Source: Nanobdellota archaeon
GTDB taxonomy: Archaea > Nanobdellota > Nanobdellia > SCGC-AAA011-G17 > GW2011-AR17
Assembly: GCA_018896675.1 (NCBI GenBank)
Contig: JAHIMK010000018.1
Coordinates: forward strand, 1-21,485
Length of the DNA stretch: 21,485 nucleotides
Direction: 5' to 3'
Below, one piece after another: positions 1 to 21,485 of this stretch. A model generated the notes under the pieces. The model ran no database searches and had not been told where the DNA came from. It saw only the letters and a list, made by a program, of their open reading frames with translations. Both the position numbers and the translations under genes were made by a program. How positions within the stretch are numbered: the stretch's first letter is position 1; each line of letters begins with the position of its first letter.

Positions 1-40
1 AAAACAAAGTTAAAGAAATCTTCTAAAAATAAAAAAATAC

Positions 41-190
41 GGAGATGCGAACTAAGTGAACCTCACGGTAAGCCTATTGCTGCGCGGCACCGATGTAGCG
101 GAGCCGAAGGCGGAGCGGAGCGACATCTGGTGAGTTACAGGCGGCGGTTTCATGGGCGACGGGCGGCGTTTTCCATAAGACTTATAAGGA
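41..190. other. G+C-rich island of unknown nature (possible structured RNA or foreign DNA fragment)
   Basis: Hand count gives 75 G+C in 120 nt over 61-180, versus clearly AT-rich flanks. An imperfect hairpin pairs caccgatgt (88-96) with acatc-t-ggtg (123-132), 9 bp with one bulge. No convincing ORF and no recognisable RNA family motifs. Confidence 0.3.
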
Positions 191-232
191 AGGAATAAAT
201 TATTGCTGTAGAATCAATTGGGGGTAGATAAA

Positions 233-532
233 ATGGCTGTAGATGATAAAGTAAAGAAGATACACGAAGAGCTAAAAGAAAAATGGCTACCTATATTTAG
301 GGTAGGGTATGGAGCTGATGCAATAATTGAAGATATGGAATGTGTAAGAGCAGGAATACACGGGACAACATATAGGATTTTTGTTAAGAATCCGGAAGGG
401 AAGGAAGGAGAGCATTATCTTAGGTTGCTACCAGGAAACAATCACCCTGCAATGATTGACGGGGTATTGACTCAAGAAGGTCAAAATTATGTTGACTTTT
501 GGTCGGAGCACGGGAAAGTTGTCTGGTATTAG
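233..532 (+). CDS. hypothetical protein (99 aa from ATG 233)
   Basis: Open frame. GGGGGT (220-225) lies 7 nt upstream of ATG 233; the track start at 218 is a TTG extension. Oligo-T follows the stop. G+C is visibly higher than most of the window. No family recognised. Confidence 0.5.
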   Translation: MAVDDKVKKIHEELKEKWLPIFRVGYGADAIIEDMECVRAGIHGTTYRIFVKNPEGKEGEHYLRLLPGNNHPAMIDGVLTQEGQNYVDFWSEHGKVVWY

Positions 533-540
533 TCGCCCGC

Positions 541-559
541 TGTTTTTTTCTTTTCTTTG
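541..559 (+). terminator. oligo-T archaeal-type terminator candidate
   Basis: tgtttttttcttttctttg lies directly after the stop at 532. T7 and T4 runs are typical archaeal termination signals. Confidence 0.4.
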
Positions 560-745
560 TATTAGGCTTGTGAGCCACCTGAACTTTGCCTAACAGGAAT
601 TAATTTCAATTTTGCCCCTCGTAACATAATCATAAAAAATATTAAGATTGTCAATAAAGTCCTTCAAAGAAAGCCGCAAAAAAACCTAAGAAATTTTTTA
701 ATCAAAAACCAATATTTAAAAATAAGAAAATCCTGTTAACTATAA

Positions 746-1462
746 ATGAAAAATAATATCAAATACAAAGCAGCCACATTAGATGAAAGAAAAGAATATT
801 ACGAAAAAGAATTCTCTATAACAAAAGCCAAGCAATGGTTCAAAAAAAATAACATGAACCTGCCGCAACTTTGCGCATTAGATGCAGGTAGTGATACAGG
901 AATAATATTAAACAAGAAATGGAAAGATAAGATGTTTTATTTTGAATTCAAGGATTTAAAGAAGAAAATTCAGAAGTATAATCCGGAAGACATTTATTAT
1001 GACAGAAATGTTTATGATAATCCTAAAAAAGTGTTGGACACATTAAAGTTTGACAAACGGATAAAACAAGAACTTACGTTTGATATTGATGCAGATAACA
1101 TAAAATGCTCCTACTCAAAGCCTGTCTGTGACAAGTGCTTAAGCAAAGCATATGATTTTGCCATTAACATGAAAAAGGAATTGAAAAAATCCGGTTTTAA
1201 AAAAATAAGATTGGTTTATTCCGGCAGAGGCTTTCATCTTCACATATTAGATAAAAAAGCTTATTTCTTAAGTATTAAAGAGAGGGATTTACTTAATAAA
1301 AGATTCAATAAATATCCTATCGACCCATGGGTCTCAAAAGGCAATATCAGGCTTATAAGACTTCCTTATAGCATGAATGGGTTAGTATCTAGGATAGCAA
1401 CACCTGTAGAAAAAATATATAAAAAAGAAAAAACAATCCCTAAGTTTCTTAAGCTTTCTTAG
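746..1462 (+). CDS. priS: DNA primase small (catalytic) subunit PriS, short form (238 aa)
   Basis: AEP primase motifs are present: FDIDAD (motif I acidic pair), YSGRGFHLH (motif II SGxGxH) and DPWVS..RLIRLPYSMN (motif III). A Cys cluster CSYSKPVCDKC also fits. Confidence 0.8.
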   Translation: MKNNIKYKAATLDERKEYYEKEFSITKAKQWFKKNNMNLPQLCALDAGSDTGIILNKKWKDKMFYFEFKDLKKKIQKYNPEDIYYDRNVYDNPKKVLDTLKFDKRIKQELTFDIDADNIKCSYSKPVCDKCLSKAYDFAINMKKELKKSGFKKIRLVYSGRGFHLHILDKKAYFLSIKERDLLNKRFNKYPIDPWVSKGNIRLIRLPYSMNGLVSRIATPVEKIYKKEKTIPKFLKLS

Positions 1463-1532
1463 CTTTTTTCTTATAATAACTTTTTTTCTTGGCAGCTGCC
1501 TTTTTTGGTACGGCTTTTTTCTTTGCAGGCAT
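1449..1532 (-). CDS. 27-aa Lys/Ala-rich micro-ORF (MPAKKKAVPKKAAAKKKSYYKKKAKKA)
   Basis: Not in the ORF track because it is under 60 aa. ATG is at 1532-1530, preceded by GAGGTGA with 5-nt spacing. It overlaps the priS 3' end convergently by 14 nt. Coding status is unproven. Confidence 0.35.
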   Translation of the reverse strand: MPAKKKAVPKKAAAKKKSYYKKKAKKA

Positions 1533-1654
1533 TTTATTCACCTCTTAAGAAGATTTTTATTGCTTCTTAAGTAATCTTATGATTTTTTTCATATTTAAAT
1601 GATTCTAAATTAAAAACCATAAACTTTATAATAAAAATAGTGTTATTCCAATCT

Positions 1655-2833
1655 ATGATGTTCCAAGAGGTCTATATGGACAATGGGGCAACCACAATGG
1701 TTGATCCTAAAGTTTTGAAAGTTATGATTCCTTATTTTGAAAAGCATTATGGCAATGCATCTTCTACACATTCATTTGGTGAAAAAGCTAAAGAAGCTTT
1801 AGATGATGCTAGAAGAGTTATAGCTAAAGCGATTAATGCCAAGCCTGAAGAGATTATATTTACTTCTGGTGGTACAGAATCAAATAATTTGGCTTTGAAA
1901 GGATTAGCTTTTGCTAATAAAGATAAGAACCATATAATTACAACTAAAATCGAACATAAGTCTATTATCAATACATGCAAATGGTTAGAAAAACAAGGTT
2001 TTAAAATTAGTTATTTGAGTGTTGACAAGGAAGGTTTTGTTAATCCAAAAGATTTAGAAGCTGTAATAACTTCTAAGACATTGCTTTTTACAGTATTGCA
2101 TGGCAATAATGAGATTGGTACAATAAATGATTTAGAAGTTTTAGGTAAAGTTTGCAAGGAAAATAATATTTTATTTCATACAGATGCATGCCAAAGTTTT
2201 ACTAAAGTTGATATTGATGTTGAAAAACAACATTTAGATTTAGTAACTTTAAATTCTCACAAGATTCATGGCCCTAAAGGTGTTGGTGCTTTATATTTAA
2301 AAAAAGGAATTAAAATAGAAGTTTGGCAACATGGAGGCAATCATGAACGCGGTTTAAGGTCTGGTACTGAAAATATTCACGGCATTGTTGGTTTTGCTGA
2401 AGCGGCTAAAATTGGATTGAATAAAAAGCATGTAAAACAAATGTCAGAGTTAAGAGACAAAATGATTAATGAAATCTTAAAAATTCCAAAATCAAAATTA
2501 AATGGTGCTAAAGGCGATAAAAGATTGTGTAACAATATTAACTTTTCATTTAACTCAATTGAAGGAGAAGCTATCGGCGGTTACTTAAATCAAAAAATGA
2601 TTACAAGTTCAACCGGATCTGCTTGCTCTGCAAAAACTTTGGAGCCAAGCTATGTGTTAAAAGCTATTGGCTTAACAGATGAAGAAGCTAATGGAAGCTT
2701 AAGATTGACTATTAGCAGATTTACTACAGAAAAAGAAATAGATTATGTTATTGAAGTTTTGCCGAAGGTTATTGAAAAACTAAGAAAAATTTCTCCTTTA
2801 GGAAAACTAGCTGATTATATAATGAAAAATTAA
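1655..2833 (+). CDS. iscS: cysteine desulfurase, class V aminotransferase (IscS/NifS)
   Basis: N-terminal YMDNGATT, TSGGTESNN, the PLP-lysine motif SHKIHGPKG, RSGTEN, and the catalytic-Cys loop SSTGSACSA. I prefer the start at ATG 1655/1658 (MMFQEVYMDNGATT) over the GTG at 1640 used by the track. Confidence 0.9.
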   Translation: MMFQEVYMDNGATTMVDPKVLKVMIPYFEKHYGNASSTHSFGEKAKEALDDARRVIAKAINAKPEEIIFTSGGTESNNLALKGLAFANKDKNHIITTKIEHKSIINTCKWLEKQGFKISYLSVDKEGFVNPKDLEAVITSKTLLFTVLHGNNEIGTINDLEVLGKVCKENNILFHTDACQSFTKVDIDVEKQHLDLVTLNSHKIHGPKGVGALYLKKGIKIEVWQHGGNHERGLRSGTENIHGIVGFAEAAKIGLNKKHVKQMSELRDKMINEILKIPKSKLNGAKGDKRLCNNINFSFNSIEGEAIGGYLNQKMITSSTGSACSAKTLEPSYVLKAIGLTDEEANGSLRLTISRFTTEKEIDYVIEVLPKVIEKLRKISPLGKLADYIMKN

Positions 2834-2843
2834 AAAATATTTA
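2762..2843 (+). repeat. copy 1 (functional) of the duplicated iscS 3' end; partner at 3993-4073
   Basis: The last 23 codons plus stop match 3993-4064 at 61/72 nt with no indels. There is an identical 23-nt run, 2769-2791 = 4000-4022. Confidence 0.85.
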
Positions 2844-2888
2844 ATCACTGGCGAACCAAGTACAATTTAATTCTCAATTCAATAATTT

Positions 2889-3083
2889 TTAATTACTTTT
2901 TTTTACATTAACTGCTTTTGGACCCCTATCTCCTTCTTCTACATCAAATGTAACTGTGTCGTTTTCGTTTAAAGTTACATCTTCATCTAATGCTGATTTA
3001 TGGACAAATATTTCTTTTCCATCTTCAGCGGCAATAAACCCAAAGCCTTTACTTTCATTAAAAAATTTTACTGTTCCTTTCAT
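2889..3083 (-). CDS. csp: cold-shock domain protein (CspA family)
   Basis: 64 aa with RNP1 KGFGFI and RNP2 IFVHKS. AAGGAGA Shine-Dalgarno lies upstream of the ATG. Confidence 0.9.
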   Translation of the reverse strand: MKGTVKFFNESKGFGFIAAEDGKEIFVHKSALDEDVTLNENDTVTFDVEEGDRGPKAVNVKKSN

Positions 3084-3237
3084 TTTTTATCTCCTTATAT
3101 TTACTTATTGTTTTTTAAAAACTACCTAACAAATTTGTCAAATAAAAATTTTAATCGACAAATAGTCAAAAAGCCCTAATATATAAAATAAATAGTTCCT
3201 TTTTAAATGCTTCTATTTTATTCATTACGGCTATTAC

Positions 3238-3529
3238 ATCCTATTTAGAATCTGTGCTATCACGTTTTTAGGGCACAAGGAGATATTACCTATATAGAGT
3301 GAATAAATATCAGACAAATGGCAAAGCAGAAAGATTCTTTTTGATATACAAAACAGAGTTCGCGACTGGAAGTTTTTCTAGCCTAAAAGACTTCATTAAG
3401 CATTATAATAAAAGCCACCCTTATATGCGCCTTCATTATAAAACTCCTAAAGAAGTTTGGGATTCATTCAAAGTGCCTTAGTTTCGAGGTGTGCCTTAAT
3501 TTCGGGATAACACAATCCTATTTAGAATC
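3238..3529 (+). mobile_element. internally deleted IS481-like insertion sequence remnant with TIRs and a 15-bp target-site duplication
   Basis: The direct repeat atcctatttagaatc occurs at 3238-3252 and 3515-3529, immediately outside imperfect 24-nt terminal inverted repeats. The repeats are tgtgctatcacgtttttagggcac (3253-3276) and gtgccttaatttcgggataacaca (3491-3514), matching at 18/24 when one is reverse-complemented, with TGT termini. The interior encodes only a DDE-integrase C-terminal fragment. Confidence 0.7.
3299..3481 (+). pseudogene. C-terminal fragment of an rve-type DDE transposase/integrase
   Basis: QTNGKAERF (the catalytic-E region of the DDE triad) and HYNKSHPYMRLHYKTPKEVW match the conserved end of the integrase core domain. 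The N-terminal two-thirds is absent. Confidence 0.7.
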
Positions 3530-3567
3530 ACAAACCCTTATATACTGATGCCCTTTCTAACATATTT

Positions 3568-3936
3568 ATGGCAAGATTTGAACGTTCAAAAGAAAGAAAA
3601 AGCAAAACTGATTTTAAAGGTAGTTTTCAAAAGAGAAATACCGGAAGTAGGATGAATTTTGAAGATAATCCTGAGGTAAGGGAAAGGAGATATCCTGATA
3701 GAGAATTTAGACCTAACAGGGGAAATAGGCGCGAAGTCCAGATGACTAAAGTTACTTGTTCTTCTTGTGGTGAAGAATGTGAAGTTCCTTTCAAACCAGT
3801 TTCAACCAAACCTGTCTATTGTAATGATTGTTTTGCAAAAAAAGATAAAGGTAGTTTTGGTAAACCTTCTAATAAAGATTTTAACATAATTAATGAAAAA
3901 CTTGACAAAATAATGAAGGCTTTAGATATTGAATAA
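3568..3936 (+). CDS. CxxC-x17-CxxC zinc-ribbon domain protein with basic N-terminal region
   Basis: CSSC-(17 residues)-CNDC, counted directly, in an Arg/Lys-rich 122-aa protein. A TATA-like cccttatatac lies about 30 nt upstream. Confidence 0.6.
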   Translation: MARFERSKERKSKTDFKGSFQKRNTGSRMNFEDNPEVRERRYPDREFRPNRGNRREVQMTKVTCSSCGEECEVPFKPVSTKPVYCNDCFAKKDKGSFGKPSNKDFNIINEKLDKIMKALDIE

Positions 3937-3992
3937 ATTAATTTTTCTATTATTTTTGCCTTTTCTAATTTAATTGTAAAAAACAATAAGAA

Positions 3993-4064
3993 CCCAAGAT
4001 TATTGAAAAACTAAGAAAAATTCCCCTTTTAGGGAAATTAACTGATTCTGTAATGAAAGATTAA
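3993..4064 (+). pseudogene. relic copy of the iscS 3' end (last 23 codons plus stop), detached from any gene body
   Basis: It translates as PKIIEKLRKIPLLGKLTDSVMKD*, versus the IscS C-terminus PKVIEKLRKISPLGKLADYIMKN*. An in-frame stop lies just upstream (3987-3989). Its TAA overlaps the stop of the convergent gene 4061-4900 as TTAA. Confidence 0.85.
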
Positions 4065-4900
4065 AATATTTTTTTCAATTCCTTTATTCTTGTATCATAC
4101 TCTATAGAAAACCTAAACAAATTCCAAAAAACTTTCTGCAGCCAGGCAATCCATTCCTTATCATGAATTTCATAAAAAATCCTCTTGTTTTTCTCGATTT
4201 CATTCAGCTTATATTTATGTAAATACTCTTCAACTTTAAACTGCGCAAAATCATCATCAATAATTAGCCCTCTTAATGGCTGATAACAATGCCTAATTTC
4301 AATAAGATTTGGATATTTTTTAATCAAAAGCAAAAGCTGATTGATGTTTTTGATTGAAGTTACAGTTATTCTTGTTAATATCTTAAATTGAACTTTTCTC
4401 TTAAGCAACTCTTCCATAACAGACAAAACTTTTTCACCGTTTTCTTCTATATTTGTAAAAGACAGATTCCCGGAGAAAAAATATATATGGTTCTTTGCTT
4501 TACGCATAGATGAAATTAAGTTTTGATTCTCAGGCAATAGGGATTCATTAAATTCTTCGGAAAATACTTTTTTCTTGTCTTCTAGGATATATTGGTATAT
4601 TTCCATGAAATCAAAATCATCTTTCCATCTTCCTACTTTAATTTGATTAAAAAAATTCTCCTTTAGATCATCTGTATGCATTGATCCAGCATGATTATAG
4701 AATACAATTTTCAATGCGCCTTGTGTTCCTTTCCTAAATACCTTAATGTCTATCTGGCCTGTCTGTTCTTTAATTTGTTTTACATAAGAATCTGCCGTGA
4801 GCCAACTTTTTTTTATTAATTTAGACACTTCTTGGATTGTTTTAGGCTCAGCTTTGACAAAGCTTACAATTTTCTTTATATCTTGCTCTTTTAGAACCAT
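4061..4900 (-). CDS. putative transcriptional regulator, N-terminal winged helix plus uncharacterised C-terminal domain (TrmB-like architecture, weak)
   Basis: The N-terminal segment TIQEVSKLIKKSWLTADSYVKQIKEQ looks like a wHTH. The C-terminal IRHCYQPLRGLIIDDDFAQF resembles the TrmB C-terminal domain. The gene is divergent from the radical SAM cassette. The product call is tentative. Confidence 0.35.
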   Translation of the reverse strand: MVLKEQDIKKIVSFVKAEPKTIQEVSKLIKKSWLTADSYVKQIKEQTGQIDIKVFRKGTQGALKIVFYNHAGSMHTDDLKENFFNQIKVGRWKDDFDFMEIYQYILEDKKKVFSEEFNESLLPENQNLISSMRKAKNHIYFFSGNLSFTNIEENGEKVLSVMEELLKRKVQFKILTRITVTSIKNINQLLLLIKKYPNLIEIRHCYQPLRGLIIDDDFAQFKVEEYLHKYKLNEIEKNKRIFYEIHDKEWIAWLQKVFWNLFRFSIEYDTRIKELKKIF

Positions 4901-4935
4901 TTTAGATAATGAGATTTCATTAGTTTATATATCTT

Positions 4936-4990
4936 ATTAAACACTATTATAAAAAAATTAAACCTAAGTTTATCTTTAATTAAACACTAT
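4936..4990. promoter_or_regulatory. divergent promoter region with a 12-nt direct repeat (candidate operator)
   Basis: attaaacactat occurs at 4936-4947 and 4979-4990, 43 nt apart, each adjacent to cttatta. TATA-like atatataaac sits on the minus strand about 25-35 nt from ATG 4900. AGGTGA precedes ATG 5010. Confidence 0.35.
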
Positions 4991-5009
4991 AATCTTATTA
5001 GGTGATAAA

Positions 5010-5495
5010 ATGATGTCATTGATTGCTTCACAATTCGGTGTAATGGAAGAAGAAAAAGGCAAGGGTGTTGACTTAGAGGCATTTGTTAAAGCGCTTAAAA
5101 TTAGATATGAGAATTCACGAAGCCCTTCGTATCCTGGATGTGATTCATATCGTCTTGGTCCTGTAGAAACAGGAAGAATATGCCAAGCAATAGAAGAAGC
5201 AAAGGAACTAAACATTCTTTATCAGGAAGAATCAAGAGTTTATTTTGTTTGGGATGAAATGGAATCTATGCCTGAAAGTTACTTTCTTCATTATTTGAAA
5301 AAAATGGGTAAAGAGATAAGCAAAGATTGTAAAAATCTTTCTATAAGCCTAAGGCATTATAAAAATTTCCTTGAGAATATCAAAAAAATCAAAAGGAACA
5401 CTAAAGATATTGATGATGAAGTTATTTCTATTGATAATGTTATAGAAAAATTAAATGAACAAGAAATTAAAGGAGCTAAAAATGGCTTGCATTGA
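5010..5495 (+). CDS. hypothetical protein, first gene of the radical SAM cassette
   Basis: 161-aa ORF with AGGTGA 4 nt before the ATG. Its end overlaps the next gene. No family recognised. Confidence 0.55.
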   Translation: MMSLIASQFGVMEEEKGKGVDLEAFVKALKIRYENSRSPSYPGCDSYRLGPVETGRICQAIEEAKELNILYQEESRVYFVWDEMESMPESYFLHYLKKMGKEISKDCKNLSISLRHYKNFLENIKKIKRNTKDIDDEVISIDNVIEKLNEQEIKGAKNGLH

Positions 5496-6348
5496 AAAAA
5501 TCTATAGTGTATCTGCATTGGTTGGAAATGGTTCTTGTAATGCCAATTGTGATTTTTGCGCAGGGAAATATCTAAGGCCTGAAGCTAAGGAAAACAAACT
5601 TTATGATAAAAATTTAGAGGCTGCTATTAAATTGTCTGCTCGTTATGGGGGCTGGTCATTATCATTGACTTCAAGCGGAGAAGTTACTTGTGATTCCGAT
5701 GCCTTAATAAGAGCACTAAAAGTCTATCAAAAGTGTGCTAATCAAGGAGCTTATTTTCCTAATGTAAACTTATTTACTAATGGCATTCTTTTAGGTGATA
5801 AAGAATTTTGTAATAAATACTTAGATATTTGGAGAGAATTAGGATTAAATAATATCGCAATATCAATCCATAATGTAGATGAAAAAGAACAAGCAAAAGT
5901 TTATGGTTTGAAAAATTATCCTAAATTAGAAACAATTGTTAGTAATATTGAAAAGCATAGCTTGGGCGTGAGAGGAACTTTATTGCTTAGAAAAGGAGGA
6001 GTTGATAATTACAAGAAATATGAAAAATCAGTCAAAATTCTTATTGGGAAAGGCATTAATAATATCACTTCTTGGCCAGTCGGCAATCCAGATAATACTA
6101 GGAATAAGTATACTCCTTCAAGATTAAGCTTATTTGGAATAAGAAGTTGGTTGCATTTAAATGCAAAAAAATGCCATGGTCATGCCTGGGGCGGAGGAGT
6201 TTTTGATTATAAGGGGAATATCTTAAGATATACTGATTATGTCACCAAGCATAATCCCAAAAAGGATTTCGTAAGGCAGTTGGTTGTTTTCCAAGACGGG
6301 ACAGTTGCTTATTCATGGATAAGAGAAGGAGCATTATGCATAAGATGA
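5482..6348 (+). CDS. radical SAM enzyme (288 aa from ATG 5482), subfamily unassigned
   Basis: C19-x3-C23-x2-C26 in GSCNANCDFCAG, an SSGE (GGE-like) motif, FTNG, and ISIHNVDEKE. AGGAG (5471-5475) lies 6 nt before ATG 5482, which I prefer to the track start at 5455. There is no SPASM or twitch Cys cluster. Confidence 0.8.
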   Translation: MACIEKIYSVSALVGNGSCNANCDFCAGKYLRPEAKENKLYDKNLEAAIKLSARYGGWSLSLTSSGEVTCDSDALIRALKVYQKCANQGAYFPNVNLFTNGILLGDKEFCNKYLDIWRELGLNNIAISIHNVDEKEQAKVYGLKNYPKLETIVSNIEKHSLGVRGTLLLRKGGVDNYKKYEKSVKILIGKGINNITSWPVGNPDNTRNKYTPSRLSLFGIRSWLHLNAKKCHGHAWGGGVFDYKGNILRYTDYVTKHNPKKDFVRQLVVFQDGTVAYSWIREGALCIR

Positions 6349-6361
6349 AAAGGAGGTTAAA

Positions 6362-6901
6362 ATGGAAGAATTGGAATTAAAAAATAGGACAATTGACGCT
6401 TTATTACTGGGCTTCAAAGACCCAATAGCCTATGACTTATGCATCCCAAGCCTAAAAGTTATTTTTCAAAGTGTGCAATATTCAATTATTGAAGGATTCA
6501 AGTCAAAGTATCCGCACCTAAAAGCTAATTATTATGAAGAGACCAAGGATTTCTTTAGGGAAGGTTGTCTTAGATCAGCGCTTGAACCAATAAAAGACCT
6601 CCAGACTAAAGTCAAGGATTCATTGATAAGCGTATTAGCAAAGACAGCCGGGTGTGACTATGAAGGAGGATTTTTGTGGCCACCATACATGGAAACTGCA
6701 TTTAAGGATTTGCACAGGTATCGGGAAGTTAATTTTTCAAGGCATTGCAGCATCTATAAATTCAAAGAACCAAGAGAAAATGTGAAAAAAGAAGTAAAGA
6801 AGCATTTCAATGCAAAGGAAATGAAAAACTTTTATAAGCTGCATAAACATATGAGGGCTTATCTAAATAAAAGATTGGAATTTGTATTGGACACCATATG
6901 A
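6362..6901 (+). CDS. hypothetical protein, paralogue A (179 aa)
   Basis: AGGAGG (6351-6356) lies 5 nt before the ATG. It aligns end to end with the next gene (shared LELKNRTIDAL, PIK..KVK.SLI.VL, YKFKE.RE.VKKEV.KHFN, NFY.LHKHM.AY). Confidence 0.65.
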   Translation: MEELELKNRTIDALLLGFKDPIAYDLCIPSLKVIFQSVQYSIIEGFKSKYPHLKANYYEETKDFFREGCLRSALEPIKDLQTKVKDSLISVLAKTAGCDYEGGFLWPPYMETAFKDLHRYREVNFSRHCSIYKFKEPRENVKKEVKKHFNAKEMKNFYKLHKHMRAYLNKRLEFVLDTI

Positions 6902-6912
6902 GGAGGAATAAA

Positions 6913-7443
6913 ATGGATAAACTGGAATTGAAAAACAGGACAATTGATGCTTTAGTATTGGGCTTCAAAAAACCGATAATGTATGACCTATATCTCCCTG
7001 ACCTGAAGATTGTATTAAAAAGTTTCCAGCATTCTATGAACAAATTATTTAGAGAAAAATATCAGGAGTTAGAAGAAAAGCATTATGCAGATATAAATAA
7101 TTTCTTTAAAAAACCAGCCCTAGAATATATTTTCAAACCAATAAAAGAAATGAGAGTAAAGGTTAAAGAATCATTAATTGAAGTATTAGGAAAACAATCA
7201 GGACATGATTATGGTGGAACTTATTGGAACAAGCCATATATAGAATATGTTTTCAAAAATTCTGAAAGATATGAAGAAGTAATCTTTCCAAATTTGGGTA
7301 GCCTCTATAAATTCAAAGAAGAAAGAGAAGAAGTAAAAAAAGAAGTAAGAAAACATTTTAATAAAGCAGAAATGGAAAACTTTTATCAACTCCATAAACA
7401 TATGCAGGCTTATGTTGACAATCACTTCAAAATCCAACCTTAG
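6913..7443 (+). CDS. hypothetical protein, paralogue B (176 aa from ATG 6913)
   Basis: AGGAGG (6901-6906) lies 6 nt before ATG 6913 and overlaps the paralogue A stop. The track start at 6898 sits inside the SD. It is homologous to 6362-6901. Confidence 0.65.
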   Translation: MDKLELKNRTIDALVLGFKKPIMYDLYLPDLKIVLKSFQHSMNKLFREKYQELEEKHYADINNFFKKPALEYIFKPIKEMRVKVKESLIEVLGKQSGHDYGGTYWNKPYIEYVFKNSERYEEVIFPNLGSLYKFKEEREEVKKEVRKHFNKAEMENFYQLHKHMQAYVDNHFKIQP

Positions 7444-7448
7444 AAACA

Positions 7449-7456
7449 TTTATAAA
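7449..7456 (+). promoter_or_regulatory. TATA box (TTTATAAA) for the LSm-L37e unit
   Basis: The same octamer recurs upstream of several transcription units in the window. It is followed by a ~50-nt leader ending in GGAGG before ATG 7509. Confidence 0.45.
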
Positions 7457-7508
7457 TGAACATCTTTTCCTTGTAATAACAAATTTTTATTTTGTTGGAG
7501 GATAAAAT

Positions 7509-7736
7509 ATGGAAATTACAGACAGACCATTGGATGCATTAAATAATGCAAGAAATCAAAGAGTTATAGTAGAACTGAAAAACAAAGCTCAAGTTACTGG
7601 TAAACTTAAAGCATTTGATATACATATCAACGTAGTTTTAGAAGAAGCAGAAGAGCTTGAAAATGGACAATTAAAGAGAAAATTAGGCACTACATTCATC
7701 CGTGGCGATATGATTGTTATAATCTCTCCAGCTTAA
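7509..7736 (+). CDS. Sm-like archaeal protein (LSm/SmAP)
   Basis: 75 aa with the Sm1/Sm2 pattern RVIVELKN..VTGKLKAFDIHINVVLEEAEE and FIRGDMIVIIS. It sits in the conserved archaeal pairing with L37e. Confidence 0.85.
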   Translation: MEITDRPLDALNNARNQRVIVELKNKAQVTGKLKAFDIHINVVLEEAEELENGQLKRKLGTTFIRGDMIVIISPA

Positions 7737-7747
7737 GGTAATAAAAA

Positions 7748-7933
7748 ATGACTAAAGGCACAGCATCAATGGGTAAGAAGTCCGGTAAGGATGTTCATAT
7801 TCGTTGCAGAAGATGCGGAAGAGCAAGCTACCACAAAATTGATGGTATCTGTTCTGACTGTGGCTACGGCAAAACTAAAAAGATGCGTAAATACAGTTGG
7901 CAAAAAGTTGAGAAAAGACCAACTAGGCGCTAA
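7748..7933 (+). CDS. rpl37e: 50S ribosomal protein L37e
   Basis: MTKGTASMGKK..HIRCRRCGR.SYH......CSDCGYGKTKKMRKYSW contains the C4 zinc ribbon typical of L37e. Confidence 0.9.
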   Translation: MTKGTASMGKKSGKDVHIRCRRCGRASYHKIDGICSDCGYGKTKKMRKYSWQKVEKRPTRR

Positions 7934-7970
7934 TTTATTTCTTTTTATTATATTTTACAAAACAATAAGC

Positions 7971-7978
7971 TTTTTATA
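7971..7978 (+). promoter_or_regulatory. TATA box for tRNA-Leu
   Basis: tttttata is centred about 29 nt upstream of tRNA position 1 (8004). Confidence 0.45.
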
Positions 7979-8003
7979 GCAATCATTCTTACTTTTGCAT
8001 TGC

Positions 8004-8087
8004 GCAGGGGTGCCGGAGCGGTCAAACGGGCTAGGCTTAGGACCTAGTGGCTTAGTGCCTACGCAGGTTCGAACCCTGTCTCCTGCA
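8004..8087 (+). tRNA. tRNA-Leu (anticodon UAG), long variable arm, no encoded CCA
   Basis: Hand-folded. Acceptor GCAGGGG/CTCCTGC with one G-U. Anticodon stem ctagg/cctag with loop ctTAGga. Variable stem-loop ggc..gcc. T arm gcagg-ttcgaac-cctgt. Discriminator A. Followed by a T-run. Confidence 0.9.
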
Positions 8088-8154
8088 TATTTTTCATCCC
8101 GTTTTTCACAATCGAAAAGCTTATAAATAAAAGATATTACTAAATAGTAGTAAA

Positions 8155-9003
8155 ATGTTTAAAAAAATATCAAATGGATTAAAAAAAGCAGGTTTGATTT
8201 TCTTAGGAACTTTAATACCATATATTCCTATGGAAGCGCAAGCTCAAGAAGCAACTGTACAAACTCAAGAAACTTCGATTAAAGAAGGAAAATTAGGAAT
8301 TAGTTATGGCAATAAAGAACAAAGCTTAATGGGCAGAGATTTTGCAAAAGGACACTCCATTGAATTCGATGCTGAAGCTAGGATTAAAATTAATGAAAAA
8401 GCAGGCATAAAATTAGATGGTTTAGTAAGGTTAGAAGAATTTGATTATGTTGATGGAAATGGAGATATAAAAAATGGATTTTTAGATACTAATTTAGTTT
8501 TAGAAAGATATGTTGGATTGGGCAATAGTACTATGAGAATAGGTTTTGGAGTTAATTTTGATTTTAATAGAACTGAACAAACATATGAAAATATTAAAGT
8601 TAATGTTAAAAATATTACTGCTGGACCTGTAATTACAACTAATATTGATTCAGATTACGTTGATTTTAATATATTATTAGGATCTGGATTTGGTAAAGCT
8701 GGTAATGATGTTCAAGGTCAAGGTTTAGGAATTAAACCTAAATTAAGAATAGGATTAAATTTTGATTTAAAAAAATTTAATGTTCCTTTAAGATTAGAAA
8801 ATTATGGAGATATTGAAATTACTTTATTAGAAACCGAGAATACTACAAGAAATGAATATAATCTAGAATTAGGTACTGAACTTAATTATGAAATTGTAGA
8901 TAATCTTTCAGTTGGTTTAGGATATTCACATAGCAGGCATTATGGTAACCAAGATAATGTCCAAAGCAATACTTTAAAAGCTGGATTAAAGGTAGAATTT
9001 TAA
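8155..9003 (+). CDS. secreted protein with outer-membrane beta-barrel-like features
   Basis: N-terminal signal peptide with an AQA-QE cleavage-type site. There are many alternating-hydrophobic strands (MRIGFGVNFDF, LRIGLNFDL, LSVGLGYSHS). The C-terminal LKAGLKVEF alternates hydrophobic residues and ends in Phe. A TATA (cttataaata) lies about 30 nt upstream. Confidence 0.55.
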   Translation: MFKKISNGLKKAGLIFLGTLIPYIPMEAQAQEATVQTQETSIKEGKLGISYGNKEQSLMGRDFAKGHSIEFDAEARIKINEKAGIKLDGLVRLEEFDYVDGNGDIKNGFLDTNLVLERYVGLGNSTMRIGFGVNFDFNRTEQTYENIKVNVKNITAGPVITTNIDSDYVDFNILLGSGFGKAGNDVQGQGLGIKPKLRIGLNFDLKKFNVPLRLENYGDIEITLLETENTTRNEYNLELGTELNYEIVDNLSVGLGYSHSRHYGNQDNVQSNTLKAGLKVEF

Positions 9004-9064
9004 CACTTTATAATGGCAAATAACGAAAGATTTATAAAGCACTTGTAACTGGATTTTTATCAAT

Positions 9065-10252
9065 ATGAATAAACTAATCTTTACAATGTTAATAATGTTA
9101 TTATTTGCAGTTAGTTTTGTAAGTGCTACAGACTATAGCATTGAAAAAGTTGCTATTAACGGACTTTTTATTGAAAATGAAACAGTAGCTTTAGACTTAG
9201 GTACCAGAGCGCAAATTGATGTTTGGGTTAAAGGTTTTGCTGAAAAAGATGTTAAGGTAAAAGCTTGGATTAGTGGTTATGAGTATGATGATGTTCAAGA
9301 TGTTTCTGAAACTTTTCAAGTTTCTACAGATACATTGTATAGAAAAGAATTATACTTAAATATTCCTCAAGATTTAAGATTAGATAATAAGAATTATAAA
9401 TTATATATTGAAGTTTCTGACAAAAAAGATTATGTTGAAAAAGTTTATTCTGTTCATATTCAAGAAAGAATTCATGATATAATTGTACAAGATGTTATTA
9501 TCAGGCCAGGCACAATGACTGATGCTGGCAATACTTTGGCTGTGCAAGTTAGGTTAAAGAATTATGGTAAGAGACAAGAGCAAGATGTTAAGGTTGAAGT
9601 TACTATACCTCAACTAGGAGCTTATTCTGTTACTTATGTTGATTTTTTAGATTCAATTGACAGCAATGATAATAGTGAAAGCACAGCTTTTATTCCTTTA
9701 AAGATTCCTAAAGATGCTCCAACTGGAGATTTTCAAATTAAAGTTAAGGCTTTATACAGTAACTTAAATGAAGAGACTGAAGCTACAAGGATGATTTATG
9801 TTAATGGTATTGATGTTCAAGCTGAAAAACAAGCTGGAAGCATTGTGTTGATTTCTTCTAAAAAAGATCATGCTTTGAAAGAAGAAACTGAATACAAAGT
9901 TGGAATTGCTAACTTAGAGAAAAGTAGAAAAAGTTATACTGTTCAAATTACTGGCTTGGATGACTGGGCAAATTATGCTATCATGCCTGCTTCTTTAGAT
10001 GTTCTTGGAGAAGGTTCAGGAGAGTTCTTGTTAAAGGTTATTCCTTTTGATTCTGGATTGCATAAGTTTACTGTAAAAGTTTTAGAGGCTGGCGTTGTTG
10101 TCAAGGAAAGCTCTTATAGTGTAGATGTTGCTACTGAGAAACAAGGTTTGTTCAATAGCAATAGAAATTTAATTTTAGGATTAATGATTGTTGTTTTAGC
10201 AATTGCTTTGATTGCTGCTATTGCGCAAGGTATGAAACCTGAAAAGCACTAA
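9065..10252 (+). CDS. cell-surface protein: signal peptide, Ig-like/CARDB-like repeats, C-terminal transmembrane anchor
   Basis: N-terminal MLIMLLFAVSFVSA. Repeated beta-rich modules such as NTLAVQVRLKNYGKRQEQDVKVEVTIP. C-terminal LILGLMIVVLAIALIAAIA followed by a basic tail. TATA at 9031-9038. Confidence 0.6.
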   Translation: MNKLIFTMLIMLLFAVSFVSATDYSIEKVAINGLFIENETVALDLGTRAQIDVWVKGFAEKDVKVKAWISGYEYDDVQDVSETFQVSTDTLYRKELYLNIPQDLRLDNKNYKLYIEVSDKKDYVEKVYSVHIQERIHDIIVQDVIIRPGTMTDAGNTLAVQVRLKNYGKRQEQDVKVEVTIPQLGAYSVTYVDFLDSIDSNDNSESTAFIPLKIPKDAPTGDFQIKVKALYSNLNEETEATRMIYVNGIDVQAEKQAGSIVLISSKKDHALKEETEYKVGIANLEKSRKSYTVQITGLDDWANYAIMPASLDVLGEGSGEFLLKVIPFDSGLHKFTVKVLEAGVVVKESSYSVDVATEKQGLFNSNRNLILGLMIVVLAIALIAAIAQGMKPEKH

Positions 10253-10254
10253 AA

Positions 10255-11103
10255 ATGAGAGAAATATTGTTTAGACCAAATAAAGAATTAATAAAATTAT
10301 TATGTGATAAAGAGAATATTCCCATTCTAGAGCATATTATTGAAAGAGATGGAAAAGAATTTGAAAGATTAAAACAACTTAAAGAAAAAGGATTAATAAA
10401 TCTTGGGGAAAAAGTTAGAAAAAAAGAATTTAAAGATATTTGTTATGAAATAAAAGCAGAAGTTGATGGTTTATTAGACATACAAAATACTATTTTACCA
10501 AAGACTAAACAAAGAACTTTTTTTTCTAATGATTTAGGATTATTTTTGGCTTATATTGCAACCCCTGCTTTAATTAAAAGTGGTAGACTTTCTGATGTTT
10601 TATTTATGGGATTAGCTATAACTATGGTAAAATTATCAATGTATAATTCTTCATATCACTACATTTTCAAAAGAATTAAAATAACCAAACAAGATAAATA
10701 TTTAACAAAAATTATATTTGCCCATGAGTATACTCATTTTTTACAACATAAAATCCTTAATTGTGATTTTCAAAAGCATAAGATGTTTACTGAAGGCCAT
10801 GCAATAGGAGTAGAGAAAACTTTAGTTAATTTATGTTCTGAACCAGAACAAAAAGATAATTTTCTTTATTCTGAACTTAAACAAAGGTTCTCAGGATTAA
10901 AACAAGCCTATTATTCCTTATGTGATAGACTGAATGTTAAATGTCATGAAAGTCTTTTAAATATAGATAAACCTTTTGGAAATAAATTAAAACGTTTTTT
11001 TAAAAGAGGATCTTTTCTGTATCATGATGCAGGAAACGCTTTATTCCAAATATATGAAGAAATTCATGGCAAAGATATTTACAAACAAATTTTACAGGCT
11101 TAA
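10255..11103 (+). CDS. putative HExxH zinc metallopeptidase-like protein
   Basis: AHEYTHFLQH is an HExxH motif with a downstream E in FTEGHAIGVEK. Two hydrophobic segments precede the motif. The gene starts 2 nt after the surface-protein stop. Family not identified. Confidence 0.4.
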   Translation: MREILFRPNKELIKLLCDKENIPILEHIIERDGKEFERLKQLKEKGLINLGEKVRKKEFKDICYEIKAEVDGLLDIQNTILPKTKQRTFFSNDLGLFLAYIATPALIKSGRLSDVLFMGLAITMVKLSMYNSSYHYIFKRIKITKQDKYLTKIIFAHEYTHFLQHKILNCDFQKHKMFTEGHAIGVEKTLVNLCSEPEQKDNFLYSELKQRFSGLKQAYYSLCDRLNVKCHESLLNIDKPFGNKLKRFFKRGSFLYHDAGNALFQIYEEIHGKDIYKQILQA

Positions 11104-12101
11104 GCTTGTTTTAACAATTCTATAAATTTATGCAATGTATCTCTATAAAGTGTGAAGCCACCAGCTTTTTCATGGCCACCACCAATAAAACCTTCAATCT
11201 TATCATTAAAAGAACTAAGAAATTCACCTGCATCAAAATCAGAATCTTCAGGAACTCTTAAACTGCCAATAATTTCTTCTTGATATAAGTTCATGACCAT
11301 TATTGGTTTATCTTTAATATGTCGGGCAGCTATAACTCCCTGAACATTATATTCGTCTTCAATAATAATATAATCAATTCTACTTGTAGATTCTATTTTA
11401 ACTTCTTGATTATATCTGTCTTTTAAAATTTGTTTATAACCTTGCAACTCTAATGCTAAAGGATGTAAATTGTTTACAAAAGGTTTGTAGCAGTCTATAC
11501 ATTTTAATAATTCTAAAGGTATGTCGCCACACCAATGTAATCTTTTACCTGTATTTAATGCAGAAACATATTTTTCTATTTCTAAATAATAACCATCTGT
11601 AAAGTAGCTATTTCTTTTTTCCATCATTTCTGGGATTACTTCGTTTGCTGTAATGTGTAGTTCAGGAGGAATGTCTTCCCTATTGCCACCATCTCCAAAG
11701 TAGCCCATTAATGTTAAGAAAATTAAGTAAGGATCTTTTGTGCCTTGTAAAAAGTTTTCATAGATTAGTAAAGTGTTAGATTGTTTGCTTGGATCATGTA
11801 TTGTTAAATGGAATTTATCAGCATCTTCATTAGGATGATGGTCAATGTAAATGATTTTAATAGGCAAATCTAAAAGCTCTGTTGAAGCTGCAATATCTGT
11901 GCAGATGACAACTTCTGTATCTTCTAAGATATCTTCTTTTTCTATTAAGAAAGGTTTACCTTTTGTCATTGTTTCTATGTTTAAGGCAAATGGTTTTACT
12001 AGGTGGTACATTAAAGCAGCAGAAGCTACACCGTCTGTGTCCCAGTGCCCACAAATCTGGACATGTTTTCCTTTAACCATCCCTATTAATTTTTCTTTCA
12101 T
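11100..12101 (-). CDS. DHH/DHHA1 family phosphoesterase (NrnA/RecJ-like)
   Basis: GHWDTDGVASA, the DHH motif in YIDHHP, and the DHHA1 motif GGGHEKAGGF. Confidence 0.8.
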   Translation of the reverse strand: MKEKLIGMVKGKHVQICGHWDTDGVASAALMYHLVKPFALNIETMTKGKPFLIEKEDILEDTEVVICTDIAASTELLDLPIKIIYIDHHPNEDADKFHLTIHDPSKQSNTLLIYENFLQGTKDPYLIFLTLMGYFGDGGNREDIPPELHITANEVIPEMMEKRNSYFTDGYYLEIEKYVSALNTGKRLHWCGDIPLELLKCIDCYKPFVNNLHPLALELQGYKQILKDRYNQEVKIESTSRIDYIIIEDEYNVQGVIAARHIKDKPIMVMNLYQEEIIGSLRVPEDSDFDAGEFLSSFNDKIEGFIGGGHEKAGGFTLYRDTLHKFIELLKQA

Positions 12102-12133
12102 TTGAACTTAGAAAAAAGAATTCATTTATTAAG

Positions 12134-12769
12134 CTATCTGCTTGTTTTGACATTAACTCTTTTACAATATTTTTTAATTGTACATTTAGAACAAAACGGA
12201 CTTATAGGTTTGCATATCGTTTGTCCGTGTTTAACAAATAATTCATTAATGTCTAACCAATATTTTTTAGGTATTAATTTCATTAATTGTAATTCTGTTT
12301 CTTCTGGACTTTTAGTTTTAATCCAACCTAACCTATTTGGTAATCTATGACAATGTGTGTCTATTGGTAATGCTGGAATGTTAAATGAGTGCGTTAAAAC
12401 TATGCCTGCAGTTTTTCTGCCAACACCTTTTATTGTTAACAATTCTTCCATTGTATTAGGAACTTTGCCTTTGTAATCTTTTATCAATTTTTTACTTGCT
12501 TCTCTCAAGCGTTTAGCTTTTGTTTTGTAAAAACTAATAGGATAAACTAATTTTTCAATTTGTTTAGAAGTTAATTTTAACATTTTTTGTGGAGTGTTAA
12601 CTTTTTTGTATAGTTGTTTAGCAATAGGATATGTTACTTCGTCTTTTGTTCTGTGAGATAACATACAACTTATCAAAACATAAAAAGGATTTTTAGAACC
12701 AGATTTTGCTAAGAAAAAGGTTTTACCATACTCTTTTTTTAATAATTGAATTACTTTTGTTACATTCAT
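12134..12769 (-). CDS. nth: endonuclease III (Nth), HhH-GPD DNA glycosylase with 4Fe-4S loop
   Basis: HhH motif LLTIKGVGRKTAGIVL, the catalytic region PIDTH, and C-x6-C-x2-C-x5-C in CKPISPFCSKCTIKKYC. Confidence 0.85.
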   Translation of the reverse strand: MNVTKVIQLLKKEYGKTFFLAKSGSKNPFYVLISCMLSHRTKDEVTYPIAKQLYKKVNTPQKMLKLTSKQIEKLVYPISFYKTKAKRLREASKKLIKDYKGKVPNTMEELLTIKGVGRKTAGIVLTHSFNIPALPIDTHCHRLPNRLGWIKTKSPEETELQLMKLIPKKYWLDINELFVKHGQTICKPISPFCSKCTIKKYCKRVNVKTSR

Positions 12770-12878
12770 TAGTTAATTAAACAATCTTCCAATTAAAAAG
12801 ATTTCTTTTAATATTTTCGAAAATTTGTTCACAAAACCGGACAAGAAAATAAATAGTAGTTCTTTATCTAAAATCAAA

Positions 12879-13973
12879 ATGAAAAAAGAGGTAATAAAAA
12901 AAGGATTTAGCAATATTTATGATAACATCAAAATAATAATTGAACAAGCAAGAAACAAAACTTTCAAAGTAATTAATTCTGTTATGGTTCAAGCTTATTG
13001 GGAAATAGGAAGAACTATTGTTGAAGAAGAACAAAAAGGTAAGAAAAGAGCTGATTATGGCAAATATTTGATAAAAGAGCTTTCTGAAAGATTAATAAAA
13101 GAATATGGTTCAGGGTTTAAAGAAAGAAATTTATATGAAATGCGTAGATTTTACTTAACTTTTCCAAAATGGAACGCACTGCGTGCAAAATCTCAAAAAA
13201 GCCAGAAATTGCACCCAGTGGGTGCAAAATCTCAAAATATTTATGATAAATTAAGCTGGACCCATTATAGATTCTTAATGCGAATAAAAAAAGAAAATGC
13301 AAGAAAATTTTATCTTATAGAAACAGCTAAGAATCAATGGAGTAAAAGAGAACTTGAAAGACAAATAAATAGTTTACTTTATGAAAGGCTTAGCTTAAGT
13401 AAAAATAAAAAAGAAGTAAAAGAATTTGCTAAAAAAGGACAGATAGTAAAAAAACCAGAAGATATTATAAAAGACCCTTATGTTTTAGAATTCTTAGATT
13501 TAAATGAAAATAAAAAATATCTTGAAAAAGACCTAGAAAGTTTACTTATAAGTAAACTCAAAAGTTTTTTATTAGAACTGGGAAAAGGATTTTCATTGGT
13601 TTCAAGGCAAAAAAGAATTAATGTAAGTAATGAACATTATTACATTGATCTTGTTTTTTACAATTATATTTTAAAATGTTTTGTATTAATTGATTTAAAA
13701 GTTGGTAAATTAAGCCATAAAGACATAGGACAAATGGATTTTTATGTAAGATATTTTGAAAAAGAAATTAAGCAAGAAGATGATAATCCTACAATTGGAT
13801 TAATCCTTTGCTCTGACAAAGACGATACAATGATAAAGTACACATTATTAGAAGATAATGACAAAATATTTGCTTCAAAATATAAACTTTGTTTACCTAC
13901 AGAAAAACAATTAAAAAAAGAATTAACAAATGAAAGATTAAAAATCGAAATGGAAAAAAAACTAAAAAATTAA
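12879..13973 (+). CDS. DUF1016/YhcG-family PD-(D/E)xK nuclease-like protein
   Basis: YWEIGR, LSWTHYRFLM, KDPYVLEFLDL, and the core YIDLVFYN..FVLIDLKVGKL typical of the family. I prefer ATG 12879 to the TTG at 12825 used by the track. Confidence 0.75.
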   Translation: MKKEVIKKGFSNIYDNIKIIIEQARNKTFKVINSVMVQAYWEIGRTIVEEEQKGKKRADYGKYLIKELSERLIKEYGSGFKERNLYEMRRFYLTFPKWNALRAKSQKSQKLHPVGAKSQNIYDKLSWTHYRFLMRIKKENARKFYLIETAKNQWSKRELERQINSLLYERLSLSKNKKEVKEFAKKGQIVKKPEDIIKDPYVLEFLDLNENKKYLEKDLESLLISKLKSFLLELGKGFSLVSRQKRINVSNEHYYIDLVFYNYILKCFVLIDLKVGKLSHKDIGQMDFYVRYFEKEIKQEDDNPTIGLILCSDKDDTMIKYTLLEDNDKIFASKYKLCLPTEKQLKKELTNERLKIEMEKKLKN

Positions 13974-14023
13974 ACTTTTTTTAATTTAGCCACATGAAAA
14001 CCTTAGTGTCATTATCTTGAGAC
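13970..14023 (-). pseudogene. relic copy of the 3' end of the RNA methyltransferase gene (frame broken)
   Basis: The reverse complement tctcaagataatgacactaaggttttcatgtggctaaattaaaaaaagtttaa aligns with the real end cctcaagataatgatactgaaggattttatgttgctaaaataaaaaagtgttaa (14762-14815). Identity is about 80% with indels, and there is an identical 13-nt run 14009-14021 = 14802-14814. Confidence 0.8.
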
Positions 14024-14068
14024 ACATATAATTAAAAAAGATTTCTACAAAAGATCTACTTTGATCAA

Positions 14069-14716
14069 TTATAATTCTAATCGAACATTTTTATATCTTG
14101 CCATTAAATCTTTAACTACATCTTTTGTCCATCCGGTAGTATCCTTCTTTTTAAGTTCATCCCAATAACCTTTTTTTTGTAATGTCTCAATTATTTCATA
14201 AGTAGTCATATTAGCATGGCCAAAAGGCCCAACACCACTAATTGCAAAATAAGACACAAGAGAATTAGGTTTTAAATCCTGGTAATATCTTCCTTCCATT
14301 TCAGTCATTTGATAAAGCATATCTTCTCTATTTTCAAAGCCATCTTTTAATATTTCTTTATCAGTAAGTTCCTCAAGCGGGCAAACTGCAATGTAATTTA
14401 ATCTCATATAATCTCTTGCAATTTTACCTTTATTAAACTCAGAACTTTCAAAGATTAAGAGATTATCAGATAAGGGCAAATAGATATGCTCAGGTTTATA
14501 TCTTATAGTTCCTAATTTAAAGGAACCATTAAGAAAAGGTTTACTTTTTGAATTAATAGGCATAGCATCAAAATGATGTTCACCTCTGAATAATAACCAA
14601 GGAGAAATACGCAGTTTTAATCCTTCCTTAATTAAGTCTTCCATAAATTTCTTACCTTCAAAACCCATATTTTCATCGAAACAACCATAAGTTATTTTTA
14701 AAATTTTTCTTGCCAT
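14069..14716 (-). CDS. hypothetical protein (215 aa), cargo of the insert at the methyltransferase 3' end
   Basis: Long ORF with its own TATA-like ttatataaac about 30 nt upstream. The segment ELTDKEILKDGFENREDMLYQM resembles the end of ASCH-type domains only weakly. Product not assigned. Confidence 0.5.
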   Translation of the reverse strand: MARKILKITYGCFDENMGFEGKKFMEDLIKEGLKLRISPWLLFRGEHHFDAMPINSKSKPFLNGSFKLGTIRYKPEHIYLPLSDNLLIFESSEFNKGKIARDYMRLNYIAVCPLEELTDKEILKDGFENREDMLYQMTEMEGRYYQDLKPNSLVSYFAISGVGPFGHANMTTYEIIETLQKKGYWDELKKKDTTGWTKDVVKDLMARYKNVRLEL

Positions 14717-14761
14717 GAACTACTAAAAACTATTAGAAGTTTATATAATTTTGCTAAAAGA

Positions 14762-15670
14762 TTAACACTTTTTTATTTTAGCAACATAAAATCCTTCAGT
14801 ATCATTATCTTGAGGCCAGATTCTTAATGTCTTCTTAACCTCTGAAGAATAAGATTTGCCTTTAAACTCTTCAATAGGCTTTCCACGTTTAATGTCAAAA
14901 TCAAAATTTTCAACCTTAGCATTGTCAAATTCATTCAATATAAAGTCAACAACACCCTCATTTTCATCTGGCTCCAAAGTGCAAGTACTATAAACTAAAG
15001 TCCCACCTACTTTTAACTTGTTAAATGCTATTTTTACTAACTGTTTTTGTAAGCCACACATCTTTCTTGAAAATTCTGGATTCCAAATTTGGATAGTTTT
15101 CAAAGATTTTCTTATTGTGCCTATTCCTGAACAAGGAGCATCTACCAAAATTTTATCAAACTCTAAATTAGTATTAGCAAAGTATCTTCCTTCCATTAAT
15201 GTAATTAAAGCATTAGAAATCCCACATCTCTCCAAATTATAAACTAAAGGTTTCATTCTGTCTATTCTATTATCATTCGCAATTAACAAGCCTTGGTTTT
15301 GCATCATTGCTGCCATTTGTGAAGTTTTTGAACCAGGAGATGCACACATGTCTAAAACAAGTTCATCTTTTTGTGGATTTAAAACAATTGGCGGAATCAT
15401 TGATGCTGCACCTTGAATATAGATATATCCTAAAAAATGTTCATTTAAATTTCCTATACCATAACCTTCTAACCAAAAGCCTTCTTTGCACCATGGAACT
15501 TGTTTTAAGTTCATATCTGTAAAACGTTTTTTTATTTCTGCTATAGAAGTTTTTAATGTATTAACTCTAATAGATTTTCTTAAAGGTTTTAATGAATATT
15601 CTAAAAATGCTTCAATATCTGTTAATCCGTGGTATTGTTCAATAAATTTCTTTTTCCATTCAGGAGCCAT
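14762..15670 (-). CDS. NOL1/NOP2/Sun-family RNA cytosine-C5 methyltransferase
   Basis: SAM-binding LDMCASPGSKT, the catalytic motifs DAPCSGIGTIRK and LVYSTCTLEPDENE. I prefer the start at ATG 15670 (MAPEWKK), which is 26 nt from the TATA, so the transcript is probably leaderless. Confidence 0.85.
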   Translation of the reverse strand: MAPEWKKKFIEQYHGLTDIEAFLEYSLKPLRKSIRVNTLKTSIAEIKKRFTDMNLKQVPWCKEGFWLEGYGIGNLNEHFLGYIYIQGAASMIPPIVLNPQKDELVLDMCASPGSKTSQMAAMMQNQGLLIANDNRIDRMKPLVYNLERCGISNALITLMEGRYFANTNLEFDKILVDAPCSGIGTIRKSLKTIQIWNPEFSRKMCGLQKQLVKIAFNKLKVGGTLVYSTCTLEPDENEGVVDFILNEFDNAKVENFDFDIKRGKPIEEFKGKSYSSEVKKTLRIWPQDNDTEGFYVAKIKKC

Positions 15671-15691
15671 AATTATAATTATATAGATAAG

Positions 15692-15700
15692 TTTTATAAA
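15692..15700. promoter_or_regulatory. TATA element in a 47-nt divergent intergenic region
   Basis: ttttataaa is centred about 26 nt from ATG 15670 (minus strand) and about 22 nt from ATG 15718 (plus strand). A second AT-rich box ttatatag at 15679-15686 could serve the plus-strand gene. Confidence 0.4.
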
Positions 15701-15717
15701 GCTATTCCTCTTCAAAT

Positions 15718-16059
15718 ATGTTTATGTATCATCCAGGAAAAGTGATAGGAATTTTTAGAAGTAAAGAAAAGGACGTAAAGTCTTCAGATGAAAGTACGCA
15801 AGCTTTAATTGAGATGTGGGATGAAAATATATTTACATTATCTGTTGATCCAAAAATTGCAACTGCTTTAAAAGAAAAAGATACTGTTTTAGTTGATTAT
15901 AGTCCTTTTTCTGAAAAAATGCCAGTTGCTAAACAAATTATTTGCAAAATAATTTACAAAAAGAAAGCTAAATTAATCTGGGATGAATACAGAGATTATG
16001 CAAGGCAAAAGAAAAAGCAGGTTGCTACTAAAACTCCGATAAGAAATTATATGGGATGA
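15718..16059 (+). CDS. hypothetical protein (113 aa)
   Basis: ORF only. No family recognised. Confidence 0.45.
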   Translation: MFMYHPGKVIGIFRSKEKDVKSSDESTQALIEMWDENIFTLSVDPKIATALKEKDTVLVDYSPFSEKMPVAKQIICKIIYKKKAKLIWDEYRDYARQKKKQVATKTPIRNYMG

Positions 16060-16065
16060 TTAAAA

Positions 16066-16344
16066 ATGAGTTTAGACTTAGTAATGGACATAACCTATTA
16101 TAGTAAAGACGGTAGTTTCAAGATTTTAGGAAATGTTGAAAAAAAAGATCAATTAAATATTCTAAGTAATTTCTTAAGAACTCAAATTTGTAAAGGCTAC
16201 GAAATTAAAAAAGCTAATGAATTTGATGCATATCACATTTCTTTAAAATTCGATTCAAGTGAAGACAGATATGAAGTTAGCGACAATACTGGAAACAAAG
16301 GATTAAGAGATGGAATCTTAATGTATATTATGGCTAAGCTTTAA
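16066..16344 (+). CDS. hypothetical protein (92 aa)
   Basis: ORF only, 6 nt after the previous gene. No family recognised. Confidence 0.45.
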   Translation: MSLDLVMDITYYSKDGSFKILGNVEKKDQLNILSNFLRTQICKGYEIKKANEFDAYHISLKFDSSEDRYEVSDNTGNKGLRDGILMYIMAKL

Positions 16345-16363
16345 AATTAATTTTGAAAAAGTC

Positions 16364-16434
16364 TGCGCCGACCGGGATTCGAACCCAGGCCACAGCCTTG
16401 GCAAGGCTGAATTCTACCACTAAACTATCAGCGC
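16364..16434 (-). tRNA. tRNA-Gly (anticodon GCC), no encoded CCA
   Basis: Hand-folded from the reverse complement gcgctgatagtttagtggtagaattcagccttgccaaggctgtggcctgggttcgaatcccggtcggcgca. Anticodon stem cagcc/ggctg with loop ttGCCaa. T arm ctggg-ttcgaat-cccgg. Acceptor gcgctga/tcggcgc with one G-U. Confidence 0.9.
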
Positions 16435-16459
16435 ATACTTGAATTAAAGAAATAAACAC

Positions 16460-16467
16460 TTTATAAA
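16460..16467 (-). promoter_or_regulatory. TATA box for tRNA-Gly
   Basis: The palindromic tttataaa is centred about 29 nt upstream of tRNA position 1 (16434). Confidence 0.45.
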
Positions 16468-16475
16468 TATTATGG

Positions 16476-17039
16476 TTAAACAGTCAATCCAAAAACAATA
16501 ACTGGCAAATTAGTTGTTGGATTATATGTTCCTGTATGTCTAATGGAAACACTATAAGTTCCAGAATATGGACCTTCAAAAAGCGACTCAAGTTCTAAAT
16601 CAGCTACTTCTGAATAATCTAATTTTAAGTTTAAGAAATATTCATCAACAATATTAGTTTCATTCATGTACATGTAAATTGCTCCTTCTCTAAATTCAGG
16701 TACGCCAGTAGATTGTCCGTTAAGATAATAACTAGGCTCCATCATTTTAGCTTTTGTTCTTAACAGCCATTTTATTTGATTAGAATCAGAATCTACATCA
16801 AAGTCTCCAGCCTTAACTTCAAAAGGAGACAAATATCTTCTTGAACCTGGTCCTTCATTAGAAACAGCCTTAATATTTTCATCAACTGTATAAAATAAAG
16901 TCTTGGTTTGTGCAAGGACATTCTTGTCTTTCATTTTTTGAACCATTGGAACACCAGCTGCTAAAATAATTGTTAAGACTATTACGCCTAAAGCCATATA
17001 TAATACTGCAGAAATCCAGATTTGTCCTTTTTTTGCCAT
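16476..17039 (-). CDS. archaeal type IV pilin-like protein (class III signal peptide)
   Basis: The N-terminus MAKKGQIWISAVLYMALGVIVLTIILAAG has a basic stretch, then G|Q, then a hydrophobic helix. Confidence 0.65.
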   Translation of the reverse strand: MAKKGQIWISAVLYMALGVIVLTIILAAGVPMVQKMKDKNVLAQTKTLFYTVDENIKAVSNEGPGSRRYLSPFEVKAGDFDVDSDSNQIKWLLRTKAKMMEPSYYLNGQSTGVPEFREGAIYMYMNETNIVDEYFLNLKLDYSEVADLELESLFEGPYSGTYSVSIRHTGTYNPTTNLPVIVFGLTV

Positions 17040-17074
17040 TTTAGAATATTATAATAAAATAAAAAATAAAAAAA

Positions 17075-17578
17075 TTAGACGCATGGGTCTATTACTACGC
17101 CCAAAGCATCTCCATATTGTTCTACTGTTTGAGAGCAAGTAACTTGTTTTCCGCCTACTTCAATTATAGGGACAATTTCAACCATCTTGACATTTGCAGC
17201 TTGTCCTGCCCAAGTAACATCAAATACACCTATATCATACTTGTCAAGAACATTAGCACCTGGGTTAGAAATTGGAACAGCTTCAACAGTTGATGGACTT
17301 GTGAACATTCTTGCAGTCATATTTAACAAATCAATACTACCATCATTCTTTATTGTAACTCTTACAATATCAGGAGCAACAGAACAAGCAGCAGACATTG
17401 TGTATTGTACATCTTGTGCACATACCATCTGTAAATTAGCCTGCTCTTCAGAACCCTTTTGCATAGATTTACTAAAAGTGGTCCCCCATGTCATAATTAT
17501 CGCAGCCAGAGCAACTGTAAATCCTATAATTAGGACTGTTGCAATTAACGGCGAAATACCTTTCTTTTTAAATATCAT
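17075..17578 (-). CDS. archaeal type IV pilin-like protein (Pilin_N-type class III signal peptide)
   Basis: N-terminus MIFKKKGISPLIATVLIIGFTVALAAIIM. GGAGGT Shine-Dalgarno lies upstream, and a TATA (tttataaa on the minus strand) near 17645-17652. Confidence 0.7.
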   Translation of the reverse strand: MIFKKKGISPLIATVLIIGFTVALAAIIMTWGTTFSKSMQKGSEEQANLQMVCAQDVQYTMSAACSVAPDIVRVTIKNDGSIDLLNMTARMFTSPSTVEAVPISNPGANVLDKYDIGVFDVTWAGQAANVKMVEIVPIIEVGGKQVTCSQTVEQYGDALGVVIDPCV

Positions 17579-17675
17579 TAATCAACCTCCCCTTTTTTAA
17601 CGTAATTTTTAACGTAAATAGGTATATTAAATAAAAGTCTGATATTTTATAAACCTTTCCAAAGGGAGAAAAACA

Positions 17676-17846
17676 TTATTCTTTTTTAGAATTTTCTTTT
17701 TTATACTTCAAACGATATTTTCCCCACTTATCTTCAGGGCTATATTTCGCAGGCTTTGTAGATAAAGTTTTAGAATTACAATCAGGACATTTTTCTTTCA
17801 TAGTGAACTTGTTGCATTCCTTACAAAACAAAATATGAGGCACCAT
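17676..17846 (-). CDS. nop10: H/ACA ribonucleoprotein component Nop10 (56 aa), missed by the ORF track
   Basis: Reverse-strand translation MVPHILFCKECNKFTMKEKCPDCNSKTLSTKPAKYSPEDKWGKYRLKYKKENSKKE. It has the CxxC..CxxC zinc ribbon and the P.K(Y/F)SPEDK..KYR signature. Its ATG overlaps the aIF2-alpha stop as TAATG. Confidence 0.85.
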   Translation of the reverse strand: MVPHILFCKECNKFTMKEKCPDCNSKTLSTKPAKYSPEDKWGKYRLKYKKENSKKE

Positions 17847-18640
17847 TATTCTTTTCTCTTAAAATTAGCTTGACCTTTAGACTTTTTCATTTCTTCAACT
17901 ATAACATCAACAAGATCTTTAATATCTTTTTCAGCATCTTTATAATTTGATGCAGTTAATTCTAATGAATATCTTGGGGCACTTAAATAAGTTATTTTAA
18001 TTTCTAACTTCTTTTTCTTGGCAAAATCTTCACCTTTCTTTATTGCTGCCTTGATTCTTTCAATACCATCACTTTCATGGCTTTCTAAAGTTAATTCACC
18101 TTCAACAGAAACTTTAACTGGTTTAATTCTTTCTTTAACCAATTTAGTAATTTCTTCAGCTAAATCTTTAGGAAATTTCAATTCTTCTAAAACTTTAATG
18201 CCCTTATCAACTATTTCTGTAAAACATTCGCTGAAAGAACCATGCTCTTCAATAACTGTTTCACCAACATTTTTATATACATCTGCTAATGTTGTTTTCA
18301 AAGTCTTTGCAGCTTGCTCAATAATTTTTTCTGCCTTTTGTTCTTGTTTAAATTCATCTTCTTTTTTTAATCTTAACTGGATTGAAACTCTTCTTAATGA
18401 AAGATCAATATTGCCCCGTTCATGATTTATGGATAGAACTTTACAAACAATTTGTTTGCCTTCACGAACATAGTCTCTTATATTTCTTATCCTACCTGGA
18501 GCAATTTCAGAAATATGAATCATTCCTTCTCTATTAAAAAATTCTTCTAATTTAACAAAAACTGAATGAAATAAAACTTTTTTAACTGTACATATTACTA
18601 ATTCTCCCTCCTCAGGATAGTCTTTTCGTTTAAATACCAT
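17846..18640 (-). CDS. eif2a: translation initiation factor aIF2 alpha subunit
   Basis: N-terminal S1 domain YPEEGELVICTVKKV..GMIHISEIAPGRIRNIRDYV, followed by helical and alpha-beta domains of typical length (264 aa). Confidence 0.9.
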   Translation of the reverse strand: MVFKRKDYPEEGELVICTVKKVLFHSVFVKLEEFFNREGMIHISEIAPGRIRNIRDYVREGKQIVCKVLSINHERGNIDLSLRRVSIQLRLKKEDEFKQEQKAEKIIEQAAKTLKTTLADVYKNVGETVIEEHGSFSECFTEIVDKGIKVLEELKFPKDLAEEITKLVKERIKPVKVSVEGELTLESHESDGIERIKAAIKKGEDFAKKKKLEIKITYLSAPRYSLELTASNYKDAEKDIKDLVDVIVEEMKKSKGQANFKRKE

Positions 18641-18714
18641 TTTCTTATCTATTCAAGCTATAACTGTTATTTATATAACTTACTAAAAGTGACGTCCTCC
18701 ACGCATTAAAAAAA

Positions 18715-18897
18715 TTACTCGAGAACTTCTAGAACTCTTGCTTTAATATCACTTTTGCCACCAGTTGGAGTTGCAAGAACATTCCCACATACAAGGCATT
18801 TTATTTCAATAGCACATTTACTGAAAATGTTTTGTTCATTCTTACATTTTGTACAACGTACTTTTATGAATTTACTTTTTGGTTCTTTGATTTCCAT
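18715..18897 (-). CDS. rps27e: 30S ribosomal protein S27e
   Basis: FIKVRCTKCKNEQNIFS......CLVCGNVLATPTGGK contains the C4 zinc ribbon. Confidence 0.9.
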   Translation of the reverse strand: MEIKEPKSKFIKVRCTKCKNEQNIFSKCAIEIKCLVCGNVLATPTGGKSDIKARVLEVLE

Positions 18898-18904
18898 TTT
18901 AAAC

Positions 18905-19219
18905 TTATTCTACCTCTACTCTCTTAACTCTTGGACCAATCATTGAAATTGATTTGCCACATTCCTTACATTTCAAGGTTAAATTTAATTTTTTACTTGT
19001 TTTGGCTCCTGTCATCTTCCAAGAAGATATTGCCCCTCTAGACAAACTACCTTTATTTCCATGACCTCTGTCTAAGCCCCTTTTTCTCATTCTTGTTCTT
19101 GAACCTCTTGAAAGGGGATGAGTTTTATTCTTTCCTTTTTGCTTAGTTTGAGCTACAGTCATTACCTTATAAGTTTTACATTTTGGACAAAATTTCCTCA
19201 TGGTTTTAGGTACTTTCAT
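18905..19219 (-). CDS. rpl44e: 50S ribosomal protein L44e
   Basis: MKVPKTMRKFCPKCKTYKV and LKCKECGKS form the zinc ribbon, with a basic core between them. Confidence 0.9.
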   Translation of the reverse strand: MKVPKTMRKFCPKCKTYKVMTVAQTKQKGKNKTHPLSRGSRTRMRKRGLDRGHGNKGSLSRGAISSWKMTGAKTSKKLNLTLKCKECGKSISMIGPRVKRVEVE

Positions 19220-19221
19220 TT

Positions 19222-19860
19222 TTATTCCTTTACGGCATGGCCGTTATTCATAAGCATATCAGCAATATTTTCTGGCAACTCAACTTTGTCGCCTTGTTTA
19301 AATGGACCATATGTTTTCATGTCTGGCCCTACAAATTCAGGCATTTCACAGTTAAAACATATTAAGTTTCCTTGCTCTTCCTTACCCTCTCCTATTTTTA
19401 AATCTTTTGGTTTCTCAGCACATTTAGGACATTTAGGACATTCATGAAATAAAAGTTTATGAAGGATATTTTTTCTAAATTCTGAAAGCTTTTTTTCTAT
19501 TGTTTTAAATAAATTTATTTCTTCTTGTAGCATAAAGTTAAAATCAGGTTGCTTTTCAGAGTTTCTTGAATGAAACAAAGCCATTTGAATTATTTTAGCT
19601 TCTCTTCGTTCATATAAATCCTTTAGAATTTTTTTTGCATTAACTATTTGGACTCTTGTTTTTTCTGATTCAGACGATGAAAATACACTTTCTTTATTTT
19701 CTTGGGATTTAAGGATTGTTTGTTTTTCATTCAGATATTTAACTACATCTATAAAAAAATTATTGTCCAATTTTTGTAGTTCTGCCCTATAACGTTCTCT
19801 TCTTGTCAAATCAAACAAAGTATCATAAGTCACAACAATCTCTTTTTCATCCATAATCAA
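19222..19860 (-). CDS. GINS complex subunit (Gins51-like) with an internal four-Cys cluster
   Basis: A-domain pattern YDTLFDLTRRERYRAELQKLDNNFFIDVVKYL and NAKKILKDLYERREAKIIQMAL. B-domain-like end PEFVGPDMKTYGPFKQGDKVELPENIADMLMNNGHA. Linker CPKCPKC...CFNC. Confidence 0.55.
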   Translation of the reverse strand: MIMDEKEIVVTYDTLFDLTRRERYRAELQKLDNNFFIDVVKYLNEKQTILKSQENKESVFSSSESEKTRVQIVNAKKILKDLYERREAKIIQMALFHSRNSEKQPDFNFMLQEEINLFKTIEKKLSEFRKNILHKLLFHECPKCPKCAEKPKDLKIGEGKEEQGNLICFNCEMPEFVGPDMKTYGPFKQGDKVELPENIADMLMNNGHAVKE

Positions 19861-19975
19861 TTGGTAAACTTATTTGTTTTAAATGCTTTGCGTTATTGTT
19901 TCAAAAAAAATTATGAAACGAAATATTTATAAGTTAATCATTACTTACAAGTAACTAACTATTTGGAGGCAAAAT

Positions 19976-20230
19976 ATGGCAAATATAGATTTAACAAACA
20001 TCTTAAATTCAAAAGCAAAAACTGCTGAAGAAAGGCTTGAAGAATTACAAGGTTTAGGATTTAGGGCTAGAATAAGAGTCCATGGAGAAGAAACTTTTAC
20101 ATTCCCAAGAGAAGATTGGAGAATAGAAAGAAAGTTTGAAGATGGTATAGAAGCTGTTGACTCTCATAAGCAAACAGCAATATTATATTGTCAAGATAGA
20201 AATATGTCTTTTCAATATTTTTTAGATTAG
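19976..20230 (+). CDS. hypothetical protein (84 aa)
   Basis: ORF with GGAGG 6 nt before the ATG and oligo-T after the stop. The palindrome ttacttacaagtaa lies in the leader. No family recognised. Confidence 0.45.
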   Translation: MANIDLTNILNSKAKTAEERLEELQGLGFRARIRVHGEETFTFPREDWRIERKFEDGIEAVDSHKQTAILYCQDRNMSFQYFLD

Positions 20231-20260
20231 TTTTTTATTCCTTGATGGGATAAGAATACC

Positions 20261-20276
20261 CCGCAGCTTGCTGCGG
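20261..20276 (+). repeat. GC-rich perfect hairpin (ccgcag-cttg-ctgcgg), candidate IS200/IS605-family left-end subterminal hairpin
   Basis: A 6-bp perfect stem with a 4-nt loop in an AT-rich spacer, 85 nt upstream of the tnpB start. It lies downstream of the oligo-T that already follows the preceding gene. Confidence 0.4.
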
Positions 20277-20360
20277 AATTATTTAACCACTTGCCACTTG
20301 ACAAAGATGCGAATAAGGTTTATAAATTCCTTTCAGTTTTTTGTGAATAGGTGATTTGAT

Positions 20361-21485
20361 ATTTTAAAGACATATAAGTTTAGGCTGTATCCATCTAAGG
20401 AGCAAGATAAAAAATTACATTATGCATTAGCTCTTGCCCGTTTTGCATACAATGAACAGCTCAACTTGAAGATTCAATCTTACAAAGAAGATGGTAAGAG
20501 CCTTACTAATTTTGACCTTAATAATTGCCTTTTATCTCTTAAAGCAAAGTATCCTGAGCTTAAGAAAATTCATTCTCAAATTCTGCAAGATGTGAGCAAG
20601 AGAGTCTCTTTAGCATTTCAGCATTTCTTTCGCAGAGTTAAGAGTAAAGAAAAACCTGGTTTTCCAAGATTTAAATGTAAGAATCGTTATCATTCACTAA
20701 CTTTTCCCCAATCAGGATTTTGTTTAGATGAAAAGCTGACTATATCCAAGATAGGGGAGATTTCTATAGTCAAACACAGGCATGTCAAAGGTAAGATAAA
20801 GACAATGACCATCAAGAAATCAAGCAGTAATAAATGGCATGCTTATTTCTGTGTTGAATATGAACCTCAAAAGAAAGTTAAAGTAAACTTTAATGTCTTA
20901 GGTATTGATTTAGGGCTGCATCATTTTTATGCAGACAGCGATGGCAATATAGTAAATAATCCCCGGTACTTAAGAAATTCTGAAGAGAAATTATCGCATT
21001 TGCAAAAATTTCATTCAAGGAAAAAGAAAGGAAGCCGAAACAAGCAGAGATTAAGGCTTAAAGTTGCCCTGCTTTATGAAAAAATATTAAACCAGAGGAA
21101 TGATTTTCTGCATAAGCAAACAAGAATGTTAGCTAACTTGTATTCCATCATAGCTGTAGAAAAACTTTCAATAAAAAATATGATACATAATAAATATTTA
21201 TCAAAGTCCATAAGCGATGCAGGCTGGTATAAATTCCTGCAGATTCTTGCCTACAAAGTGGAAGAGACTGGAGGCAAGATACTGGAAGTTAGTGCCAGAG
21301 GGACATCGCAATATTGTATTTGTGGGAATAAGGCGAAAAAAACTTTGGCTGTAAGAGTCCACAAATGCGATAAATGTGGTATTGAGATAGACAGAGATAT
21401 TATGTCTGCAATAATAATTAAGTTTACCGCCTTAAACGGCGCTACCGCAGGAAGTGCGGTAAGTAACGCTTTGGGAGATGAAAGG
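20361..21485 (+). CDS. tnpB: TnpB (IS200/IS605-family OrfB, RNA-guided RuvC nuclease), 3'-partial, not in the ORF track
   Basis: The frame is open from 20355 to the window edge (375 codons from 20361). N-terminal KTYKFRLYPSKEQ. RuvC-I GIDLGL, RuvC-II IAVEKLS, zinc finger CICGNK..(x10)..CDKCG, RuvC-III IDRDIMSA. There is no ATG. AGGTGA (20349-20354) lies 6 nt before ATT 20361. TATA at 20319-20326. Confidence 0.85.
   Translation, partial: MLKTYKFRLYPSKEQDKKLHYALALARFAYNEQLNLKIQSYKEDGKSLTNFDLNNCLLSLKAKYPELKKIHSQILQDVSKRVSLAFQHFFRRVKSKEKPGFPRFKCKNRYHSLTFPQSGFCLDEKLTISKIGEISIVKHRHVKGKIKTMTIKKSSSNKWHAYFCVEYEPQKKVKVNFNVLGIDLGLHHFYADSDGNIVNNPRYLRNSEEKLSHLQKFHSRKKKGSRNKQRLRLKVALLYEKILNQRNDFLHKQTRMLANLYSIIAVEKLSIKNMIHNKYLSKSISDAGWYKFLQILAYKVEETGGKILEVSARGTSQYCICGNKAKKTLAVRVHKCDKCGIEIDRDIMSAIIIKFTALNGATAGSAVSNALGDER

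Follow-up and report, generated by a model that had tools for sequence, protein, structure and literature searches.

Campbell-type insertion-duplication is familiar from insertion-duplication mutagenesis and natural transformation, and it is one of the settings in which a homologous segment comes to be present twice around inserted DNA. Gene-order change by tandem duplication-random loss (TDRL) is best documented in animal mitochondrial genomes (PMC3326299, PMC5481413). Prophage e14 (and phage 21) sits in the 3' end of icd in Escherichia coli, where e14 leaves a 163-bp pseudo-icd (PMC6379469). The window analysed here, a 21,485-nucleotide stretch of DNA from an ultra-small archaeon of the Woesearchaeota type with a genome of 1.43 Mb, contains a locus that resembles all three: the last 23 codons of iscS occur twice, on either side of a short segment with two genes. 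The first-pass annotation of the window interpreted this segment (2834-3992) as a decayed or non-autonomous integrated element, or a cassette, that had entered at the iscS 3' end. The present analysis indicates that the repeat is most likely a scar left when gene order was reshuffled locally, a process in which a second full iscS copy, of tandem or Campbell-type origin, lost its body.

The comparison involves the genome of the window itself (G000), a sister species of the same genus (G001) and the closest relative found (L088), which is a single 10-kb contig and the sole close relative with the key synteny; the genus is sampled by three genomes. Five independent assemblies carry the filled site whole, with 99.85-100% identity to the window in each case, and the Logan contigs, which are shorter and come from three sequencing runs, agree with the window over their reach and present no alternative arrangement, so an assembly artefact is excluded. 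All strain-level G000 assemblies that span the site are filled, and no polymorphism within the segment is found among them.

A Pfam search on all ORFs of 1-6350 identifies the genes of the locus. On the left lies an accessory gene for a primase-small-subunit-like protein of 238 aa (746-1462, plus strand; PF01896, E=7e-10); neither G001 nor any of 36 further genomes of the family has a homologue. Next come the upstream or promoter region of iscS (1614-1675, plus strand), whose homologue in L088 is the znf-iscS spacer, and the functional iscS itself (1676-2833, plus strand, with alternative starts at 1640 and 1655), which encodes a cysteine desulfurase (Aminotran_5, PF00266, E=7e-82). Between the two copies of the iscS end, the first-pass calls of a cold-shock gene and a CxxC-x17-CxxC gene hold: csp (2889-3083, minus strand) encodes a cold-shock-domain protein of 64 aa (PF00313, 5e-23), and znf (3568-3936, plus strand) a zinc-finger protein of the zf_Tbcl_2 family of 122 aa (PF23477, 2.5e-16). 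On the right, orf279 (4061-4900, minus strand) encodes a conserved Woesearchaeal protein of 279 aa; some of its homologues are named 'predicted transcriptional regulator' by a source.

The csp-znf spacer also contains what had been described as an IS481-like remnant. The IS481 type of this sequence is upheld, but it is not a remnant: it is a complete miniature element of 262 bp (3253-3514) with terminal inverted repeats (TGTGCTATCACG... / ...CGGGATAACACA), flanked by a 15-bp target duplication, ATCCTATTTAGAATC (3238-3252 and 3515-3529, so that the whole feature spans 3238-3529). An internal fragment corresponding to the C-terminal part of rve_3 is detected by Pfam at 3299-3481, and three other copies of the element are present in the genome, on contigs C147, C40 and C15; no full-length IS481 partner was seen at the four element copies examined. 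Inverted repeats, 15-bp duplication, multiple copies and the rve_3 fragment are all features shared with miniature inverted-repeat elements of the IS481 family. The corresponding site in L088 is empty. The element is a secondary insertion in the csp-znf spacer, inside the segment, and is not the cause of the iscS duplication.

The direct repeat of the iscS end, detected by a repeat search of the window, pairs 2762-2842 with 3993-4073 over 81 nt at 84% identity with no indel. It is genuine and far above chance (E=1.6e-18 in self-BLAST of the window, E=1e-16 against the whole 1.43-Mb genome), and no third copy is found by BLAST in that genome. Within the coding part, which comprises the last 23 codons and stop of the functional gene (2762-2833, plus strand) and their counterpart in the relic (3993-4064, plus strand), 61 of the 72 nucleotides are identical and the stops are in register, as reported in the first-pass annotation. 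The same is true of other details of that description, namely the in-frame TAA that precedes the relic at 3987-3989, the TTAA overlap of its stop with the stop of orf279, and the 4-nt stop overlap at 11100-11103. The functional copy keeps the family motif LPK[IV][IV]EKLRKISP[LF]; in the relic, the conserved ISP, which is kept in most of the homologue tails among the matches listed, is changed to IPL, and all 120 listed homologue tails, scored against both copies, come nearer to the working one. The two tails are mutual nearest sequences, with 61/72 identical positions vs 57 and 55 to L088; there are 4 changes unique to the working tail, 6 to the relic and 10 to L088. The perfectly identical 23-nt run (2769-2791 = 4000-4022) is present as described, but its proposed role as a crossover core is not borne out: given 11 differences in 72 nt, such a run is not unusual (P=0.11), and it encodes IEKLRKI, the most conserved C-terminal motif of the iscS family, so that it does not argue for such a core.

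In G001, iscS and orf279 are directly convergent, with stops overlapping as they do at the relic. This is the empty site that the first-pass annotation proposed to look for in relatives and, together with the absence of a znf homologue from G001, it speaks for an integrative element. The relic/orf279 junction is homologous to the iscS/orf279 junction of G001, and G001 aligns with the sequence downstream of the relic, not with that downstream of the working copy. Thus, the relic is an iscS 3' end in its ancestral place beside orf279, the ancestral convergent partner of iscS, and this part of the integrated-element interpretation stands. The rest does not, given the gene order in L088, where csp (minus strand) and znf (plus strand) are located directly upstream of iscS, in the same orientation as in the window and with conserved motifs in the csp-znf spacer. 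The complete order in L088 is csp(-), znf(+), iscS(+), AAA_28(+), orf279(-), orf161 and a radical-SAM gene, and the window, with iscS, csp, znf, relic and orf279 in sequence, shows this block cyclically permuted, all orientations being kept. The csp-znf pair is therefore a resident neighbour of iscS and not an element or cassette with a replacement gene end. Amino acid identity between the window and L088 is 81% for csp, 81% for orf279, 80% for orf161 and 80% for the radical-SAM protein, and 57% for znf (75% at the nucleotide level); IscS is 88% identical to L088 and 78% to G001, and orf279 78% identical to G001. The left-hand synteny (S8e block ... iscS ... orf279) is common to G001 and L088, and G000 has the S8e block on contig C12, which identifies G000 as the rearranged genome. 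The more distant orf279 homologues P0244-P0246 have no adjacent iscS, and in one of them AAA_28 is on the other side of orf279.

The second remnant at the locus directly follows the stop of the working iscS. At 2834-2870 (plus strand), the window retains a remnant of the first 12 codons of an AAA_28 P-loop gene (KKYLITGEPSTI* vs MKYVLTGGPSTGK in L088), and no AAA_28 orthologue is found in G000. Anchored to the stops, the stub matches at 22 of 34 nt, a score reached by 0 of 20000 shuffles and 12 of 20000 random 36-mers of the window; significance is confined to this stop-anchored test, and a free local alignment gives P about 0.1. Because AAA_28 also follows iscS in L088, the working iscS end is in its native context and is not element-borne, contrary to the initial interpretation. 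The stub is joined to the csp 3' flank, a novel joint with a truncated flanking gene. Analogously, in L088, csp is adjoined by a relic of the 3' end of the primase-like gene (0/3000 shuffles), that is, of the gene that in the window is the left neighbour of the relocated iscS. The window aligns with L088 from 1614 to 2864 (L088 5937-7190) at 82.5% identity. In a sliding window, identity along iscS is 88% in the 5' half and about 78% in the 3' half, and the identity profiles contain no clear recombination breakpoint along iscS beyond the background scatter of the neighbouring genes.

These observations are best accounted for by duplication and loss. A second complete iscS copy would once have been located between znf and orf279, with its stop overlapping that of orf279, and the duplicated block would have consisted of csp-znf-iscS and the first ~40-55 nt of AAA_28. 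Such a block could have arisen either by tandem duplication within the lineage or by a Campbell-type single crossover inside iscS with a circularised fragment from a relative with the order csp-znf-iscS-AAA_28. For the first route, the second AAA_28 copy must have been lost so precisely that the ancestral junction was restored, and the second needs a recipient with the order primase-like gene, iscS, orf279, an order not observed in the genomes compared. The redundant downstream iscS would then have been deleted, with loss of its promoter and body, which would yield iscS, AAA_28 stub, csp, znf, iscS tail and orf279; the remnant of the lost copy, the iscS tail abutting orf279, is found at the ancestral position. 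Relative to orf279, csp and znf would not have moved at all; iscS would have been relocated, with no arrival of an element, and the miniature IS would have landed in the csp-znf spacer later. That the entire gene was duplicated, and not its tail only, is an inference, and the lack of significant remnants counts against it: there is no alignment above shuffle level to an iscS promoter or 5' end in 3937-3992, or to a lost csp or znf copy in 1463-1613. No intermediate with two full iscS copies is found in 40 relatives (the genus itself being represented by three genomes), in the metagenome scan or in protein look-ups, and the metagenome scan with the orf279 protein yields one distant match only.

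The persistence of the tail might have a functional explanation. The relic is not a known RNA, given that Rfam and tRNA scans of 1-5200 are empty; whole-stretch RNA folding of this relic, as well as of the relic at 13962-14021 discussed below, is no better than that of shuffles. Inside the iscS relic, however, a hairpin with a T-run (4019-4039, minus strand) is located 22 nt past the orf279 stop and is the only terminator-like site in 2700-4200 (0.6 expected). This hairpin is a candidate terminator of orf279, and the iscS tail may have been kept as the 3' flank or terminator of this convergent gene.

A second 3'-tail relic is found in the window at 13962-14021, within an event that spans 13962-14814. 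Thus, two events of the same geometry occur in 21 kb, with repeats of 81 nt and 61 nt, each at 84% identity, and in each case the relic meets a convergent gene with which it shares overlapping stops. In the second event, the methyltransferase retains its ancestral 5' neighbour, which implies that the cargo was really added there; a GTDB contig scan returned nothing for this cargo. We also observe a further gene-end duplication on contig C116.

The recurrence of this geometry speaks for an insertion that needed no recombinase and duplicated a long stretch of the target (~81 nt). A break with staggered ends, or template switching, at iscS/orf279 would have captured a DNA fragment, the duplication would have left both genes whole, and the same process would have produced 13962-14814. 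The genuine addition of the second cargo, beside a methyltransferase with an ancestral 5' neighbour, and the further candidates elsewhere in the genome fit such a process. Nevertheless, we consider it unlikely for the iscS locus: the AAA_28 stub would have to be already joined to csp-znf, a joint that arises only after duplication or circularisation of an L088-type block, and csp-znf would also have to be removed from upstream of iscS, which amounts to more steps than duplication and loss. A tail-only Campbell integration, in which a small circle made up of the iscS tail, AAA_28 stub, csp and znf underwent homologous recombination with the 72-nt tail and no second full iscS ever existed, would explain why just the tail is seen twice and why neither the body nor the promoter of iscS has left a trace in 3937-3992. 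It appears quite improbable, since such a circle is contiguous in no observed order except that of G000 itself and homology of 1.15 kb makes a crossover far more probable than homology of 72 nt does.

Finally, the integrative element remains to be considered. As the first-pass annotation stated, no intact integrase is present in or near the segment: the ORFs of 1-6350 encode no recombinase detectable with Pfam except for the rve_3 fragment of the miniature element, and the three tyrosine-recombinase genes of the genome (PF00589) are on contigs C40, C104 and C121. No relatives of znf, the primase-like gene or the event-2 cargo gene are found in IMG/VR. The znf family is widespread across Woesearchaeota and its chromosomal contexts vary, and the closest homologues (P0002, P0003) are in ordinary chromosomal surroundings, with neither csp nor an iscS fragment nor an integrase. 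Site-specific entry of a decayed or non-autonomous element (csp, znf and IS remnant) into the iscS 3' end, with the two copies as attL and attR around a 23-nt core, is thus strongly disfavoured and in our view highly improbable, despite the direct repeat of the target end with stops in register, the G001 empty site and the e14-like architecture, because csp-znf are upstream neighbours of iscS in the nearest relative and the working end precedes the remnant of its native downstream neighbour.

The iscS locus is a caution that a duplicated gene end need not be an att site. The empty site of G001 looked like proof of an element, but the closer L088 revealed that the 'insert' was resident and that a housekeeping gene had moved. 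The locus also provides a concrete, testable route by which DPANN archaea could change their gene order and gain genes with no dedicated recombinase, through duplication or Campbell-type recombination followed by deletion, and suggests why 3' tails persist in compact genomes, namely as terminators for overlapping convergent neighbours. Beyond this caution and this route, the case is ordinary genome evolution. As a tentative and rather doubtful generalization, many gene-end-flanked cassettes without a recombinase in ultra-small archaea, perhaps also in further streamlined genomes, might result either from homologous integration of circularised chromosomal fragments of relatives or from tandem duplication of a block. 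Loss of one copy would follow, with the last 55-80 nt of the lost gene kept for the terminator of its convergent neighbour. If so, the iscS locus would be the one that exposes the mechanism, given that its 'cargo' is the target's own upstream neighbourhood, cyclically permuted.

Among the known systems, e14 is similar in that the gene 3' end is present twice around intervening DNA, with the gene intact and a pseudo-3' end at the far side. However, e14 encodes an integrase of its own and its attP supplies the replacement end, whereas the iscS locus has no integrase, its intervening genes are neighbours of the target in L088 and its functional end is in the native context. The similarity to TDRL consists in the cyclic permutation and the short pseudogene remnants, the iscS tail and the AAA_28 stub, in the new spacers. 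The differences are that the rearrangement occurred in an ultra-small archaeal chromosome rather than an organelle, that no two-copy intermediate is seen, and that the duplication may stem from recombination with DNA of a relative rather than from replication error. With Campbell-type insertion, the locus shares direct repeats around inserted DNA and independence from a dedicated recombinase, and the circularisation joint would account for the way in which the AAA_28 stub is fused to the csp 3' flank. Uptake and circularisation of DNA in this organism are putative, and the case differs in that the whole of iscS would have served as the homology, with one copy later cut to 72 nt.

The duplicated 3' end of the cysteine desulfurase gene iscS is present as described in the first-pass annotation. 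The direct repeat spans 81 nt (2762-2842, containing the working end, and 3993-4073, containing the relic) with 84% identity and no indels; self-BLAST detects it with E=1.6e-18 within the window; against the whole genome (G000; 1.43 Mb in 147 contigs, approximately 94% complete, the window being contig C142), the value is 1e-16, and there is no third copy. By the source names of homologous proteins, the genome belongs with the Woesearchaeota/Nanoarchaeota (DPANN). In the coding portion, 61/72 nt are identical, including an invariant 23-mer (2769-2791 = 4000-4022); an in-frame TAA (3987-3989) lies just 5' of the relic, and the stop codons of the relic (TAA) and of the convergent orf279 gene (4061-4900, minus strand) overlap as TTAA. 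Between the copies are the cold-shock (CSD) gene csp (2889-3083, minus strand) and znf (3568-3936, plus strand), which encodes a CxxC-x17-CxxC zinc-finger protein. The supposed IS481 remnant in the csp-znf spacer is instead a complete IS481-type miniature element of 262 bp (3253-3514; 3238-3529 with the target duplication), which has inverted ends and is flanked by a 15-bp target duplication. The genome contains three further copies (C147:2462-2678, C40:18653-18833 and C15:9317-9483), and none of these three loci showed a full-length transposase gene. Across five independent assemblies that match the window at 99.85-100% identity, the filled iscS site is complete and the inter-repeat segment invariant; Logan contigs from three runs are shorter and agree with this arrangement to their ends.

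The predicted empty site was found in the sister-species genome G001 (78% amino acid identity in iscS; no further species of the genus is represented in the reference set), in which iscS and orf279 are directly convergent with a TTAG stop overlap and znf has no homologue. The G001 junction aligns with the sequence 3' of the relic, not with that 3' of the working iscS, and is homologous to the relic/orf279 junction except for an internal 24-nt deletion in G001. The relic is indeed a displaced original iscS end, located at the ancestral junction.

The closest available relative was identified by querying the protein collection with the C-terminal 56 residues of IscS, which yielded P0122 (85% identical over that stretch), encoded on L088, a 10.3-kb contig of a Logan assembly. 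Amino acid identity to the window is 88% for iscS, 81% for orf279 and csp, and 80% for orf161 and the radical-SAM gene; for znf, it is 57% (75% at the nucleotide level). The gene order in L088 is S8e(-), DUF305(-), csp(-), znf(+), iscS(+), AAA_28(+), orf279(-), orf161 and the radical-SAM gene, so that csp and znf are the immediate 5' neighbours of iscS, in the same divergent orientation as in the window; promoter-like blocks of the csp-znf spacer are conserved, and the miniature-element site is empty. Relative to the L088 block, the genes in the window (iscS, csp, znf, relic, orf279) are cyclically permuted. G001 and L088 have the left-hand synteny (o228, PMT, o497, S8e ... iscS ... orf279) in common; in G000 the corresponding block is located on a different contig, C12, which identifies G000 as the rearranged genome.

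The homology between the window and L088 continues past the iscS stop into the following gene, the P-loop gene AAA_28. Directly 3' of the stop lies a stub of AAA_28 (2834-2870): the window reads KKYLITGEPSTI* (2832-2870), and the AAA_28 P-loop protein of L088 begins with MKYVLTGGPSTGK; anchored to the stop codons, the two match at 22/34 nt, a score reached by 0/20000 shuffles and by 12/20000 random 36-mers from the window. This stub aside, G000 lacks an AAA_28 orthologue. Together, the continued homology and the stub imply that the iscS-csp spacer is a remnant of the native downstream neighbour of iscS joined to the csp 3' flank, a joint that would be created by tandem duplication of csp-znf-iscS-AAA_28' and equally by circularisation of the block. 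The convergent-junction sequence AAAATATTTT (4061-4073 and 2831-2842) is its own reverse complement and is similar to ATGAAATAT, with which AAA_28 starts, a microhomology through which AAA_28 could be gained or lost between iscS and orf279. In L094 (3472-4948), a Logan contig (SRR22388171) from a more distant relative (orf279 65% identical at the amino acid level), an AAA_28 gene lies divergently upstream of the orf279 homologue, where the radical-SAM cassette would otherwise be.

The locus is best explained by a local reshuffle through duplication and loss, with iscS relocated and csp-znf remaining stationary. A second full iscS copy would once have occupied the ancestral place between znf and orf279, and its body would have been deleted, leaving 72 nt. 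No remnants of a deleted iscS promoter or 5' end, or of a lost csp-znf copy, were found, so that duplication of the full gene remains an inference. Two routes can be envisaged, and the identity profiles along iscS favour neither over the other. Under the first, csp-znf-iscS-AAA_28' would have been duplicated in tandem and the redundant copies then lost; to restore the ancestral junction, the second AAA_28 must have been removed precisely. Under the second, an ancestral-type chromosome and a circularised fragment from an L088-type relative would have recombined by one homologous crossover within iscS, and one deletion would have followed; this would account for the coexistence of both junction types, given a recipient with overlapping iscS and orf279 and without AAA_28, an arrangement that is assumed and has not been observed. 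The reshuffle supersedes the earlier reading of 2834-3992 as an integrated element or cassette that brought a replacement iscS end, which the empty site in G001, considered alone, would support: csp and znf are the 5' neighbours of iscS in L088, and the working end was not brought in by an element, since it lies in its native context, adjoining the AAA_28 remnant. Viral, metagenome and genome contigs were also scanned and yielded no element carrying these genes.

Nor does the 23-nt identity provide evidence of a crossover core, as had been suggested. Given 11 differences in 72 nt, an identical run of at least 23 nt has a chance probability of P=0.11, and the 23-mer encodes IEKLRKI, within the motif LPK[IV][IV]EKLRKISP[LF] that recurs in the tails of the 120 retrieved IscS homologues. 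By score, all 120 tails are closer to the working copy than to the relic. In the relic, IPL replaces the ISP of the working tail and of most homologue tails, a change that fits a decaying copy. By site pattern, the working tail has 4 unique changes, the relic 6 and L088 10, the working tail and the relic being mutual nearest relatives; the drift of the relic is only modest, which places the event much later than the divergence from L088.

The relic contains the sole terminator-like site in 2700-4200, a hairpin followed by a T-run on the minus strand (4039-4019), 22 nt past the orf279 stop; the antisense of the identical 23-mer contains two T5 runs. The hairpin region holds 4 of the 11 differences between the copies, and by our reading these four would make the stem stronger; folding of the whole stretch was not significant. 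With low to moderate confidence, the relic tail might have been retained as a candidate orf279 terminator.

Comparable 3'-tail relics lie next to convergent neighbours at other loci. In L088, one from the primase-like gene adjoins csp (about 5075-5143); in the window, this primase-small-subunit-like gene (746-1462) is accessory, being found in 0/36 other genomes of the family and absent from G001 as well. A lysine-rich 27-codon ORF (MPAKKKAVPKKAAAKKKSYYKKKAKKA; 1449-1532, minus strand), whose ATG is preceded at a distance of 6 nt by GAGGTG, runs convergently to the primase-like gene, overlapping the end of that gene. A second event in the window involves an RsmB/F-type methyltransferase gene (14762-15715, minus strand), whose end (the last ~53 nt plus 8 nt; 14754-14814) recurs at 13962-14021 (61 nt, 84%, one 1-nt deletion), with a single intervening gene, which encodes a 215-aa protein without a Pfam match (14069-14716, minus strand). 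The relic stop overlaps that of a YhcG/DUF1016 nuclease gene as TTAA, so that this relic, like that of iscS, adjoins a convergent neighbour. The methyltransferase gene keeps its ancestral 5' neighbour, and neither the nuclease gene nor the 215-aa cargo gene is present at the G001 locus; this second event thus resembles a genuine addition, and its history may be different.

Elsewhere in the genome, on contig C104, a gene for a 399-aa surface-protein-like product (5827-7026) has its 3' end, together with the hairpin region downstream, repeated three more times (8095-8290, 9806-9880 and 10975-11026) with small genes in between; 5827-11026 is a serial gene-end duplication. On the same contig, a ~70-nt intergenic repeat (GCTTTCTTTGTTAGCTTTGTTTT...AACTAGCTTTGTTAGCTGAGGCAAGTG) occurs eight times between small genes (47040-56680), resembling a cassette array, and a frameshifted tyrosine-recombinase gene (42549-43018) lies about 4 kb from it.

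The iscS locus points to a route that may also apply to some other duplicated gene ends. The reshuffle itself is of a known kind; the example is new.

Follow-up and report, generated by a model that had tools for sequence, protein, structure and literature searches.

The radical SAM gene of this locus, here rSAM-A, represents an uncharacterised family that lies outside every curated family tested and has MoaA and viperin-like enzymes as its nearest folds. Its product is most likely a regulated enzyme of unassigned chemistry, directed at a nucleotide or pyridine nucleotide, and not part of a defence or peptide-maturation cassette. The best explanation of the locus as a whole, a c1-regulated operon in which rSAM-A acts on a free nucleotide or NAD-type substrate, is given about an even chance, the role of the enzyme having been read from its genomic context. 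In archaea only the c1 regulator and the rSAM are conserved, with a variable periphery, and genes 1, 3 and 4 are lineage-specific accessory proteins rather than obligatory partners.

Inspection of the open reading frames and sequence of the window, the whole stretch of 21,485 nucleotides that was analysed, confirmed every feature previously described at 5010-7443 (Table 1). Both agree on four closely spaced genes that run in the same direction, have Shine-Dalgarno sites and form a single translationally coupled operon, the AGGAGG of gene 4 overlapping the stop codon of gene 3 (TGA, 6899-6901). The oligo-T tract beyond gene 4 is plausibly an archaeal terminator ending the operon. An alternative upstream ATG for gene 2 appears in the ORF list at 5455; since all gene 2 homologues begin M-x-C-I-E-K-I-Y-S-V, 5482 is the correct start. 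The module was said to sit among housekeeping genes, and CSD, LSM, L37e and tRNA-Leu are indeed found in its flanks.

Table 1. Positions of genes and presumed control elements in the window.
Feature	Position	Strand	Remarks
c1, wHTH protein	4061..4900	-	279 aa; divergent to operon; putative dedicated transcription regulator
Operator-like direct repeat, site 1, TTAAACACTAT	4937..4947	+	exact copy; upstream of presumed TATA box
Operator-like direct repeat, site 2, TTAAACACTAT	4980..4990	+	exact copy; 43 bp past site 1, 19 nt ahead of gene 1 ATG
Gene 1	5010..5495	+	161 aa; AGGTGA 5000-5005; final 14 nt overlap rSAM start
Gene 2 (rSAM-A)	5482..6348	+	288 aa; AGGAG 5471-5475, 6 nt ahead of ATG
Gene 3	6362..6901	+	179 aa; AGGAGG 6351-6356; 13-nt gap after gene 2
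Gene 4	6913..7443	+	176 aa; AGGAGG 6901-6906
T5-A-T4 tract	7484..7493	+	3' of gene 4 stop; read from sequence

The proposal in the preliminary description that these genes form a self-contained four-gene module held for the regulated, tightly packed operon but not for its gene content. Beyond the window, the full set of four genes turned up only in four further assemblies of this organism, which match it at 100% identity across 3383 bp. What recurs in 60 other loci is only the regulator and the rSAM, in many cases accompanied by a second rSAM, and other genes fill the slots of genes 1, 3 and 4. Because four-gene synteny is limited to assemblies of the same organism, the cassette is essentially never syntenic elsewhere and does not stand as a unit. 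Regulator and rSAM are paired in 44 archaeal loci, and the chromosomal order TopA-c1-operon-rSAM-Metallophos is conserved.

Gene 2 is a genuine radical SAM gene, as first described, with no SPASM or twitch domain. It carries the CX3CX2C motif (C19-x3-C23-x2-C26) together with TSSGE (63-67) and TNG (99-101), and its sole Pfam match, PF04055, places it in the superfamily at 38.5 bits against a cut-off of 29.5. A search for homologues found 604, the best 120 of which are 288-310 aa long and 76-100% identical, and the family extends from Nanoarchaeota/Woesearchaeota to CPR bacteria (61-71% identity) and phages (61-70%). Conservation runs from end to end of the protein: 113 of the 288 positions are conserved to 95% or more when archaea, CPR bacteria and phages are compared. 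C19, C23, C26, C231 and C286 are invariant among 62 rSAM-A sequences and C3 is present in 61 of them, and a C-terminal motif, HGHxWGGGVxD...RQLVVFQDGxVxYSW, is exclusive to the family. Between genomes in which TopA is 45-50%, SerRS 43% and c1 50-63% identical, rSAM-A is 74-79% identical; in all pairs tested but one dS was at least 1.0 and often saturated, with dN 0.10-0.20. Purifying selection on rSAM-A is extreme. A scan of 185,579 species-representative genomes, bounded by its search patterns, located the family in only 58, a count that suggests patchiness. In the AF2 model (pLDDT 71 overall) the beta/alpha barrel core reaches pLDDT 85-97, and the low-confidence segments (1-4, 229-257 and 281-288) hold one extra conserved cysteine each.

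The closest known enzyme is MoaA, the GTP 3',8-cyclase of molybdenum cofactor biosynthesis, which was the best match in the fold search (2fb2/1tv7, E 8e-9, TM 0.6) and, among curated sequence models, the one that scored highest for gene 2 and most relatives. The two are similar in size and in the N-terminal CX3CX2C. In MoaA a three-cysteine auxiliary cluster binds the NTP substrate, and rSAM-A too has three further conserved cysteines, although these follow a different pattern, one at each very end of the protein and one at position 231. Gene 2 scored only 25.9 and 25.6 bits against TIGR02666 and TIGR02668 (cut-offs 284 and 325), Pfam found no Mob_synth_C domain in it, identity to MoaA is ~15% and there are no molybdopterin genes nearby. 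Viperin and pVip, NTP-directed rSAM enzymes that convert CTP to ddhCTP, are likewise of ~290 aa and often adjacent to nucleotide kinases, and viperin-like structures were returned by the same fold search. However, the NCBIfam viperin model NF038283 (viperin_w_prok) gave 17.8 bits (E 0.0015) against a cut-off of 180, the PADLOC pVip matches were marginal (E 0.0016, 'viperins associated with kinases', and 0.014), and rSAM-A differs in its strong conservation, stable chromosomal position, link to NrdR or c1 and additional carriage by phages. The peptide-modifying SPASM/twitch enzymes EpeE, SkfB and anSME appeared at similar scores in the fold search, their similarity being confined to the core; gene 2 has no SPASM match, and past residue 110 its only cysteines are C231 and C286. 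Models for QueE, RlmN/Cfr, NrdG and PflA did not match gene 2 in NCBIfam at E <= 1, while its distant relatives gave 22-34 bits to NrdG2 and 24 bits to RlmN. Gene 2 had no useful match among PDB sequences, and the suggestion that it might fall within a characterised housekeeping rSAM family was not borne out by the curated family tests. Gene 2 had no match among GenBank phages; with a distant relative as query, three huge-phage records were found, 23-28% identical to it. The labels 'radical SAM protein', 'MoaA family' and 'AslB' that annotation attaches to these genes carry no functional information, and no paper on this family or on the sister family described below was found in the literature searched.

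The divergent wHTH gene noted earlier, c1, has a homologue, likewise divergent and in the equivalent place, in 44 archaeal loci. An alignment of 31 sequences (A2) has a mean column identity of 59%. HTH_11 was detected at the N-terminus of 10 of the 31 members (best E 9e-5), and the C-terminal half, checked for TrmB-like features, gave weak matches to PLDc_2 (4/31) and DUF7931 (3/31). The 279-aa protein of the window had nothing significant in Pfam, NCBIfam, PADLOC or PHROGs, and the c1 profile had no match among PDB sequences. A role as an ATP-cone or NUDIX regulator was considered and rejected, hhalign showing no kinship to NrdR or to NUDIX regulators. The spacer bears repeats, as had been claimed: there are two exact copies of TTAAACACTAT, and this two-site layout is kept in related loci. 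A caveat that must be applied is that at <=1 mismatch the 2 matches to TTAAACACTAT compare with 1.42 expected over the whole window and are not significant. In related loci TACAACACTAT is the equivalent of site 1 and lies ~63 nt ahead of the first ORF; the repeats are 43-44 bp apart in 17 of 22 two-site loci, the window included, and the repeat variant co-varies with the c1 subfamily in three loci (L011, L013 and L019). This conserved architecture suggests that c1 binds two direct repeats 43 bp apart, either side of the promoter.

The regulator in CPR bacteria is a different one. NrdR, an ATP/dATP-sensing repressor of ribonucleotide reductase genes, is the sole recurrent neighbour there, divergent from rSAM-A and present in 9 of 11 loci, and it is also adjacent in two loci of the archaeal clade. 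As in the NrdR regulon, CWATATATWG-type boxes lie in the common spacer; NrdR-box-like cores are ~20-fold enriched in the nrdR-rSAM spacer, a figure uncorrected for intergenic AT-richness. The 10-bp core alone is conserved, a search of the spacers for the full 16-mer consensus with <=4 mismatches having found nothing, and the sites could serve nrdR autoregulation. Unlike members of the NrdR regulon, rSAM-A is no known ribonucleotide reductase or activase, and in archaea regulation would fall to a ~280-aa wHTH protein that is unrelated to NrdR and has an operator of its own. Large neighbours that were considered as ribonucleotide reductases are an ABC transporter, tRNA synthetases, GatA/B, DnaE, FtsH, Hsp70, and phage portal and terminase proteins.

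Operon partners elsewhere are varied. AAA_28 kinases, which align with the ribosylnicotinamide-kinase domain of NadR, and CYTH proteins were found in 23 of 60 loci, fused in some. Further partners include dCTP deaminase, a thymidylate-kinase-like protein, HD, wHTH-NUDIX and NAD(P)HX dehydratase, and partner slots are also taken by a second paralogous rSAM (rSAM-B); many operons contain small proteins with no assigned function and Zn-ribbon mini-proteins. The phage copies lie in replication and nucleotide-metabolism regions, directly beside NADAR, HD, P-loop kinase, Tpt1 or PolB.

A sister family, rSAM-C (alignment A3), shares the host range of rSAM-A, being found in DPANN archaea and CPR bacteria. 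It is ~30% identical to rSAM-A over the full length, of ~290 aa, and has the C-terminal motif in the form HGAxVYDxxGQNVCL...RQLIFFPDGxxxYxW; at times a second rSAM comes after it, an arrangement like that of rSAM-A and rSAM-B in tandem. Unlike rSAM-A it lacks the C3, C231, C286 pattern, often has an aminotransferase-like protein downstream or fused to it, and lies in NAD operons (PncA, PncB, NadE, PnuC, NadR, NADK, NadA, NUDIX) under NrtR. In 5 of 6 loci examined it was inside an NrtR-controlled NAD salvage or de novo operon. The two families occur on one contig in L006 and L068. Ro60/TROVE adjoins rSAM-C in some phage/mobile loci.

In the mechanism we propose, rSAM-A would be a new subfamily in the MoaA/viperin-like structural class that directs the 5'-deoxyadenosyl radical at a free NTP or dNTP or at a pyridine nucleotide or nucleoside (NAD, NMN, NR). 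The reaction would most plausibly take place on the ribose ring, as a dehydration, deoxygenation or rearrangement. An auxiliary cluster of the MoaA kind, its open iron free to bind the substrate, may be coordinated by C3, C231 and C286, as the three cysteines and the confidence of the model suggest. Kinases and phosphohydrolases in the partner slots of other loci would process the substrate or product, and the product would supply nucleotide or NAD homeostasis in salvage-dependent organisms. Consistent with this, the best sequence and fold neighbours, MoaA and viperin-like enzymes, act on NTPs. Against it, the window operon itself has no kinase, CYTH, HD or NUDIX partner, SPASM/twitch enzymes score alike in the fold search, and such extreme conservation over the whole surface is seen more typically in enzymes whose partners are macromolecules. 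The context signals also diverge, NrdR pointing to dNTP metabolism and NrtR, RNK, NADAR and NAD(P)HX dehydratase to NAD.

The full-length conservation would fit an enzyme that modifies a macromolecule, either a protein (of the gene 3/4 or c10 type) or an RNA (tRNA or rRNA), with the neighbouring small proteins as substrates or chaperones. The RiPP/protein maturases among the fold matches, the small proteins and Zn-ribbon mini-proteins of many operons and the RNA-repair-type neighbours in some phage/mobile loci (Tpt1 with an AAA_33 kinase beside rSAM-A; Ro60/TROVE by the sister family) are in keeping with such a role. This is nevertheless unlikely, as no candidate substrate protein is conserved and in CPR loci the rSAM stands alone with nrdR; the gene 3/4 family exists also without rSAM, a SPASM or twitch domain is absent, RlmN, Cfr, MiaB and TYW1 models are unmatched by gene 2 at E <= 1, and the presence of the sister family inside NAD operons is hard to account for.

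Rather unlikely too is a viperin-like antiviral module, in which the rSAM would turn an NTP into a chain-terminating analogue and the variable kinases, dCTP deaminase, HD and NUDIX proteins would be accessories for immunity, supply or nucleotide depletion, on the model of pVip-kinase and dCTP-deaminase/dGTPase defence systems. The weak pVip and viperin_w_prok matches, the viperin-like enzymes among the fold matches, the variable accessory content (including kinases, dCTP deaminase and HD) and the patchiness suggested by the pattern-bounded genome scan would agree with it. The preliminary description had left a defence role open; it is now disfavoured by a viperin score ten-fold under the cut-off, by extreme purifying selection and a conserved syntenic position, which are unlike those of defence genes, by NrdR as the partner regulator in CPR bacteria, by phage copies in replication and nucleotide-metabolism regions and by the sister family in NAD operons. 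A glycyl-radical-enzyme activase, for example a non-canonical one for class III ribonucleotide reductase, would account for the NrdR link and for the weak NrdG2 matches of distant relatives, but is very improbable given that gene 2 matches neither NrdG nor PflA models at E <= 1, that NrdD or another glycyl radical enzyme is absent among the annotated neighbours of all loci, that the N-terminal motif departs from the activase signature and that 288 aa with a distinctive conserved C-terminal domain is unlike NrdG.

A large part of microbial diversity consists of DPANN archaea and CPR bacteria, which depend on salvaged nucleotides and cofactors, and much of their core biochemistry is still unassigned. 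The rSAM-A enzyme, which surpasses topoisomerase I and seryl-tRNA synthetase in conservation, is common to two domains and their phages and tied to nucleotide-sensing regulators, namely NrdR in CPR bacteria and, in archaea, a dedicated wHTH protein. Given its conservation, cross-domain range, regulator links and NAD-operon sister, it is a strong candidate for nucleotide or NAD chemistry that has so far been missing. An extension that we regard as improbable is that rSAM-A, alone or with its frequent paralogue rSAM-B, catalyses a new step by which salvage-dependent ultra-small cells and their phages are supplied with deoxynucleotides or NAD. In its boldest version there would be an NrdR-controlled, SAM-dependent and ribonucleotide-reductase-independent reduction or dehydration at the nucleotide ribose, with the conserved terminal cysteines delivering reducing equivalents or holding a substrate-binding cluster. 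Experimental handles are provided by a 288-aa enzyme, a defined putative operator and a short list of candidate substrates.

The three partners in the window were originally described as of no recognisable family, and searches of Pfam, NCBIfam, PADLOC, PHROGs and PDB sequences gave no significant match for genes 1, 3 and 4. By locus clustering gene 1 (cluster c11) occurs only in this organism, and by hhalign it is unrelated to kinase, CYTH and other accessory families; elsewhere its position is held by an AAA_28 kinase or a CYTH protein, often with the same 14-nt overlap. Genes 3 and 4 proved to be paralogous, as proposed (53% identity, E 5e-54), and their dN/dS of 0.20 (dS 1.67) indicates that both are real coding genes under purifying selection. 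The AF2 model of gene 3 was unusable (pLDDT 38.8). A homologue search with gene 3 recovered gene 3 alone and missed its 53%-identical paralogue, so 'ORFan' calls from that search are unreliable; the homologues reported here came from locus clustering and a metagenome scan. The gene 3/4 family was found elsewhere in only two lineages, once heading an rSAM-A operon just after c1 (L048/L092) and once where there is no rSAM (L093/L094). Many relatives have rSAM-B in the position of gene 4. A Gly/aromatic motif that might mark partner families as common substrates was also considered, and jackhmmer and hhalign tied neither gene 1 nor genes 3/4 to those families. The c10 protein and a protein of L048 are possibly related (hhalign, 60% probability).

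Inspection of the ORFs and of the sequence bore out the four co-directional genes, their spacing and their ribosome-binding sites, as set out in the preliminary description (table). All homologues of gene 2 begin M-x-C-I-E-K-I-Y-S-V, which confirms its start at 5482. Genes 3 and 4 are paralogues, as had been supposed (53% identity), and since their dN/dS is 0.20 at a dS of 1.67 they are real proteins. Searches of Pfam, NCBIfam, PADLOC and PHROGs gave no family match for genes 1, 3 and 4, which had already appeared unplaceable, or for the divergent 279-aa gene, c1, and the flanking genes on both sides are of the housekeeping kind anticipated.

Features of the window in and around the radical SAM operon
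Feature	Position	Strand	Remarks
Upstream flank			Archaeal housekeeping: primase small subunit, class V aminotransferase, CSD, zinc-finger protein
Class V aminotransferase	1640-2833	+	Cysteine-desulfurase-like; Aminotran_5, E 7e-82; 2 kb upstream of c1 gene
60-aa ORF	3299-3481	+	Just upstream of regulator gene
c1	4061-4900	-	wHTH protein
Direct repeats	4937, 4980		43 bp apart
Gene 1	5010-5495	+	ORF call
Gene 2	5482-6348	+	14-nt overlap with gene 1; AGGAG 6 nt before ATG
Gene 3	6362-6901	+	AGGAGG 5 nt before start
Gene 4	6913-7443	+	AGGAGG at 6901-6906, overlapping gene 3 stop codon
Downstream flank			Archaeal housekeeping: LSM, L37e, tRNA-Leu
282-aa protein	8155-9003	+	OMP_b-brl, 31.7 bits (cut-off 28.7)
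Surface-type protein	9065-10252		No known kind
Surface-type protein	10255-11103		No known kind
YhcG/DUF1016	12825-13973	+	PD-(D/E)XK nuclease

The reading of these four genes as a self-contained cassette was not supported. When ORFs were called and clustered in 68 loci, a divergent homologue of c1 (~280 aa) was found alongside rSAM-A, the family of gene 2, in 44 archaeal loci, and a second, paralogous radical SAM protein, rSAM-B (263-284 aa), directly followed rSAM-A in about half of the loci; beyond these three all other gene content varies. The conserved core of the system is the regulator and the radical SAM enzyme. Because gene 1 is confined to the window's organism and the gene 3/4 family is present in just two other lineages, the cassette is no conserved unit; it is a local elaboration of a wider regulator-rSAM system, to which genes 1, 3 and 4 would be dispensable lineage-specific add-ons. 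In one rSAM-A operon (L048/L092) a member of the gene 3/4 family comes directly after c1. Others (L093 5762-6301, L094 2629-3168) lie between TopA and Metallophos, where the c1/rSAM-A operon usually sits, but c1 and rSAM-A are both missing there, which suggests either the leftover of a lost operon or an independent function of the family. No member was found in IMG/VR. A caveat that must be applied to orphan status is that a word-indexed search with gene 3 returned gene 3 alone, missing the 53%-identical paralogue 12 nt downstream; absence of matches in such a search is weak evidence. The variable partner just upstream of rSAM-A is, in 23 of 60 non-redundant operons, an AAA_28 P-loop kinase, a CYTH protein or a kinase-CYTH fusion, whose gene frequently overlaps that of rSAM-A by 14 nt, as gene 1 does in the window. 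Partners in other operons include dCTP-deaminase-like, thymidylate-kinase-like, HD and wHTH-NUDIX proteins, NAD(P)HX dehydratase, a HAD-like protein, Zn-ribbon mini-proteins and several families without known function.

An identical copy of the gene 2 protein is encoded on four further Nanoarchaeota MAG contigs (GCA_022013275.1, GCA_018895155.1 and two others) with the gene order of the window and DNA 100% identical over 3383 bp. Among 5.8 billion proteins searched there were 604 homologues. The top 120 share 76-100% identity with gene 2 and have 288-310 residues, in nearly every case exactly 288; the named ones among these 120 are mostly labelled Nanoarchaeota, Woesearchaeota or Nanoarchaeia. 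Scanning one genome per species yielded 58 rSAM-A loci, the majority from Woese-, Pace- or Nanoarchaeota. The context was that of CPR, the ultra-small bacteria, in 11 loci, whose titles mention Paceibacterota, Moraniibacteriota, Collierbacteria, Dojkabacteria, a single-cell Patescibacteria genome and a Parvarchaeota MAG, and in the CPR-named loci rSAM-A was mostly 61-71% identical to gene 2. Genome pairs with TopA at 45-50% and SerRS at 43% identity had rSAM-A at 72-83% (mostly 74-79%), Metallophos at 31-62% and c1 at 48-65%. In rSAM-A pairs dN was 0.10-0.20, while dS was at least 1.0 in all tested but one, at or near saturation, and the order TopA - c1 - operon - rSAM-A - Metallophos ... SerRS is kept in many loci. 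Identity, the dN and dS values and gene order therefore indicate that rSAM-A has long been inherited vertically and is very strongly constrained. In a set of 62 archaeal, CPR and phage sequences, conservation reaches at least 95% at 113 of 288 positions, and both terminal residues of the protein are among them.

The cysteine triad by which gene 2 had been recognised as a radical SAM protein was confirmed (C19/C23/C26, with TSSGE and TNG), its one Pfam match being to the generic PF04055. It might have fallen inside a characterised radical SAM family; every curated-family membership test failed for rSAM-A, and PADLOC and PHROGs gave marginal matches at most. An AF2 model of gene 2 (pLDDT 71, pTM 0.77) has a confident barrel core and low-confidence segments at 1-4, 17-32, 65-69, 202-205, 229-257 and 281-288, of which 17-32 contains the cluster cysteines and 65-69 spans the SAM-binding motif. 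Three further conserved cysteines, C3, C231 and C286, fall one each in segments 1-4, 229-257 and 281-288, and a putative MoaA-like three-cysteine auxiliary cluster may reasonably be inferred. Foldseek with this model placed MoaA at the top (E 8e-9, TM 0.6), followed by EpeE, SkfB, anSME, viperin-like enzymes and BlsE, all at ~15% identity. MoaA is both the nearest fold and the best curated model (NCBIfam), yet it scored 26 bits where 284 are required. A protein- or RNA-modifying enzyme is considered unlikely. Ranked slightly behind it, a viperin-like defence module is improbable; viperin-like enzymes are among the structural matches, and the viperin model gave 17.8 bits against a cut-off of 180. 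A glycyl-radical activase is very improbable. Full-text literature yielded nothing on rSAM-A or its ~30%-identical sister family, and neither is covered by a curated model. rSAM-A constitutes a new subfamily within a known superfamily; both it and its dedicated regulator are uncharacterised.

Phages also carry rSAM-A. On one phage contig (L055, 341-7932) a copy 69% identical to gene 2 lies between the large terminase and a Mu-type portal; the next gene encodes a Mu protease fused to NUDIX. Fifteen IMG/VR contigs (5-501 kb, all but one > 36 kb) carry rSAM-A at 61-70% identity, about half of them with rSAM-B; over all the phage contigs compared (L055, L076-L090) the range is likewise 61-70%, often with rSAM-B. 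Immediate neighbours included NADAR, HD, an AAA_33 kinase, Tpt1/KptA, PolB and FtsH, and wider ones DNA methylases, PolB, PurA, IMPDH/GuaC and FolE. In a midpoint-rooted NJ tree drawn without support values, archaeal rSAM-A formed one clade, with CPR and phage sequences interleaved at the base. Nested within the archaeal clade was L026 (JBMNHB010000001.1), a 749-kb contig labelled Dojkabacteria, which is genuinely bacterial since it encodes a YkuD L,D-transpeptidase. Its rSAM-A, 80% identical to archaeal proteins and with nrdR directly upstream, looks like a recent archaea-to-CPR transfer.

The spacers of c1 operons contain two direct repeats, TACAACACTAT and TACAAC(T/A)CT, typically ~63 and 19 nt upstream of the first ORF, with an AT-rich TATA-like stretch between; of the 22 loci having two sites, 17 space them 43-44 bp apart. 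The repeat-bearing spacer described earlier in the window proved to hold the variant TTAAACACTAT twice, and similar A-rich variants occur in three loci (L011, L013, L019) whose c1 proteins are closest to the window's. The N-terminal HTH of c1 matched HTH_11 in 10 of 31 members and the C-terminal half gave weak PLD-like signals. This conserved operator architecture suggests that c1 binds the repeats and controls the operon. The sole recurrent neighbour in CPR-type loci was NrdR (Zn-ribbon and ATP-cone), which adjoins rSAM-A in 9 of 11, usually divergently. In two loci with rSAM-A of the archaeal clade nrdR is upstream on the same strand, and in two further loci the divergent gene encodes a wHTH-NUDIX protein. 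No ribonucleotide reductase was seen near rSAM-A in the examined loci. Within 1.5 kb of nrdR-rSAM spacer there are 7 CWATATATWG cores, compared with 0.24 per kb in the rest of these loci, an enrichment in AT-rich spacers, uncorrected for composition, that is only suggestive of NrdR boxes serving rSAM-A; the boxes could belong to autoregulation of nrdR itself. The element GCACAAyATATgGCTCTTTTAAT is common to four Paceibacterota-type loci.

When the cluster representatives were searched exhaustively, just a few clusters exceeded 40% identity to gene 2; beyond these came a shell of full-length relatives at ~30%. Members of this sister family (844 matches, again in CPR and in DPANN, the ultra-small archaea) have in common the C-terminal motif HGAxVYDxxGQNVCL...RQLIFFPDGxxxYxW. 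In five of six loci examined the family lies inside NAD operons, with PncA, PncB, NadE, PnuC, NadR, NAD kinase, NadA, NMNAT, NUDIX, ADP-ribosyl glycohydrolase and NrtR as neighbours; the sixth is mobile-looking, with isochorismatase and NAMPT. In L068, L070, L072, L073 and L075 the sister rSAM sits at ~7001-7870 in NrtR-controlled NAD salvage or de novo operons. An aminotransferase-like protein often follows the sister rSAM or is fused to it (P0189, 666 aa), with a second rSAM after it once, and both families occur on one contig (L006 and L068). Those AAA_28 kinases of rSAM-A operons that are stand-alone proteins align with the ribosylnicotinamide-kinase domain of sister-operon NadR at 25-29% identity (E down to 4e-8). 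Any role of the sister rSAM in NAD metabolism may constitute a separate finding. The genes associated with both families are of nucleotide and NAD character. The substrate of rSAM-A would be a free nucleotide, pyridine nucleotide or nucleoside, modified at its ribose by radical chemistry; kinases and phosphohydrolases among the variable partners would prepare the substrate or process the product, and c1 in archaea and NrdR in CPR would couple expression to nucleotide status. This interpretation of rSAM-A as a nucleotide-directed enzyme has, as a whole, about an even chance of being right. That it represents a previously undescribed SAM-dependent route in dNTP or NAD supply is a long shot.

Other genes of the window deserve mention. 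The class V aminotransferase could be a sulfur source for Fe-S clusters. The 60-aa ORF resembles a C-terminal piece of an integrase core domain, with a weak rve_3 label in the identical locus L003, and is probably a transposase remnant; a related contig (L001) has, at a distance of a few kb, a DDE transposase that is intact. Downstream, ahead of the surface-type proteins and the nuclease, the 282-aa protein has a signal-peptide-like N terminus and matches a bacterial outer-membrane beta-barrel domain, which is unexpected in an archaeal genome.
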